64,000 nucleotides of DNA from Gemmatimonadaceae bacterium (GCA_019637355.1 JAHBVT010000001.1:1145192-1209191), one strand, 5' to 3'. Shown: positions 1-64,000, counted from the first letter of the stretch. Numbers and translations: made by a program. Notes: a model not told the origin generated them from the sequence alone.

Positions 1-40
1 GATCACGAAGGTGGTGGCGGAGCCCGAGGCAGAGGAGTAA
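1..40 (+). CDS. 3' end of an upstream gene, probably RecA (acidic tail ...ITKVVAEPEAEE*)
   Basis: Frame 2 reads ITKVVAEPEAEE then TAA at 38-40. The RecA identity is inferred only from recA-recX-alaS synteny and the acidic tail. Confidence 0.35.
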   Translation, partial: ITKVVAEPEAEE

Positions 41-48
41 GTCGGACA

Positions 49-109
49 GGAGACGTGAGACTTGAGACGTGGGAGCCATCCCAAGTCTCCCGTCTCAAGT
101 CCCAAGTCT
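49..109. repeat. Imperfect palindrome built of 7-bp units (GAGACGT/GAGACTT versus AAGTCTC/AAGTCCC)
   Basis: Left arm ggagacgtgagacttgagacgtggga; right arm tcccaagtctcccgtctcaagtcccaagtct. Confidence 0.75.
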
Positions 110-214
110 TGGATCGGGGGTGTGATCAACAGTGAGTCGTCGGGGCCCGGAATCCCCGCCGTTCCACTGAGGGTCCGCCCCCGATTCTGCTTTTCGCCAA
201 TCACAGCTGAACAC

Positions 215-256
215 GTCAATACGAGTATTGACAGGCGGCTTCACCCACCCTATCCT
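215..256 (+). promoter_or_regulatory. Sigma70-type promoter with a palindromic operator over the -35 box; leaderless start
   Basis: TTGACA at 228-233, 17-bp spacer, TATCCT at 251-256, ATG at 262. Perfect inverted repeat GTCAATAC-GA-GTATTGAC at 215-232. Confidence 0.75.
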
Positions 257-261
257 GGCGG

Positions 262-1401
262 ATGACCAAGTCCACCTGGCTTCAGGTCCGGCTCACGTCC
301 GCCGAGAAGGAAGCGCTCCGCGAAAGCGCGGCAAGAGCCGGCCAAGACATTTCCAGCTTCGTCATTCAGCGCACGCTCTGGCCGGCGGCGCCGGAGTTCG
401 AGCAGTTGGTGCGCTGGATGCTCCGGTCCCCGGATTCCCACGTGCCGTACGCGGAATTCGCGGACTATCTCCACACGCTTCCGGCGGCGCGCGGGGCGGA
501 GCTGGCGAGCAAGCCGGCCGGCTTCGACGAGCTGAGCGCGTACCAACAGAACAGCATTTGCGCGATGATCGAGCACCGCTGCGCGTTCTGGGAAGTGAAC
601 CCGCCACGATGGCTGCTGGAGGTGCCCTCGCTGGACGTCCCGCATTTTGCGGGCGGACTGATGTCCTGGCGCCCATACCTGCTGGTGATGTCGCCGCTGG
701 TGTTTCGGCGCCGCAACCTGTTTGTGGAGCGCGGAATGGGTGGGCGCCTCGCGCCCATCACGCCGCCGGCCACGGCAGAGGAGGCGCTCCTCCTCTCGCG
801 GGCGTTCGGCGACTCCGCCGCGGTCGTGCCGCGACGGCACGTCGCCGAGCAGTCGCCTACCTATGGCGATTCGCCCTCGCTCACGCGCGACAGGATCATC
901 GCACTCTTCGAGACGCTTGACCTCGAGATCACGCGAACGGGCGTGAAGGCGGAGCTCCTCGTCGTCGGCGGCGCGGTGATGACGGTCGTGTTTCAGGCAC
1001 GAGAGCAGACCAAGGATATTGACGCCATCTTCGAGCCCGCCGACATCGTGCGCGCCGCCGTGATCCGCATCGCCGAGCGAGAAGGGCTCGCGCCAGATTG
1101 GCTCAACGACGCGGTCGGCGGATTCCTTTCCCCGCGCGCGCAATTCGATCCCTACTTCGAAGGCGAATCGCTGCGCGTCTTCGTTGCGCGGGCCGACTAC
1201 CTGCTCGCGATGAAGATTCTCGCGATGCGCAAAGAGCAGGAGTACCACGATCTCGACGACATCCGCTTCCTCTGCCGCTACCTCGGCGTCACCACCGCCG
1301 ACCAAGCAATGCACATCGTCGAGCGCTACTACCCGGTCTCGCGGCTGCAACCGCGGCATCGGTTTGGGTTGGAGGAACTGCTTGGGACGGATGACGGATG
1401 A
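262..1401 (+). CDS. Fused RHH-like DNA-binding / antitoxin-like / DUF6036-type nucleotidyltransferase protein
   Basis: N-terminal LQVRLTSAEKEALRESAARAGQDISSFV (RHH-like); middle domain ending PLVFRRRNLFVE; C-terminal NTase motifs VVGGAVM, TKDIDAIF and WLNDAV. Confidence 0.7.
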   Translation: MTKSTWLQVRLTSAEKEALRESAARAGQDISSFVIQRTLWPAAPEFEQLVRWMLRSPDSHVPYAEFADYLHTLPAARGAELASKPAGFDELSAYQQNSICAMIEHRCAFWEVNPPRWLLEVPSLDVPHFAGGLMSWRPYLLVMSPLVFRRRNLFVERGMGGRLAPITPPATAEEALLLSRAFGDSAAVVPRRHVAEQSPTYGDSPSLTRDRIIALFETLDLEITRTGVKAELLVVGGAVMTVVFQAREQTKDIDAIFEPADIVRAAVIRIAEREGLAPDWLNDAVGGFLSPRAQFDPYFEGESLRVFVARADYLLAMKILAMRKEQEYHDLDDIRFLCRYLGVTTADQAMHIVERYYPVSRLQPRHRFGLEELLGTDDG

Positions 1402-2102
1402 CGGATGCTCACTGCGCGCGCATCTCTGAACTCCGCGAATCGGCGCGGCGGCCGGGGCGCTACGACGTCCGCCTAGAGCCGTCAGGCGAGAAGCTCCCGG
1501 TATCCATAGAACTCATCGCCCAGCTCAAGCTCAATCCGGGCCGCGAACTCAACCCCGCCGAGTACGCGCGCCTCGTGCAGGGCGCCCGCGCCGTCGCCTG
1601 CTACGACAAAGCCCTCGCCACGCTCGGCGCCCGCGCGCGCAGCAGCGCGGATCTCAAACGCTGGCTTAAGACCAAGGACTTCACCGACGCCGAGATCGCG
1701 CCCGTCACCGAGAAGCTCACCGCACTCGGCCTCCTCGACGACCGCGAGTACGCGCGCAGCTTCGCCCGCAGCCGCCTCGCCCCCAGCCGCGGCTTCGGCC
1801 CACGACGCGTCGCCGCGGAACTCGCGAAGCGAGGCGTCCCGCGAGCGATAGTGGACGAGACCCTCGCGGAGCACGCGAGGGAGCAGGAAGCCGAGGCCGC
1901 GGCCATCGCAGAGCAGGGAGGTGAGCCGCGGCTATCGGCCGTCGCGGCCGCAGCGGCGAAGAAGATGAAGGCGCTCGAGAAGCTGGAGCCTGAGATCAAG
2001 CGGAGGCGCCTCTATGGGTACCTCGCGCGCCGGGGATTCTCGGGTGCAGAAATCGGCGCCGTGCTGCGAAAGATTGGGAGAGGGGAGGCGGAAGGCGGGT
2101 GA
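1398..2102 (+). CDS. recX: Regulatory protein RecX
   Basis: Motifs ALATLGARARSSADLKRWL, GLLDDREYARSFARSR, GPRRVAAELAKRGV, RLYGYLARRGFS. Confidence 0.9.
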   Translation: MTDAHCARISELRESARRPGRYDVRLEPSGEKLPVSIELIAQLKLNPGRELNPAEYARLVQGARAVACYDKALATLGARARSSADLKRWLKTKDFTDAEIAPVTEKLTALGLLDDREYARSFARSRLAPSRGFGPRRVAAELAKRGVPRAIVDETLAEHAREQEAEAAAIAEQGGEPRLSAVAAAAAKKMKALEKLEPEIKRRRLYGYLARRGFSGAEIGAVLRKIGRGEAEGG

Positions 2103-2229
2103 CGGCAGGGAGATGAAGAGAGGGGAGATGGCTGAGAGAGGGAAGACGCTCGGGAGATGACCCTCTCCCTTCTCCCAACCATCTCCCCTCTCCCCGCCGT
2201 AACCCACCTCCCCCCTCCCATCTCCCAAC
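2074..2229. repeat. GA/CT-rich long palindromic element, complete copy
   Basis: Purine arm with GGCGGGTGACGGCAGGGAGA and GAGAGGGGAGATGG; pyrimidine arm with TCTCCCAACCATCTCCCCTCTCCCCGCCGTAACCCACCTCC. Confidence 0.85.
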
Positions 2230-2239
2230 CAGCAATCGC

Positions 2240-4792
2240 TCAACCGTCAAGTACCGCCCGGACTGCCCGCTCAAGCGCTTCCAAACCGTACGGCTTAGAA
2301 ATGAAGTGCCCCCCCTCCAGCCCGAACTGCTGCGCCACCGCGTCCCGCGAGTAGCCTGACGTAAACAGCACCCGCAGCCCCGGGATCCGCTCGTGCAGCG
2401 CCGCCGCCAGCTCCGGCCCCGTCATCCCCGGCATCACCATATCCGTGATGAGCAGTTCCACCTGCGGCGTGTCCGCTGCATCCACCAGCGCCAACGCCGC
2501 CTCGCCGCTGCCGGCTTCCAGCACGCGATAGCCGCGCATCGTCAGCACCTTCACCGCCACGCGGCGGATTGCGTCTTCGTCCTCCACCACGAGCACCGTC
2601 TCGCCCTTGTGGACCAGGGGGCCGCCGGCGGCGGGGGTGTGAGCGGCCAGGCCCTCGGCGCGGACCAAGGGCACGTCGCCGGCGTTCACTGCCGACAGCT
2701 TGGTGGGGCCCGAGGGACGCTCGACGATGTCTTCCGGCACGCGCGGGAAGAACAGCTTGAACGTGGTGCCGCGCCCGGGCTCGGAGTACACCCAGATGCT
2801 GCCGCCGATCTGCCGCACGATGCCATACGCCGTCGGCAAGCCGAGCCCGGTGCCCTTGCCGGCGGGCTTGGTGGTGAAGAACGGTTCGAAGATCCGGTCG
2901 CGCGTGACGGCGTCCATCCCGTGTCCGGTGTCGCTCACATAGAGGGCCACGTACTCGCCGGGCTGCACCGTGACGTGCCGCGCCGCCTCGGCGTCGAGCA
3001 CCACGTTCTCGGTGCTGATGGTGAGCGTGCCACCCTCGGGCATCGCGTCGCGGGCGTTGACGCTGAGGTTCATCAGCACCTGCTCCAGTTGCCCGGCGTC
3101 GCCCATCATCTTCCAGAGCTGGTTGCCGGGCTGCACCGCGATGGTGACCTGTTCGCTGATCACGCGGGTGATCAGCGTGACCACCTCGCGCACGACCTGG
3201 TTGAGGTCCAGCACCTTGACCTCGAGCACCTGCTGTCGGCTGAAGGCGAGCAGTTGCCGCGTGAGCCGCGCCCCGCGTTCGCTGGCTTGCTTGATCGTGC
3301 GCAGGTCCTCGTGCAGCTCGCCGTCGGGCGGCACCTGGGCCAGCGCCACTTCCGCGGTGCCGCTGATGACCGTGAGCAGGTTGTTGAAGTCGTGCGCCAC
3401 GCCGCCGGCGAGCCGCCCGATGGCCTCGATGCGCTGCGACTGCTGCAGTTGCAGCTCCAATGCGCGCCGCGCCGTGATGTCGCGCTTGATGGCGATGAAG
3501 TGCGTGATCTCGCCCTGCGCGTCCTTCACCGGCGTGATCGTCTGCTCTTCGGTGTACTCGGTGCCATCCTTCTTTCTATTGATCAATTCGCCGCTCCACA
3601 CCTGGCCCGCGAGCAGCGTGTTCCACATCCGCTCGTAGAATTCGCGGCCTTGGCGGTTGGACTTGATCAGGTCTCGCGGATTCTTCCCCAGCGCTTCCTG
3701 CGCCGGGTACAGCGTCAGCGCGCAAAACGCCGGATTCACCCACTGGAAGTTGCCCTCGCGGTCGGTGATGGCGATGGCGTCGACTGTCGCGCTGAGCGCC
3801 GCCGCCTGCAGCGCGTTGCGCGCCTCGGCGTCGCGCTGCTCCGTGATGTCCACCATCAGGCCCTGCAGGCAGAGCGGCTCGCCGGCGTCGTCGTGCAGCA
3901 CCTGGGCCGTGTCGTGCAGGATGCGATACGTGCCGTCGGCGCGGCGGAATCTGTAGGTGATGTCCACCGCATCGCCGCACGCGCGCTGCTCCTGTAGGCG
4001 CTCGAGCGTCGCCTCCCGGTCCTCCGGGTGCAGGCAAGCCACCCAGAGGTCCGGCGAGGCCGTCCAGGTCTCCACCGAGTAGCCGAGGCGCTGGATGGCC
4101 GGGCTCACGTACAGCGTCGTCGACTGCTCGTCCAGCGCCGCGCGGTACACGATCGCCGGCACCTGCTCCGTGAGCGAGCGGAAGCTCTTCTCGCGCTCGG
4201 CGAGCGCGCGCATCGTGGCGGCGCGATGCAGGCGGTCCTGCAGCAGCCAGCCGAGGAAGACCGCGGCGGCCGCGGAGGCTACGGGTAGCACCGGCGTGAG
4301 GTACCGGAGGTGTTGCCACGTCTCGTCGTCAAACTGCGAGCGCGCCAACCCCAGTTGCATCGCGCCGACCAGCGTCCCCAGCACCACGAACTCCACGACG
4401 TGCAACTCCTCAACCTTCCTCTGCCGCATTTCGCGCCACGCCAGCCCTAGCAACGCCGAGAGCACGATGAACGCAACGCCAACCGGCGCGAAAGCGCCAC
4501 CTACCGCGAGCCGGTACGCCACGGCCATCGCCACCGCGACGCTGGTCGGCAGCGCGCCGAGGAACAGTCCGCTCATCACCAGCAGGATTCCGCGCGTGTC
4601 GAGGTACGCCCCCGGCTCAACTTCCACGCGCGCCAGCATCGCCCCGATTGCCAGCGCCCCGATCAGGAAGCCGAGCAGCAGCTCACCGCGGCGCCCGAGC
4701 CGACTCGTCGTGCGGCGAGTGAACAGGTCGACCACGACTGCGGCGGCGAGCAATAACGCAGCGTTCTGAGCGAACTCGCCAAGGAAGGCCAT
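2240..4792 (-). CDS. Hybrid sensor histidine kinase (5TM LytS/YhcK-like, two PAS, HisKA, HATPase, receiver)
   Basis: H-box GRLAGGVAHDFNNLL; N-box QVLMNLSVNARDAM; G-boxes; receiver VLVVEDEDAIR...LITDMVMPGMTG. Start moved to MAFLGEF because the upstream ORF extension is repeat-derived. Confidence 0.92.
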   Translation of the reverse strand: MAFLGEFAQNAALLLAAAVVVDLFTRRTTSRLGRRGELLLGFLIGALAIGAMLARVEVEPGAYLDTRGILLVMSGLFLGALPTSVAVAMAVAYRLAVGGAFAPVGVAFIVLSALLGLAWREMRQRKVEELHVVEFVVLGTLVGAMQLGLARSQFDDETWQHLRYLTPVLPVASAAAAVFLGWLLQDRLHRAATMRALAEREKSFRSLTEQVPAIVYRAALDEQSTTLYVSPAIQRLGYSVETWTASPDLWVACLHPEDREATLERLQEQRACGDAVDITYRFRRADGTYRILHDTAQVLHDDAGEPLCLQGLMVDITEQRDAEARNALQAAALSATVDAIAITDREGNFQWVNPAFCALTLYPAQEALGKNPRDLIKSNRQGREFYERMWNTLLAGQVWSGELINRKKDGTEYTEEQTITPVKDAQGEITHFIAIKRDITARRALELQLQQSQRIEAIGRLAGGVAHDFNNLLTVISGTAEVALAQVPPDGELHEDLRTIKQASERGARLTRQLLAFSRQQVLEVKVLDLNQVVREVVTLITRVISEQVTIAVQPGNQLWKMMGDAGQLEQVLMNLSVNARDAMPEGGTLTISTENVVLDAEAARHVTVQPGEYVALYVSDTGHGMDAVTRDRIFEPFFTTKPAGKGTGLGLPTAYGIVRQIGGSIWVYSEPGRGTTFKLFFPRVPEDIVERPSGPTKLSAVNAGDVPLVRAEGLAAHTPAAGGPLVHKGETVLVVEDEDAIRRVAVKVLTMRGYRVLEAGSGEAALALVDAADTPQVELLITDMVMPGMTGPELAAALHERIPGLRVLFTSGYSRDAVAQQFGLEGGHFISKPYGLEALERAVRAVLDG

Positions 4793-4857
4793 TCGGGATT
4801 CTCGGGTCTGTGCCGGGTTGGCGCAAGCGTGGGTTTTCGGGGGGCAGTGTGGCCTTC

Positions 4858-4941
4858 GGGTGGGAGTCGGGAGGGGGGAGGGGGGGGTGGCGGTGGGGAG
4901 ACGGGAGGCGGGAGATGGCTGGGAGAAGGGAGATGCTCGGG
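4858..4941. repeat. GA/CT element, single arm
   Basis: gggagtcgggaggggggagggggggtggcggtggggagacgggaggcgggagatggctgggagaagggagatg. Confidence 0.7.
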
Positions 4942-5097
4942 ACCAATGACCTAGGCCACTCGGTGTCTCAAAATGCCTCAGACGCGCCGGAGTAGGTCGC
5001 GCGCGAGTCAGTGTGCCGCACATTGTTCGATCTGCGCCACGGGTGGAGTGGATTTGGAGGCTGTCCGCCGTAGACTCCGTCGGTAAATTCGTCTACT

Positions 5098-5967
5098 ATG
5101 GCCTCGCACTCAAACTCACTCGGCAGCGACTCCCGGATCGGTCCATTCACGCTAGCCCCGGAGGGCGCCGTCCTCTGCGCCAACGCGCCGCACGGTTCGC
5201 TGCGCATCCGCACCGGCTGGGGAGCCGGCCTGGATCTTCGCGATCTGCTCGCTACGCGCGTGCGCGAACTCACCGGCACAACAGACGAGCGGTTCCCGGT
5301 GTCGGTGTACCTGCGCGCGGGCGAGCGGGGAGACACGGTGCGGGCGGTGCCGCGCGACCATCAATCGGCCCGCGTGCTCGCCATCACCGCCGCAACGCAG
5401 GGGAGCACGGTCGCGGCGGGATGGACCGGCGCACGCTCCAGCGACGCGCTGCTCGCCGCCGCCAAGTCCGGCCGCCTCATCGAGTCGATGCAAACCCACA
5501 GCGTGGCGGCAGGCGACGCGCTCGCGCTGCCCGACGGCATCCTGTACTCCGTCGGCAAGGGTGTGCGTGCGCTCGACATCGGCACCGGCGACGCTGCGGT
5601 GCAGGTGCTGCCCGCCAGCGGTATCGGGACGGACCCCGGCGTGAACATCTCGGCGCGCCCGGATCACGTCCTGCGCGCCGAAGTCGCCAGCCAACCGTGC
5701 TTTGACGGCGCAGACCTCCGCGTCACGCGCCTCTCCGCCGGCATCTTCCGCGCGATCGACCTCGCTCACCCGGGCAAGCGCGACAACCACGGGCCGCTGG
5801 TGCTGGTACCCACGGGCCACGGTGTGCGTGTGCGCGCCAACGGCAGCGAGTACAACGCCGAGTTGTTCGAAGCGACCATCATCCCGGCCTCGCTGGTCTT
5901 CGCGGCCGCATTCGAAGTCGCTGCGGGCAGCGAAGCTTGGGCAATCGGCGTGCGCACCGGCGGCTGA
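5098..5967 (+). CDS. Class I mannose-6-phosphate isomerase-like cupin protein, catalytic motifs degenerate
   Basis: DERFPVSVYLRAG matches the position of RFPLLVK; VAAGDALALPDGILYSVGKGVRALDI matches V.PGD...IPAGTVHAIG.G....EI. Confidence 0.55.
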   Translation: MASHSNSLGSDSRIGPFTLAPEGAVLCANAPHGSLRIRTGWGAGLDLRDLLATRVRELTGTTDERFPVSVYLRAGERGDTVRAVPRDHQSARVLAITAATQGSTVAAGWTGARSSDALLAAAKSGRLIESMQTHSVAAGDALALPDGILYSVGKGVRALDIGTGDAAVQVLPASGIGTDPGVNISARPDHVLRAEVASQPCFDGADLRVTRLSAGIFRAIDLAHPGKRDNHGPLVLVPTGHGVRVRANGSEYNAELFEATIIPASLVFAAAFEVAAGSEAWAIGVRTGG

Positions 5968-6020
5968 CGCGCCCTCCGGGCGTTGTGACGGCGGCCGCTA
6001 AGGCCTTATCATTCAAGGAT

Positions 6021-8747
6021 ATGCACGCCGCCGAAATCCGCCGCCGCTTCCTCTCCTACTTCGAGCGGCAAGCCCACGCCGTCCGCCCCAGCTCCTCCCT
6101 CGTCCCCGCCGACGACCCCACCCTGCTGTTCACCAACGCGGGGATGGTCCAGTTCAAGAAGGTCTTCCTCGGCCAGGAGCAGCCCCCCGAGGGCAACCGC
6201 CGCGCGACCACGAGCCAGAAGTGCGTCCGCGCCGGCGGCAAGCACAACGACCTCGAGCAGGTGGGCCACACTGCGCGCCACCACACCTTCTTCGAGATGC
6301 TGGGGAACTTCTCCTTCGGCGACTACTTCAAACGCGATGCGATTCGCTTCGCCTGGGAGTTCGTCACCGAGGAGCTGAAGATCCCGCAGGCGCACATCCG
6401 CGTCACGGTCTACAAGGACGACGACGAAGCCCGCCAGCTCTGGGTGAAGGAGACCGGCATCGACGCCAGCCGCGTCTACGGGCTCGGCGAGAAGGACAAC
6501 TTCTGGCAGATGGCCGACACCGGCCCCTGCGGCCCCTGCTCGGAGATCTACGTCGACCTCGCCCACTTGGCGAAGGACTTCGAGTTCCCCGCAGGCGCCA
6601 GCGGCGAATGGACCGACCGCAAGCGCACGGACTTCTCGCAGGACGCCTTCGTCGAAGGCGCCGAGGCAGGGCGCTTCCTCGAGATCTGGAACCTCGTGTT
6701 TATGCAGTTCGACCGGCAGGCGGATGGCACGCTCATCCCGCTGCCGAAGCCCAGCGTCGACACCGGCGCCGGCCTCGAGCGCATCGCCGCCGTGATGCAG
6801 GGCGTCGCGAACAACTACCACACCGATCTCTTCACGCCGCTGCTCAAGCGCGTGGCCGAGATCACAGGCACGCCCTACGCCTACAGCAACGAGAACTCGG
6901 CGTCGTACCGCGTGCTCGCAGACCACGCGCGTGCGGTGAGCTTCCTGCTCGCCGACGGTGTGTTCCCGAGCAACGAAGGCCGCGGCTACGTGCTGCGCCG
7001 CATCCTCCGCCGCGCCGTGCGCCACGCCTGGCTGCTCGGCCGCCGCGAACCCACGCTGGTGCTCGTGGTCGAGACGCTGTTGGAAATGATGCAGGAGCAC
7101 TTCCCCGAGCTCGCCTCGCGCAAGAAGCACATCCTCGACACCACGCGCGCCGAGGAAGAGCGATTCCTCGCCACCATCGAAGGTGGCCTCGACCGCTTCG
7201 AGCAGTTGGCGCCCAAGGGCAGCACGCAGGGCAGTTCGGCGATTCGCGGTACCATCGCAGGAGAGGACGTTTTCAAGCTCTACGATACATTCGGCTTCCC
7301 GGTGGACCTCACCGAGCTGATGGCCCGCGAGCGTGGTTATCTGGTGGACGTCGCTGGCTTCGAGGCAGCGCTGGGTGCGCAGCGGAAGCAGAGCCAGGAG
7401 GAGCGGAAATCGCGCAAGCTGTCCGTGGCGGCGGATGAACTGGGCGACCTAGCTAGCTGGACGGATGACGGAGGACGGATGCAAACGACTTCCGCTGGGC
7501 GGTTTGTGGGCTATACGGCCACTTCCGTCTCCACCGCTGTCGTGGGCATCAAGGAGCTGGACGACGGGCAGGTGGCGGTGATGCTTGCTGAGTCGCCGTT
7601 CTACGCCGAGTCGGGTGGGCAGGTCTCGGACCGCGGAGAGATCCGTGGCGAGAACTGGTCGGTGGACGTGACTGAGGTGCGCAAGATCGACGGCAAGGTG
7701 GCGGCGATCGGATTGCCCTCGGGGACGGTGCGCTTCGGGCTGGCGACGGCGACGGTGCCGGCGGACCTGCGCCGCGACACCGAGCGCAATCACACCGCGA
7801 CGCATCTCCTGCACGCCGCCCTCCGCCACGTACTCGGCGAGCACGTGCACCAAGCCGGCTCGCTCGTGGCGCCGGACCGCCTGCGCTTCGACTTTACGCA
7901 CCACGGTCCCATCGGCGCCGAGCAGTTGGCGATGATCGAGCAGATGGTGAACGACGGCATCTGGGCCAACGTGGAGCTGCGCATCGCCGAGAAGACATAT
8001 CAGGAGGCGATTGCCGGCGGCGCGATGGCGCTCTTCGGCGAGAAGTACGGCGACGTGGTGCGCGTGGTGGAGATTCCGGGGCTCAGCACCGAGCTCTGCG
8101 GCGGCACGCACGTGAAGAACACGGGGACCATCGGCCTCTTCCGCATCGTGAGCGAAAGCGGCGTGGCCGCCGGCGTGCGTCGCATCGAGGCGCTCACCGG
8201 CCGTGGGGCCTTCGCGCTGCTGCGCGAGCGTGAGCAGACGCTGGCTGGGCTCGCCGAGCGTCTCAAGGTCAACGCACTCTCGGCGGACGTGATCGGGAAG
8301 AAGCTCGATAGCCTGCTGGCCGAGAAGAAGACGCTCGAGAAGCGGCTCGACGAGGCGCTCAAGGGCGGCGGGGCGCAGCAGGACCTGCTGGGCGGCGCGG
8401 AGATTGTGGGCGGCGTGAAGCTGGTGGCCAAGCCGGTGAAGGTGCCGACGATGAAGGACCTGCAGGCGCTCGGCGACGTGGCGCGCGAAGGGCTCGGCTC
8501 AGGCGCAGCTGCGCTGCTCGGCGAGTTTGAGGACGGGAAGCTCGGCCTGGTCGTGGTGATCACTGACGACCTGCGGGCACGCGGGCTCTCTGCGGGGGCC
8601 ATCGTGAAGGCGCTAGGCGCCAAAGCCGGCATCAAGGGCGGCGGCAAGGAGCATATGGCCCAGGCTGGGGTGCCGGACGGTCGCGGTGGCGACGTGTTGG
8701 CGTTGGCCGCTGCCGAGCTGCGGAGTTTGCTCGGCTCTGGTGCGTGA
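6021..8747 (+). CDS. alaS: Alanine--tRNA ligase
   Basis: Motifs DPTLLFTNAGMVQFK, HHTFFEMLGNFSFGDYFK, CGPCSEI, NHTATHLLHAALR, ELCGGTHV, KGGGKEHMAQAG. Confidence 0.98.
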   Translation: MHAAEIRRRFLSYFERQAHAVRPSSSLVPADDPTLLFTNAGMVQFKKVFLGQEQPPEGNRRATTSQKCVRAGGKHNDLEQVGHTARHHTFFEMLGNFSFGDYFKRDAIRFAWEFVTEELKIPQAHIRVTVYKDDDEARQLWVKETGIDASRVYGLGEKDNFWQMADTGPCGPCSEIYVDLAHLAKDFEFPAGASGEWTDRKRTDFSQDAFVEGAEAGRFLEIWNLVFMQFDRQADGTLIPLPKPSVDTGAGLERIAAVMQGVANNYHTDLFTPLLKRVAEITGTPYAYSNENSASYRVLADHARAVSFLLADGVFPSNEGRGYVLRRILRRAVRHAWLLGRREPTLVLVVETLLEMMQEHFPELASRKKHILDTTRAEEERFLATIEGGLDRFEQLAPKGSTQGSSAIRGTIAGEDVFKLYDTFGFPVDLTELMARERGYLVDVAGFEAALGAQRKQSQEERKSRKLSVAADELGDLASWTDDGGRMQTTSAGRFVGYTATSVSTAVVGIKELDDGQVAVMLAESPFYAESGGQVSDRGEIRGENWSVDVTEVRKIDGKVAAIGLPSGTVRFGLATATVPADLRRDTERNHTATHLLHAALRHVLGEHVHQAGSLVAPDRLRFDFTHHGPIGAEQLAMIEQMVNDGIWANVELRIAEKTYQEAIAGGAMALFGEKYGDVVRVVEIPGLSTELCGGTHVKNTGTIGLFRIVSESGVAAGVRRIEALTGRGAFALLREREQTLAGLAERLKVNALSADVIGKKLDSLLAEKKTLEKRLDEALKGGGAQQDLLGGAEIVGGVKLVAKPVKVPTMKDLQALGDVAREGLGSGAAALLGEFEDGKLGLVVVITDDLRARGLSAGAIVKALGAKAGIKGGGKEHMAQAGVPDGRGGDVLALAAAELRSLLGSGA

Positions 8748-8804
8748 GGTCGGCGCGGAGCGGGAACGCCGGAATGTTCCGCCACCAGCCGCGGTGCAGA
8801 GGTG

Positions 8805-8833
8805 TTGACGTGGTCGGCAGATGTTCGTAGTAT
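8805..8833 (+). promoter_or_regulatory. Sigma70-type promoter upstream of the small RNA / NYN gene
   Basis: TTGACG at 8805-8810, 17 bp, TAGTAT at 8828-8833. Inverted repeat TATTCGG-N8-CCGAATA at 8831-8852 spans the start site. Confidence 0.7.
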
Positions 8834-8839
8834 TCGGGT

Positions 8840-8907
8840 GCCGCTCCGAATAGTATTTAATGGAGCGGTCTATTTAGGGAGCCCCTGCGGGGGCTCCCTT
8901 ATTTTTT
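8840..8907 (+). ncRNA. Candidate ~68-nt structured small RNA or attenuator leader upstream of the NYN nuclease
   Basis: Hairpin CCGCTCC (8841-8847) / GGAGCGG (8862-8868) with an AT-rich loop, followed by an intrinsic terminator; it lies between the promoter and the CDS. Confidence 0.5.
8876..8907 (+). terminator. Rho-independent terminator between the promoter and the NYN gene
   Basis: AGGGAGCCCC-TGCG-GGGGCTCCCT followed by TATTTTTT. Confidence 0.85.
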
Positions 8908-8922
8908 GCCCCTGGAGGGTCT

Positions 8923-9756
8923 ATGGATCGTGTTGCCGTGTTTGTCGATGCCGGTTACGTATTTGCTCAGGGCTCCGTCCTTCTCAGTGGCCAGAAGCAG
9001 CCTCGTGGAGACCTCCGACTGCACGCTGTCGCTGCCCTGCAGGCCCTGACGGCGTTTGCCGAATCGACGGCGGCGCTGCCGCTACTTCGGATTTACTGGT
9101 ACGACGGCACGTCAGTCGGCCCCACTGCTCAACACACCGCGCTGGCGCACCTTCCCTCAGTCAAGGTTCGCCTTGGCTTCGTGAATCGCGCGGGAGAGCA
9201 GAAGGGAGTGGATTCGTTGATTGTGACCGACATGATCAGTCTCGCACGCAACCGGGGGATGGCCGATGCCGTTCTCGTGTCGGGGGACGAGGATCTGCGA
9301 GTCGGAGTGCAACAGGCGCAAGAGTTCGGAGTTCGTGTGCACCTTCTTGGTATTGAACCGAGTCGCGGAAATCAATCGCAGTTTCTCCTGCAGGAAGCGG
9401 ATACGTGCCACGAGTGGACGGCAAGCGATGTGGCCGCGTTTCTCGCGTACGTGCCACGCGACGCTCAAGCGAAGCACGCGACTCCAGTCCCTTCGGGGGT
9501 CGTCGCGCCACAGGGAAGCACGGGACACCCCTACGACGCAGTCATTCGCGAGACGGCGCTTGAGCTTTCGCGTGAGCTGCTGCCTCTCATTGTCTCGGGG
9601 TACAAGGCGGCCGCCCAGATTCCGCGCGAGGTCGATGCGAAGCTCCTCGCCCGCGCGCGCAGGGTGCTGTCCCGCGACTTGGAGCCAAGAGAGAAGAAAG
9701 ACCTCCGCATTCGCTTCATCTCGTTCTGCGAGCGCCGGGTGACGGGCCCAGGCTAG
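8923..9756 (+). CDS. NYN domain (LabA/DUF88, PIN-like) ribonuclease
   Basis: Motifs VAVFVDAGY, LRIYWYDG, EQKGVDSLIVTDM, VLVSGDEDL, GVRVHLLGI. Confidence 0.9.
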   Translation: MDRVAVFVDAGYVFAQGSVLLSGQKQPRGDLRLHAVAALQALTAFAESTAALPLLRIYWYDGTSVGPTAQHTALAHLPSVKVRLGFVNRAGEQKGVDSLIVTDMISLARNRGMADAVLVSGDEDLRVGVQQAQEFGVRVHLLGIEPSRGNQSQFLLQEADTCHEWTASDVAAFLAYVPRDAQAKHATPVPSGVVAPQGSTGHPYDAVIRETALELSRELLPLIVSGYKAAAQIPREVDAKLLARARRVLSRDLEPREKKDLRIRFISFCERRVTGPG

Positions 9757-9865
9757 TGCTCTGTCCCGGGCGCTCCCGCTCCTCGCCTCTCCATCAAGCT
9801 CTCGGCCGTACGCTACTTGCCGCGCGTCACGTGACGCGTTACAATCGCTATCAGGAGGAGGTGCT

Positions 9866-10180
9866 ATGGCAATCGCGAATACCAAGGCCCGCGAGGCTCG
9901 GCCAATTCACCCTGGCGAAATTTTGCGTGAGGATTTCGTGCCCCAGTACGGCCTCACGGTGGCTGGGCTCGCTGCGGCTGCGGGTGTGTCGCGGCAGTCG
10001 ATCAACGAGCTCCTGCGCGAGCGCCGGGCGCTGAGCCCCGAGATGGCCCTGCGCTTGAGTGCGCTTTTCGGGACAACGCCGGACTTCTGGCTCAACCTGC
10101 AGCGCAACGTGGATCTGTGGGATGCGGGCAGGGCGCTCAAGCGGTCAGGCACGAGGATCCGTCGGCTGCGCGTCGCCTGA
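9866..10180 (+). CDS. higA: HigA-family addiction-module antitoxin (orphan)
   Basis: Motifs PIHPGEILREDF, LSPEMALRLSALFGTTPDFWLNLQRNVDL; strong RBS aggaggagg. Confidence 0.9.
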   Translation: MAIANTKAREARPIHPGEILREDFVPQYGLTVAGLAAAAGVSRQSINELLRERRALSPEMALRLSALFGTTPDFWLNLQRNVDLWDAGRALKRSGTRIRRLRVA

Positions 10181-10242
10181 ATCGCTCGGCCACCGCGGAG
10201 TTGCGCGCCGTAGTCGCGTCTTCTGCGTGCTAGAGGCGCGGG

Positions 10243-10300
10243 GCGGGAGCGTCCGAAGGGGCCGTGCGCGAAGCGGTCAGGCCCCGTAGGACGCTCCCGC
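10243..10300. repeat. REP-like palindrome, copy 1
   Basis: Arms GCGGGAGCGTCC / GGACGCTCCCGC around the core GAAGGGGCCGTGCGCGAAGCGGTCAGGCCCCGTA. Confidence 0.85.
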
Positions 10301-10329
10301 TCTGCGCCAACCGGATGACAGCAATAACC

Positions 10330-10386
10330 GGTATAAAAATACCAGTAAGACTGTTCAAAGCACCATAAGTGGTGTATATTTACCAC
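10330..10386 (+). promoter_or_regulatory. AT-rich promoter/operator region of the hipBA-like operon
   Basis: Inverted repeats GGTAT-AAAA-ATACC, CACCA-TAAG-TGGTG and GTGGT-N8-ACCAC; -10-like TATATT at 10375-10380. Confidence 0.55.
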
Positions 10387-10388
10387 AT

Positions 10389-10676
10389 ATGGACACTTCA
10401 TTGAATACGCTCCCTCAGCGCATCGCCGAACGCCTGCGAGCGCGACGCCTCGCCTTGGGCTGGTCGCGCCGCACGCTCGCCGAGCGCGCCGCCGTAGCCC
10501 CCGAGACGCTGCGCGCCTTCGAGCGCAGCGGGCAGATCTCGCTCGCACGCCTTGTGCGCCTCGCGGTCGCCCTCGGGGTCGACGCCGAGCTCGAGCGGCT
10601 GTTCGTGGTGGCCCCGGCACCGCGCTCGCTCGACGAACTCGCGCCGCCGGCCCCGCGCCGCCAGCGGGGGCGCTGA
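10389..10676 (+). CDS. XRE-family HTH antitoxin (HipB-like)
   Basis: RLRARRLALGWSRRTLAERAAVAPETLRAFERSGQISL; directly upstream of hipA. Confidence 0.85.
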   Translation: MDTSLNTLPQRIAERLRARRLALGWSRRTLAERAAVAPETLRAFERSGQISLARLVRLAVALGVDAELERLFVVAPAPRSLDELAPPAPRRQRGR

Positions 10677-10681
10677 GCCCG

Positions 10682-11914
10682 GTGGACGAGCAACTCCACG
10701 TCCTGCTCGCAGACGGGCCGTCCCCGCGGCGCGTGGGACGGCTGCGCGACGTGGGCACCGGCCCGCACTTTGAGTTCGATCCTGACTTCCTCGGCGAGGG
10801 CATCGAGCTCTCACCGCTGACGCTCCCGCTGCGCGCCGGCGTGGTCGGGCCAGGGCCTCGGCATTGGCACCGGCTGCGCGGACTGTTCGGCGATGCCATC
10901 CCCGACGGATTCGGGCTCAAGGTGCTGCACCAGGCGCTGCGTCGCGGCGGGCGCGACCCGCGCCGCGTGACGCCGCTGCAACTGCTCGCCGCCGTGGGCG
11001 ATCGCGGGATGGGGGCGCTGTGCTACCGGCCAGCCGACGCGCTGTGGGGGGAGCCAGCGGAACTGCCGTCGCTGGCCGAACTCTCCGCCGAGGCCGCGCG
11101 GGTAGATGCCGGCGACATCGACGAGCTGCCCGACGCGCTACGGCGCGCCGCCGGTGCGTCGGGCGGCGTACGGCCCAAGGTGGCGGTCGCGCTGCACGCG
11201 GATGGGCGCGTGCGCGACGCCAGCCTGCCTCTGGCCGAGGGCTTCCGGCCCGTACTCGTGAAGTTCCGCGCCGCGCTGGATCCCGCGACGCAGGTGCCGG
11301 TGGAGGCGGCGTACCTCCAGATGGCCGCCGCTGCCGGACTGCAGGTGCCGCGGCAGGAGCTGGTCGCGTTGCCCGGCGGCGAGGCGGCGCTGGTGCTCGA
11401 TCGCTTCGACCGCAGCGGGGATGGGCGGCTGCACGTGCAGAGCTTTGCGGCGCTGCTCGAGCTGGACTTCCGGGTGGATCTGGTGGACTACGACACCCTG
11501 CTCGACACGACGCGTCGCCTGACGCGCGACTTTGCGCAGGTGGAGCAGGCGCTGCGGCTCGCCGCGTTCAACGTGCTGGCGGGCAATCGCGACGACCACA
11601 TCAAGAACATCTCGTTCGTGATGTCGCCCGACGGCCGCTGGCGGCTGGCGCCGGCGTACGACCTGACGCCGAGCGTCGGCGGCGGGTACCACGCGATGTC
11701 CTGCGACGGGGAGTCCGTACGGCCCACCGCCGCGCACGTCGAGCGCGTGGGCCTGCGGGCGGGCTTCGATCGCTCCCAGGTCCGCGCGGTGCTGGAGGAA
11801 GCGCAGGCGGCCCTCGCGCGGTGGGAGGAGTTCGCCGAGGCCAGCGCGGTACCCGCGCAGGTGCGGCGTGAGGTGGGGCGATCGCTCGGAGGGAGGGAGT
11901 CGCCGCGCCCGTAG
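10682..11914 (+). CDS. hipA: HipA-family kinase toxin
   Basis: Motifs LFGDAIPDGFG, ASGGVRPKV, LVLDRFDR, GNRDDHIKNISF, WRLAPAYDL. Confidence 0.92.
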   Translation: MDEQLHVLLADGPSPRRVGRLRDVGTGPHFEFDPDFLGEGIELSPLTLPLRAGVVGPGPRHWHRLRGLFGDAIPDGFGLKVLHQALRRGGRDPRRVTPLQLLAAVGDRGMGALCYRPADALWGEPAELPSLAELSAEAARVDAGDIDELPDALRRAAGASGGVRPKVAVALHADGRVRDASLPLAEGFRPVLVKFRAALDPATQVPVEAAYLQMAAAAGLQVPRQELVALPGGEAALVLDRFDRSGDGRLHVQSFAALLELDFRVDLVDYDTLLDTTRRLTRDFAQVEQALRLAAFNVLAGNRDDHIKNISFVMSPDGRWRLAPAYDLTPSVGGGYHAMSCDGESVRPTAAHVERVGLRAGFDRSQVRAVLEEAQAALARWEEFAEASAVPAQVRREVGRSLGGRESPRP

Positions 11915-11943
11915 GGGCCGTGCGCGAAGCGGATGAGCCCCGC
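11895..11943. repeat. REP-like palindrome, copy 2 (degenerate right half); supplies the hipA stop codon
   Basis: GGGAGTCGCCGCGCCCGTAGGGGCCGTGCGCGAAGCGG is identical to the copy at 12760. Confidence 0.75.
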
Positions 11944-12073
11944 AACTCGATGGTACAGGCGATCTGGAGTTGGAGGCCGATGATGCGTCAGCCTCGCCGC
12001 GGACACGTAGTGCTCTTGTGTCCTCCGCGGAGCGGTACGCCATTGACGTATACCACTCCACTCGGTACGTTAC

Positions 12074-12397
12074 GTGCACATCATCGAGACTGCGGCGTTC
12101 TCGCGACGCGCGCACGACTTGCTCTCGGACGAGGAGTTCCGGCTGCTGGAGTCCGCTCTGGTGCGTCGGCCGCTTGCCGGAGTTCTGATTCCCGGGACTC
12201 ACGGGCTGCGGAAGCTACGCTGGGCGCTCTCCGGCAGAGGCAAGCGCGGTGGCGCTCGTGTGATTTACTACGTCCGCACTGACGCGGGGCGACTGTACTT
12301 GCTCTACATCTACGCCAAGAACGAACGGGAAGACCTGACGTTGGCCGAGCTGCGCGACATTCGCGCCTACCTGTCCGCCGAGGACGAGGGGGACTGA
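12074..12397 (+). CDS. RelE/HigB-family toxin
   Basis: Motifs IIETAAFSRR, GVLIPGTHGLRKLRW, GKRGGARVIYY, LLYIYAKNEREDL. Confidence 0.9.
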   Translation: MHIIETAAFSRRAHDLLSDEEFRLLESALVRRPLAGVLIPGTHGLRKLRWALSGRGKRGGARVIYYVRTDAGRLYLLYIYAKNEREDLTLAELRDIRAYLSAEDEGD

Positions 12398-12810
12398 TGC
12401 GGAAGGAGATGTTCGAGGAACTCCTGCAGAGTATTCGGGAGATGAAGGAGATTGAGGCAGGCCGCCTAAAGCCCGCTCGCATCACGTCGAGCGAGGAGAT
12501 CTTGAGCCGCGATGTTCGTGACGTGGCTGCCCTTCGTCAGCATTTCGGCCTCAGCCAGCGGAAGTTCGCCGCCCTCCTCGGCATCAGCGTCGGGACGCTG
12601 CAGAACTGGGAGCAGGGCCGGCGCCAGCCCGAGGGCCCGGCCCGGGTCCTGCTACGGGTAGCCGCCGCGCATCCGGAAGCCGTGTTGGACGTCGCGAAGG
12701 TGGGGCAGGTGAAGAAGGCGGGGCGGGTGAAGAAGGCGGGGCAGGTGGTGGGGCAGGGAGGGAGTCGCCGCGCCCGTAGGGGCCGTGCGCGAAGCGGTCA
12801 GGCCCCGTAG
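12397..12810 (+). CDS. HTH antitoxin (HigA2/NadS-like) with a repeat-derived C-terminal tail
   Basis: Motifs MRKEMFEELLQSIRE, LSQRKFAALLGISVGTLQNWEQGRRQPEGPARVLL; overlaps the toxin stop (TGATG). Confidence 0.88.
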   Translation: MRKEMFEELLQSIREMKEIEAGRLKPARITSSEEILSRDVRDVAALRQHFGLSQRKFAALLGISVGTLQNWEQGRRQPEGPARVLLRVAAAHPEAVLDVAKVGQVKKAGRVKKAGQVVGQGGSRRARRGRARSGQAP

Positions 12811-12825
12811 GGCGCGGCGGCTCCC
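12760..12825. repeat. REP-like palindrome, copy 3
   Basis: Arms GGGAGTCGCCGCGCCC / GGGCGCGGCGGCTCCC around the conserved core. Confidence 0.85.
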
Positions 12826-12890
12826 GACCGAGCACGCCGATCCCAGAGCAGCCGTCGCGTTCCAACACGCCCTGCGCGTATCTTTCCAAA

Positions 12891-13223
12891 ATGACCGTTT
12901 CCACGCCCTCACCCGCCGCCGCGTGGGTCGCCGCGCACTCGGGCGACGCCCCGCCGGCGCTGATCGCCCGGGTCCAGGACATCCTCGCCGCCGATGCCTC
13001 GGCCGCCGGGGAGTCCTCGGTAGCCGAGTCGCTGCTCAAGGCCGGAGAGACGCTCCTAGCCGCCGTACTCAAGGACGGCGAGGCCGGGCGGGCGGTGGCC
13101 CTCGACCTGCTCGCTGCGGACACCTGCGTGACCTGGGCCTTCGAGGCCGCCGCAGCCGAGCCCGGCACGCTGCCCGAGCGCGCGGAATCGGCGATGCGCC
13201 GCATCGCGGAGCTCGCCCGGTGA
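12891..13223 (+). CDS. Hypothetical protein
   Basis: Host-like codon usage; ALDLLAADTCVTWAFEAAA; overlaps the gmhA start (GTGA). Confidence 0.7.
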   Translation: MTVSTPSPAAAWVAAHSGDAPPALIARVQDILAADASAAGESSVAESLLKAGETLLAAVLKDGEAGRAVALDLLAADTCVTWAFEAAAAEPGTLPERAESAMRRIAELAR

Positions 13224-13801
13224 GCAAGCACACGGTGCAGTCCGCCGCGCAGCACCTGCAGGACCTGGCCGCGACGGCCGCGCGCACGGCCGAGGCGCTG
13301 GGGCCGCAGATCGCCCAGGCCACGCAGTGGACGCGGGAGTGCCTGGCGGCCGGCGGAACCTTGTTCTTCTGCGGCAACGGCGGCTCGGCGGCCGACGCGC
13401 AGCACATCGCCACCGAGTACACCATCCGCTACCTGCGGGAGCGGAAGGCGCTGCGGGCGGTGGCCCTGACCACCGACACTAGCGCACTTACCGCGGCCGG
13501 GAATGACTTCGGCTTCGACGAGGTCTTCAGCCGTCAGGTCGAGGCGCTGGGGCGGGCAGGGGACCTGCTCTTCGTGCACACGACCAGTGGCAACTCGCCC
13601 AATTGTTTACGCGCAATAGAGTCCGCGCGAGCCCTCGGGATGAAGACCGTGGCCCTGACCGCCAAGGACGGTGGCAAGGTGAAGGGGATGGCCGACCTGA
13701 CGCTGATCGTGCCTACCACGCGGACCGACCGGGCGCAGGAGTTGCACCTCGCGATCCAGCACGCCATCTGCGATGCGGTGGACGCCGAGGTGGCGGGATG
13801 A
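13220..13801 (+). CDS. gmhA: Phosphoheptose isomerase (SIS domain)
   Basis: Motifs FCGNGGSAADAQHIATE, AAGNDFGFDEVFSRQVEA, TSGNSPN, RAQELHL. Confidence 0.93.
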   Translation: MSKHTVQSAAQHLQDLAATAARTAEALGPQIAQATQWTRECLAAGGTLFFCGNGGSAADAQHIATEYTIRYLRERKALRAVALTTDTSALTAAGNDFGFDEVFSRQVEALGRAGDLLFVHTTSGNSPNCLRAIESARALGMKTVALTAKDGGKVKGMADLTLIVPTTRTDRAQELHLAIQHAICDAVDAEVAG

Positions 13802-14568
13802 GCGTGCCGGCGATGTTCTCGCTGAAGGGCAAGCGGGCGGTGGTGACGGGCGGCTCGCGGGGGATTGGCGGGGCCTGTTCCGAGCTGCTGGCCGAGTGTG
13901 GGGCGGACGTGTGCTTGGGTTACCGGTCGCGGGCGGCAGACGCCCGAGCGATGGTGACAAAGCTCACTGGCCTCGGGGTGCGATCGGTGGCACATTCTAG
14001 CGACTTGGGGACGGCCGCAGGCGCGGATTCGCTCATCGCCGCGGCCGTCTCGGCGTTTGGCGGGGTGGACATCGTGATCCACTCGGCGGGGATCTGGCCG
14101 GTGGAGGACGTTCCGGTGCAGGAGATGAGCGACGAGCGCTGGCATCGGACGATGCGGGAGAACCTGGATGCGATGTTCTTCGTTTCGAGAGCGGCTGCGC
14201 GCGTGTTGGGGGATGGCGGGCGGATCGTGCACATCTCGAGTACGGCGGGGCAGCGTGGGGAAGCGGGACACGCGGACTATGCGGCGACGAAGGGGGCGAT
14301 GATTTCGTTCGTCAAGTCGCAAGCGATTGAGCTGGCGCGGCGTGGGATGACGGTGAACTGCGTGGCGCCGGGGTGGGTGGATACGGAGATGTGTGCGGTG
14401 CCGTATGCGGATGGTGGGAAGGCCCGCATTGAAGCGGGGATTCCGAATGGTCGAGTGGCGAGTCCGACAGATGTGGCGTGGGCGGCGGTGGCGTTGTGTG
14501 CGCCGGGGGCGCGGCATCTGGTCGGTGAAATCGTGAACGTCAATGGTGGGGCGGTGCTCTGTGGATAG
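13798..14568 (+). CDS. SDR-family oxidoreductase (FabG-like)
   Basis: Motifs VVTGGSRGIG, YAATK, VNCVAPGWVDT. Confidence 0.92.
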   Translation: MSVPAMFSLKGKRAVVTGGSRGIGGACSELLAECGADVCLGYRSRAADARAMVTKLTGLGVRSVAHSSDLGTAAGADSLIAAAVSAFGGVDIVIHSAGIWPVEDVPVQEMSDERWHRTMRENLDAMFFVSRAAARVLGDGGRIVHISSTAGQRGEAGHADYAATKGAMISFVKSQAIELARRGMTVNCVAPGWVDTEMCAVPYADGGKARIEAGIPNGRVASPTDVAWAAVALCAPGARHLVGEIVNVNGGAVLCG

Positions 14569-14572
14569 TGCG

Positions 14573-16984
14573 ATGAAGCTGAATCGGATTCTCACGGTGT
14601 GCGTGGCGGCGCTACTAACCGTACTGCCGTTGCGCTCTTACGGACAGGCGCCGACTGGTGAGCAGATTCGCTCGCGGATTCAGGCGTCTGGTTTGACGCC
14701 CGATCAGATTCGAGATCGACTTGCGAGTGCCGGATACTCGCGCACGCTACTCGACGGCTACCTAGGGTCTGTCGGCGGTGCCGCGCCAGCGCCCTCACAG
14801 GACATATTGGACGCGCTCTCGAAGCTCAGCCCTGAGGCAGTACGAGCCCAAGGCGTGACTGACGTGCCAGTCGAAAGCGGACTAGAGTCACGACCCAGGC
14901 CGCGCGACGACGGGGTGGTCGATGGGGTCAAGATCTTCGGTCTTGACGTGTTTCGTGCACGTTCGTCTCAGTTTCAACCGCTCTTAGCAGGCCCGGTTCC
15001 CGATTCTTACCGTCTCGGTGCCGGTGACCTGATGGTTCTTGTGGTCTCGGGGGACGTCGAACTCGTGCACAATCTCGAGGTGACTCGAGACGGCTTCGTC
15101 CTCATTCCTCAGGTTGGGCAGATCTACGTATCAAGTATGACGATGGCACAGGTCAAGCAGACGCTCAGGACACGTCTTGGAGCTGCTTACTCTGGCATTC
15201 GCACCGGGAGCACGCAGTTCGACCTGACGCTTGCGCGGCTCCGCACCAACCAAGTCTTTGTCATCGGAGAAGTCGTTCAGCCTGGCGCGTATCAGCTGGC
15301 CTCTGTAGCCACCGTCCTAAACGCCCTTTACGCGGCTGGTGGTCCCACCGAACGCGGCAGTATGCGTCAGGTGCGGGTTGAGCGGCAGGGCCGCACTATC
15401 GCGGTGTTTGATCTGTATGATTACCTGTTGCGCGGCGACACCAAGTCAGATCTCATGCTTGAGATGGGGGATGTGGTATTTGTGCCCGTCCACGGCGTCC
15501 GAGCGGCGCTTCAAGGCGCCGTCATCCGCCCGGCGATCTATGAACTCGCCAGTGAGCAGACTCTCACCGACTTGGTTGACGCAGCGGGCGGATTCTCACC
15601 GGAGGCCGCACTCCGAAGGATTTCAATTTCGCGAATTTTGCCGGCGGACCGGCGCGTACCTGGAGCACCTGATCGTGTCATTCTTGATGTTCCCGTTGAG
15701 CAGGTAGCCGGCGGGCGCGCGCCGGCTGTTCCGATTGCACCGGGAGACGAAGTCCACGTCTTCGAAGTTTCTACAAGCCGTCGGGCTATCGTGGAGTTGA
15801 AGGGGGCGGTGTATCAACCCGGCACGTTTGGATGGCGGCCCGGTCTCCGGATTAGTGAAGTCGTAAAGCTCGCGGGGGGAGTGAAGCCGGCCGTCCTCGC
15901 AGACATGGCGCACATAGAGCGACTCAATCAGGCGGACTCAACGCGCTACTTGATCCGCATTGGCGTGCCTGCCGACTCAACTCAGCCATGGCCCAATGAT
16001 GTCGTGCTCGAAGAGTATGATGTCGTGACCATCTTTGGCCGGGAAAATCTGCGTCAGAATCGAACCGTCCATATAAGCGGCCTCGTTGACGCTCCGGGTA
16101 CGTTCGAGTACACCGAGGGGATGACAGTTCGCGACTTAATATTGATGGCCGGTGGCCTGCTGGATGGCGCGTTGCTCGACACAGTTGAAGTTGCACGTCT
16201 CCCTCTCAACCGCAATAGTGGTCAGCTCGCGCGCATTTATCGGTTTCCGTTGGATTCGACGTATCTGTTTGAGCCGAAGGGCACAAGTTTTCGATTCCTT
16301 CCGGGGCCACCGGCGCGCGCTGCTGGTGCGACCGAAATCGTGCTCGAACCGTTTGACCGCGTGACGGTATTTCGGCAGCCTGAGTTTGAGTTGCAGCGCA
16401 CCGTGCTGGTCGAAGGCGAAGTGGTTTTTCCTGGGACGTTCTCGCTTCTCAGCAAGACTGAGCGGCTGAGTTCGGTCATTCGGCGCGCCGGTGGGTTGTC
16501 ACCTACCGCGTATGCGCGCGGTGCGCAGCTTGTGCGCGCCGCAGAGGACGCGGGAGCAGTGGACTTGAATCTCGAGGCTGCTCTCAGGGAGCCAGGTGGC
16601 CGGAGCGACCCGATCCTGAAGCCGGGCGATGTTGTCCGAGTCCCGGAATACAACGTTGTCGTGAAGGTTCGAGGCGGAGTCATCGATCCCGTTTCGGTGC
16701 AGTTCCGTCCCGGCGCCCGACTCAGCTACTACATCCGCGTGGCGGGGGGATACTCTCGGAGTGCTGACCGGTCAAGGGTGAGCATTCGCTATGCCAATGG
16801 TTCAGCAGACGTCAGGCGCAGGCAGTTGCTGCTGTTCCGAGTGGATCCGGAGGTGCAGCCAGGCGCTCTGATTACTGTCGGCGTGAAGCCGGACGCGGAG
16901 CCGTTGAACACAACCGCGTTCCTTGCGTCTCTAGCGCAGATTCTTGCTAGCACGGCGACGATCATTGTCATCATGAACCGATGA
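14573..16984 (+). CDS. Polysaccharide export protein with multiple SLBB domains (OPX, KpsD/Wza-like)
   Basis: Signal peptide; YRLGAGD; DGFVLIPQVG; repeated V.V.GEV..PG.Y and L...AGG units; C-terminal helix. Confidence 0.88.
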   Translation: MKLNRILTVCVAALLTVLPLRSYGQAPTGEQIRSRIQASGLTPDQIRDRLASAGYSRTLLDGYLGSVGGAAPAPSQDILDALSKLSPEAVRAQGVTDVPVESGLESRPRPRDDGVVDGVKIFGLDVFRARSSQFQPLLAGPVPDSYRLGAGDLMVLVVSGDVELVHNLEVTRDGFVLIPQVGQIYVSSMTMAQVKQTLRTRLGAAYSGIRTGSTQFDLTLARLRTNQVFVIGEVVQPGAYQLASVATVLNALYAAGGPTERGSMRQVRVERQGRTIAVFDLYDYLLRGDTKSDLMLEMGDVVFVPVHGVRAALQGAVIRPAIYELASEQTLTDLVDAAGGFSPEAALRRISISRILPADRRVPGAPDRVILDVPVEQVAGGRAPAVPIAPGDEVHVFEVSTSRRAIVELKGAVYQPGTFGWRPGLRISEVVKLAGGVKPAVLADMAHIERLNQADSTRYLIRIGVPADSTQPWPNDVVLEEYDVVTIFGRENLRQNRTVHISGLVDAPGTFEYTEGMTVRDLILMAGGLLDGALLDTVEVARLPLNRNSGQLARIYRFPLDSTYLFEPKGTSFRFLPGPPARAAGATEIVLEPFDRVTVFRQPEFELQRTVLVEGEVVFPGTFSLLSKTERLSSVIRRAGGLSPTAYARGAQLVRAAEDAGAVDLNLEAALREPGGRSDPILKPGDVVRVPEYNVVVKVRGGVIDPVSVQFRPGARLSYYIRVAGGYSRSADRSRVSIRYANGSADVRRRQLLLFRVDPEVQPGALITVGVKPDAEPLNTTAFLASLAQILASTATIIVIMNR

Positions 16985-17039
16985 GCGGTGCTGTGGATAT
17001 TACCGGCGTGCTTATGGGCAACACTCGCCCGCCCACGCA

Positions 17040-18185
17040 ATGATCGAACTGTCGCTTGCGCTAGGTTCGATTGGCTGGATTTCATACTGCGTTTTCATCT
17101 ATCCGATCATCGTCTCCATAGCTGGTCGGATGCGGCCGGTTGAGGTGCGCGCAGATTCGTTGTACATGCCGAAGGTCACTTTGATCGTGACCGCGCGGAA
17201 CGAAGAAGCATCGGTTCTTCAGAAGCTCCGAAACGCGCTGGCTAGCGAGTATCCGGCGGATCGACTTCGCGTGCTACTAGTCTCGGACGGTTCCACGGAC
17301 AGGACGGTTGAGCTCGCGAACGAGCTGAAATCTCTGAACGGCGAGAGGCTCGACATCTTGCCGTTCGCTGGCAGCCGAGGCAAGACCGCCGCGCTCATGG
17401 ACGGTATCGAGCGCGTGCGACACTCATCCGACGTCATCGTGATTTCAGATGCGAACAGCATTTTCGCGCCGGATGCCGTGGCACGTTTGGTGGCGAACTT
17501 TGCCGATGAGCGCGTTGGCTGTGTGGCAGGCGAGCTAAGATACCAATCCAAGACCGGCGAGAAAGCTTATCGCGGTGTCGAGAACAAGCTGCGAGAGATG
17601 GAGAGTCGCATCGGAGTGTCGGTAGGTGCGGAAGGCGCGATCTACGCAGTCCGAGCAGCGGACGTTCCCACGATTCGAGGCGACTTGATTGACGACTTCA
17701 CGATTCCATTGCTGATCCAGTCGCGCGGGAGACTGGTCGCATACGAGTCGTTGGCTGTGGCGAACGAGGAGTTCTTCCTCGATTGGCGGCAGCAGTACGC
17801 TCGAAGGAGGCGAATCGTGAATCGGTGCATTCGCTCCTCAGTTGTCGTTCCAGGGTTGTACAATCCATTTCGCACCCCCTTGGCGAGCTTCGCGTTCATA
17901 TCGCATCGGCTAATGCGTTGGACAATCGCTGTGCCGTTGCTAACGTTGCTAGTCGTGGCCGCGTTGCAGGTTACCTCCGCATATCCATGGAATCTGATTG
18001 CCGTAACCCCAGCAATGTTCGCTGGATGGGTCGCATTAGGTACTCTCCTGCGCGATCAGAGTGGCGTCCCACGGGTGCTGAGCATGGGACTCTTCGGCAC
18101 ACTCGCAGTCACAGCAATGGCGCACGGGGTGTTCAGTGCCGTGCGGGGCGAGCGTGTAGTGCAGTGGAAACCACAACGGAGCTAA
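17040..18185 (+). CDS. Glycosyltransferase family 2
   Basis: Motifs VTARNEE, VSDGSTDRT, ISDANS, DDF, RRRRI. Confidence 0.9.
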   Translation: MIELSLALGSIGWISYCVFIYPIIVSIAGRMRPVEVRADSLYMPKVTLIVTARNEEASVLQKLRNALASEYPADRLRVLLVSDGSTDRTVELANELKSLNGERLDILPFAGSRGKTAALMDGIERVRHSSDVIVISDANSIFAPDAVARLVANFADERVGCVAGELRYQSKTGEKAYRGVENKLREMESRIGVSVGAEGAIYAVRAADVPTIRGDLIDDFTIPLLIQSRGRLVAYESLAVANEEFFLDWRQQYARRRRIVNRCIRSSVVVPGLYNPFRTPLASFAFISHRLMRWTIAVPLLTLLVVAALQVTSAYPWNLIAVTPAMFAGWVALGTLLRDQSGVPRVLSMGLFGTLAVTAMAHGVFSAVRGERVVQWKPQRS

Positions 18186-18354
18186 CGGGCTTATTCGAGG
18201 CACCGGCGCGGCGTTGCGCGCTGAAGCCCTTCGCCTCTTTGCACGTGGCCATTGCTCGATGCCTGTCGTTGGCGCCGCGCTTGTGCGACTCGTCGGTTGA
18301 GTCCCTTGAGTGCGGTCATTGATCCAAAGCACCCAGTATGGGGGAAGTGGTATC

Positions 18355-19587
18355 GTGAAGCTTGCATTTGTTGGTTGCGGATACGTCTTCGATATCTATA
18401 TGCGTACATTGCGCGCGCACCCAGAACTCGAGGTGTGTGGCGTGTTCGACATCGATGCGAATCGTCTTCGTGCTGTCTGCGATTACTACGGGCTGAGGTC
18501 GTATAGCTCGTATGAAGAGCTGCTACAGGATTCTAACGTCGCTGTTGTTGTCAATCTAACGAACATCTCGTCTCACTTTGCGGTCTCTCGTCAGGCGCTC
18601 TTGGCCGGTAAGCATGTCTACTCGGAGAAGCCGGTGACGACGAGTGTGGAGGAGACGCGCGAGCTATTTGCAATCGAGAAGGTGACAGGAGCAAAGCTGT
18701 ATTCCGCTCCCTGCAATCTGTACAGCGATACGGTGCGAACAATCTTTAACGCCGTTGAGCAGGGGGAGATTGGGAAGCCACTGCTTGTGTACGCGGAGCT
18801 GGATGACAATCCGATTCATCTGATGGACTTTGAGAGCGTTAGGAGCCCGTCGGGAGCGTCGTGGCCGCTTCGCGAAGAGATCCTTGCTGGATGCACATTT
18901 GAGCACGTGGGCTATCACGTGTCGTGGATTTGCGCTCTGTTAGGTCCGGCTGTTTCCGTTGTCGCGTACTCAAACGAGTTGATTGACGACAAGACCAAGT
19001 CGCTCCCTGGTAAGGTAGGGACTCCGGACTTCTCGGTCGCGTGTCTTACGTTCGCGAACGGCGCCTCCGCACGCATCACATGCAGTGTGGTGGCTCCTCG
19101 CGATCACAGGATGCGTGTAATCGGCGAGAAGGGAGAGCTCTCATCTGACAGTTATCGGCGCTATCAGGCCGACGTGTACTTGGAGAAGTACACAAAGCGC
19201 AGTCTAACTGCGCGCAAGTTTCGCTCTCTGCGGGAACGGCCGGCTTTGGGGCGCCTGTTCGGAATTGGCGGGTCACGGCTCCCGCTAGTGCGGCATTGGA
19301 AGTCGCATGCCGTTGAGAGCAACTATTCGCGTCGGGCGGGTTTCGTTCAGCGCGCCGCGGATTGGGTACGGCGCCGCGAAGCCTACGCGCAGGACAAGAT
19401 GCTTGGCATCGCGGAGATGGTGCGTGAACTGTCTACGGGTGCTGAACGCTATCTGACTTCAGGTTTCATCATGCACGTTAATGAGCTGACGTTGCTGATA
19501 AGTCGCGCAGGCACTCGCGGTACTGCAGCGGCTCCGACGACGACATTTCAGCCGATTGGACCTATTCCGGGATCTATCGTGCGGTGA
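18355..19587 (+). CDS. Gfo/Idh/MocA-family oxidoreductase
   Basis: Motifs KLAFVGCGYV, AGKHVYSEKP. Confidence 0.88.
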   Translation: MKLAFVGCGYVFDIYMRTLRAHPELEVCGVFDIDANRLRAVCDYYGLRSYSSYEELLQDSNVAVVVNLTNISSHFAVSRQALLAGKHVYSEKPVTTSVEETRELFAIEKVTGAKLYSAPCNLYSDTVRTIFNAVEQGEIGKPLLVYAELDDNPIHLMDFESVRSPSGASWPLREEILAGCTFEHVGYHVSWICALLGPAVSVVAYSNELIDDKTKSLPGKVGTPDFSVACLTFANGASARITCSVVAPRDHRMRVIGEKGELSSDSYRRYQADVYLEKYTKRSLTARKFRSLRERPALGRLFGIGGSRLPLVRHWKSHAVESNYSRRAGFVQRAADWVRRREAYAQDKMLGIAEMVRELSTGAERYLTSGFIMHVNELTLLISRAGTRGTAAAPTTTFQPIGPIPGSIVR

Positions 19588-19684
19588 TTCGCAGTGTGTG
19601 GTGGCAGGAGTGCGCGAGTGGCTTGTCAGATGTCGTGCAATCCCGGGGTGCCGATAAACTGTTCTTCAACGCAGAGGTGTCGTT

Positions 19685-20527
19685 GTGCTTAAGTACACAG
19701 TCGTCGACGACCTGCGGCTCTCGTCGCTCGGACTCGGATGTTCGAAGTTTGGCTCCGTTCGTGGTGCCTCGCCAGCTGAAGTCGAACTCGTGGTCCGACG
19801 GGCACTGGACCTCGGAGTGACGGTCTTCGATACCGCATCGAGCTATGGCCAGGGAGATTCTGAGCGAATGCTTGGTCGTTTGCTTCGCGGCAGAAACGAT
19901 GTCAGTGTCATGACGAAGGTCGGGAAGCTGGTGCCCCTCTCCGCAAGAGTGCTGCGGCCAGTAAAACCACTGATGCGGATGGCGGTCCGTCGGTCCTCGA
20001 CTGCGGATTCTCTCGCAGTGACAGCGCGCGGGGACGCACTGCCGACATCCTTTGATGCTGGGCATTTGAATCGCGCGCTGGCGGGGTCGCTCCGGCGTCT
20101 CGGTCTATCGCGGCCTCCTGTCGTGATGCTCCACAGCGTTCCGACGGAAGTACTCGTGCGTGGGGAAGCCGTATCCGTTCTCGCCAAGGCTGCGGAACGA
20201 GGGGACGTTGGCATTGTTGGCGTCTCTGTCGATACTCCGGACGCCGCTGACGCGGCGCTCCGTGATTCGCGGGTGAGGATCGTGCAGGCACCGCTCTTCG
20301 GATCCGTTGATGCATTCATGAGCTGGTGTGCGAGGGCAAAGGCTGCTGGCAAGGTGGTTGTCGCGCGAGAGGTGTTGCACGGTATTGGCGGTGTTCCGGG
20401 TCCTGCGCGCGCCGCGTTCCTTAGAAGCGCCGTTCAGGGTGTGCTCCGCAGTGGCGGTGCAGACGTCTGCCTAGTGGGTACCTCCAAGCAGCAGCATCTT
20501 GCTGAGGCAGTTGGTGCAGTCGTCTAG
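19685..20527 (+). CDS. Aldo/keto reductase
   Basis: Motifs LGLGCSKFG, GVTVFDTASSYGQGDSERMLG, SLRRLG. Confidence 0.85.
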   Translation: MLKYTVVDDLRLSSLGLGCSKFGSVRGASPAEVELVVRRALDLGVTVFDTASSYGQGDSERMLGRLLRGRNDVSVMTKVGKLVPLSARVLRPVKPLMRMAVRRSSTADSLAVTARGDALPTSFDAGHLNRALAGSLRRLGLSRPPVVMLHSVPTEVLVRGEAVSVLAKAAERGDVGIVGVSVDTPDAADAALRDSRVRIVQAPLFGSVDAFMSWCARAKAAGKVVVAREVLHGIGGVPGPARAAFLRSAVQGVLRSGGADVCLVGTSKQQHLAEAVGAVV

Positions 20528-20540
20528 GCTTGCGAAACCG

Positions 20541-22277
20541 ATGGTGCTGCGAAGACTGCTCATTCTAGGAAGAGCTGCGGCGCGGCTCTCTGCGCGCATG
20601 TGGGCCTATCAGGTGAAGCGCGCTCTGCGCAATCGACTGTGCCGGATTGCGCCTACGATCTATGCGCGCCACATCGCTAGGGTCGCGCTTCAGAAAGTTC
20701 CGCCACTCAGTCGATTGCAGCCGTCAGAGCTCGCAGCGTCAGTCGCGGACTTCTATTTGGATGAGTATGCAGCCGATGTCGCTTACAGTGCTGCGGGGCG
20801 CATCACACTATTTGGTCGTACGGTAGACTTCGGAGACGTTTCAAGGATTGACTGGCACCAGACGATTCCCGATGAAACTGACCTGCACTTGTGGCGCATG
20901 AAGTTGGCGCATATGGGATTTCTGGCGCCAATGATCGCGTCAGGAAGCCCGGAATATCACTGGGCTGTGCAGCGGGCCATCGAATCGTTTCGGCTCCACT
21001 CACGGTTTGATGAGCCAGGCTGTTTTTCATCCTACTGGTTTCCATACAGTGTCTCACATCGGGTGCTCGCGGTTCTAAGTAGTCTGGTTGTCGGCATATC
21101 GCGGCATCCCTTGTCGGCAGATCTGGTGCGTCAGCTCGCGGAGTTCCTTCGCTGGAACGCAGCGTTTGTGCTCGCGAATATTGAGCACGAGTTGAACAAC
21201 AACCACGTCGAGAGGAATCTCGCGGCCCTCTGCTTCTATTTCGAATTCTCAGATCGTCCTGGTGCGGGATTGTGCGCGCAGGTCGATGCGGAGGTGCGGC
21301 GTATCATGCGCGACACGATCTTGCCGGACGGGACGCAGATTGAGCGATCAAGTATGTACCAGGGCCTTTCGGTGATGGCTCTGAAGATATTCGCTAACGC
21401 GACGGTTCTCAGGGAAGAGACGAGAGCAACCGCGAGCGCTCTGTACGCAAAGGCCTCGAGGTCGTGGCAGACGATGTCTCACCCCGACGGTGAGATTGCG
21501 CTGTTCAACGATTCGTGGTGCGGCGAGGTGCCGAGTCCCGTGCGCATTCTGCGGGCGCGCCCGCTTCGTCAGTGTGAGCTGCTGCCGGATGCGGGATATG
21601 TACGCCTCGACTACGGCCCTTACTTTGCGCTATTCGACGCAGGTCCCATTGGCCCGAGCTGGAATCCAGCTCACGGGCACGCGGACTTCCTTTCTGTCGA
21701 GCTCGATGTTCTCGGCATCCGCTTCGTCGTGGACCCCGGTACGTACCAGTACTCGACGGGCGCGCGTCGTACGCGTGAAAGGGCAGCGCAGAGTCACAAC
21801 GGACCTTGCTGGCAAGGCGTCGAGCCTGTCGAGTATTGGGGATGCTTCAAGGTGGGTCGGCAGGCAATCGCAGAACTCGGTAAGGTGGAGTGTTCCGAGC
21901 GAGATGCGCGGGCATCGGGAGCATTGGAGCTTCAAGAAGGTCTTGTGCGTCGGGAACTCCGCGTATCAGCGGAAGGTATCCGAGTTGCCGACTCGTGGCG
22001 CCGGCGATCTGCGGGTGCGCAACTGAGCGTGACGATCCAAGGTGAGTGGCTGCTTCAGCACTGGACGCCGCGATCTGCATCATTTTCTCGGGATGGAGTC
22101 CAGGTCAGACTAGACGTTGCGGCCGGGGCACTTGTCGATGCACGGGAAGGAGATTGGGCTTGTCGGTACTTGGAGAGCAGGCCCGCGACAGTCCTCATAA
22201 TCGCACCAGAGTATAGCGGTGCGGAGGATGCTTCAGCTACCTGGAGCGTATGCGTTGAGAATGCAGCTGTGGTCTAG
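20541..22277 (+). CDS. Heparinase II/III-family protein
   Basis: Motifs NIEHELNNNH, ERSSMY, HPDGEIALFND, AHGHADFLS, VDPGTYQY, RAAQSHN. Confidence 0.85.
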   Translation: MVLRRLLILGRAAARLSARMWAYQVKRALRNRLCRIAPTIYARHIARVALQKVPPLSRLQPSELAASVADFYLDEYAADVAYSAAGRITLFGRTVDFGDVSRIDWHQTIPDETDLHLWRMKLAHMGFLAPMIASGSPEYHWAVQRAIESFRLHSRFDEPGCFSSYWFPYSVSHRVLAVLSSLVVGISRHPLSADLVRQLAEFLRWNAAFVLANIEHELNNNHVERNLAALCFYFEFSDRPGAGLCAQVDAEVRRIMRDTILPDGTQIERSSMYQGLSVMALKIFANATVLREETRATASALYAKASRSWQTMSHPDGEIALFNDSWCGEVPSPVRILRARPLRQCELLPDAGYVRLDYGPYFALFDAGPIGPSWNPAHGHADFLSVELDVLGIRFVVDPGTYQYSTGARRTRERAAQSHNGPCWQGVEPVEYWGCFKVGRQAIAELGKVECSERDARASGALELQEGLVRRELRVSAEGIRVADSWRRRSAGAQLSVTIQGEWLLQHWTPRSASFSRDGVQVRLDVAAGALVDAREGDWACRYLESRPATVLIIAPEYSGAEDASATWSVCVENAAVV

Positions 22278-22286
22278 GATTCTGTG

Positions 22287-23552
22287 TCAGATCTCTTCTT
22301 CACGGACTTCTCGTAGTAGGGTCGATGCGCAGACGCAGAGGAAGGCGGTGAGCCCTGCGAAGTACGGAGCGAGCTGCCACGCAGAGGACATTGAGGAAAT
22401 AACGAGAAATGCGACAAAGTAAGTGATGCCGCCGACGACGCCGCCGGATATAACGGTCCTGTTTCTGCCAGAGAACTGGAGCAGCAGACGGTTCCCGTAC
22501 AAAGGGTAGTAGATCAGCATCGCGAAGGCAGCGACGATTACAAGATGTGCCGACTCTGCGTACGTTGGCCCAAGGTATAGCAGTGTTAGCTTTTTCGGGA
22601 GCGCCATCGCTCCTAGAACCACAGGGACCGCAAGAGAGGCAAACAGGACAAGAAGGAGCTGTCGTCGTTGAGCAAGTCGCTTCCAAGTGGTATGTCCTGA
22701 GCGGAAACCAGCCTGCATTATCGCTGAGACCACCAGCTCGCCGCGACCAAACAGCGACAGGAAGGCGATAAGAACGGAGTAGTCGACAGCGTCAACTCTG
22801 CCATGAAGTGTTAGTGAGGGTAATCTCGAGAAGCCAACGCCGAGCAAAGCCCCGATTGTCACTGGCACTGCCTCTCGTGCGTACTTCACCAAGTCTAGCG
22901 GAGCTTTGCGGTGCGTGTTGGGGTGGGGACGCACAAAGCGACGCGTGAGAAAGAACGCGGCAATTGTACGCAGGACGCCGAGACCGATAAGCAGCATGAT
23001 CGCCGAAGTCGCCGTTAGCGGGCGCACGAGCGAAAATAGGTACAGGGCGACGATGCCTGTGAGGTACTCAGTGAGTATGAGCCAGAACTCAGTCTCCGCC
23101 TGAAAGTATCCGCGGAGCACGTTCATGAACACATCTCCCACTGGCATCGCAACGCCAAGCGCAAGTGCGATGAGGACGAGTCGAGTGTCCAGCGAGGGAA
23201 CAACGAGTCCGATGAGTAGAACGACTACGGCCCAGGCGACGCTGGCGCCGAATTTCATCCAGAGTGCGGTTGCGACTCGGGATCGTACCGCGTGGGCGTC
23301 AAGAAGCTGTCCGCTTCGGAGCGCGCTAAACAGCGTAACATGCTGGCCGCCATCTGCCGCTTGCGAGAAAATCGCTGCGAGACTGTAGGCCAATAAGAAA
23401 GTCGCGAACTGCTCGGGTGCCAGAGCGCGACCGAGAAACGCGAACTGTAGAAGCACGCCAAACGGAGATGTAGCGCGTACTACTAGGTACTTTAGGAAGC
23501 GGTTGCCAAGAGCCAAGTCGGTCGCGTTCGAAGATGGACGCCCAGTGTTCAA
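22287..23552 (-). CDS. Wzx-like polysaccharide flippase / membrane protein (start uncertain)
   Basis: About 12 hydrophobic segments, within the polysaccharide cluster. Confidence 0.65.
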   Translation of the reverse strand: MNTGRPSSNATDLALGNRFLKYLVVRATSPFGVLLQFAFLGRALAPEQFATFLLAYSLAAIFSQAADGGQHVTLFSALRSGQLLDAHAVRSRVATALWMKFGASVAWAVVVLLIGLVVPSLDTRLVLIALALGVAMPVGDVFMNVLRGYFQAETEFWLILTEYLTGIVALYLFSLVRPLTATSAIMLLIGLGVLRTIAAFFLTRRFVRPHPNTHRKAPLDLVKYAREAVPVTIGALLGVGFSRLPSLTLHGRVDAVDYSVLIAFLSLFGRGELVVSAIMQAGFRSGHTTWKRLAQRRQLLLVLFASLAVPVVLGAMALPKKLTLLYLGPTYAESAHLVIVAAFAMLIYYPLYGNRLLLQFSGRNRTVISGGVVGGITYFVAFLVISSMSSAWQLAPYFAGLTAFLCVCASTLLREVREEEI

Positions 23553-23614
23553 CAGTACCCAGCTGGAAGTGTTGGCGCGTGCCCGACCAGGTTAGATGTG
23601 CCGAGTCGTTCTGC

Positions 23615-24703
23615 TCAGGGAGCGTCTGTGCGATTAAGGCTACGGTTGCGAGCCTCTCGCCACGCGTTCAAGAACTCGGTAATGTCCGAAGTGCCGCTGT
23701 TGAGAGCTTGCCGAATGTGCACTTGCACAACGAGCCAGCCAAGACCGCCAGCTGCACCGACCACGAGCGCTACGATGAGACGAAAAAGGAGATAGATGTT
23801 GTCGGGTTCAGGGTCGACCGCTGGCCTTTCGACGAGACTAATGACCGGAGTGTTCCTGACCTCGGTGATGCGCGCTTGCTCAAACGATTGTGCCAGCGCC
23901 GTATAGACGCCCTGTCGCATCTGCACGATTCGTTGAAGCCTATCGTGCTCGAAAAGGAGTTCCGGTGAGGCCTGGAACGTGCGATTGCTTCTAAGAAACT
24001 GCTGCAGTTCGCGCTCTGCGCTGCGGAGTTCGTCCTCGGCAGACGACATCCGCTCGCCCACGAATTTGCGCTCCGCCGCCGCATCGGACTGACGTGTCTC
24101 GAGGTTGAATCGCGAGACTTCCTCCAGAACGCCGTTGATGATTGCTAGGGACAGGTCGGGCCACTTCGTCGTCGCGGAGAGTCTAACCACGCCAACGTCG
24201 AGACTCGCGGACGCCGAGACGCCTTTCTGCTTCAGCCATTCCATAGCAGCAAAGTTCTGCAGGTGCGGCTTCCTAGTCTCGAGCCGCAGGAGTTCAGCCA
24301 GGCTGCCGCTGAGCGTGCGGTTGAAGAAGATACCGAGCGTGTCAGCTACGGAGTATGGCCGAGCCGCAATGGAGCCAAGCACCTCGCGGGACTTCGCGAG
24401 TTCCACGTAAAACTGCGGCCCCGGCGCAGATGCAGAGGGTGACCCCAGGCTGACACCGAACTGGCCTGCGAGGCTTGCCAGCGACGACGATAGTTGAAGC
24501 TGATCGCCCTGCGGCATAAATGTGGCTCTGGCGGTCCACGTGCGAGGAAGAACCATGCTGACCACCAGCACCAGTCCCGCCAGGCCGAGCGCCGCACGCA
24601 GAATCGTACGGCGACCGCGAATGATCACGGTGCCGAGATTGGCAAGTGAGATCTCGGCATCGTGCCAACTAGGCACCGCATCAGTGCCAGCAGTTTCTGT
24701 CAC
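23615..24703 (-). CDS. Wzz-type chain-length determinant / polysaccharide co-polymerase (start uncertain)
   Basis: Two TM segments flanking a coiled coil; C-terminal ISLVERPAVDPEP. Confidence 0.75.
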   Translation of the reverse strand: MTETAGTDAVPSWHDAEISLANLGTVIIRGRRTILRAALGLAGLVLVVSMVLPRTWTARATFMPQGDQLQLSSSLASLAGQFGVSLGSPSASAPGPQFYVELAKSREVLGSIAARPYSVADTLGIFFNRTLSGSLAELLRLETRKPHLQNFAAMEWLKQKGVSASASLDVGVVRLSATTKWPDLSLAIINGVLEEVSRFNLETRQSDAAAERKFVGERMSSAEDELRSAERELQQFLRSNRTFQASPELLFEHDRLQRIVQMRQGVYTALAQSFEQARITEVRNTPVISLVERPAVDPEPDNIYLLFRLIVALVVGAAGGLGWLVVQVHIRQALNSGTSDITEFLNAWREARNRSLNRTDAP

Positions 24704-24737
24704 GCGTTTCTCCAAGGGTGTCGTGCGTTCTGCAAAT

Positions 24738-26102
24738 CTAAGCGTATTGACGTTGCTTGTCGTCAGATTGACGCACCAGAGACTGCGTGCTGAACAGCGG
24801 GTTCCCGACGAGGCCAAGTAGGAGCCAGAATGGGGGGTACGCCAGGGGGAAGCTCTGTGCCCACGTGTAGAAGAGCATCAGTGCGCACGCCCATTTCAGA
24901 CGAACCGTACTCTTTGCAACCCGATGCGCGAGCATGAGCATGACCGAGACGCCGAGGATCCCATACTCAACAAGAAGCTGCGCAATGACGCTCGATGGGT
25001 TGGTTGCAAGAGTGCGCTCCATGGCAGTCGCGTAGTAGGCCGGCAAATTCAACTTCCCTGCTAGGCCGTACTCTGCGTAAAGCTGCGGGCCAACGGTCAG
25101 GAAACTGCCAGCGCCGAAGCCGAGTCCTTTCGACTCCATCACGGCGAGCACGCCGATCAGGTTGTGAACGAAGCGATATGAGAAGGTGGTGTGCAATAGG
25201 AGTTCCGGCGCGCTCAATGCGAGCATCAACAATGCCACGCCCCGATTGTTCTGGAGGAAGTTCGACGCGGTCGCTGCCGCAACAAGACAGGCGCCAACCA
25301 ATAGAATCCAAAGCAGAGACCGTCGGGCGCTGCCTGTGTAGACCACGAAAATGGTTAGTGCGACCGTAGCTAGCGCAATCACCCCAGAGCCGGACTTCGA
25401 TAGGAAGACGCAAGCGACCGCGGTTCCGGCCGCGAGCGGCATGAGACGCGTTACTTTGGAATCCCGAATGTCAGAACTGCGCACCAGCAACGCGAAGAGG
25501 AAGAGATACACGGCCGTGAAGCCAAAGTCGGTCGCTTCTGGCGCTAAGCTGGCGGCACCACGATCCTCTCGAATTGTGTCGCGGACGGGAACGAGTGGTG
25601 ATACGATTGACCAGAAAGTTGGCTCCGACATGTATTGGAGCACGGCGAAGAACGCGTACACAGTAGTGGCCAAGAGCACCACCTTGCCCAGTGAGCGAGG
25701 GCGCACTCGCTGTCCGAGGAACACCAATCCGGTTCCGAGTAGAAACGCCGCACTCTTACGAATGTAAAAGAGCAGCGAGGCGTTGATTGCCGGGTTAACG
25801 TGTACCAGAAAGATGATCCCAAAGATGACAAGCGCGAGGTTCTCTCTGCGCATGCGCGGCGTGCGTATGCGTGTAATCGCCATCCAGGTCACGGTGGCCC
25901 AAGCGAGTAAGGGGGCCCAGGGTTGGACCTCTGCTGGAAACCGGATCAGCGGTGACACATACGGGAAGACAACTGCGAGAAGAATTACGAACTCCAATCC
26001 ATTGGGCAGTCGATCAGCACTGTCCAAGTGAATGCCGACCTCAGGCCAGCGGCTGACACTGCCTCGAGCTTCTGACGGGAAGGGAGTCGCGTTGGCGGAC
26101 AT
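24738..26102 (-). CDS. Wzy-like polymerase / O-antigen ligase-family membrane protein
   Basis: Multi-TM; motifs RGAASLAPEA, SKSGSG, GLGFGAGSF. Confidence 0.65.
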   Translation of the reverse strand: MSANATPFPSEARGSVSRWPEVGIHLDSADRLPNGLEFVILLAVVFPYVSPLIRFPAEVQPWAPLLAWATVTWMAITRIRTPRMRRENLALVIFGIIFLVHVNPAINASLLFYIRKSAAFLLGTGLVFLGQRVRPRSLGKVVLLATTVYAFFAVLQYMSEPTFWSIVSPLVPVRDTIREDRGAASLAPEATDFGFTAVYLFLFALLVRSSDIRDSKVTRLMPLAAGTAVACVFLSKSGSGVIALATVALTIFVVYTGSARRSLLWILLVGACLVAAATASNFLQNNRGVALLMLALSAPELLLHTTFSYRFVHNLIGVLAVMESKGLGFGAGSFLTVGPQLYAEYGLAGKLNLPAYYATAMERTLATNPSSVIAQLLVEYGILGVSVMLMLAHRVAKSTVRLKWACALMLFYTWAQSFPLAYPPFWLLLGLVGNPLFSTQSLVRQSDDKQRQYA

Positions 26103-26198
26103 GTGGAGTTGAGATTAGACCGGTTGCCGCACCCAATACAGGGCCGCACTACACTCGTGTGGAGGCTGCAGCAAGCGTGCAATGGCCGTCAGTTTCCA

Positions 26199-27176
26199 TC
26201 ACTGCCTCGCGCGCCAGTCGCGGAAGGCGTCTTCTAACGTGAACTGCGGCTTCCACCCTCGGCTCACAAGTCGCTTTGTCGAGATGTTGGTGTCGTTGTA
26301 GAGCTTCTGGATGCGCCGCGGGTGGATTGCGAAACGACGGCCGAGTGGGTCGAACAGTGCGACGATGGACGCGAGAGCCAACGCGAGGCCGTACGGAACT
26401 GTCGGAGGCGATCTTCGGATTCCCCAGGCGTCCGCAATTGCCTGCACGATATCGCGAATGCTCGTTTCTTCTGGGTAGACCGCGTGCAGAATCTCGCTGC
26501 TCTCGCCTGCCGCGAGTGAACTGACAATGAGTTCGGCGAGGTCTGTCACGTAAATACAGCCTTTCTTCGTGTCGCTTCGGCCCATGAACGCAAAGGAACG
26601 GCGGCGAACAGCATGAACTAGGCGCGTCATATTTCCGTAGTCGCCAGGGCCGAACACCACTCCCGGGCGAATAATACTTAGTCGTCGACGCGGAGCGCTG
26701 GACTGCCACTGCAACAGAGAGCGCTCCGCGAGGAGCTTACTCATGCCGTACGCTGTGTCGGGGTCGCAGAGGTCATCCTCAGCGCGGCGTGACGGTCCTG
26801 CGGCAAACACCATCATCGTGCTTGTGAATACAATCGACCGGACGCCGCAATCGCTTGCTGCGTCTATCAGCCTGTCGGTTCCCTGAGCATTCACCCTGAA
26901 ATAGTCACGCCAGGGAAACCCCGGCTCCTTGCACAGCGCTGCAAGGTGGACGATGTGAGTTACACCCTGCTCGCGGATTACACTTGCAATGTCGCAGTCG
27001 AGCAGATCCCCGCGCACTGCTACCGCGCAGCGGCTTGCAGGTGTTTCAGCGATGTCGAGACCGACTACGCGCCGATTAGGAAACCGCTGGTTCAGCAAGC
27101 GCGTGACATGTCCGGCGATGAATCCCGCAGAACCCGTAAGGAGAATGGCTCCGGGAGGACGAACTTCTTCGCTCAC
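26199..27176 (-). CDS. NAD-dependent epimerase/dehydratase
   Basis: Motifs LLTGSAGFIA, IVHLAA, YGMSK, IRPGVVFGPG. Confidence 0.9.
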   Translation of the reverse strand: MSEEVRPPGAILLTGSAGFIAGHVTRLLNQRFPNRRVVGLDIAETPASRCAVAVRGDLLDCDIASVIREQGVTHIVHLAALCKEPGFPWRDYFRVNAQGTDRLIDAASDCGVRSIVFTSTMMVFAAGPSRRAEDDLCDPDTAYGMSKLLAERSLLQWQSSAPRRRLSIIRPGVVFGPGDYGNMTRLVHAVRRRSFAFMGRSDTKKGCIYVTDLAELIVSSLAAGESSEILHAVYPEETSIRDIVQAIADAWGIRRSPPTVPYGLALALASIVALFDPLGRRFAIHPRRIQKLYNDTNISTKRLVSRGWKPQFTLEDAFRDWRARQ

Positions 27177-27378
27177 ACACTACCTCGATGAGTGGATGCT
27201 GAACCTTGTCGTGCGCAGCGAGGCGGCCTGAAGGGCGCTGTGCGTGGAAGCCTCGCAGCTCTGCGACGTATTTCTGATTGCACGCGAGTGTGCAGTCGCG
27301 AAGGTGATTGCGTCGTGCGATAAGGGCACGTTGCTGTTGCAGCAATCACGAGCGCCACAAAGGCGCGAGGCCCCAAGC

Positions 27379-28926
27379 TTAGAATGCACCCCGACCGCGA
27401 AGGACCGCAGGGAGTGTCAACATCAGAATCCAGAGGTCAAGTGCCATAGACCAGCGCTCAATGTACTCACGATCCAGGCGCACGACTTCTTCGAAGTCCG
27501 TCACCGAACTACGCCCTTTCACCTGCCAGAGGCCTGTAATGCCCGGCTTTGCTCCCAGTCGCGCGAAATGGTGCTCGAGATAATCCTTGAGGTCGGCTTC
27601 GAAGAACGGTCGTGGTCCAACTAAGGACATATCGCCGATGAGAACATTCCACAGCTGCGGAAACTCGTCGATGCTCCACTTGCGGAGGAATCGGCCAAGC
27701 TTCGTGATTCTTGGGTCTCCGGGAATCTTGAAGAGTCGAGGATCTCCGCTCGCGTTTAAGTGCGCGAGTTGCTGCTTAATCTCGTCGGCGTCCGCTCTCA
27801 TCGTGCGGAACTTGAAGACGCGGAATACACGGCCCGCGTATCCCACTCGTTCCTGCGAAAAAAGTACGGGCCCCTTGGAGTCGAGTTTGATCGCCACGGC
27901 CACGACTGCGAACAATGGCGAAAGCATGGTCAAGCCAACGAGCGATCCCGCAATGTCCACCGCGCGCTTCACAAACAGCTGCCAGCCGCGAAGGGCGGGT
28001 ACCGTCAGCTCCACGAACGCGCTCCCGCCGTACCAGACGAGGTCCGTGCGCTCCTGAACCACACCGCTCACCCGCGGTACCGCCAACACACGAATACCAG
28101 ACGCGATTCCCACCTCGACAATCGCCTCGAAGACGGCAGGGCTGTACTCACCGCACAAAACGAGGGTGTCGGCGTTCTCCGTGGACAGCGCATCGTGGAC
28201 GACCGTCAATGCGTCCGCCGGCTCCAACTCGTTCGGATCCCCACGCTGCGGCAGGTTCACCCAACGTGTGTGCCGCCCGCGGTTCCGGCCGAGCAACAAG
28301 TCGTGAACCGCCCGTGCTTCCTCGTCGGTCCGATCGCCCACGAACACCATCGGATCGCCATCGGCCGGCGTCTGGAAAACCAGCTTCACCGCAGCATCGA
28401 AGGCCAGGCGCCCGATTGAAATCGCGCTCCACAGCAGGGCCAGGATCAAGAGGCCCTGCAGAAGCACCACGTGCGTGGTATCCACCCAGAGCGTCGCCCA
28501 CAGCGAGAGCGCCACCGCCAGCGCGCTACCCTTCGCGATGCGCGCGACGTCGCGACGCTGGTCGCCGCGGCCATACGCGCCAAACATCATCAGCCCGAGC
28601 ACCAGCGCCACGGAAAAGTTGACGCCGCCGAGGATCCCCTTCGGGAACACCGAAGCCAGCGACTGCGCCACCGCAGTGCCGTACACGGCCTCATCGCGAA
28701 GCAAACGCACCGCGCCGCGCAACATCACGAACACCCCGAGGTCCAGCGTCACCAGCGCGACGAGCCGCACCAACGCCCGCATCGCGTGCCGACGCGTGGA
28801 CTCCGGCGCCCGCCGCTGCAGCATCAGCCGCGTCGGCATTGTCGACGACTCAAAGATGCGCGGGCCGGAGGACCGGCGCCGACGCCCAGAACTACGTCCC
28901 GTCGCGGGAGCTGAGGGATCAGCCAT
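27379..28926 (-). CDS. Priming sugar transferase (WcaJ/WbaP-like, with N-terminal TM segments)
   Basis: Motifs KRAVDI, FKFRTM, DPRITKLGRFLRKWSIDEFPQLWNVL.GDMSLVGPRP, KPGITGLWQV. Confidence 0.92.
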   Translation of the reverse strand: MADPSAPATGRSSGRRRRSSGPRIFESSTMPTRLMLQRRAPESTRRHAMRALVRLVALVTLDLGVFVMLRGAVRLLRDEAVYGTAVAQSLASVFPKGILGGVNFSVALVLGLMMFGAYGRGDQRRDVARIAKGSALAVALSLWATLWVDTTHVVLLQGLLILALLWSAISIGRLAFDAAVKLVFQTPADGDPMVFVGDRTDEEARAVHDLLLGRNRGRHTRWVNLPQRGDPNELEPADALTVVHDALSTENADTLVLCGEYSPAVFEAIVEVGIASGIRVLAVPRVSGVVQERTDLVWYGGSAFVELTVPALRGWQLFVKRAVDIAGSLVGLTMLSPLFAVVAVAIKLDSKGPVLFSQERVGYAGRVFRVFKFRTMRADADEIKQQLAHLNASGDPRLFKIPGDPRITKLGRFLRKWSIDEFPQLWNVLIGDMSLVGPRPFFEADLKDYLEHHFARLGAKPGITGLWQVKGRSSVTDFEEVVRLDREYIERWSMALDLWILMLTLPAVLRGRGAF

Positions 28927-29965
28927 CGAGGTCACTTCCAGGGTCGAGCACCGCGCCAACGGTGCCGGCGAGAATCGCCAAGTCACTGCGCAGATCCCAA
29001 CTGCGCACATAACGCAGCTCCATCTCCGCACGCGCCGGATACCCCACGTGGTGGCGGCCGTTCACCGCCCAGGCGCCCGTCATTCCGGGGCGCACCGAAA
29101 GCAAGAGGCGCTCGGAACCGCGATAGTGCTCCAACTCATCTTCCACCACCGGCCGCGGGCCCACCAGCGACATCTCGCCCACCAGCACGTTGAACAGCTG
29201 CGGCAACTCGTCCAGCGAGCTGCGACGCAGCAGCCGCCCCAGCCGCGTCACCCGCGGGTCTAGGTCGTCGGGCAGCTTGTAGTTGTTCTGCCGGTACAGC
29301 TGCTTCAGGTCGGCGTCAGCGGCCAGCACACGCTCGGCGTCGTCCTGCATCGTCCGGAACTTGAGACAGTCAAAGACGCGCCCGTTGCGACCGACGCGGC
29401 GATGGCGGAACAGGGCGGGGCCGGGGGTCTCGAGACGAATCAGGGCCGCAATGGCGAGCAGCAGCGGGGCTAGCAGCACAAGGCCGAGTGCTGCCGCCGT
29501 GCAGTCCACCGCGCGCTTGAGCGCCGACTGAAACCTGCTCTGCCGATGCTGCGCGAGCTGCACCAGCGGCGCCTCGCCCTCCCACACCACCCGCGGACGC
29601 TGCCCAGCGACCAGCTCGCTGGGCATCACGGCCAGCAGACGGCAGCTGTGCAGCAGGGACAGGTCGCCCACCGCGCGCATCGTCTCGACGCCGATCGGCC
29701 CGGCCACCATCACGATGCCGGCGTCGTGCTCGATGAGCAGGCCGTGAAGCGACTCGGCGTGGGCGCGCACATCCTCGTCTTCCTCGCCCACCGTCACCGC
29801 TCCCACGATCCGGAACCGCTCGCTCATCGCCGGGTGCTCCAACGCACGCGGGATGTCCGCCGCCTTCCCGACCACCACCACCGAGTCGTTACTCTTCAAC
29901 GAATACACGGACCGACTGCGGACCACAGAAGGCGGGCGCGATACGGGCGTCTGCTCGGGTGTCAT
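28919..29965 (-). CDS. Second priming sugar transferase (bacterial sugar transferase domain)
   Basis: Motifs KRAVD, LKFRTM, DPRVTRLGRLLRRSSLDELPQLFNVL.GEMSLVGPRP, RPGMTG.W.V. Confidence 0.92.
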   Translation of the reverse strand: MTPEQTPVSRPPSVVRSRSVYSLKSNDSVVVVGKAADIPRALEHPAMSERFRIVGAVTVGEEDEDVRAHAESLHGLLIEHDAGIVMVAGPIGVETMRAVGDLSLLHSCRLLAVMPSELVAGQRPRVVWEGEAPLVQLAQHRQSRFQSALKRAVDCTAAALGLVLLAPLLLAIAALIRLETPGPALFRHRRVGRNGRVFDCLKFRTMQDDAERVLAADADLKQLYRQNNYKLPDDLDPRVTRLGRLLRRSSLDELPQLFNVLVGEMSLVGPRPVVEDELEHYRGSERLLLSVRPGMTGAWAVNGRHHVGYPARAEMELRYVRSWDLRSDLAILAGTVGAVLDPGSDLDG

Positions 29966-30082
29966 CGGGTGGGGTGGGTGGAGTCAAGAAGCGGACCCAG
30001 AAGGTACCAGTTAGCGCCCCCGGCGACAATAAGGAATGTTGCATAAGTGGTGTGACCTAGGACACATAGCTATCCTCGACCT

Positions 30083-31474
30083 GTGCTAGCCCTCGCTCTC
30101 CTCCTCCAGACGGGTGTTGCAGTCCCACCCGAAGCGCCTGACCGCGAGCCCCAGTGGCCGCGGCTTGAGGCGGTGTCGGCTCGGGTCGTCCAGAACAGCG
30201 ACTTCCCTTGGGCGCCGGCAAATGGGCCGGTCTGGACGGGCCGAGGCACGACTGTCTCGCTCTCCGCCTCGGGATCCTGGCGCTGGCGCTGGCTCTCCGC
30301 TCGCCTGGCCCCGGTGCTCTGGCAGGCCCAGAACTCTGAGGTGGCCCTGATTCCCGGCGCGGGAACGCCCGGGAGCCCGTTTGCCGACCCGATGCGGCCC
30401 CGGGGCATCGACCTCCCTCAGCGCTTCGGTCCCTCCAGTGTGGGCCGGATTGACCCCGGTGAATCGGCCCTCGAGGCGCAGGCCTTCGGCCTCCGTGCGG
30501 CCTTCACCTCGGCGCAACGCAGCCTCGGGGTCTCGGACCACCACTCGATCCTGATGAGCCCCACGGCTCCGGGTTTTCCGCGCATCGAGCTGGGCACTGC
30601 GCGGCCCTGGGCGACTCCGTTGGGCGACTTTCAGGGCACGCTCGCTGCGGGAAGGCTCGCCCAGACGCCCTGGGCACCCCAGCGCCGAGTCGGCGCGCGC
30701 AGCGGGACCTTCATCGAGGGCCGCTGGCGGCCCTTCCGCTCGCCAAGGCTCGAACTCGGTGTGGCCCGATTCTACCACCAAGATTGGCAGGGCTGGCGGC
30801 TCGGCGATTTCGCCATCCCATTCGGCTCGCTGTTCTTTGACGACCAGCGATTCGGCAACGGCGCTCCGGACAACCAGCTCGCCTCGCTCTTCGGCGCGCT
30901 GCGCCTCGACGAAATCGGCCTCGAGCTCTGGGGCGAGTTCGGGAAGAACGACCGCTCGACGGACCTCCGCGACCTCGCCCTGGAGTTTGAGCACACCACG
31001 GCCTGGCTGGTCGGCATCAAGCGCAGCTGGGCCGGGGCGGGAGACCTGCGCTGGGAGTTCCACGCTACGGCCGCCTCTGGCAGGTTCCCGGCATCGGTGC
31101 TGTTCCGCCCACCGGTCGAGACGTTCTACGACCACAACATCCTCACGCAGGGGCACACGCACCGTGGACTGCTGCTCGGCTCGTACCTGCTCGAGCGCAA
31201 CGGAGGAGCCGAGTTGCGACTGGATCGCATCTCCGATGCGCAGCACTTGACCTTCCGGCTTGCCTCCCGCGACCTGAATCAGACGCGTGGCGTGATCGTG
31301 CCCGAGGCGCGGCTCCGGCAGGAGTGGTCCGTCGTCGCGGACTGGACCCGCAAGCGCAGCGACCGCCTCGACCTGTTTGTCCGCGCAGGCCTCGTGGCGG
31401 ACATCAACCGGCACCCCACGCGCGGCGACGCGTACAACGCCGTGCTCGCCACTGGGGTCACCTGGCGCCCCTGA
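30083..31474 (+). CDS. Wzi-like capsule-assembly outer-membrane protein
   Basis: Signal-like N-terminus; motifs ILMSPTAPGFPRI, DNQLAS, THRGLLLG; beta-rich; C-terminal aromatic residue. Confidence 0.6.
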   Translation: MLALALLLQTGVAVPPEAPDREPQWPRLEAVSARVVQNSDFPWAPANGPVWTGRGTTVSLSASGSWRWRWLSARLAPVLWQAQNSEVALIPGAGTPGSPFADPMRPRGIDLPQRFGPSSVGRIDPGESALEAQAFGLRAAFTSAQRSLGVSDHHSILMSPTAPGFPRIELGTARPWATPLGDFQGTLAAGRLAQTPWAPQRRVGARSGTFIEGRWRPFRSPRLELGVARFYHQDWQGWRLGDFAIPFGSLFFDDQRFGNGAPDNQLASLFGALRLDEIGLELWGEFGKNDRSTDLRDLALEFEHTTAWLVGIKRSWAGAGDLRWEFHATAASGRFPASVLFRPPVETFYDHNILTQGHTHRGLLLGSYLLERNGGAELRLDRISDAQHLTFRLASRDLNQTRGVIVPEARLRQEWSVVADWTRKRSDRLDLFVRAGLVADINRHPTRGDAYNAVLATGVTWRP

Positions 31475-31521
31475 CGCCTACGCCGTTGCTGGGGACCCGC
31501 GGGGCAGGTTACGCTTGTCGG

Positions 31522-32106
31522 ATGCGGATTCCCGTCTTCATCGCTGCGGCGCTGCTCGCCTCCGCGCCGATCGCCAGTGACGCCCAAGGCGCCCCCCTCC
31601 GCCCCGGCGACCGCATCCTCGTCACGCTCCGCGACACCTCCGACATCGCGACCGTCCGTCACGACGGCCGCGTCGTCCTCCCGATTGTCGGTACACTCTC
31701 CCTCGTCGGCCTCGCCCCCGCAGCCGCCGAAGACAGCATCACCCGCGCCTACGCCGCCTTCACCCGCCGCCCCGACATCCGCGTCTCCGCCCTGCGCCGC
31801 ATCACGGTGCAAGGCGCAGTCCGCCGCGCGGACGTCCTCTACCTCGATGCCACGTCCGGCCTCGCCGAGGCGCTCGCGATGGCCGGCGGCGTTTCCGAGA
31901 CGGGCCACCTCGGCAAGGTGGATCTCTTCCGCAACGGGCAATCCGTGGGCCGCTACGACGCCCGCACGCCGGCCACCACCGGCGTCGCACTTGAGAGCGG
32001 AGACCTCATCCTCGTCGGCGAACGCTCCTGGTGGAGCCGCAACCCGGGCGTGATCGTCTCCATCGTCAGCTCGCTGCTCACCGTCGCCGTGGTGCTCGCG
32101 CAATGA
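31522..32106 (+). CDS. Short polysaccharide biosynthesis/export (OPX) protein with one SLBB domain
   Basis: Motifs LRPGDRILV, DGRVVLPIVG, LAEALAMAGG, LESGDLILV. Confidence 0.82.
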   Translation: MRIPVFIAAALLASAPIASDAQGAPLRPGDRILVTLRDTSDIATVRHDGRVVLPIVGTLSLVGLAPAAAEDSITRAYAAFTRRPDIRVSALRRITVQGAVRRADVLYLDATSGLAEALAMAGGVSETGHLGKVDLFRNGQSVGRYDARTPATTGVALESGDLILVGERSWWSRNPGVIVSIVSSLLTVAVVLAQ

Positions 32107-33494
32107 CCGACGGCAGCGCCGACCTCGAGATTACCGACCTCTCCCGCGCGATCGTGCGGGGCGTGAAGACAATCGCGATTTGCGCCGGCGTGGGCCTCGT
32201 GGCCGCTGCGCTGGTGCTCGCGTTTGCCCCCGTGCGCTTCGACGGCCGCGCGATGATCCTCGCCCGCACCAAGCAGGCCTCGGTGGGCGGCGTGGTGCGC
32301 GAGCAGTTCGGCGCGCTGGCCCACCTGGCCGGCGATGCCCTCGGACTCGGCGAGGGCGGCGACCCGATCAAGACGGAAATGGCGCTGCTGCAGAGCCGCG
32401 CCCTGCTGGGGGATGTAGTCGATTCGCTGGCGTTGCAACTGCGGCAGGGGCGCGTGAATCCGCTCTCGCTGGGGATGCTGCCGCCCGCCGAAGGCCGCTT
32501 CGCCCCGCGCAAGATCAACGCCGGCGACGCGGGGATGGTGAAGGTGGTGGACCGCGAGGACGCGATCGACGACCTCCGCAAGCGTCTTACGGTGCGCATC
32601 TACGGCGGCGAGACGATCGAGATCAGCTATCGCTCGCGGGATTCGCTCTCGGCCGAGTTGGTGCCGAACCTCGTGGCCCAGCGCTATCTGGAGCGGCGGC
32701 GCACGGTGGACCGCGGGCTCAATCAGCGGCGGGCGGAGTTCCTGGAGGCGCAGGTGGATTCGGTGCGCCGAGCGCTGTCCGAGGCGGTGGATGTCGCGAG
32801 GCAGGAAGCGCAGCGTGGCGCGGGTGTGGCGGCGGAGGCCTACGAGGCCTCGGAGCTGGAGCAGCGCACGGCCTTGCAACTGCGCCTCGCCGAGACCCGC
32901 GCTGAGTTGGGCGCGCTGGAGGCACTGCTGCGCGACGTGGCCGCCAACGATCCGCAGCGCATCGCCGGCTTCCCGGCGCTGCTGCGCTCGCCGGCGGTGA
33001 ACGAACTGGTGGCCGAGCTCGGCCGCCGCGAGACCGAGCGCACGCTGCTGCGCGCCTCGGCCACCGACCGCGACCCGCGGGTGCAGGCCCTCGGCGAGGC
33101 CATCGAGGGCCTGCGCGCCCAGCTCGTGCCGATGGCGCTCACTTACGCGGGCGCGCTCGCGCGTCAACAGGACGCCTACGAGCAGCGCATCGCCGAGTCC
33201 GAGGCGCGCGGTCGCGCACTCCCGGCCTCGGCGGCGCGGGCGCTGCTGGCGCAGGTGGAAGTCGAACGGCTCACCAAGCTGCACCTCGCCCTCGGCGCAC
33301 AACTCCTCGAAGCCCGCCTCGCCGCCCTCGGCGAGGGCGGCGACGTGCGCATCGTGGACCGCGCCGTCGCACCGCGGAAGGTGAGCTTCCCGCGCCGCGG
33401 CATCACGCTCGCGGTCGGCCTCGCCGCCGGCCTCGCGCTTGGCCTCATCCTGGCCCTCATCCCGTTGATGGGAGCCCGGCCGGCGGAGAGCTAG
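32103..33494 (+). CDS. Polysaccharide co-polymerase (GumC/Wzc-like, no kinase domain)
   Basis: N- and C-terminal TM segments, coiled coil, VRIVDRAVAP...FPRR. Confidence 0.8.
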   Translation: MTDGSADLEITDLSRAIVRGVKTIAICAGVGLVAAALVLAFAPVRFDGRAMILARTKQASVGGVVREQFGALAHLAGDALGLGEGGDPIKTEMALLQSRALLGDVVDSLALQLRQGRVNPLSLGMLPPAEGRFAPRKINAGDAGMVKVVDREDAIDDLRKRLTVRIYGGETIEISYRSRDSLSAELVPNLVAQRYLERRRTVDRGLNQRRAEFLEAQVDSVRRALSEAVDVARQEAQRGAGVAAEAYEASELEQRTALQLRLAETRAELGALEALLRDVAANDPQRIAGFPALLRSPAVNELVAELGRRETERTLLRASATDRDPRVQALGEAIEGLRAQLVPMALTYAGALARQQDAYEQRIAESEARGRALPASAARALLAQVEVERLTKLHLALGAQLLEARLAALGEGGDVRIVDRAVAPRKVSFPRRGITLAVGLAAGLALGLILALIPLMGARPAES

Positions 33495-36017
33495 GTGCGC
33501 ATCGGCACGCGCGGACTGGCTGCCGCCGCGGCCATCGGACTGGCCTTGGGCAACCTGGGCCGCGTGCCGGGCATCTCGATCGGCGGGCGCGGCGGCGCGA
33601 TCAGCCTGCTGGACCTCACGTTGATTCCGCTCTGGCTGCTGCTGCTGGTGACGCTGGGGCGGGGCACGCGGCGCTGGCGGCTCGATGCTTTCTCACTGGC
33701 GGGGCTGGCCTTCGTGAGCGTCGCCGCGCTGAGCACCGTGCTCGCGGGCCCCAAGTGGCAGCTCGGGCTGGGTGAGCACGCGGGCGTGGCGGCCTTCTTG
33801 CTGCGCTGGGTGCTGTATGCGGGCTGGTACCTGCTCATCGTCACCGACCCCGAGCCCGACGACGCCGGCCGCGCCGCCTGGGGGATGATGGAGAAGGCCG
33901 TCGTCGCCGTGCTCCTGTTCGGATTCTTCCAAAGCGCCTTCCTGCCCAACTTCGCGATGCTCACCGAGGGCATCACCGGCCTGACCTTCGACTACCAGGG
34001 CCGCCGCCTCGTGAGCACGATGCTGGATCCGCACTTTGCGGGCGGCCTGTTGATGATCCTCCTGCTGATGCGCGTGGCGCTGGAGGCCGAGGGCATCCGG
34101 ACGAATCGCTGGCTGCTGCTGGGGCTGGTGCTGGGGCTGTTGCTGACGCTCTCGCGCGCGTCGTGGCTGGCGCTGCTGCCGGCGCTGCTGGTGATCGCGG
34201 CGGCGCATCGGTTCCGCGGGCCGTTGATGCGGCTCGGGCTTGTCGGCGGCGCGGTGACGCTCGCGCTCTTGCCGGGCCTGCTGTGGTTCGGCGGGCAGTT
34301 CAACAAGTTCGAGGTCGACGGCTCGGCGTTGATGCGCTTCATCCCTTGGCTGCGGGCGGGCATTCTGGTGCGCGATAACCCCGTGCTTGGCGTGGGATTC
34401 AATGCCGCTGGGCCGGCGCAGCGCGCGTACGGGTGGGAGACCTTCGGCGGCGCGAGCGTGTCGATGGACGGAGGGCTGTTGTTTATCGCCGTGATGACGG
34501 GCCTGCTGGGCCTCACGGCCTTCGTGTGGATGCTCTGGGCCTTCTTTGCCGCGGCGCGGCGGTCGTGGCGTTCGCCCAGCGTGCCGGCGGAGCGGCGGGC
34601 CTTCGCGCTGGGCGGCTGGGCGGCGATGGTGGCGATCCTCGTGCACTCGATGTTCGGCAACGACTTGCTCATTCCTTGGCTGATGCTGCCGCTGTGGATC
34701 GTGCAGGGTCGCGTGTTGGCGACGGCGCCGCGGGCGGTGCCGGCGGCTGGGCTGCGCTCTCTTGGAATTGTGCCGGCCGCGGGGCTGCGCGCGCCTGTGA
34801 TGCTGCTCGTGCTGGCCGGCCTGCCATTTCTCGCCGCCTGTGATCCCTGCGCCGGTGTGGCCGGGTGCCGTGTGGAGGCGCAGCGCGGTCTCACCGGGAC
34901 CATTGTCCGCGCCGAGGGGCAGACGCCGCGTGCGGGTGTGGCCGTGTTCGTCGGCACGCTGTACACCGAGACCGACGCCGCCGGCCGCTGGGTACTCAAC
35001 ATTCCTGGCGCCACCGACACCACGGTGACCGTCACCGTCGCCGCGCCCGGCGAGCCGCCGTATGAGATCGCGAATGTGGCCGTGCGCAGCTCGCGCGTGG
35101 CCGGCGAGGCGCAGGAGCTGGGGCTGTGGTACGACCGTCCCGTGGTGAACTACGTGGCCGGCGTGGCGCGGGGCAGCACGCTGATTCCCGGCGTCAACGT
35201 GCGCTTCACCACCGACTCCGCGCTGGGCGGGCACGTGTACGAGGGCAGCGCGCCGGGCGGCTACTTCTGGCTCAAGGGCCTTGCCGATGTCGTCGGCCCC
35301 GTGCGCGGCACGCTGCGCCTGCAGGGCGGGGGGCTGGGCACGCGCAACTATCCCGACGTCACCATCCTCGCCGACCACAAGGTGGAGCCCGAGCGCATCC
35401 GTGGCACCTTCCAGGTGGATGTGAAGGCGGCGTACGGCGGCAACGTGATCCATCGCGGCAATGGAACGACTACGCCAGGCGCCACCGTGCGCTTCACCCG
35501 TACCGGCGGTGTGCCGCTGGTCACGAGCCCCGTGACCACCACGACTGTGTCCAACGGGTTCTTCGTGATCGAGCTCGAATACCAGGGTAAGGGCGAGACC
35601 ATCGGTACGCTCACCATCACGCCGCCCACCGGCACCGCCTACACCTACCCCGACTTCCGCTTCAGTACCTACGACTCCACCGCGATCCGCTACATCGGCC
35701 TCGTCGCGCACGGCCACCGCTGGGAGTACCTCGCCCGCGTGGCGCGCGAGAGCGATTCCACCGCCATCGCGTGGACGCCCTTCACGTTCACGCGTACCTC
35801 TGGCCTCGCGATCACGCCCAACACCTTCAACGGGATGACCAACGGCCAGGGTGAGTTCTTCATCAAGGCCAGCGTCAGCGGTACCGGCTCCGTGACCGGC
35901 ACCGTGACGTTCAACCCCGTGGGGCAACCGTCGTTCTCGGGCGGCAGCTACACTCTGAGCACCTACGCCGGCGACGTGCCGCCGCTGCTGCCTGTGCGTT
36001 ACGTCGCCGTGCCGTGA
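33495..36017 (+). CDS. O-antigen ligase/Wzy_C membrane protein fused to a lipoprotein-like beta-rich extracellular region
   Basis: Motifs RLVSTMLDPHFAG, TLSRASW, NPVLGVGF and HSMF, then an internal MLLVLAGLPFLAAC lipobox and Thr/Gly-rich beta-sandwich-like repeats. Confidence 0.75.
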   Translation: MRIGTRGLAAAAAIGLALGNLGRVPGISIGGRGGAISLLDLTLIPLWLLLLVTLGRGTRRWRLDAFSLAGLAFVSVAALSTVLAGPKWQLGLGEHAGVAAFLLRWVLYAGWYLLIVTDPEPDDAGRAAWGMMEKAVVAVLLFGFFQSAFLPNFAMLTEGITGLTFDYQGRRLVSTMLDPHFAGGLLMILLLMRVALEAEGIRTNRWLLLGLVLGLLLTLSRASWLALLPALLVIAAAHRFRGPLMRLGLVGGAVTLALLPGLLWFGGQFNKFEVDGSALMRFIPWLRAGILVRDNPVLGVGFNAAGPAQRAYGWETFGGASVSMDGGLLFIAVMTGLLGLTAFVWMLWAFFAAARRSWRSPSVPAERRAFALGGWAAMVAILVHSMFGNDLLIPWLMLPLWIVQGRVLATAPRAVPAAGLRSLGIVPAAGLRAPVMLLVLAGLPFLAACDPCAGVAGCRVEAQRGLTGTIVRAEGQTPRAGVAVFVGTLYTETDAAGRWVLNIPGATDTTVTVTVAAPGEPPYEIANVAVRSSRVAGEAQELGLWYDRPVVNYVAGVARGSTLIPGVNVRFTTDSALGGHVYEGSAPGGYFWLKGLADVVGPVRGTLRLQGGGLGTRNYPDVTILADHKVEPERIRGTFQVDVKAAYGGNVIHRGNGTTTPGATVRFTRTGGVPLVTSPVTTTTVSNGFFVIELEYQGKGETIGTLTITPPTGTAYTYPDFRFSTYDSTAIRYIGLVAHGHRWEYLARVARESDSTAIAWTPFTFTRTSGLAITPNTFNGMTNGQGEFFIKASVSGTGSVTGTVTFNPVGQPSFSGGSYTLSTYAGDVPPLLPVRYVAVP

Positions 36018-36087
36018 GGCGCGCCAAGCGCCGGGACGCAGTGACACAAGGCCTCGTAATTCGCTCGCCCCTTCGCGCGAGGATCCA

Positions 36088-37314
36088 ATGAGGCGCGGCG
36101 TCGCGCTCAATGCGCTGGGTTGGGGCCTGCCCGCACTCGTGGCGCTGGCTTCCGTGCCCGCCCTCACGCGCACGCTCGGACCCGAGCGCTTCGGTCTCCT
36201 CGCCCTCGCCTGGGCCGCTGTCGCCGCCTTCGGTCAACTCGACCTCGGACTCGGCCGCGCCACCACCTTCCTCGTCGCCTCCAAGCGCCTGCCGCGCGAC
36301 GCCGTCGTCGCCGGTTCTGGTGCCTGGGTGTGGCTGCTCTTCGGCCCCGTCGCGCTGCTCGGCTACGCGCTCGCGCCGTGGTTGGCAGCGTCGGTGCTCG
36401 ACGTGCCCGCCGAGTTGCAGGATGAAGCACGCGGTGTGCTGCGCATCCTCGCACTCACCGTGCCCGTGGCCGTGCACGGTGTGGTGCTGCGCGCCGCGCT
36501 CGAGGGCGAAGCGCGCTGGGGCCTCGCCAACGCCCTGCGCGCGCCGATGGGGCTCGTCACTTGGGGCGGTCCGTGGCTGGTCTCGCTCGTCAGCAGCGAC
36601 CCGCGCCATCTCGCGCTGGTGATCGCCGCCGGCCGCACGGCCTATTGGCTGGCGCAGTGGGGCGCGCTGGGCTGGGCCACCCGCGCGCCGGCGATGCGTC
36701 CGCTCCTCGAGGCCGGCGGCTGGATGACCGTCAGCGGCATCGTCGCGCCCGTGCTCAACCTCGCCGACCGCGCGCTCGTGCCCGCACTCGTGCCCATCGC
36801 CGCCGTCGGCTGGTACGTGGGAGCGGGGGAGGCCGCCAGCAAGCTGTGGATCGTCGCGACGGTGCTGCAGCCGGTGCTCTTTCAGGCGATGACCGCCGCC
36901 CGCAGCCGCGGCGAACCGCTCGGGCCGCTGCTGCGGCGCGGCCTGCTCTACACACTCGGGCCGCTGTCGCTGCCGGTGCTCGTGGTAATCGTCTCCGGCG
37001 AGCCGCTGCTGGCGATGTGGCTGGGGCCGAGCTTCGCTCCCGCGGCCGCGACGGTGTTCGTGTGGTTCACGCTGGCGGTCACCGCCAACTCACTGGCGTT
37101 GGTGGCGTATGCCGCGCTGCACGCGGATGGGCAGGCGAAGCCGGTGGCGGTGCTGCATCTCGTGCAGTTGCCGGTGTACGTGGCGCTGCTCGCGTGGGCG
37201 GCGCTGCACTGGGGCGCGCTGGGGGCGGCGGCGGCGTGGAGCCTGCGGCTCGTGCTCGATGCGGCTGCGCTGTGGTGGCTCTTGCATAGAACTGGAGCGC
37301 GCGCCTCGCACTAG
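36088..37314 (+). CDS. Wzx-like oligosaccharide flippase
   Basis: Motifs LGPERFGLL, DLGLGRA, DRALV, WGALGAAAAW. Confidence 0.85.
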   Translation: MRRGVALNALGWGLPALVALASVPALTRTLGPERFGLLALAWAAVAAFGQLDLGLGRATTFLVASKRLPRDAVVAGSGAWVWLLFGPVALLGYALAPWLAASVLDVPAELQDEARGVLRILALTVPVAVHGVVLRAALEGEARWGLANALRAPMGLVTWGGPWLVSLVSSDPRHLALVIAAGRTAYWLAQWGALGWATRAPAMRPLLEAGGWMTVSGIVAPVLNLADRALVPALVPIAAVGWYVGAGEAASKLWIVATVLQPVLFQAMTAARSRGEPLGPLLRRGLLYTLGPLSLPVLVVIVSGEPLLAMWLGPSFAPAAATVFVWFTLAVTANSLALVAYAALHADGQAKPVAVLHLVQLPVYVALLAWAALHWGALGAAAAWSLRLVLDAAALWWLLHRTGARASH

Positions 37315-37391
37315 GGCTCTCTTCTGGCAACACCCCTGAAACCTCGGTATCGTGACGTGCCGTCGCTGTCGCTCTGCGCTACATTTCAGGC

Positions 37392-37709
37392 ATGATCGCT
37401 CCGGCTCCTTCCCGCTCCGATGTGCAGGCTCGCATCCAGGCTGTCCGATCCGAAATCTTCGGGTTGGGCGTCCGGCGCTTGGCGTTGTTCGGCTCGATTC
37501 GCCGAGACGCGGCGCGGCCCGACAGCGATGTCGACTTGCTCGTCGAGTTCGAACCGGAGCAGAAGACGCTCGCGCATCTCGTCGATCTCGGCGACCTGTT
37601 GGAATCGGTCCTCGGCCGACACGTGGAGCTCGTGACGGCGGAGGGCCTCTCGCCGTTCCTGCGCCCACACATCCTCGCCGACGCCGTGGATGTCGTACGA
37701 GCCGCGTGA
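37392..37709 (+). CDS. MNT minimal nucleotidyltransferase antitoxin
   Basis: LFGSIRR...[11 protein letters not shown]. Confidence 0.92.
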
Positions 37710-38028
37710 GATTCTCCGGCACATTCTCGCCGAAGCCGATTTCCTGGTGGGGCTGCGCGCGACGTTGACGCGGCAGGCGCTCGAAGAAGACGAGATCCTG
37801 CAGCGCGCCGTGGTCCGGAGTCTCGAAATCATTGGCGAGGCGTCGAAGCGCGTGCCCGCCCAGATGCGCGACGCCAACCCCGCCGTCGAGTGGCGTGCGA
37901 TGGCCCGCATGCGCGACCGGCTCATCCACGACTATTTCGGCGTGGACCTCGACATCGTGTGGGGCGTGCTGCAATCGAACATTCCCGCGCTCCAGCACGA
38001 AGTGCGACGCATCATAGACGCACGATAA
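37690..38028 (+). CDS. HEPN (DUF86/HepT-like) ribonuclease toxin
   Basis: Motifs LEIIGEASK and the RX4H motif RDRLIHDYF. Confidence 0.92.
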
Positions 38029-38095
38029 CGACGCTTGCTGCCGACAGCCGCGGGTAAGGATGCAGCAGCAGCACACGGTATACGGACGCCGCCAA

Positions 38096-38366
38096 TTACG
38101 TGCGGACGAATCGAGCAAGCAGCTCTATGTTCCCCGCGTCTGCAGCCCGAAGTGCTCGCAGGTATTCCTGGCGCAGCTCCTGACTGTCAGCTTGCTTCGA
38201 CGCTGCGCCCCAACTGAATGGGGGCCGTCCCCTTCTGCGAAGCAGTAAGTCTGTTGCCTCTCGGGCGTGTCGTCCAGCGAATCCAGCCTCCCGTCATAGG
38301 CTCCAGGCGTGGCATCGCCTGCAAACGCGCATCGAGCTGCCGCCGAAGCATTTCTCTCGAGTTCAT
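38096..38366 (-). pseudogene. Deletion remnant joining the 5' end of mobile mystery protein A to the 3' end of mobile mystery protein B (Fic)
   Basis: From ATG 38366 (RBS GGAGG): MNSREMLRRQLDARLQAMPRLEPMTGGWIR. In a shifted frame from about 38276: GRHAREATDLLLRRRGRPPFSWG...ELRQEYLRALRAADAGNIELLARFVRT* (stop 38096-38098). Confidence 0.75.
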
Positions 38367-38597
38367 TGAGCCTCCAATCGGCAATATTCAGCTATTACTT
38401 AACGATTCGACGAGTGCAATTAAGCGATAGCTGTATTTTCTCTTGTGAATATTTTTGCTATGACTTTATTGATGGTCGCTGTAATGACCGGAAGTCGTTA
38501 TGTGACAACAGTGTATACACGTCTCGAAGCGTCGGAAGAAGTCACGCGCCGTTAGACTCTTCGTTCGCTGGAGGCTGGGAACCCTCGCTAGAAGACA

Positions 38598-39659
38598 TCA
38601 GCCTCGCGTCAGGTTCGGCGTGAACCCCAGCCGACGTCGCAGCAATTGAATCACGCCGTCACTGAGCCGCGCGCCGAGCACGAACAGCATCAAGAACCAC
38701 GCGTGGTACCACGCCGAGCGCCCCAGTCCGAACTCGGCGAAGGCTCTGTACGAACGCCACAGCGCCGCCCGCCCGTCCCGCGCAAAGTGGCTCAGCGTGT
38801 GGTACGAGTAGCGCGCGAAGTCGCGACGGATTTCCTCCGCCAGCCCCGGCAGCGCGTGCCGGCGCTCCACCGCCTCGGCGACCGCAAAGAACCCGCGCAC
38901 CACCTGCACCTGTTGCGGCAGCGTGAACGTGCCCGGCGTGAAGTGTGCCCGCTCCGCCGCTGACGACCCGAACTCCGGCGTACCACCGCGCCTGAAGTGC
39001 GCGAGAATCGTCGGCAGGTACAGCGCCGGACGCTCGGCCAATCCGGCACTCGCCGCCCAGAGCTGGTAGAACACCAAGCCATCGTAGGCGTCCGTGGCCA
39101 CCGCCGCGGCGGCGTCGCGATGCAACACAATGCCGCTCACTGCCACGAAGCGTCGGTAGCACGCGAGAATCGCCGCGCGTCCCGCCGGAATCACTCGCTC
39201 GCTGGGGAAGAAGCGGTTCACCTGCTCCGGCCGCGAAGGATCGTCGCGGAAGAAGGTGTACGCGCGCAGGATCGCCCCCACCTCACCGTGCTTGGCGATG
39301 CCCGCTGCCACCGCCGCAAACGCGCCTTCGGCGACGAGGTCGTCGTTGCCCATCAGCATCACGTAGCGTCCGGCGGCGAGCGCGATCAACTGACGCAGGT
39401 TGCCGTCGTAGCCGAGGTTCGTGGCGTTGGCGTGAAAGCGGAACGTGCCCGGATGCGCGGCGGCGTAGCGCTCCACCACTGCGCGAATCGCCTCACGCTC
39501 CGGCGAGCAGTCTTCGGCGACGATGCACTCGTAGTCGGCGAAGTCCTGCGCGACGATGCTGTCGAGCAGCGCCGGCAACTGTGCCGCGCGATTGTACGCC
39601 GGGATGCATACCGACAGCAGCGGGCGCGACGATTGCTCAGGCGCAGGCGGACGCGACAT
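38598..39659 (-). CDS. Glycosyltransferase family 2
   Basis: Motifs LSVCIPAYNR, AEDCSP, NLGYDGN, MGNDD. Confidence 0.9.
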   Translation of the reverse strand: MSRPPAPEQSSRPLLSVCIPAYNRAAQLPALLDSIVAQDFADYECIVAEDCSPEREAIRAVVERYAAAHPGTFRFHANATNLGYDGNLRQLIALAAGRYVMLMGNDDLVAEGAFAAVAAGIAKHGEVGAILRAYTFFRDDPSRPEQVNRFFPSERVIPAGRAAILACYRRFVAVSGIVLHRDAAAAVATDAYDGLVFYQLWAASAGLAERPALYLPTILAHFRRGGTPEFGSSAAERAHFTPGTFTLPQQVQVVRGFFAVAEAVERRHALPGLAEEIRRDFARYSYHTLSHFARDGRAALWRSYRAFAEFGLGRSAWYHAWFLMLFVLGARLSDGVIQLLRRRLGFTPNLTRG

Positions 39660-39662
39660 CCG

Positions 39663-41198
39663 CTAGCGCCGCCCGGCCGGGCTGACCGCCAGCGTGAACT
39701 CCACCGAGCGCGCGTCGTCCGTGCGATAGCCCGGGATGAAGTCCGCGTTCTGGAACAGGTAGTTGAGTCGCGTGCCGCCGCTGAGCGTGCCGTGGAAGCG
39801 CATCCCGATGCCTTCGAAGCCGCCGCGCAGGCCGGCTTGCAGCGTGACGTCGTGCCGCACGGGGTAGGGGAGGAACTGCCGGTACAGCGCGTCATCGTTC
39901 CATCGCACCCGCTCCACAAACAGCCCCAGCGCATTCGTGCCGCGCTCCCAGTCCATTGAGATGAGCTGCCGCTGCCCGCCCGGCCCCAGCCCGCTGCCCA
40001 GCGGCTCGCCGCGATGCGTCCAGCCGTGGATCACCGTCGGTGACGTGTACAGGTCTTGATCGACGCGGCCCACCCGCTGCGGCGGCATCTCCAGCCGCGC
40101 CGCCTCGAAGCCGAGGATCCACTTGGCGCCGTTGCGCTCGAACAGCACTTGGCTCATCCCGAGCCGGATCGCCAGGCCTTCGCCCGGCATCAGCGTGAGA
40201 TCTCGGAATTCCCGCAGCGGCGCCTGACGCGCGACTTCCATCCACAGCATCGTGCCCGCCTCGGCGTGCGCGAAGCGCAGGTCTGCCGAGAGCATCTCGA
40301 TTACGCTGTCGGTGCCCGCGCGGCCAAAGGGCAGGGCCGCGGCCGCCAGCGGCGCACGCGACGTGCGTCCATCCATCACCGTGCGCGAAAGCCCCACGCG
40401 CCACAGCGGCCGCGCGTAGCTCAGCCGCGCACCCGCCACGCCGCGGCGATTGTTGTCAGGGTCCGTGTCGAAGAAGCGGCTTTCGATCGCCGCGCCGCCG
40501 AACCAGCGCAGCTCCAGTGCACCGGCCAACAACGGCTGCCGCCACGACGCCTCCAAGCGTGGCAGGCCCGCCGAGCTTCGGCCTAGCACCAATCCTTCGC
40601 CGATGCCTGGGCCCCAGTCGGGCAGGGCAGTCGTTGCGCCCAGCGTCCACTGCCGGCCCGTGGCCCACACACCGCTCTCGCCCAGATCAAACTGCGTGAT
40701 CGGACTCGTGCCGTGTCGGCTCGGTAGGTCCGCCGAGTAGTCGCCGAAGTACCACGGCGAGGACTGGCCGCTGCGCGTGGAATCGCCGGCCGGGAAGGTG
40801 AGGAAGGAGCCGTTCTGGGCCGAGCTGAGTTCCGGCGCGAAGCGCAGCGTCAGCCACTGCCGGCGCCACTCGAAGCCCGCGCGCATCTGCAGCGCCCGCC
40901 CGACGCCCGCCGGCGCCGCGCCGTTCCCGCGCCCGTCCGCCACGCCCGAGCGCCGCCCCGTGATGCCGACGGGACCGAGCGGCGTGAAGCCTTCGCGCAC
41001 GCAGACGCTGTCGCGCCGCGTGTGGTGGAGCGGCAGTGTGAAGTCGAGCGGCGAGACGTCGGTGATGCAGCGGCGCTCCTGGGCGCCGGCGGGCGTGATG
41101 GCGATGACTGCCAACACCAGTACACCGCGCAGATTCGCCAGTGCTGAGGCGATCTCGCTGGCGACTCCAGTCGCGAGGCAATGGCGTTGGCGCGGCAT
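39663..41198 (-). CDS. Second Wzi-like capsule-assembly outer-membrane protein (start uncertain)
   Basis: Motifs WGPGIGEGLVLGRSSAGLPR, HGWTHRGEPLGSGLGPGG; paralogous to 30083-31474. Confidence 0.65.
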   Translation of the reverse strand: MPRQRHCLATGVASEIASALANLRGVLVLAVIAITPAGAQERRCITDVSPLDFTLPLHHTRRDSVCVREGFTPLGPVGITGRRSGVADGRGNGAAPAGVGRALQMRAGFEWRRQWLTLRFAPELSSAQNGSFLTFPAGDSTRSGQSSPWYFGDYSADLPSRHGTSPITQFDLGESGVWATGRQWTLGATTALPDWGPGIGEGLVLGRSSAGLPRLEASWRQPLLAGALELRWFGGAAIESRFFDTDPDNNRRGVAGARLSYARPLWRVGLSRTVMDGRTSRAPLAAAALPFGRAGTDSVIEMLSADLRFAHAEAGTMLWMEVARQAPLREFRDLTLMPGEGLAIRLGMSQVLFERNGAKWILGFEAARLEMPPQRVGRVDQDLYTSPTVIHGWTHRGEPLGSGLGPGGQRQLISMDWERGTNALGLFVERVRWNDDALYRQFLPYPVRHDVTLQAGLRGGFEGIGMRFHGTLSGGTRLNYLFQNADFIPGYRTDDARSVEFTLAVSPAGRR

Positions 41199-41216
41199 CG
41201 TGGCGAACGTTCACCG

Positions 41217-42350
41217 ATGCCTCCGTCGCCGACAAGGGCCGCCCCCGCAGGTCCTGCCGCCCCTGCTGCGCGTGCCGCCCCTCGTGTGCTGATCGTGAAG
41301 TTGGCCGCAATGGGCGACATCGTGATGGCGTCGACGCTGATCGGCGCCGTGCGCGACCGCTGGCCCGACGCCCAAATCACCTGGCTCACCGGCGACCAGT
41401 TCGCGCCGCTCGTGCGCCGTTTCGAGGGCGTAGATGTGGTGCGTAGTGTCGACGCCGAGTCACTCCTCGCCGGCCCCGCCTTCCGCGCCGCCCACCGCGC
41501 CCCTCACGCCGCCCTCAAGCGCGCCGCCGCCATCGCCAGCACCGTCCGCGCCATCGGCCGCCGCCCCTGGGACCTCGCCCTCGTCGCCCACAGCGATGAG
41601 CGCTACGCGCAACTCCTCCGCTTCGCGAAGGTGCGGGACTTGAGGCAGTTCAAAGAGCCGAGGAAGGACCGCTATATGGGCCTGGAGTACTCCTCGATGT
41701 TGGAAGATGCTGGACCTTCATCTCCCCTCTCCCCCGTCCTCTCCCCTCTCCCATCTCCCCGCCATAACCCACCTCTCCACCTCCCATCTCTCACTCAGCT
41801 CAACAAGCAACAACCTGCCCGCCGAGTCACTCTCGCCCCCGGCGGCGCCCGCAACCTCCTCCGCGACAACCCCCTGCGTCGCTGGCCCGTCGAGAGCTGG
41901 GCTGCGCTCGCGCGCGAGCTCAAGGCGGCCAACTGCGAGCTCACGATCATCGGCGCCGCGAGCGATCGCGCCGAGGCTGATGTGGTGCTCGCCGCCGTCC
42001 CCGACGCGCGTGACGAAGTCGGCAAGCAGGACCTCGACGCACTCCTCGCCGAGCTCGCCAGCAGCGATGTGCTCGTGACCCACGACTCCGGCCCGATGCA
42101 CCTCGCGCAGCTCACGCGCACGCCGGTCGTGGCGCTCTTCGGCCCGACGAGCCCGACGCAGTTCGTGGCGCCGGGGGCGGACGTGACGGTGCTCAGCGCG
42201 GCGCAGCATCTCCCCTGTGCGCCCTGTTATGACGGGAAGGATTACGCGGTGTGCTCGGCGAATCTCTGTCTTAGCCGCGTTGGTCCGGAGATGGCCGCAG
42301 GCACTGTCCTGGCGGTACTGGCTGGGAGGCGGGAGAAGGGAGGCGGGTGA
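41217..42350 (+). CDS. Glycosyltransferase family 9 (heptosyltransferase-like) with an in-frame repeat insertion
   Basis: Motifs VLIVKLAAMGDIV, RRWPVESW, VTHDSGPMHLA, VALFGPT. Confidence 0.9.
   Translation: MPPSPTRAAPAGPAAPAARAAPRVLIVKLAAMGDIVMASTLIGAVRDRWPDAQITWLTGDQFAPLVRRFEGVDVVRSVDAESLLAGPAFRAAHRAPHAALKRAAAIASTVRAIGRRPWDLALVAHSDERYAQLLRFAKVRDLRQFKEPRKDRYMGLEYSSMLEDAGPSSPLSPVLSPLPSPRHNPPLHLPSLTQLNKQQPARRVTLAPGGARNLLRDNPLRRWPVESWAALARELKAANCELTIIGAASDRAEADVVLAAVPDARDEVGKQDLDALLAELASSDVLVTHDSGPMHLAQLTRTPVVALFGPTSPTQFVAPGADVTVLSAAQHLPCAPCYDGKDYAVCSANLCLSRVGPEMAAGTVLAVLAGRREKGGG
41718..41795. repeat. GA/CT element, pyrimidine arm inserted in-frame in the GT9 gene
   Basis: tcatctcccctctcccccgtcctctcccctctcccatctccccgccataacccacctctccacctcccatctctc matches the right arms of the intergenic copies. 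Confidence 0.8.
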
Positions 42351-42515
42351 GGGCGGGGAGAGGGGGAGATGGTTGAGAGAGGGAAGAGGGTTTGGGAGAT
42401 GGGTTTGGGAGACGGATGGGGAGGCGGCCATCTCTCGTCTCTCCGCCGTCTTCCGTGAGCCGCCTCCCCGCCGTCACCCACCTCCCGTCTCCCCCCTCCC
42501 ACTCGCCCCAAGCAC
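42322..42515. repeat. GA/CT long palindromic element
   Basis: Purine arm gggaggcgggagaagggaggcgggtgagggcggggagaggggagatggtt...; pyrimidine arm ...ccccgccgtcacccacctcccgtctccc. Confidence 0.85.
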
Positions 42516-42574
42516 CTACCCATCCAACGAAAAAAAACCGCCCCACGAGCAAGTCGTGGCGCGGTCGGACAGAA

Positions 42575-42648
42575 TGGGCGCGGAGGGACTCGAACCCCCG
42601 ACCTCTGCTGTGTGAAAGCAGCGCTCTAACCAGCTGAGCTACGCGCCC
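42575..42648 (-). tRNA. tRNA-Val (anticodon CAC)
   Basis: GGGCGCGTAGCTCAGCTGGTTAGAGCGCTGCTTTCACACAGCAGAGGTCGGGGGTTCGAGTCCCTCCGCGCCCA folds as a cloverleaf; CCA not encoded. Confidence 0.95.
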
Positions 42649-42734
42649 TGAGTCTTGAAAGATAAATGACGGATGACGGAGGACGGAAGTGGCGGGGGCT
42701 GAAATCGCGCGCCGTCGCCGCTTAGGTTTGGAAG

Positions 42735-43496
42735 ATGGGATTCGTGCTCGCGTGGATTCGTGGGGTCGCGGCGGCCGTCGTGCTGCTTACCGCCGGCGTG
42801 TTTTCGCCGCGGCTGCGGGGGTATCTGCGCCAGTTTGCGCGCGAGGTCGGTGTGGCGAAGCCGCACGTCGGGCCGTTTCCGGCGAAGCGTCCCGACTTTG
42901 TCGGCGATCCGACGCTGCCTCTCGCGCTGCCTGGCCTCGACGCGCAGGATGGCAACGTCTCGGCGCTCGAGCTGGCCGTGCTGGCGCGGCTCGTGAAGTC
43001 CCGCGCGCCGATGCTGCTCTGGGAGATCGGCACCTTCGACGGCCGCACGACGCGCGTCCTCGCCGCCAACGCGCCCGCGGGGGCACAGGTCCACACCCTC
43101 GACCTGCCCGCGGATGGCCTAGGCCGCACCGCCCACGCGCTGTCGCCGAGCGAGCGGGATTTGGTGAAGAAGCCCAGCTCCGGCGCGCGGTTCGCCGGCA
43201 CGCCGGAGCAGGCCAAGATCACCCAGCACCTCGGCGATTCGGCGACGTTTGATTTCACGCCTTGGCGCCGGCAGGCGGACTTCGTGTTCGTGGACGGCTC
43301 CCACGCCGCGGCCTATGTGGTCAGCGACACCAACCGCGCCGGCCTGCTGACGGATGATCGGAAGGCGGTGGTGGTGTGGCACGACTACGGCGAGTGGCCC
43401 GGCGTGACGGAGACGCTGGATACCTTGGCGCCCACGCTGAAGGGCGCATATCGTGTCGCGGGGACGACGCTGGTCGTCTGGGAGCGGAACGTGTAG
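42735..43496 (+). CDS. Class I SAM-dependent methyltransferase (Methyltransf_24-like)
   Basis: Motifs WEIGTFDGRT, HTLDL, GDSA, DFVFVDGSH, VWHDY. Confidence 0.85.
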   Translation: MGFVLAWIRGVAAAVVLLTAGVFSPRLRGYLRQFAREVGVAKPHVGPFPAKRPDFVGDPTLPLALPGLDAQDGNVSALELAVLARLVKSRAPMLLWEIGTFDGRTTRVLAANAPAGAQVHTLDLPADGLGRTAHALSPSERDLVKKPSSGARFAGTPEQAKITQHLGDSATFDFTPWRRQADFVFVDGSHAAAYVVSDTNRAGLLTDDRKAVVVWHDYGEWPGVTETLDTLAPTLKGAYRVAGTTLVVWERNV

Positions 43497-43502
43497 GGAA
43501 TC

Positions 43503-43575
43503 GGGCCCATAGCTCAGCGGTTAGAGCGGCGGACTCATAATCCGAAGTGCGCAGGTTCGAATCCTGCTGGGCCCA
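43503..43575 (+). tRNA. tRNA with CAT anticodon, most likely tRNA-Ile2 (lysidine type)
   Basis: GGGCCCATAGCTCAGCGGTTAGAGCGGCGGACTCATAATCCGAAGTGCGCAGGTTCGAATCCTGCTGGGCCCA; the GACTCATAATC anticodon arm resembles Ile2 tRNAs. Confidence 0.88.
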
Positions 43576-43581
43576 TCTAGA

Positions 43582-43815
43582 CGGACGGGGAGAAGGGAGG
43601 GGGAGAGGGGGGTGAAGGCAGGGAGAGGGGAGAAGGGAAGGGGCTGGGAGAGGGCACAGGGTCGCCCCCATCTCCCCGTCCTCTCCCGACCATCTCCCCT
43701 CTCCCGACCATCTCCCCTCTCCCGACCATCTCCCCGCTCCCGACCATCTCCCCTCTCTCAACCATCTCCCCCCGCCCACCTCCCCGCCGTCACCCTCCTC
43801 CCCCCTCCCGTGTCC
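43582..43815. repeat. GA/CT long palindromic element with five tandem 18-mers (CTCTCCCGACCATCTCCC) in the right arm
   Basis: Immediately 3' of the tRNA; the 18-bp periodicity is visible at 43681-43770. Confidence 0.88.
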
Positions 43816-43918
43816 CGATTCCGGTTCGTGACCTAGCTCTCTTGACACCATTAGAGCCACCAACGAACTTCTGCCAGTTACCCGCCCAAGCCCCTTCGCT
43901 CCCTCTTCGGAGATTTCG

Positions 43919-44710
43919 ATGCGCCGCATTTCCCTCGTTGCCCTTGCCCTCGTGTTCGCTCTGCCGTCCGCGCTTGTCGCGCAGGATCGCAACGCCTACA
44001 AGCTCGAAGTCCCGTCGATCGAGTATCTCGACCAGCGGATGGGGCGCGCGCAGCCTGGCGTGGCGGCCTCGTCGCCCGTCGGCTACGGCCCCAACAAGGG
44101 CGACATCTTCGCCGGCCTCGGCTACCAGGCCTCGACGGGCGTTGACGGGGCGCAGGACGGCGCCCTCTCCGTCGGCGGCGGCTTCCTGAACGCCAGCGAG
44201 ATGGTCGGCATCGAAGCCGTGCTCACCTCGCTCTCCACGATCCGTTCCGGCTTCGGCTCGCGGATGGTCGGCGCGATCAAGGTCCACAAGATCGTGCAGG
44301 ACTGGGGCGTCGGCCTCGGCGTCGAGGGCTTCTACCTGAACGGCAACGACTTCGACACCAAGCCGTCGGTGTACGTGGCCGCGACGCGCGGCATCGATGT
44401 GCGTCCGGGCGAGGAGTACTTCTCCAACGGCACCATCAACTTCGGCCTCGGCAATGGCCGCTTCCAGCAGATCGAAGACTTCCGCGACGGCAAGAACGGC
44501 GTGTGGTTCTTCGCCTCCAGCTCCATCCGCATCAACTACTTCTCGTCGGCGATCATCGACTACACCGGCGCGCAGGTGAACCTCGCGCTCTCGTTCTCGC
44601 CGCTCAAGAAGATTCCGCTCGTGATTACGCCGTCGCTCAACGACGTCGGTGGTGCCGTGGGTGACCGTGCGCGCCTCGCGCTCGGCGCTGGTATGTCCTG
44701 GAAGTACTAA
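43919..44710 (+). CDS. Uncharacterised outer-membrane beta-barrel protein
   Basis: Signal peptide, alternating amphipathic strands, C-terminal LGAGMSWKY Bam-type signal. Confidence 0.75.
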   Translation: MRRISLVALALVFALPSALVAQDRNAYKLEVPSIEYLDQRMGRAQPGVAASSPVGYGPNKGDIFAGLGYQASTGVDGAQDGALSVGGGFLNASEMVGIEAVLTSLSTIRSGFGSRMVGAIKVHKIVQDWGVGLGVEGFYLNGNDFDTKPSVYVAATRGIDVRPGEEYFSNGTINFGLGNGRFQQIEDFRDGKNGVWFFASSSIRINYFSSAIIDYTGAQVNLALSFSPLKKIPLVITPSLNDVGGAVGDRARLALGAGMSWKY

Positions 44711-44740
44711 GCCACCCACACCTCACTTAGGAGAATTCGA

Positions 44741-45163
44741 ATGCTGCAGACGATGAAGCGAGTGGTGGCTGGCGCCGCCCTGTTGGTCGGTATCTCGGCG
44801 ACGGCGCAGGCGCAGTTCCTCACGGACGCGGGCTCGCCGCTGGGCTCGGGCGGTGGCGTGAGCGGTGCCGTCGTGAACTACATCGGGTCGGTCGGTGCGG
44901 GCGGCGGCAACGCAGCGATTGCTGCGGTCCTCGCGCCCAGCGGGGGGGCGCCGGCGGTCCAAGCGCTGACCCAGGCGCTTGGCGGTGGCGCGGCAGCGGG
45001 CACGTTGGCCGAGGCCTTGGCCACGCTGGGCGCGACGCCGACTCCCACCGCTGCACGGAACGCGATGCTGGCGTACAACGCAGCCATCGATGCCGGCGTG
45101 TCGCCGACCTCGCCCGCGATGACGGCGGCGCGCAGTTTCTTCGTCAGTCTCGGCGCGAAGTAG
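44741..45163 (+). CDS. Secreted Ala/Gly-rich protein, paralog 1
   Basis: Strong RBS taggag; signal peptide ending AQA; mature N-terminus QFLTDAGSPLGSGGG. Confidence 0.8.
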   Translation: MLQTMKRVVAGAALLVGISATAQAQFLTDAGSPLGSGGGVSGAVVNYIGSVGAGGGNAAIAAVLAPSGGAPAVQALTQALGGGAAAGTLAEALATLGATPTPTAARNAMLAYNAAIDAGVSPTSPAMTAARSFFVSLGAK

Positions 45164-45172
45164 TCGCGAATC

Positions 45173-45667
45173 GTGCGCCGACTCCTCGCCGCAGTCAGCC
45201 TCACACTCGCGGTCTCGACCGCGGTCGAGGCGCAGTTCCTCACCGACGCCGGCTCGCCCCTGGGCGGCGGCGGTGGGGCCAGCGGGTCCGTCGCGAACTA
45301 TATGCGCGCCGGCGGGATGAACGCCGCCCGCGCCAACTTCCTCGCCGCGCTGCAGAATGCTTCCGGCGCGATGACGGCGACGAACCCCGCGACTGGTCAG
45401 CCGGTTGCCGTTCCGCCGGCCACCGCCGCGGCTATTGTCGCCATCCTGAATGGCACCGGCGGCGCGGGTCCCTTGGCGACCGCCCTCGGCGGTTCAGCGC
45501 AAGCCGGCACTGCAGCGCAGACCTTCGCCAGCTTCGTGCAGAACCCGACGCCCGCCACGCTCGTTGGCGCCATCGTCGCGTACAACAACCTCGTCGACGC
45601 CACCGAGCCGGGGAATCCGAGCGTGCTCGGCCTGCGCGCCGCGATTGTTGCGCTCGGAATGTTCTAG
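45173..45667 (+). CDS. Secreted Ala/Gly-rich protein, paralog 2
   Basis: Signal peptide ending VEA; mature N-terminus QFLTDAGSPLGGGGG; shares an AYN..(I/V)DA motif with paralog 1. Confidence 0.8.
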   Translation: MRRLLAAVSLTLAVSTAVEAQFLTDAGSPLGGGGGASGSVANYMRAGGMNAARANFLAALQNASGAMTATNPATGQPVAVPPATAAAIVAILNGTGGAGPLATALGGSAQAGTAAQTFASFVQNPTPATLVGAIVAYNNLVDATEPGNPSVLGLRAAIVALGMF

Positions 45668-45759
45668 CGCGCGCGGCGCGCTGCGATTGCGCCGTCAGCG
45701 GCGCACCGTCAACACTAGTCGCTACGTCGCCGGCCGAGCTTCGCCTCGTGCCGGCGTCG

Positions 45760-46320
45760 CTAGTTTTCGCGCCGCGCCCAGACCAATCCGAGGCTGACCG
45801 TCAGGATCGGCGCGCCCGCGCCGGCGACCACGCCGTCTGAATAGCGTAGCTCGAAGGCCAGGTCCCGCCGCGGCGTGATCGGTGACTGATAGCCGATGCC
45901 CAGCACGTAGCCTGTCGACGCTTCCTTCCCCGGATCGCAGTCCGTCGAGTTCTGCCCCGACGCGCCGCAGACCAGCCGCCAGCTCGTCACCGGCCCGAGC
46001 AGTCCGTACACCCCCGTGAACGCGCCGCGCGGCATCGACGCACGCAGCAGTGCGCCGAGCTCGACGCTGTTCTCCGAGACCTGATAGCGATCCGTGCCGT
46101 CATCGCGCTGGTACTGCATCTGCACGGCCGTCAGCTCAGCGCGCCACGCGAAGGCGCCGCGCAGGTCGCGGTCGTAGCGGATGGCACCCTCGAAGCCCCG
46201 GCGGTCGTCGTCGGTGCTGCCCTCTGTGTCGCCGGCGAGGGAGCGGATGCCGGCGGAGAGGGCGAACTGGGCCTGGCTGGCGACTGGAAGGGCGATGAGG
46301 AGGATGAGGAGGCGGAGCAC
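45760..46320 (-). CDS. Small outer-membrane beta-barrel (OmpA-like porin family) protein
   Basis: Signal peptide LRLLILLIALPVASQA, beta-strand pattern, RLVC...C loop; GTG start chosen because the upstream extension is repeat-derived. Confidence 0.65.
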   Translation of the reverse strand: MLRLLILLIALPVASQAQFALSAGIRSLAGDTEGSTDDDRRGFEGAIRYDRDLRGAFAWRAELTAVQMQYQRDDGTDRYQVSENSVELGALLRASMPRGAFTGVYGLLGPVTSWRLVCGASGQNSTDCDPGKEASTGYVLGIGYQSPITPRRDLAFELRYSDGVVAGAGAPILTVSLGLVWARREN

Positions 46321-46328
46321 TCGTCTGG

Positions 46329-46437
46329 TGGGAGAGGGGAGGTGGAGAGGGGGGTGAGGGCGGGGAGATGTGAGAGGGGAGAGGGCGGGGAGAGGTGAAA
46401 GGAATTCTTCGTTCCTGCCGTCTCCCGTCATCTCTCA
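46329..46437. repeat. GA/CT element, purine arm with a short pyrimidine remnant
   Basis: gggagaggggaggtggagaggggggtgagggcggggagatgtgagaggggagaggg...ccgtctcccgtcatctctc. Confidence 0.75.
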
Positions 46438-46504
46438 AGCTGCAGCGAGTTCATTCTCGTGCTGTGTCATTGCCTACCATCAACGCCTAACTGCGGTGCT
46501 GGTG

Positions 46505-46606
46505 TGCATCGCGGCGGCATCTTCCGTGCTACCCTCGATCGTACGCGGCGAGGTGGGCATTGCGGCGGAATTCTCCGTTCTACCCCCGATCGTACGCGGC
46601 GAGCAC
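46505..46606. repeat. Degenerate ~51-bp tandem duplication of the heptose-kinase 3' end
   Basis: gcatcgcggcggcatcttccgtgctaccctcgatcgtacgcggcgag versus gcattgcggcggaattctccgttctacccccgatcgtacgcggcgag. Confidence 0.75.
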
Positions 46607-47572
46607 TTCCTCGCGGCTGACGCTGGCGGCGCCGGACTTTCCGACTTGGATGCCGGCGGCGTAGTTGGCGGTGACGGCGGCTTCGAGGGCGCTGCCGCCC
46701 GCAGCGAGCACGGCGGCGAGGTACGCGGTGACGGTGTCGCCGGCGCCCACTACATCGTACACCTCACGCGCGGTGGTGGGAATGCGCTCGACGGCGCCGT
46801 TGCGGCTGATCAGTGCCATTCCGTGCTCGCTGAGCGTGAGCAACAGGTGCTGCGCGTCGAGTTGGGTGAGGACGGCGGGCAGCGCGGCGGCGTCCTGCAC
46901 GTCGACGGAGGCGCCGAGTGCGCCTTCGAGCTCGCGGCGGTTGGGCTTGAAGATGGTGCAGCCGCGGTACTCGAAGAAGTTGCGGAACTTGGGATCCACG
47001 ACGATGGGCAGTTGCCGCGCAGTGGCGGCGGCGATGGCGGCGCGGATGACCTGCGGGATGAGCACGCCCTTATTGTAGTCCTCGAGAATGAGCGCATCGG
47101 CCACGGACACGGCGCGCGCGACGGCGTCGAGCAGGCGGGTGACTTCGTCGCCGGAGAGATCGGCGTCGACTTCTTCGTCCACGCGCACGACCTGCTGGTT
47201 GCGCGCGACGACGCGGGTCTTGGTGGTGGTGGGCCGGTCGCAATCGACGAGCCCGCGCGGTTCGGCGCCACGCTCGGCGAGCATCTCGCGGAGCTGCCCG
47301 CCGGCGGCGTCGCGCCCGACGGCAGCGACGAGTTCGCAGCGCGCGCCGATGGCGAGCACGTTCTGCGCCACGTTGGCGGCGCCGCCGAGGGCGTACTTGC
47401 GCTCGCGCACGCGCACGACGGGCACGGGCGCCTCGGGGGAAATGCGGTCGACGTCGCCCTTGAGGTAGAGGTCGAGCATCGCGTCGCCGACGACGGCGAT
47501 CCGGGGCGGCTTGGTCGCAATGGATTGCAGGAGCTGCTGGAGCCGCGCGCGGTCGAGATGGGCCTTGGGCAT
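46580..47572 (-). CDS. rfaE1: D-glycero-beta-D-manno-heptose-7-phosphate kinase (PfkB family, kinase half of HldE)
   Basis: Motifs VVGDAMLDLY, RISPEAPVPV, LGGAANVA, EDYNKG, KPNRRE, VYDVVGAGDT. Confidence 0.92.
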   Translation of the reverse strand: MPKAHLDRARLQQLLQSIATKPPRIAVVGDAMLDLYLKGDVDRISPEAPVPVVRVRERKYALGGAANVAQNVLAIGARCELVAAVGRDAAGGQLREMLAERGAEPRGLVDCDRPTTTKTRVVARNQQVVRVDEEVDADLSGDEVTRLLDAVARAVSVADALILEDYNKGVLIPQVIRAAIAAATARQLPIVVDPKFRNFFEYRGCTIFKPNRRELEGALGASVDVQDAAALPAVLTQLDAQHLLLTLSEHGMALISRNGAVERIPTTAREVYDVVGAGDTVTAYLAAVLAAGGSALEAAVTANYAAGIQVGKSGAASVSREEVLAAYDRG

Positions 47573-47692
47573 CTGCTAAAGGTGTCGCTTCGCTCGTGGT
47601 TCAGGGAGGGGCTCGGCTTTCGTGCTTGGGTCGCGACTTTCGGTGCGCCGGCTTGGGGTTGGTGCGCCGGCGTGGGGTTGGTGCGCCGGCTT

Positions 47693-47760
47693 GGGATCAC
47701 AGCACGCCCTTCGGGGCCTGACCTCTGCGCGCACGGCCCCTACGGGCGTGCTGTGCTCCC
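47693..47760. repeat. REP-like palindrome, copy 4 (minus orientation)
   Basis: Arms GGGATCACAGCACGCCC / GGGCGTGCTGTGCTCCC around the reverse-complement core. Confidence 0.82.
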
Positions 47761-47825
47761 AAGCCTGAGTTGCTCTCGCCTGGCCGGAGATATTTCCTGC
47801 CGCCCCTCTCAAGCCTCGGCGCGGT

Positions 47826-47893
47826 GGGAGACCGCGGCGTCCGAAGGGGCCGTGCGCGAAGCGGTCAGGCCCCGCAGGACGTCGCGGGCTCCC
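47826..47893. repeat. REP-like palindrome, copy 5 (plus orientation; inverted doublet with copy 4)
   Basis: Arms GGGAGACCGCGGCGTCC / GGACGTCGCGGGCTCCC around the conserved core. Confidence 0.82.
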
Positions 47894-47979
47894 GCCGCTC
47901 GCGCGAAAGCGAAAGCCCAGCCGTACAGAGCGGGCTGACCCAGCTCGCGCCGAGCGAGCGATGCGCCCAACTTGTGCCG

Positions 47980-48906
47980 ATGCACGCCCAGCCTTCCAGG
48001 CAACTCGTCGTTGCCGTCCTTGCACTCGCGGTGCTCGGGATCTCCATCTCCGGCCCGCTCGCGCGGCTCGCCGACGCGCCACCGCTCGCGATCGCCGTGT
48101 GGCGCCTCGCGCTCTCGCTCTGCATCGTCGCCGTGCCGTTGCTCGGCACCGGCCGTTGGCGCGAGTGGCGCGGGCTCGCCGGGCGCGACCTCGCCATCGC
48201 GATGGGCGCCGGGGCCTTCCTCGCGCTGCACTTCTGGAGCTGGATCGCCTCGCTCGGCCTCACCAGCGTCGCCGCCAGCGTGCTGCTCGTGAACCTGCAT
48301 CCTGTCGTCATCGTGATCGGCTCGGCGCTGTGGCTGCGCGAGCATCCGACGCGCACGCAGCTGATCGGCATCGGCATCGCCGTCGTCGGCGCCGCATACG
48401 TCGCACTCGGCGGCGCGGCGAGTGATGTGGCGCTCGGCGACGCGACGCTCGCCCGCGCCACTCTCGGCAACGGCCTCGCCCTGCTCGGCGCCGTCACCGT
48501 CGGTCTCTACTACCTCGCCGGCCGCAGTCTCCGCCAACGCCTCTCGCTGTGGCCGTACGTCGGACTCGTGTACGGCTGCTGCCTCGTCGTGCTGCTCCTG
48601 CTCGCCGCGTTCACCCGCACGGCGCTCTGGCCCTTCGCGCCGCGCGAACTCACGCTCTTCGCGCTCATTGCCTTCGGCCCGATGCTCGCCGGCCACACCG
48701 GATTCAACTGGGCGCTGCGGTATGTGCCGGCGTATGTGGTGAGTCTGTGTCTGCTGGCGGAGCCGGTGGGGGCGGGGCTGATTGCGGCGGTGATGCCGGG
48801 GGTGCGGGAGGTGCCGGCGGGGTCCGTCGTGGTGGGAGGGGTTGTGGTGCTCTTGGGGGTTGGGGTCGGGTTGTACGCTGGGAAACGGGAGGCGGGAGGG
48901 GGGTGA
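47980..48906 (+). CDS. DMT/EamA-family transporter
   Basis: Ten TM segments; motifs FLALHFWSWIASL, SVAASVLLVNLHP, GHTGFNWAL, EPVGA. Confidence 0.92.
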   Translation: MHAQPSRQLVVAVLALAVLGISISGPLARLADAPPLAIAVWRLALSLCIVAVPLLGTGRWREWRGLAGRDLAIAMGAGAFLALHFWSWIASLGLTSVAASVLLVNLHPVVIVIGSALWLREHPTRTQLIGIGIAVVGAAYVALGGAASDVALGDATLARATLGNGLALLGAVTVGLYYLAGRSLRQRLSLWPYVGLVYGCCLVVLLLLAAFTRTALWPFAPRELTLFALIAFGPMLAGHTGFNWALRYVPAYVVSLCLLAEPVGAGLIAAVMPGVREVPAGSVVVGGVVVLLGVGVGLYAGKREAGGG

Positions 48907-49050
48907 CGGCAGGGAGATGGGAGACGAGAGAGGGCCGGGTCAGGGGAGAGGGTCGGGAGAAGGGCTCCTCTCCCGACCTTCTGCCATCTCTCAGCCATCT
49001 CCCCTGTCCCACCTCCCCGCCATCACCCACCTCACCGTCTCCCCTCTACC
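48882..49050. repeat. GA/CT long palindromic element
   Basis: Purine arm gggaggcgggaggggggtgacggcagggagatgggagac...; pyrimidine arm ...ccatctcccctgtcccacctccccgccatcacccacctc. Confidence 0.85.
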
Positions 49051-49062
49051 TTTATCGGACCA

Positions 49063-50376
49063 ATGATTAAGCCTCCCGCCTCCGTGCAATCCCTGACGCG
49101 CACCCTCGAACAGGCCGGCCACGCCGCCTGGTGCGTCGGCGGCGCCGTGCGTGATGCCCTCCTTGGCATCGAGACGCTCGACTGGGATCTCGCCACAAGC
49201 GCGCGGCCGGAGCAGGTGCAGAAGCTCTTCAAGCGCACCATCCCCGTCGGCATTCAGTTCGGCACGGTCGGCGTGCTCGATCGCGATGGCGTGTTGCACG
49301 AGGTCACGACCTTCCGGCACGATGTCGAGACAGACGGCCGGCACGCGGTGGTGAAATTCGGCGCCTCGCTCGAGGAAGATCTCGCGCGCCGCGACTTCAC
49401 CATCAATGCGATCGCGGTGCACGCCGAGCGTCTTGAGATGCGCGATCCCTTCGATGGGCGCGGCGACCTGGAGCGACGCGTCGTGCGCTGCGTGGGTGAT
49501 GCCGCCGAGCGGATGCGTGAGGATCGGCTGCGCGCGCTGCGGGCGCTGCGATTCGCTGGGCGCTTCGACTTCAGCATCGAGCCCGCGACCTGGAGCGCCA
49601 TCGTCGAGAGCGCGCCGCATCTCGGGCGGCTGTCGATGGAGCGCGTGAAGCAGGAGCTTGAGAAAGTGATGGAGCAGGTGGCGCGCCCCGCCGCGACGAT
49701 AGAGCGCTATCGCGAGGCCGGCATCCTCCGTGCGCTGGTGCCCGCCATCGCCGATGCGCCCGCCGCGCGCTTCGCCGCGCTCGATTACCTCGCGCGCCCC
49801 GGCCTCACGCGGCGTCCCGACCGCCGGATGCTGCGTCTCGCAGCGCTGTTCATCGAACCCGGCGTGACGCCGCCCAAGCAGCTCGAGGCCACGCTCAAGG
49901 CCCTCAAATTCAGCAACGTCGAAGCCCGCGCCGCTGTGACGCTCGCCGAGGCCGCCGGCCGCGTGAGTCTCGCGCGCCTGCGCGAACTCGCGGCGGCGCT
50001 GCAGCAGTCCGCCACCGCGCCCACTAGCGAAGCGGCAGTCGAGCTGCGCAAGATCATCGCGCAGGCCGGTCGCCTGATGGTCCCCGGCCTCACGCGCATC
50101 CTGTGGGCGCGCGCCAAGGCCGAGGGCGCCACCGCCGCCGACGGACTCGCCGGACTCGGCCTCTACCGCCGCGCGCTGCGCAGCGCCTTCACCGACCCCC
50201 TCAGCATCGCCGACCTCGCCGTCGACGGCGAGGACCTGCAATCGGCAGGCATCCCCCCCGGCAAGCCACTCGGCGACGCGCTCAAGGCGCTGCTCGAGTG
50301 GGTGCTCCAGGACCCCTCGCGCAACCAGCGCGATGAACTGCTCGCGCGCGCGAGGGAACTCGCGAGCGCGAAATAG
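49063..50376 (+). CDS. cca: CCA tRNA nucleotidyltransferase
   Basis: Motifs VGGAVRDALLG, DWDLAT, EVTTFR, DLARRDFTINA, EDRLRALRALRF. Confidence 0.9.
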   Translation: MIKPPASVQSLTRTLEQAGHAAWCVGGAVRDALLGIETLDWDLATSARPEQVQKLFKRTIPVGIQFGTVGVLDRDGVLHEVTTFRHDVETDGRHAVVKFGASLEEDLARRDFTINAIAVHAERLEMRDPFDGRGDLERRVVRCVGDAAERMREDRLRALRALRFAGRFDFSIEPATWSAIVESAPHLGRLSMERVKQELEKVMEQVARPAATIERYREAGILRALVPAIADAPAARFAALDYLARPGLTRRPDRRMLRLAALFIEPGVTPPKQLEATLKALKFSNVEARAAVTLAEAAGRVSLARLRELAAALQQSATAPTSEAAVELRKIIAQAGRLMVPGLTRILWARAKAEGATAADGLAGLGLYRRALRSAFTDPLSIADLAVDGEDLQSAGIPPGKPLGDALKALLEWVLQDPSRNQRDELLARARELASAK

Positions 50377-50491
50377 CACACCTGGGCGGGAGTCGCGCGA
50401 GCAAAGCAGCAGCAGCAGCGCGCGAAGGGAAGGAGTAGCCCACGACGAGCCTGCGGGCAGGGTAGCGTAGCGCCCAAGCCTGCAAGCGAAG

Positions 50492-50553
50492 GAGACCCCA
50501 CGCCCGTAGGGGCCGTGCGCGAAGAGGTCAGGCCCCGAAGGGCGTGGGGTCTC
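50492..50553. repeat. REP-like palindrome, copy 6
   Basis: Arms GAGACCCCACGCCC / GGGCGTGGGGTCTC around GTAGGGGCCGTGCGCGAAGAGGTCAGGCCCCGAA. Confidence 0.85.
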
Positions 50554-50622
50554 GTGAGCGCCCAGCGCCGAGAAGTGGGGTCTCGTGAGCGCCCAGCGCC
50601 GAGAAGTGGGGTCTCGTGAGCG
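50544..50622. repeat. 31-bp tandem repeat (2.5 copies) starting in the REP right arm
   Basis: GTGGGGTCTCGTGAGCGCCCAGCGCCGAGAA twice, plus GTGGGGTCTCGTGAGCG. Confidence 0.9.
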
Positions 50623-50659
50623 ACCCCCTCTCCCCGCGCGCCGCATTACCTTGCGAGCA

Positions 50660-51658
50660 ATGCACGCGCTCAGCCTCGATGTCGAGATCACCCGCGGCGA
50701 GACCGTCGAGTCGCGCCACCGCGTTCACGCCGCCGTGATCGGCGCCGACGACGTCCTGATCGCCGCCGCCCGCGACTCCGCGCTCGTTTCGATGTGGCGC
50801 TCCTGCGCCAAGCCCTTCCAAGTCCTTCCGCTGCTCGCCAGCGGCGGCTTCGAGCAGCTCGGCTGGGGCCACGAAGAACTCGCCCTCGCCTGCGCCTCCC
50901 ACGGCGCCGAGCCCGAGCACGTTGCCGTCGCCTCGCGGATGCTCTCTAGCCTCGGTCTCGAAGAAGGCGACCTCGCCTGCGGTCCGCACGAACCTCTCTC
51001 GCAGCGCGGCGCCCGTCTGCTACGCGAGAGCGGCGCCGCACCGACGCGCCTGCACAACAACTGCTCCGGCAAGCACGCCGCGATGCTCGCGCGCGCCAAG
51101 ACCGCCGGTTGGTCCATCAAGGGCTACGAGCAGAGCGATCACCCCGTCCAGCTCAGCTGCCTCGGCGAGGTCTCGGCGTGGAGCGGCATCCCGCTCGATG
51201 ATATGCCGCTCGGCGTGGACGGCTGCGGCGTCGCGGTGATGGCGTTGCCGCTGGACCGGATGGCCCTCGCCTACGCGCGTTGGGGTCGCGCGGTGTACGC
51301 CGGCGACGAACTCCCGGCGCGCACCGCGGCTGCCATCCGCAAGCATCCGCACTTGCTCGGCGGCACCGATCGCTTCGACACCGTGATGCTCGAGGAGACC
51401 AAGGGCGGCGTGATCACGAAGGTCGGCGCCGAGGGCGTGCACTCGGTGGCCGTGCCGTCGCTGGGCATCGGGATGGCGATCAAGGTCGAGGACGGCGCGC
51501 AGCGGGCGCAGTATGTCGCGGTGCTGCGCGCGCTGCAGCAGCTGAGCGTGTTGCCGAGCGAGTTGCCGCCGCGTTTGGCGGAGTTCGTGGAGCGCCAGGT
51601 GAAGAATACGCGCGGGGAGGTCGTGGGCAGCGTGCGAAGCCGTGGGGCGACGGCGTGA
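50660..51658 (+). CDS. L-asparaginase II-family protein
   Basis: Motifs RSCAKPFQ, ACASHGAE, HNNCSGKHA, GVDGCG, KVGAEG. Confidence 0.92.
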   Translation: MHALSLDVEITRGETVESRHRVHAAVIGADDVLIAAARDSALVSMWRSCAKPFQVLPLLASGGFEQLGWGHEELALACASHGAEPEHVAVASRMLSSLGLEEGDLACGPHEPLSQRGARLLRESGAAPTRLHNNCSGKHAAMLARAKTAGWSIKGYEQSDHPVQLSCLGEVSAWSGIPLDDMPLGVDGCGVAVMALPLDRMALAYARWGRAVYAGDELPARTAAAIRKHPHLLGGTDRFDTVMLEETKGGVITKVGAEGVHSVAVPSLGIGMAIKVEDGAQRAQYVAVLRALQQLSVLPSELPPRLAEFVERQVKNTRGEVVGSVRSRGATA

Positions 51659-52275
51659 GCGACGCACTCACGCCCGAGGTCGCCGCCTTGGTGCGCCTCT
51701 CCGCGCGAATCGCGATCGGCAGCGAGTTCGAGATCCGCGCCGGCTGCGCCGAGGTCGTCGCCGCCGAGGTGCCGACGCCGTGGGTGGAGGAGTGCATCCT
51801 CCAGAGCTACCTGATGGCCGGCTTCCCGCGCACGCTCAACGCGATGCGCGAGTGGCGCCGCGTCAGCGGCGTCGAGGCCCCGGAGCCTGAAGAGATTCCC
51901 GAGCCGAGCCTGTGGCGCTGGCGTCAGCAGGGAGAACAGACCTGCGAGATCGTCTACGGCAAGTTCTACACGAAGCTCCGCGAGAACATCGCGCATCTGC
52001 ATCCCGCACTCGACGAGTGGATGATCGTCGAAGGCTACGGCAAGATCCTCTCGCGCCCGGGCTTAGAGCTCAAGCTACGCGAGCTCTGCATCGTCGCCGC
52101 CTGCGCCGCGATGGGGCAGGACCGGCAACTGCACTCGCATCTGCACGGCGCGGTGAACGCGGGGGCGACAGGCGCGGAGGTCGCGGGGACGCTCGCGGCG
52201 ATTGAGGGGCTGGTCGAGGAGGCGCATCTGTTGCGCGCTCGACTGCTGTGGGCGCGGGTTCACGGAAAGGCTTGA
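51655..52275 (+). CDS. Carboxymuconolactone decarboxylase (AhpD-like) family protein
   Basis: Motifs YGKILSRPGL, RELCIVAACA, QLHSHLHGAVNAGAT. Confidence 0.88.
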   Translation: MSDALTPEVAALVRLSARIAIGSEFEIRAGCAEVVAAEVPTPWVEECILQSYLMAGFPRTLNAMREWRRVSGVEAPEPEEIPEPSLWRWRQQGEQTCEIVYGKFYTKLRENIAHLHPALDEWMIVEGYGKILSRPGLELKLRELCIVAACAAMGQDRQLHSHLHGAVNAGATGAEVAGTLAAIEGLVEEAHLLRARLLWARVHGKA

Positions 52276-52278
52276 ACG

Positions 52279-52470
52279 GGCGGGGAGGAGGGAGGGGGAG
52301 AGGAGGGAGAGGGCGGGGAGAGGGGAGAAGGACGATGGCTGAGAGACGGCAGAAGGTCGGGAGATGGGCGCCCTCTCCCAACCATCCGCCCTCTCCCAAC
52401 CATCTCCCCTCTCCCAACCATCTCCCCTCTCCCGTCCACCCGCCGTCACCCACCTCCCATCTCCCAGCTC
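52279..52470. repeat. GA/CT long palindromic element
   Basis: Right arm has tandem CTCTCCCAACCATCTCCC units and ccgccgtcacccacctccc. Confidence 0.85.
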
Positions 52471-52533
52471 CCAGCCGTCGAGCGCAACGAATCGATGCTG
52501 CCGCCGCCGTGAACCCGCTAGATTTCCCAGCCA

Positions 52534-53544
52534 ATGTTTATAGACCTAGTGACCGCCCGAGTCACCGCCGGCACCGGCGGCTCCGGCTGCACGTCGTTCC
52601 GCCGCGAGAAGTTCGCGCCGATGGGCGGGCCGGACGGCGGTGACGGAGGCAAGGGCGGCGATGTCATCGTCCGCGGCGACGCCAACCTGAGCACGCTGCT
52701 CGACTTCACCTACCGCGACCACTGGGAAGCGGAGCGCGGCGAGCACGGGATGGGGTCGAACAAGACCGGCCGCTCGGGCAAGGATGTCGTCCTGCCGGTG
52801 CCGCCTGGCACGGTCATCCGCGACCGCGACACGGGACTGCGACTCGGGGAGATCCTCGAGCACGGGCAGGAGATGGTCGTCGCCAAGGGCGGCCGCGGCG
52901 GACGCGGGAACACGTTCTTCGCCACCGCGACGCACCAGGCGCCGCGCGAGTGGCAGCCCGGCGAGGAAGGCGAGGTGCGCACGCTCGAACTCGAGCTCAA
53001 GCTCATCGCCGACATCGGCCTCGTCGGTCAGCCAAATGCCGGCAAGAGCACGCTGCTGAGCGTCATCTCGGCGGCCCGCCCCAAGATCGCCGACTACCCC
53101 TTCACGACCCTCGCCCCCAACCTCGGCGTCGTGCAGCTATCGGATTCGCGAACGTTCGTGGTCGCGGACATTCCCGGAATCATTGAAGGGGCACATACCG
53201 GCAAGGGCCTCGGGCTCCAGTTCCTGCGGCACATCGAGCGCACGCGCATCCTCGCCTTCCTGATCCCCATCGACGCGATGGACTGGCAGGCCGAGTACGA
53301 CCAGCTGCGCAGCGAGGTCCGCAGCCACTCCGAGGAGCTGGCCCGCAAGCCGCACTGCGTGGTCTTCACCAAGCTCGACCTGCTCGGTGAGGACTATGTA
53401 CCTGAGATCGAGGCGCCGGAGGCGTTCGGAGTGTGGTCCATCTCCGCTGCCGGCCGGATTGGGCTGGACCAGCTCAAGGCCAACTGGTGGAGCCGGCTCC
53501 TAGAGCTCCGGAAGGCCGCCGGCCTAGTGCCCACCGAGGGCTGA
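52534..53544 (+). CDS. obgE: GTPase ObgE
   Basis: Motifs GGPDGGDGGKGG, LELKLIADIGLVGQPNAGKST, YPFTTL, DIPG, TKLD. Confidence 0.97.
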   Translation: MFIDLVTARVTAGTGGSGCTSFRREKFAPMGGPDGGDGGKGGDVIVRGDANLSTLLDFTYRDHWEAERGEHGMGSNKTGRSGKDVVLPVPPGTVIRDRDTGLRLGEILEHGQEMVVAKGGRGGRGNTFFATATHQAPREWQPGEEGEVRTLELELKLIADIGLVGQPNAGKSTLLSVISAARPKIADYPFTTLAPNLGVVQLSDSRTFVVADIPGIIEGAHTGKGLGLQFLRHIERTRILAFLIPIDAMDWQAEYDQLRSEVRSHSEELARKPHCVVFTKLDLLGEDYVPEIEAPEAFGVWSISAAGRIGLDQLKANWWSRLLELRKAAGLVPTEG

Positions 53545-53548
53545 CGCG

Positions 53549-54496
53549 GTGCCTGCGGCGGCCCAGCGGACCCCTCGGTGGATCCCGGCTGCCGCCCTGC
53601 CTCAGCCCTTAAGCGATCTTTCGACACCACCGGCGGGATTGTGGTGCCTCGGGGACGCCGAGGGCGTCTTGGGCGAACCTGAGCGCCTCGTTTCGATTGT
53701 AGGGACCCGCGACGCCTCGGCCTACGGAGAGCGAATGGCCGCGCGGCTGGCGGCTGGGGCGGCCCGGGAGGGGCTCGTGGTGGTCAGCGGCTTGGCCCGG
53801 GGAATTGATGCCGTGGCGCACCGGGCGGCTATCGAGGCAGGCGGCCGGACTGTGGCCATCCTGGGTACCGGAGTCGACGTACCGTACCCAGCAGGTCATC
53901 GGGCCCTGCACGAGCTTGTCCAAGACAATGGGGCCGTGCTATCCGAGATGGAGCCCGGTACGAGGGCCTTCCCAGGCTGCTTCCCGCGACGGAATCGGAT
54001 CATCGCGGCCCTGTCCAAAATGACCCTAGTGGTCGAGGCTGGGCACAAGTCCGGGGCGATGAACACGGCGAGGCTCGCCCACGACATCTACCGGACCATC
54101 GCGGCCGTCCCCGGGCAGGCCGACGACCCCCGGGCGATGGGCAGCAACCAGCTCCTGATGGACGGGGCCAGCCTTGTCCGGGATGTGGAAGATCTGTTGA
54201 TTGCCTTTGGGTTATCCACATCGAGGCTGCACAAAGGAGATCAATTGGATGCCGACCGGGCTGGTGTAAGAATCCCCGTACACCCAGATGACCTCGTAAT
54301 CCTACGAGCCCTCGGCGGGGCGGCGGTCCCGGCCCAAGCGCTCGCGGAAAGAGTTGGTATGTCAGTACGGCAGGTATCTGAGAGGCTGCTAAGGCTGGAG
54401 CTATGCGGCCTGGCCGTGGTGGAGGGTGGGGGCTACCGGGCCGGTGATCCGCGCGTCGCAGTAAGGCTACAGCAACACGCCAGCACTGGCGCGTGA
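53549..54496 (+). CDS. dprA: DNA-processing protein DprA
   Basis: Motifs SIVGTR, VVSGLARGIDA, ILGTGVD, FPRRNRIIA, EAGHKSGA. Confidence 0.93.
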   Translation: MPAAAQRTPRWIPAAALPQPLSDLSTPPAGLWCLGDAEGVLGEPERLVSIVGTRDASAYGERMAARLAAGAAREGLVVVSGLARGIDAVAHRAAIEAGGRTVAILGTGVDVPYPAGHRALHELVQDNGAVLSEMEPGTRAFPGCFPRRNRIIAALSKMTLVVEAGHKSGAMNTARLAHDIYRTIAAVPGQADDPRAMGSNQLLMDGASLVRDVEDLLIAFGLSTSRLHKGDQLDADRAGVRIPVHPDDLVILRALGGAAVPAQALAERVGMSVRQVSERLLRLELCGLAVVEGGGYRAGDPRVAVRLQQHASTGA

Positions 54497-54549
54497 GCTG
54501 TTTCGACTCGATCAAGAGGTCGGCGATACCTGCCCAGTAAGGCCCTCTG

Positions 54550-54650
54550 AATGACTCCACATATTATCGTAAGTATCGCATTAACTAACCACGTTAAGAT
54601 ATTGAAAAATAAGGATATGATAATTTACTTTAAGTTATTATCATTCCGTG
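54550..54650. promoter_or_regulatory. Strongly AT-rich intergenic tract of unknown function
   Basis: acatattatcgtaagtatcgcattaactaaccacgttaagatattgaaaaataaggatatgataatttactttaagttattatcatt, with an imperfect GATAAT-N12-ATTATC inverted repeat. Confidence 0.45.
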
Positions 54651-54711
54651 GATTGGCGTCCAGTGCGAATGTCAGAGGGGTGGCGATGGCTCACCTGCTC
54701 CGGTCCGGCCG

Positions 54712-55938
54712 TTGACCTCCTGGCCTCACCTCTACCTGCACGTACCGTTCTGCGGGCGTCGCTGCTCCTACTGCGACTTCGCGATTGCCGTGCGGCGGGA
54801 GGTTCCGGTCTCCGAGTTCATTGACGCCATAATGGCTGAGTTCGTCACGCGCCGGATTTCGCTCAACGCCGGCCTACTCAGGACCATCTATTTCGGCGGC
54901 GGGACGCCATCCAAGCTCGGCGGAGAAGGAGTCGCCAGACTTCTCCACGGAATTCGCGAACTGGCCGGTGTTGGCAAGTTTTCCACATCCGTGGACGCCC
55001 TCGAGATCACCATCGAGGCCAATCCCGAGGACGTTTCGGCGGAATCTGCCGCGGCCTGGGTGGCTGCGGGGGTGAACCGGGTGTCGCTGGGGGTCCAGAG
55101 CTTCGAGCCAGCCGTGCTTCAATGGATGCACCGGGAGCACCCCCCGACCCGGGCCGCCGAGGCCGTCCGCGAGCTCAGGGCGGCTGGGGTGCAGGAGATC
55201 TCCGCAGACCTCATATTCTCGGTCCCGGAGGCACTGGGCAGAAGTTGGACAACCGATCTCGAGCGGGTCCTAGAGTTGGACGTCGAACACCTCTCCCTGT
55301 ACGGCCTGACCGTCGAACCCAAGACCCCGCTAGGCCGTTGGACCGCCCGCGGCGAGGTGCAGGAGGCGCCCGAGGAGCGTTACGAAGCCGAGTTCCTCGA
55401 GGCCCACGAGCGCTTGGGCGAGGCCGGGTACGAACATTACGAGGTCTCCAACTACGCCCGTCCTGGCAAGCGGGCCCGGCACAACTCGGCGTACTGGACG
55501 GGGGCTTCGTATCTCGGGATTGGGCCCTCGGCGCACGGGTTTGACGGGAGGGAGCGGCGCTGGAACCTGCCGGCCTACGCGGAGTGGCTTCGGGAGGTGC
55601 GGGCGGGGCGGGATCCGGTGGGCGGGCGGGAGGTGCTCGGAGGTCAGAAGCTGGGCGGGGGGAAGGAACTGGCCGGGGGCCACGATCCAACCCTAGGAAA
55701 GGAGCCCGTCCGGACCGCGGGCTCCTCGCGTCCTCCCCAGACGGGTCTCGAACCCGCCGAGCGGATCTACCTCGGACTCCGCACAATCGACGGGCTGCCT
55801 ATCCGTGAAAACGAACTAAAGAAGGTTACTTCGTGGATCGGCGAAGGCTGGGCTACTCTCGACGGCGACCGACTTCGGCTCACGCCGCGGGGCTGGCTAC
55901 GCCTCGACGCGCTCGCCGCCGCGCTCCTCGACGCTTGA
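54712..55938 (+). CDS. hemW: Radical SAM heme chaperone HemW
   Basis: Motifs HLYLHVPFCGRRCSYCDF, IYFGGGTPS, EANP, RVSLGVQSF, HYEVSNY, YLGIGPSAH. Confidence 0.93.
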   Translation: MTSWPHLYLHVPFCGRRCSYCDFAIAVRREVPVSEFIDAIMAEFVTRRISLNAGLLRTIYFGGGTPSKLGGEGVARLLHGIRELAGVGKFSTSVDALEITIEANPEDVSAESAAAWVAAGVNRVSLGVQSFEPAVLQWMHREHPPTRAAEAVRELRAAGVQEISADLIFSVPEALGRSWTTDLERVLELDVEHLSLYGLTVEPKTPLGRWTARGEVQEAPEERYEAEFLEAHERLGEAGYEHYEVSNYARPGKRARHNSAYWTGASYLGIGPSAHGFDGRERRWNLPAYAEWLREVRAGRDPVGGREVLGGQKLGGGKELAGGHDPTLGKEPVRTAGSSRPPQTGLEPAERIYLGLRTIDGLPIRENELKKVTSWIGEGWATLDGDRLRLTPRGWLRLDALAAALLDA

Positions 55939-55970
55939 CTTGTATGCCAAGTCCTTTCTAATCTTGGACT
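55936..55970 (+). promoter_or_regulatory. Probable leaderless promoter of hrcA
   Basis: TTGACT at 55936-55941, TAATCT at 55959-55964, ATG 7 nt later; inverted repeat AAGTCC-N11-GGACTT. Confidence 0.5.
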
Positions 55971-55971
55971 T

Positions 55972-57018
55972 ATGGCCAACGCCGAGCTCTCCGATCGCGA
56001 ACGCCAGGTCCTCGAGGCCGTGATTCGCTCCTACGTGGAGACCGCCGAGCCGGCGGGCTCCCGTACGATCAGTCGGCGCTTCGGGCTGGGCGTGTCTCCG
56101 GCCACCATCCGCAATACGATGGCTGACCTGGAGGAGAAAGGCTTCCTCTTCCACCCGCACACCTCGGCGGGCCGCATCCCGACGGACAAGGCCTATCGCT
56201 TCTATGTAGATGGGCTGATGCACCTGGACCGCCCGCTGCCGCTGCAGGAGCGTGAGCGCCTGGCGGAGGAGATCGGCGAGCGGGGCTCGGCGATTGAGAC
56301 GATCCTCAGGCGCGCGGCCCAATCCCTGGGCGTGCTTACACAGGAACTCGGCGTCGCCCTCGGCCCGCGCCTCGACCAGACGGTGCTCACGAAGCTCGAG
56401 TTGGTGCGGATGAGCACGGAGCGCTTGATCTTGGTGCTGACGCTGCGGGGCGGGGCGGTGCGCACGATCTTCATCGAGATCGCCGGTGAGATCGCGGACA
56501 ACGCCATCGCCGAAGTGCAGCAGGTGCTCAACGAACGCCTCGCGGGCCACTCGCTCGCCGAGATCCGCGCCAGCCTCGCCGCGCGCTTGCGTGACGTCGT
56601 GGCGCCGGGCGGCGCGACGGAGTTGCTGAACATCTTCGTGCAGGAGGGCGAACAGCTCTTCGACGTCGCCGCGGCGGCGGACGAGGAGAGCGTGCTGCTC
56701 GGCCAGGCCTCAGTGCTCGCGGAGAAGCCGGAGTTCGCGAGTGGCGATCGGCTGCGGCAGCTGATCGCGCTCACGGAGACGCGCACGCAACTGGCGGGGC
56801 TGCTCCGCCAGCGCGCGGCGCAGCCGGGCGTGTCGATCACGATCGGTGACGAGCACGGCGTGGGGTTGCTCGGGGGACTCACGCTGGTGACGGCGGAGTA
56901 CCGGGCGGGGTCGCTGACGGGGGTGATTGGGGTGATTGGGCCGACGCGGATGCCTTATGAGAAGGTTATTGCTTTGGTGTCCCATACGTCTTCGTTGGTT
57001 ACGGATTTGCTTGCTTAG
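55972..57018 (+). CDS. hrcA: Heat-inducible transcription repressor HrcA
   Basis: Motifs SPATIRNTMADLEEKG, HPHTSAGRIPTDKAYRFYVD, IGVIGPTRMPY. Confidence 0.97.
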   Translation: MANAELSDRERQVLEAVIRSYVETAEPAGSRTISRRFGLGVSPATIRNTMADLEEKGFLFHPHTSAGRIPTDKAYRFYVDGLMHLDRPLPLQERERLAEEIGERGSAIETILRRAAQSLGVLTQELGVALGPRLDQTVLTKLELVRMSTERLILVLTLRGGAVRTIFIEIAGEIADNAIAEVQQVLNERLAGHSLAEIRASLAARLRDVVAPGGATELLNIFVQEGEQLFDVAAAADEESVLLGQASVLAEKPEFASGDRLRQLIALTETRTQLAGLLRQRAAQPGVSITIGDEHGVGLLGGLTLVTAEYRAGSLTGVIGVIGPTRMPYEKVIALVSHTSSLVTDLLA

Positions 57019-57126
57019 ATGGTGGGGGAGGGGAGATGGGAGGGGGGTGACGGCGGGGAGAGGGGAAAGGGGAGAGGGTTGGGAGAGGGGAGAGGGTTGG
57101 GAGAGGGGAGAGGGTTGGGAGAGGGT
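57019..57126. repeat. GA/CT element left (purine) arm flanking the four-helix-bundle gene
   Basis: gggagatgggaggggggtgacggcggggagagggg followed by three GGGAGAGGGTTGGGAGAG-type 18-mers. Confidence 0.88.
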
Positions 57127-57129
57127 TTC

Positions 57130-57585
57130 TTATATCCGCTTGAAGTCGCGGTTGGTGGTGCGGCGTTGGCTTTCGATCAAGCGCAGGAGCATTGCGCGCA
57201 CCTTCGACAGAAGGGATTGGCGGTGGGTGTGGTGCGCTTCGGGGATTACGTCGGCGGCGGCGATGTACCAGGTGATGGCCTCGCGGGCTGAGCCGAGGGC
57301 GTAGCTGAAGAATCGAATGCGATCGGCGCTGCCGGCGCGGCTGTAGCCCTCGGCGAGGTTGGCGCTCACGGAGCCGACGGCGCGCTCAAGTTGGTCGGCG
57401 ATGCCGCCGCGATATCGCGCGCGCAGGGCGCGTGCGTCCTCCTTCGCGCAGTGGAGGATGAAGAGCGCGGCACGGTACACGTGCAGCTTCCATAGGAGAT
57501 CCTGCCGCAAGGCCTCGGGGCAGGCGAGCTCCCACGCTTCCTGCGAGGGTGGCAGGTCGGTGTGGAACGAGGATTGCTTAGGCAT
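57130..57585 (-). CDS. Four helix bundle protein (23S rRNA IVP / bAvd-like superfamily)
   Basis: DQLERAVGSVSANLAEGYSR...RFFSYALGSARE motif. Confidence 0.9.
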   Translation of the reverse strand: MPKQSSFHTDLPPSQEAWELACPEALRQDLLWKLHVYRAALFILHCAKEDARALRARYRGGIADQLERAVGSVSANLAEGYSRAGSADRIRFFSYALGSAREAITWYIAAADVIPEAHHTHRQSLLSKVRAMLLRLIESQRRTTNRDFKRI

Positions 57586-57595
57586 AGCCGAGCAT

Positions 57596-57740
57596 ATCCC
57601 CTCTCCCCTCTCCCTGAATCATCTCCCCATCTCCCCCCTCACCACCATCTCCCCTCTCCCCAAATCATCTCCCCTCTCCCAACCATCTCCCCTCTCACAT
57701 CTCCCCGCCGCCACCCACCTCCCCACCTCCCGTCTCCCAC
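57596..57740. repeat. GA/CT element right (pyrimidine) arm flanking the four-helix-bundle gene
   Basis: Tandem CCATCTCCCCTCTCCC units ending catctccccgccgccacccacctccccacctcccgtctccc. Confidence 0.88.
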
Positions 57741-57755
57741 TAGTTTTACGCTCAA

Positions 57756-58889
57756 ATGGCCGATTACTACGCAACCCTCGGACTCCCCAAATCCGCCTCC
57801 GACGACGACATCAAGTCCGCGTATCGGAAACTGGCGACCAAGTTCCATCCCGACCGCAACGGGGGCTCCAAGGAAGCCGAGGAGCAGTTCAAGGCGATCA
57901 CCGAGGCCTACGACGTCCTGCGCGATCCGCAGAAGCGCGCGGCCTATGATCGCTACGGCGAGGCGGGCCTGCGAGGCGGGATGGGCGGCGCGGGGGGCTT
58001 CCACCACGTCGATCTGTCCGAAGCGCTGAACATCTTTATGCGCGACTTCGGGCTCGGCGACATCTTCGGCGGCGGGCAGGGTGGCCGGCAGTCGTCGGGG
58101 CCGCGCGCCGGCGCCGACGTGAAGGTGGATATGCAGCTGACGATACTCGAGGTGGCGACGGGCGTCACGAAGACGATCAAGCTGAAGCTGCTGGACCCCT
58201 GCACGCGCTGCACGGGCTCGGGCGCGGAGCCGGGGACGTCACCGTCGCGCTGCACGACCTGCAATGGCCAAGGCGAAGTGCGCCGCGCGCAGCAGAGCTT
58301 CTTCGGGCAGTTCGTGTCGGTGGCGCCGTGCCCCACCTGCCGCGGCGAGGGAGTGATGATCGCCTCGCCCTGCAAGGAGTGCCGCGGCGAAGGTCGCGAG
58401 CGCGGCGAGCACACGATCGACCTCAAGGTCCCAGCCGGTGTGGCGACGGGCCAGTATATGCACCTGCGCGGCGTCGGTAACGCCGGCGTGCGTGGCGGTC
58501 CGCGCGGGGATGTCATCGTGGTGTTCGAAGTGCTCGAGGACGATCGCTTCGAGCGCGACGGCGAGGACCTCTACTGCGAAGTCTTGGTCACGTACCCGCA
58601 GGCCGTCCTTGGCGCCGACCTCGACGTGCCCGGCGTGACCGGTCCGCTCACGCTGCGGATGCCCGAAGGCACGCAGAGCGGCGAAGTCTTCGTGCTCCGC
58701 GGCCGCGGCCTCCCGCGCGTGAACGCCAGCGGCGCCGGCGACCTGCACGTGCGCGTGCAGGTGTGGACGCCGGCGAAGCTCTCGAAGGAGGAGACGAAGC
58801 TGATCGAGCAGCTGCACGAGGTGCAGGCGCGACCGCCGGAGAAGCGCGAGAAAGGCTTTTGGGCGAAGATGAAGGAAGCCTTAGGGTGA
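57756..58889 (+). CDS. dnaJ: Chaperone DnaJ
   Basis: HPD motif and four CxxCxGxG zinc repeats. Confidence 0.98.
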   Translation: MADYYATLGLPKSASDDDIKSAYRKLATKFHPDRNGGSKEAEEQFKAITEAYDVLRDPQKRAAYDRYGEAGLRGGMGGAGGFHHVDLSEALNIFMRDFGLGDIFGGGQGGRQSSGPRAGADVKVDMQLTILEVATGVTKTIKLKLLDPCTRCTGSGAEPGTSPSRCTTCNGQGEVRRAQQSFFGQFVSVAPCPTCRGEGVMIASPCKECRGEGRERGEHTIDLKVPAGVATGQYMHLRGVGNAGVRGGPRGDVIVVFEVLEDDRFERDGEDLYCEVLVTYPQAVLGADLDVPGVTGPLTLRMPEGTQSGEVFVLRGRGLPRVNASGAGDLHVRVQVWTPAKLSKEETKLIEQLHEVQARPPEKREKGFWAKMKEALG

Positions 58890-58896
58890 TGCTGCG

Positions 58897-59105
58897 AGAC
58901 GGGAGGCGGGAGGTGGGTTAGGACGGGGAGATGGCAGGAGAGACACGACGGGAGAGACGGAACACGGCTCCATCTCTCCACCCTCTCCCAACCCTCTCCC
59001 CTCTCCCAACCATCTCCCCTCTCTCAACCATCTCCCCTCTCTCAACCATCGTCCTTCTCCCCATCTCCCTCCCGTCACCCTCCTCTCCACCTCCCACCTC
59101 CCAGC
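58897..59105. repeat. GA/CT long palindromic element
   Basis: Purine arm gagacgggaggcgggaggtgggttaggacggggagatgg; tandem 18-mers ctctcccaaccatctccc; ccgtcaccc. Confidence 0.85.
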
Positions 59106-59107
59106 CA

Positions 59108-59944
59108 GTGACGAAGAGCTGGACCCGCGTTTCACTCCATCCCTCTTCAACGGGGAAGAAGCCAGACGTCTCCGCCGCAATGTTCCAAGCCGGCGCCGAG
59201 GGCCTGCACGAGCTCGACGACGCGCTCGTGACGCATCTGCCCGCGTCCACCGACGCAGACGCGTTCGTCCGCGCGGTGAAGGCAGCAGATCCGGCGTTGC
59301 GCGCGGAGATCAGCCCGCTCGAGGACACCGACTGGGCCGAGAAGTGGAAGGAGCGCATCACGTCGCATCAGCTTGGCGCATTGATGGTGACGCCGCCGTG
59401 GTTGGCCGCGGGGTGCGATCCGGCGACGACGATCGTCATCGAGCCGGCGATGGCCTTCGGCACGGGCGAGCATCCGACGACGCGCGGCGTCGTGCGCTTG
59501 ATGCAGGGCGTGATCCGCACCGGTGATGCGGTGGCGGACCTCGGCTCGGGGTCGGCGGTGTTGGCGATCGCGGCGGCCAAGCTGGGTGCGGCGCGCGTGT
59601 ATGCGATCGAGATCGATCCCGACGCCACGGGGAACGCCGAGGAGAACATCGCGCGCAATGGCGTCGGCGATCGCGTGGCGGCGCTCGAAGGCGACGCGTC
59701 GCTGTTCCTGCCGCTGGTGGCGCCGGTGCGCGTGATCCTCGCGAACATCATCTCGTCGGTGCTCGTGGACCTGCTGCCGCTGATGGCGATGACCTTGGCG
59801 GACGACGGCGTGATCATCCTCTCGGGCATCCTGCGCGAGGAGCGTGAACGGATGGTCACGGCGCTGCGCGATGGCGGCTGGCGCTTGGACGCCGAGGACG
59901 CCGAAGACCAGTGGTGGAGCGTGCGATGCACGAAGGCCGCGTGA
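59108..59944 (+). CDS. prmA: Ribosomal protein L11 methyltransferase
   Basis: Motifs DWAEKWK, IEPAMAFGTGEHPTT, DLGSGSAVL, ANI, LSGI. Confidence 0.93.
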   Translation: MTKSWTRVSLHPSSTGKKPDVSAAMFQAGAEGLHELDDALVTHLPASTDADAFVRAVKAADPALRAEISPLEDTDWAEKWKERITSHQLGALMVTPPWLAAGCDPATTIVIEPAMAFGTGEHPTTRGVVRLMQGVIRTGDAVADLGSGSAVLAIAAAKLGAARVYAIEIDPDATGNAEENIARNGVGDRVAALEGDASLFLPLVAPVRVILANIISSVLVDLLPLMAMTLADDGVIILSGILREERERMVTALRDGGWRLDAEDAEDQWWSVRCTKAA

Positions 59945-60031
59945 GTGGGCTGACCTCTTCCGTCACGGCCGCGTGAGTGTGCTGACCATTTCCGTCACGG
60001 CCGCGTGAGCCTGCCGACCTTCTTCGCCGAC
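59935..60031. repeat. 32-bp tandem triplication of the prmA-stop / rsmE-start junction
   Basis: ggccgcgtgagtgggctgacctcttccgtcac / ggccgcgtgagtgtgctgaccatttccgtcac / ggccgcgtgagcctgccgaccttcttcgccgac. Confidence 0.85.
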
Positions 60032-60769
60032 GAGGCCTTCGCCGCGCCGTCGCAGGTGACGCTCGGCGAAGACGCGGCGCACCATATGCGCGTGCGGCGC
60101 CTGGAGATCGGCGCGCGCGTGCGGCTGCTCGACGGGCAGGGCACGCGCGGCGAAGGCGTGCTCACGCAGTTGGCGAAGCGCCACGCGACGGTGGCGGTGG
60201 AAGCAGCCGCGTATAGCGAGCCGCCGGCGCCGGTGCACCTGCTGTTGCCGGTGGCGGACAAAGATCGGATGCTGTGGCTCGCGGAGAAAGCCACGGAACT
60301 CGGCGTCGCGAGTTGGCGGCCGGTGCTCTACCGGCGCTCCAAGCACGTGAATCCGCGCGGCGAGGGGCCGGTGTTCCAGCAGAAGCTGCGTGCGCGGATG
60401 ATCAGCGCATTAGAGCAGTCCGGTGGCAGTTGGTTGCCGACGATGTATCCCGACGCATCGGTGGAGCACGCGATCAGTGCTGCGCCTCAGGGCATTGCGC
60501 TGGTGCTCGACGCAGGGGCGCCGTCGGTGTGGGAGGTGCTCCGCGGTGCCGGAGGTGGGAGCGTCGGCTCGGGCACCGCGGCGGCAGCGGCGCCCGCGCA
60601 GGGTGGCATCAGCGTCGCGGTCGGGCCGGAAGGCGGCTTCGAACCTGCCGAGCGCGCCGCGCTCGAGGCGGCGGGCTTCCGGCCGGCCGCCCTCGGGCCG
60701 AACGTGCTGCGCTTCGAGACGGCGGCGGTGGCGGCCATCGCCGTCGCGCGCGCCGCGCTACCTTTCTGA
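60005..60769 (+). CDS. rsmE: 16S rRNA m3U1498 methyltransferase RsmE
   Basis: Motifs HHMRVRRL, EKATELGV, ALEQSG, VGPEGGF, LGPNVLRFETA. Confidence 0.95.
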   Translation: MSLPTFFADEAFAAPSQVTLGEDAAHHMRVRRLEIGARVRLLDGQGTRGEGVLTQLAKRHATVAVEAAAYSEPPAPVHLLLPVADKDRMLWLAEKATELGVASWRPVLYRRSKHVNPRGEGPVFQQKLRARMISALEQSGGSWLPTMYPDASVEHAISAAPQGIALVLDAGAPSVWEVLRGAGGGSVGSGTAAAAAPAQGGISVAVGPEGGFEPAERAALEAAGFRPAALGPNVLRFETAAVAAIAVARAALPF

Positions 60770-60808
60770 GCCGCGCCCTGCGGCCGACACCAACTTCATC
60801 GGGTCCGT

Positions 60809-61150
60809 ATGAGCACCGAGTGCCTCTTCTGTCAGATCGTGAAGAAAGAAATCGAGGCGACCATCGTCGCCGAGACTGAGCACGCGCTCGCGTTTCACGA
60901 CATCGCGCCGCAGGCGCCAGTGCACGTGCTGGTCGTTCCGAAGAAGCACTACAGCTCGATGAACGAGATGCCCGACGGCTCGGTGCTCGGCGCCGTGGCC
61001 TCGTTGGCCAAGCAGGTGGCGAAGGACCTCGGCATCGCCGAGGGCGGCTATCGCGCGGTGGTGAACACCGGGGAGCAGGGTGGGCAGACCGTGCCCCACC
61101 TCCATATGCACCTCCTCGGCGGGCGCGCGATGAAGTGGCCGCCGGGGTGA
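60809..61150 (+). CDS. Histidine triad (HIT/Hint) nucleotide-binding protein
   Basis: Motifs CLFCQI, PQAPVHVLVVPK, QTVPHLHMHLLGG. Confidence 0.95.
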   Translation: MSTECLFCQIVKKEIEATIVAETEHALAFHDIAPQAPVHVLVVPKKHYSSMNEMPDGSVLGAVASLAKQVAKDLGIAEGGYRAVVNTGEQGGQTVPHLHMHLLGGRAMKWPPG

Positions 61151-62271
61151 GGGTCGCGCTCGTCCACGAGTGGCTCCTCACGCACGGCGGCTCGGAGGAG
61201 ATCACCGGCCAGCTCTGCCAGCTGTTCCCGGACGCGGACCTCTACACGCTGATTGCCGACCCTGTCCCGTCGCTGCGCGCCCTGATCGGCAATCGCCGCA
61301 TCCGCACCTCCTGGCTGCAGCGCATTCCCGGCGCCACGCGCCATCATCGTCGCCTCCTGCCGTTGATGCCGCGGGCGATCGAGTCGTTCGACTTCAGCGA
61401 CTACGACCTCGTCATCAGCGTCAGCCACGCCGTGGCGAAGGGCGCACGCACGTCGGGGAGGACCGAGCACCTGAACATCTGTTGTTCGCCGATCCGCTAC
61501 GCTTGGGATCTCGAGGAGCAGTATCTCGAAGAGGCCGGACTCTCGCGCGGCCTCAAGGGCGTCGCCGCCCGCGCGCTGCTCGCGCGCATCCGCGCCTGGG
61601 ACCGTCGCAGCGCTGACCGTCCGACGCGCGTGCTGGCAATCTCGCGCTTCATCGCCGAGCGGGTGCATCGCGTGTGGGGCCGCGACAGCGAGGTGCTGTA
61701 TCCGCCGGTGGAGACGGAGTACTTCGGTCAGCCCACCGGCGTGGCACGCGAGCACGACCTCTACGTGACGGCCTCGCGCTTCGTCCCCTACAAGCGCATC
61801 CCGCTGATCGTCGAAGCCTTCGCCCAGATGCCGACGCGGCGCCTCGTCGTCATCGGCGACGGCCCCGAGATGCCCAAGGCCCGCGCCGCCGCGACACCGA
61901 ACGTGACGTTCCAGGGCCGCGTCCCGCGCGCCGAGCTGCGCGAGTGGCTGCAGCGTGCCCGCGGCTTCGTCTTCGCCGCCGAGGAGGATTTCGGCATCGC
62001 CCCGGTCGAGGCGATGGCCGCCGGCACCCCGGTGGTCGCGTACGGCCGCGGCGGCGCCCGCGAGACCGTGGTCGGAGAGGGAGAAGCCCGGACGGGCGTG
62101 TTCTTTGAGGCCCAGTCCGTTGAGGCGATCGTGGACGCGGTGCGGCGGCTTGAGGAGGCTGGCGTGCGCTCGACTGACTGCGTGGCGCGGGCGGAGCTGT
62201 TTTCGGTGGCTGAGTTTAGGCGGAGAGTGGTTGGCCTCACGAGTGGGAGAGGGGAGGCGGTAGGGGGGTGA
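61147..62271 (+). CDS. Glycosyltransferase family 4
   Basis: Motifs VALVHEWL..HGGSE, SRFVPYKR, EEDFGIAPVEAMAAG. Confidence 0.92.
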   Translation: MRVALVHEWLLTHGGSEEITGQLCQLFPDADLYTLIADPVPSLRALIGNRRIRTSWLQRIPGATRHHRRLLPLMPRAIESFDFSDYDLVISVSHAVAKGARTSGRTEHLNICCSPIRYAWDLEEQYLEEAGLSRGLKGVAARALLARIRAWDRRSADRPTRVLAISRFIAERVHRVWGRDSEVLYPPVETEYFGQPTGVAREHDLYVTASRFVPYKRIPLIVEAFAQMPTRRLVVIGDGPEMPKARAAATPNVTFQGRVPRAELREWLQRARGFVFAAEEDFGIAPVEAMAAGTPVVAYGRGGARETVVGEGEARTGVFFEAQSVEAIVDAVRRLEEAGVRSTDCVARAELFSVAEFRRRVVGLTSGRGEAVGG

Positions 62272-62472
62272 GGGCGGGGAGGCAGGCGGGGGCAGAGGGC
62301 TGAGAGACGGGACACGGCGGGAGAAGGCCCCCTCTCCCAGACCATCGCCCGTCTCCCAACCCTCTCCCGTCTCCCAACCCTCTCCCGTCTCCCAACCCTC
62401 TCCCGTCTCCCAACCCTCTTCCGTCTCCCATCTCCCCGCCGTCACCCCCCTCCCCCTCTCCCCCCTCCCAGC
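62245..62472. repeat. GA/CT long palindromic element with four tandem 18-mers (CCGTCTCCCAACCCTCTC)
   Basis: Purine arm overlaps the GT4 stop; right arm ends ccccgccgtcacccccctccccctctccc. Confidence 0.88.
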
Positions 62473-62554
62473 TTGCCCAAACCCAAACCCCACCTTAACT
62501 TACACGGCTACCATCTTCGGGCGCTAATCACGCCACTCAAGGGGGGAAATCAGT

Positions 62555-62743
62555 TTGTCGGAAATCGTCATCCACGAAGACGAGAACTTCGAGCGCGCGC
62601 TGAAGCGCTTCAAGAAGAAGTGCGAGAAGGCCGGGATCCTCGCGGACCTGCGCAAGCATCGTCACTATGAGAAGCCGAGCGAGAAGCGGAAGCGGAAGCT
62701 CAACGCCGCGCAGCGCAAGAACCGTCGCACCCGCACGCACTGA
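62555..62743 (+). CDS. rpsU: 30S ribosomal protein S21
   Basis: [37 protein letters not shown]. Confidence 0.97.
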
Positions 62744-63186
62744 TGTCGGAGTTGGCGACGCGGCTGCAGGGCGAGCTGAACGTCGCCCGAAAGGCACAGG
62801 ATAAAGATCGCGTCCTGCTGCTGGGCACCGTGTTGTCCGACATCCGCAATCACGAGATCGCGATCAAGCGCGCACCCACCGATGACGATGTCATCGACGT
62901 GCTCCGCAAGGCGATCAAGCGACGGCGGGAATCGGTGGAGATGTACGAGACTGGTGGCCGTCCGGAACTTGCGGCGGCCGAGCGGCGGGAGGCGGAGGCC
63001 CTTGAGGTCTACCTCCCCGCCGCCCCCTCGGACGATGAGATCCGCGCTGCCGTGCGCGCCGCCATCGCCGCCGGCGCCAAGCAGATGGGCGCCGTGATGG
63101 GCAAGGTGATGCCCGCTTACAAAGGCCGGGTGGACGGCAACGTCCTCAACCGGATCGTGCGCGAGGAGCTCGGGACGTCCCCGTGA
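62743..63186 (+). CDS. GatB/YqeY domain protein
   Basis: Motifs KAIKRRRESVEMY, EAEALEVYLP, MGAVMGKVM, GRVDG. Confidence 0.93.
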   Translation: MSELATRLQGELNVARKAQDKDRVLLLGTVLSDIRNHEIAIKRAPTDDDVIDVLRKAIKRRRESVEMYETGGRPELAAAERREAEALEVYLPAAPSDDEIRAAVRAAIAAGAKQMGAVMGKVMPAYKGRVDGNVLNRIVREELGTSP

Positions 63187-64000
63187 CGGTCCAGGCCCAC
63201 GTGCTCGACGTCCTCGAATTCGCGCGACTGCTCGACTACGTCGCGGGGCACGCGTCCACTACGCCGGGCGCAGCACGCATTCGCGCGCTGCGCCCGACGC
63301 GCGTCGGGGGCACACACGTGGACCGCACCGAGGCCCTGGCTGCGCTGCACGCCGAGCACGCCCGTGTGGCGGCGATGCGCGCGCTCTGCGAGGCCGAGCA
63401 GCCGTTCCGGCCCGAAGCCATCCCTGAACTCGAAGCCGCCTTCGCGCGCCTGCGGGTCGCCGGTGCGAGTTGGAACGGCAGCGAACTGCGCGGCGGGTGC
63501 ACGTTGCTGCGCAGCGCCCGCCTCACGCAGCAGGCCCTGCGCGACGAGGCCTCCCCGCCGGCCGCGCGTGCGCCGCTGGCCGCGCTGGCCGATCGTCTGA
63601 TCGCGCTGCCGCAGGTGGAGCAGCAGCTGGACCGCGTCCTCACCGACGAGGGCGAGCTCAAGGACGACGCCTCGCCGGCGCTGCGCCGCATCCGCCGCGA
63701 GCTGCGCGCCTCCGAGGGCGAGATCGTGCGCCTGCTCGAACGCCTGATGGCCAAGCTGGAGCCGCATCACCGCGTGGACGACGCCTCGGTGACGCTGCGC
63801 AACGGGCGCTGGGTGATTCCGGTGCGCCGCGAAGGCCGCGTCGTCGTCGGCGGCATCGTGCACGACAGCTCGCAGTCGGGGCAGACGGTGTTCGTCGAGC
63901 CGCCGGCGGCGGTCGAGGCAGGGAATCGTATCCGCGAGCTCGAAGGCGAAGAGCGCAGCGAGTGCGAGCGCATCTTCGCCGAACTCACGGAACTGCTGCG
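63183..64000 (+). CDS. mutS2: Endonuclease MutS2, 5' part (truncated by the window end)
   Basis: GTG at 63183 opens VLDVLEFARLL...GELKDDASPALRRIR...VTLRNGRWVIPV...GIVHDSSQSGQTVFVEP; not listed in the ORF track because it has no stop in the window. Confidence 0.92.
   Translation, partial: MTVQAHVLDVLEFARLLDYVAGHASTTPGAARIRALRPTRVGGTHVDRTEALAALHAEHARVAAMRALCEAEQPFRPEAIPELEAAFARLRVAGASWNGSELRGGCTLLRSARLTQQALRDEASPPAARAPLAALADRLIALPQVEQQLDRVLTDEGELKDDASPALRRIRRELRASEGEIVRLLERLMAKLEPHHRVDDASVTLRNGRWVIPVRREGRVVVGGIVHDSSQSGQTVFVEPPAAVEAGNRIRELEGEERSECERIFAELTELL

Follow-up and report, generated by a model that had tools for sequence, protein, structure and literature searches.

To our knowledge, PF05635 is a large protein family that is spread over many phyla and has solved structures, and we know of no function for it; the published context of the family that we are aware of is centred on ORF-bearing intervening sequences (IVSs) of 23S rRNA. 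Among the long simple repeats of bacteria, heptanucleotide arrays are the most frequent kind, and we know of no explanation for them. In Coxiella, a PF05635-family gene lies within a 28-bp stem with tandem GACAGAT heptamers, and RNase III cleaves this stem to excise the IVS from the 23S rRNA (PMC4990558). Genes of the same family that are wedged within operons have been noticed in cas loci (PMC3936711). Gene-less G-rich heptamer arrays have been reported from Xanthomonas (GGGAATC) and Nostoc (GGGGAYT) (PMC4692102) and from Geobacter metallireducens (PMC2700814). A text search of PMC4692102 and PMC2700814 returned no mention of a protein partner of such arrays, and a full-text search of the literature found no report that links PF05635 genes outside rRNA with flanking heptamer arrays.

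The closest published relative of the locus described here, a four-helix-bundle (4HB) gene enclosed by long complementary arms between hrcA and dnaJ, is the ORF-bearing 23S rRNA IVS of Coxiella (S23p) and Leptospira (PMC4990558). In both cases, a PF05635 ORF fills the loop of a stem that is formed by terminal inverted repeats, and heptamers lie by the start codon (GACAGAT in Coxiella, GGGAGAG-type units here, GACGGAT elsewhere in the same genome). In contrast to the IVS, our cassette lies antisense between protein-coding genes and outside any rRNA helix, its stem spans about 100 bp instead of 28 bp, its arms belong to a dispersed family with about 54 loci, and RNase III, the enzyme that excises the IVS, is undetected in its lineage.

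Four further systems invite comparison. With REP/REPIN-RAYT systems the locus shares dispersed, genome-specific palindromic repeats, a vertically inherited gene that is flanked by inverted copies of a dispersed repeat, and the pairing of different paralogues with different repeat families; it differs in that the cassette gene encodes a small four-helix bundle without a nuclease motif rather than a Y1/HUH transposase, that the repeats are heptamer arrays, and that one large repeat family has no gene. Avd, the nucleic-acid-binding pentamer that partners a polymerase in diversity-generating retroelements (DGRs), has a similar fold (PDB 4DWL, 8UB7), yet its sequence identity to our protein is 10-11% and the genome has no reverse transcriptase. 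The gene-less arrays of Xanthomonas, Nostoc and Geobacter resemble the repeats of our genome in being intergenic heptamers, often in convergent inverted pairs, and lineage-specific, whereas here one such pair encloses a PF05635 gene and has its termini in common with gene-less copies. MITEs and their autonomous parents, finally, likewise combine terminal inverted repeats, many gene-less copies, a rare gene-bearing copy and local clustering; unlike them, our family shows no transposase and no target-site duplication, and its gene-bearing copy has long been fixed at one site.

A four-helix-bundle cassette between hrcA and dnaJ

We found an IVS-type 4HB cassette at a site outside rRNA; its gene fills the loop of a heptamer-array hairpin of about 100 bp. 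In the window (the whole stretch of DNA that was analysed, 64 kb long), the host genes hrcA (55972-57018, PF01628) and dnaJ (57756-58889) are both encoded on the plus strand, and the 4HB ORF between them is antisense (57130-57585, minus strand, 151 aa). Its assignment is based on structure prediction and on profile matches to PF05635 (57.1 bits, cut-off 33.8) and TIGR02436 (64 bits, cut-off 24). The G-rich (purine) arm occupies positions 57021-57125; its outer ~38 nt are the terminus of the repeat family, TGGGGGAGGGGAGATGGGAGGGGGGTGACGGCGGGGAGA, and inward of this terminus an 18-mer made of degenerate heptamers, GGGAGAGGGGAGAGGGTT, is present three times. The complementary C-rich (pyrimidine) arm at 57597-57740 ends outward in the inverted family terminus, with the core TCTCCCCGCCGCCACCC at 57700-57716. 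Both arms lie close to the gene: the ATG is about 11 nt from the C-rich arm, and the stop codon is 4 nt from the G-rich arm. As to the host genes, the final ~120 nt of hrcA are C-poor (18% C, 31% T) and the initial ~120 nt of dnaJ are G-poor (23% G, 26% A).

The longest ungapped pairing between the arms extends over 88 nt with 80% complementarity (85% with gaps), and in RNA folding predictions the ORF is enclosed by a ~100-bp stem on either strand (z = -12.2 on the 4HB strand and -8.5 on the operon strand). Coordinates, profiles and arm pairing bear out the initial, sequence-only reading of an antisense coding sequence that lies in hrcA-dnaJ between complementary arms. An independent short-read metagenome assembly (ERZ2606016 NODE_21) reproduces the arm and gene structure over 21 kb with all arms, at 99.99% identity (two substitutions, zero indels), and the structure is therefore no assembly artefact. 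No movement was seen, but this sole other assembly that was found is too similar to speak for or against mobility.

The AlphaFold (AF2) monomer model of the protein, built with 18 relatives, has a mean pLDDT of 88.6 and shows a four-helix bundle with a poorly ordered N-terminal extension of ~30 residues that contains two short helices. The closest solved structure by sequence is XCC0516 (2GSC), and the best Foldseek matches of the model were 2GSC and BT_0352 (2RLD), with a target-normalised TM of 0.85-0.90 and an rmsd of 1.2-1.6 Å. Against Avd (4DWL, 8UB7), the target-normalised TM was ~0.82 and the rmsd 1.8-1.9 Å. The IVS/Avd-like fold that had first been named for this gene is supported by these matches, and the resemblance of IVS proteins to Avd is already in print (PMC10053308). 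In an alignment of homologues, R68, S72, N76 and E79 of the motif RxxxSxxxNxxE, which is conserved in the PF05635 family (PMC3936711), are invariant or nearly so; a catalytic motif is absent from the protein. A promoter scan found no sigma-70-like promoter around the cassette, and PADLOC and PHROGs gave no match to defence or phage families. A known RNA family was discarded for the locus, as Rfam gave two tRNAs only within 40-64 kb.

The history of the cassette can be read from the relatives of this bacterium. In every outgroup family, as in two further genomes (G001 and G014), hrcA abuts or overlaps dnaJ, and judged from these sequences the abutting arrangement is the ancestral state. Four species of the genus (G000, G004, G012 and G019) carry the 4HB cassette at this junction, antisense throughout. 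Other contents of the junction within the genus are a kinase, a glycosyltransferase and a YdcF-like gene, and in one genome (G023) it holds G- and C-rich arms without a gene. Among the four species, the 4HB proteins are 48-61% identical, compared with 78-88% for hrcA and dnaJ, and the dS of the 4HB gene (0.87-2.1) is comparable to that of hrcA and dnaJ (0.58-1.5), with a dN/dS of 0.2-0.5. A dS like that of the neighbours, together with this dN/dS, shows that the cassette is old and vertically inherited and that its protein is selected and fast-evolving. An early member of the genus thus acquired the cassette between hrcA and dnaJ, and from then on the cassette was inherited vertically, with its protein under purifying selection. 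The suggestion of a mobile element, which had been made for this locus, is weakened by the presence of the cassette in four species with a dS equal to that of its neighbours, as this leaves no room for a recent insertion. In the hrcA tree, in which the genus is poorly resolved, G019, which carries the cassette, pairs with G008, which has none (support 96/91), so that the cassette was cleanly lost at least once or gained a second time.

The two arms of a cassette are 85-95% identical within a species, whereas corresponding arms of different species are 72-84% identical; the arms therefore evolve in concert or are selected for complementarity. Transition mismatches in the arms number 31 versus 37, with a G·U preference on neither RNA strand, and whatever keeps the arms alike thus operates on the DNA or on both strands. 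This lack of G·U bias fits an upkeep at the DNA level, for example by quasi-palindrome template switching, no less well than it fits selection on one RNA.

The fam1 repeat family in the window and the genome

The arms of the cassette are part of a repeat family, which we call fam1. When the window was searched for the repeat unit GGGAGAGGGGAGAGGG with up to 2 mismatches, 48 occurrences were found against 0.09 expected. The sequence-only reading had counted about 10 other loci with empty arms, and the repeat is indeed present at ten loci besides the cassette, as seven full palindromes and three partial ones. The gene-less palindromes lie at 2075-2227, 42324-42504, 43579-43816 (4 nt past a tRNA gene at 43503-43575), 48880-49051, 52274-52472, 58895-59102 (between dnaJ and prmA, with a diverged G arm) and 62244-62470, the last with a predicted RNA fold of -136.6 kcal/mol (z = -6.4). 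The partial loci comprise a G-rich arm with the fam1 terminus that is followed by unrelated DNA of lower G+C (4861-4935), a C-rich arm only (41715-41795), and a G-rich arm with a truncated C-rich arm (46327-46440).

In the whole genome (3.15 Mb, 68.7% G+C, 3 contigs), fam1 arms are degenerate heptamer arrays (GGGAGNN)n with two fixed variant units, GGGTGAC GGCGGGG. The 17-nt core of the family has 74 matches, 37 forward and 37 reverse, at 54 loci. Both ends were detected in 17 elements. Fifteen of these are gene-less, with cores 92-169 nt apart and a loop of a few bases; one is the 4HB cassette, with a core spacing of 655 nt; and one (C1:2340168-2340683) has its cores 470 nt apart around a terminator-like hairpin and a 72-aa hydrophobic ORF, a membrane ORF without a Pfam match. 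All 34 ends of the 17 elements, those of the cassette included, read (T)GGGAGRNGGGAGGNGGGAGGNGGGTGACGGCGGGGAGA, a terminus of ~38 nt. The cassette can hence be regarded as a cargo-bearing member among gene-less copies, as had been proposed. With regard to traces of insertion, empty (abutting) hrcA-dnaJ sites do exist in relatives. An inspection by eye of the pairs of ends revealed no target-site duplication at any of the 17 two-ended elements.

The expansion of fam1 is a burst confined to this species: with 0-10 matches to the core apiece, 40 relatives are at background level, compared with 74 matches here. Assemblies of 10-20 contigs are among these relatives, but most are fragmented and their counts may therefore be too low. 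The family is also unevenly distributed. Of the 53 other fam1 loci, 13 lie within ±60 kb of the cassette, compared with an expectation of 2.0 (p = 7.5e-8); of all 54 loci, 19 fall between 1.1 and 1.3 Mb. The GACGGAN heptamer family of the same genome, with 180 loci, is evenly spread, and the crowding of fam1 is therefore no regional property of such repeats. No cognate 4HB gene was found for GACGGAN, the most abundant heptamer family. The left terminus of the cassette is among the copies nearest to the fam1 consensus (distance 6; 10th percentile = 8). A similarity gradient was absent, as fam1 copies near the cassette are no more like its arms than far ones.

Among the inverted repeats with skewed arms in this genome, the G-rich arm is 5' in 131 and the C-rich arm in 25, and nearly all of these 25 are pairings between adjacent elements. 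An arrangement with the G-rich arm 5' reads alike on both strands, so that the G-rich arm comes first in any transcript. This polarity might have to do with Rho, for which a C-rich unpaired tract, if transcribed first, would make an ideal loading site during synthesis of the loop. Like terminators and REPs, GACGGAN is depleted in divergent spacers (7.7%, compared with 18% among all spacers); no such depletion was found for fam1.

Armed 4HB genes in the genome, its relatives and other phyla

The genome holds two PF05635 genes only, and neither of them lies in rRNA (0/2); the hrcA-dnaJ site is outside helices 25 and 45 of 23S rRNA, and the second gene (C1:1842757-1843071) is positioned antisense between a pyrophosphatase-like gene and ychF. 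The inverted arrays around this second 4HB gene are built from another unit, GAGACGT/GAGACTT, which elsewhere in the genome forms about a dozen gene-less palindromes. A genome-wide survey of inverted repeats with a G-rich left arm yielded three with gene-sized loops, and two of these loops contain the 4HB genes.

Of the 29 4HB loci that could be tested in 40 relatives from the genus and the order, 24 are flanked by inverted repeats with a score of at least 17. For comparison, 0.7% of 600 random pseudo-genes in our genome reach 17 and none reach 20. The units of the arms vary among the loci of the relatives and include GGTGTGA, GGGTGTA, TAGGGGC, CAGGTGT, GGCAATA and others. Arrays of GGCAATA, which form the arms of a 4HB gene, are found at about eight loci in one genome (G040) and at none in any other relative, and GGGTGTA-type arrays, which also serve as 4HB arms, are present mainly in G034 and in some order-level relatives and absent from the genus of our bacterium. 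In these two genomes, too, the arms of a 4HB gene are part of a dispersed, gene-less family that is particular to the genome or lineage. On the question whether other 4HB genes are flanked by arms, the second gene of the genome and most of the sampled relatives are, with arm units that differ.

A search with a four-sequence alignment extended this picture to homologues from Acidobacteriota, Chloroflexota, Cyanobacteria, Bacteroidota, Planctomycetota, Proteobacteria, Firmicutes and one archaeal bin. Among the best 80 of >600 matches, a non-random sample that is biased to one subfamily, 52 of 77 loci score at least 15; this armed fraction describes that subfamily and is not for extension to the whole of PF05635. 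Shifted controls, that is, windows moved by 1.1 kb at the same loci, reached 15 in 0 of 133 cases. In the same best 80 of >600 matches, 43 of 51 arms have a period of 7 and seven have a period of 8, and cassettes in co-directional gene pairs are sense in 26 cases and antisense in 7 by a crude, ORF-based count. The two antisense cassettes of the genus therefore represent a minority type, which must have a promoter of its own.

Possible relations between the gene and the hairpins

The 4HB gene and the hairpins look like one system, and we hold this with higher confidence than any mechanism that may underlie it. The best explanation for the data as a whole is a selected IVS-type cassette that, together with the fam1 hairpins, constitutes a REPIN/RAYT-like partnership (probability of roughly 0.5). 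It is suggested by the termini that the cassette has in common with 16 other two-ended elements, by the crowding of fam1 loci, by the closeness of the cassette to the fam1 consensus and by the armed homologues. As for the mechanism of such a partnership, we infer, tentatively and at odds well below even, that an Avd-like protein acts on the arrays. We presume that this protein assembles into a pentameric ring that binds nucleic acids. Its targets would be the heptamer arrays in its own arms, recognised either as single-stranded DNA or as a hairpin, and it would promote or protect the copying of these arrays, preferentially in cis or nearby. The chemistry could be provided by host replication and repair through template switching or slippage, which might also keep both arms alike at the DNA level. 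Whichever strand is transcribed, the RNA would form the hairpin with its G-rich arm on the 5' side. In this lineage, in which RNase III is undetected, the stem is probably not excised as in 23S rRNA; more likely, it is a stable structure that separates the expression of hrcA from that of dnaJ and terminates the antisense message of the 4HB gene.

Several observations weigh against a partnership: no catalytic motif, transposase, reverse transcriptase, target duplication or movement was seen, GACGGAN lacks a 4HB gene, and the fam1 copies nearby are no more similar to the cassette than distant ones. Neither a Y1 transposase (PF01797) nor a reverse transcriptase (PF00078) was found in the whole genome, which widens the earlier statement that the window contains no transposase or reverse transcriptase. 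Mobilisation of the RAYT/IS200 type and an accessory role in a DGR were discarded, as the Y1 transposase and the reverse transcriptase, respectively, are absent from the genome. A broader version of the partnership, in which PF05635 proteins would be trans-acting partners of heptamer-array hairpins, nuclease-free and REPIN-like, with paralogue-specific 7-nt units, seems rather doubtful to us. In this version, the gene-bearing hairpin would be the resident source, from which gene-less ones would be seeded preferentially nearby, and these details seem to us just as doubtful.

The main rival to the REPIN/RAYT-like partnership is the view that the hairpins are the host's own or independently selfish, of the terminator or REP type, and that 4HB genes, as small selfish ORFs, settle or survive best in the apical loops of hairpins that already exist, as they do in helices 25 and 45 of 23S rRNA. 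We consider it unlikely that the ORF is such a passenger, and equally unlikely that its protein is without action on the arms. This view would accommodate the largest hairpin family, GACGGAN, which lacks a 4HB gene and lies mainly at gene 3' ends, as well as the fam1 hairpin with an unrelated cargo, the 72-aa membrane ORF. In each cassette, moreover, the arms resemble a family that is common in the cassette's own genome, and gene-less heptamer arrays are in print without such a gene (PMC4692102, PMC2700814). The crowding of fam1 around the 4HB gene, however, is left unexplained, as are the purifying selection over a dS of ~1-2 and the fact that two of three loop-borne genes are the genome's only two 4HB genes. 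An insertion machinery for the 4HB ORF is not known.

Regulation and RNA excision are both less likely than the partnership and the passenger view. A regulatory 4HB protein would bind heptamer arrays sequence-specifically, as RNA or DNA, and tune termination or mRNA stability at many hairpins, with its own arms serving in autoregulation and the dispersed hairpins as its regulon. The vertical inheritance of the gene under selection, the different arms of the paralogues, the intergenic position of the hairpins and the mostly sense orientation of cassettes in co-directional pairs across phyla (26 versus 7 in the best 80 of >600 matches) would all suit a regulator. A regulon, however, predicts neither conserved 38-nt termini on every copy nor a species-specific burst, and it predicts neither physical clustering near the 4HB gene nor arms within coding sequence, which makes this role quite improbable.

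Excision in the manner of an IVS is more improbable still. A double-strand-specific RNase would cut the stem out of the hrcA-dnaJ transcript or the antisense transcript and free the ORF-bearing loop, and, as in 23S rRNA, this would part the hrcA and dnaJ messages; we regard both steps as very improbable here. The gene family, the stem-loop layout and the heptamers by the start codon do match the Coxiella IVS (PMC4990558), and both strands are predicted to form a highly stable stem, but wobble-pair bias is lacking on either RNA strand and RNase III was not detected. In this genome, the models TIGR02191, PF14622 and PF00636 were all without a match, and PF14622 and PF00636 also had none in 20 relatives of the order from six genera; these two models were positive in control genomes. 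A tblastn search with E. coli RNase III and a search for the ERLEFLGD-type signature likewise detected no RNase III, and the one weak tblastn match is a TldD/PmbA-type protein. Excision is unlikely here because the enzyme is undetected in genome and relatives alike, and the alternative of an IVS-like excision, which had been raised for this locus at the outset, is weakened. A coincidence, in which two half-elements independently flanked a pre-existing small gene, is excluded for practical purposes: single arms do exist, but in outgroups hrcA and dnaJ abut and lack both gene and arms, and the same architecture was seen again at 24 of 29 loci in relatives and, among the best 80 of >600 matches, around 52 of 77 distant homologues, compared with 0 of 133 controls.

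The locus joins PF05635 and heptamer arrays more directly than a bare flanking association would. What is new here are the termini that the cassette has in common with gene-less copies, the crowding of these copies near the gene, the presence of filled and empty sites within one genus and the finding that RNase III is undetected. Two paralogues with different arms, together with related species that have filled and empty sites, provide a natural test bed, and a lineage in which RNase III is undetected allows RNA excision to be separated from other roles. If the 4HB protein acts on its arms, the cassette would represent a new kind of gene-repeat partnership, of which the rRNA IVS would be a special case. 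If PF05635 proteins are indeed trans-acting partners of such hairpins, this would link the family and the 23S IVS to the excess of heptanucleotide repeats that has long been noticed in bacteria.

Contents of the hrcA-dnaJ junction and of a second cassette site

The junction between hrcA and dnaJ is a hotspot within the genus, as seen at loci L031-L047. Its contents among the members of the genus include, besides the cassette with the four-helix-bundle (4HB) gene, a Ser/Thr kinase gene in some species, a glycosyltransferase together with another gene in others, and a YdcF-like gene in others again, while further species carry unrelated spacers of 21-283 nt. In the relative G023, G- and C-rich arms that are not complementary surround a terminator-like hairpin at this site, and in outgroups hrcA and dnaJ overlap. 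The 4HB orthologue of another relative, G004 (locus L032), holds an inner CCCTCTC-type array near the 4HB start. This array belongs to the open reading frame and precedes its conserved part; if the upstream start codon were used, it would be translated into a Glu/Arg/Gly-rich repeat.

A second 4HB cassette of the source genome lies outside the window (contig C1:1842569-1843187), where it is flanked by a pyrophosphatase-like gene and ychF and has antisense orientation; its arms are built from GAGACGT/GAGACTT units. A 4HB gene is present at this site in at least nine species of the genus, most of which differ from one another in their arm units.

Repeats in the hairpin arms break short-read assemblies, and element counts in fragmented genome bins are therefore likely too low. 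The short-read Logan contig SRR12908349_20136 (L143), which carries dnaJ, stops inside hairpin arms at both of its ends.

Other hairpins and arms of the source genome

One member of fam1, the 54-locus hairpin family that shares a terminus of about 38 nt with the cassette of the window, carries a different cargo (C1:2340168-2340683, outside the window). With both family termini present, it encloses a very hydrophobic 72-aa open reading frame without a Pfam match and a terminator-like hairpin, and a 4HB gene is absent there. Within the window, one tRNA gene has a fam1 hairpin beginning 4 nt beyond its 3' end (43503-43816, tRNA gene included). The DNA that follows a lone G-rich arm (4861-4935) has a lower G+C content, and a lone C-rich arm is found 36.8 kb downstream of that arm (41715-41795).

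Heptamer palindromes of the type (GACGGAT/A/G)n ... (ATCCGTC)n occupy about 180 evenly spread loci in the whole genome, mostly 3' of genes, and no cognate 4HB gene was found for them genome-wide. Their GACGGAT-type unit is one base apart from GACAGAT, the heptamer of the Coxiella 23S rRNA intervening sequence (PMC4990558).

Base skew in coding sequence beside the hairpins

The last 120 nt of hrcA (56899-57018) contain 18% C and 31% T, compared to 39% C and 12% T further upstream, and the first 120 nt of dnaJ (57756-57875) contain 23% G and 26% A, compared to 39% G and 13% A further into the gene. Across the genome, in the 100 nt nearest a hairpin, the strand that leads up to it shows a GC skew of +0.11 to +0.25, whether the coding flank is sense or antisense; past about 150 nt the skew is gone. 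This pattern looks like a strand-specific C-to-T change, or like arms encroaching on genes.

RNase III in the order

RNase III was not detected in the source genome by the models TIGR02191, PF14622 and PF00636, by tblastn with an approximate query or by its signature motif, nor in 20 relatives from six genera of the order by profile searches with PF14622 and PF00636; the profile models do match in control genomes. If this absence is real, rRNA maturation in the whole order proceeds without the canonical enzyme, and long double-stranded RNA is likewise handled without it; the lack of the enzyme may then explain the tolerance of 100-bp hairpins in transcripts there.
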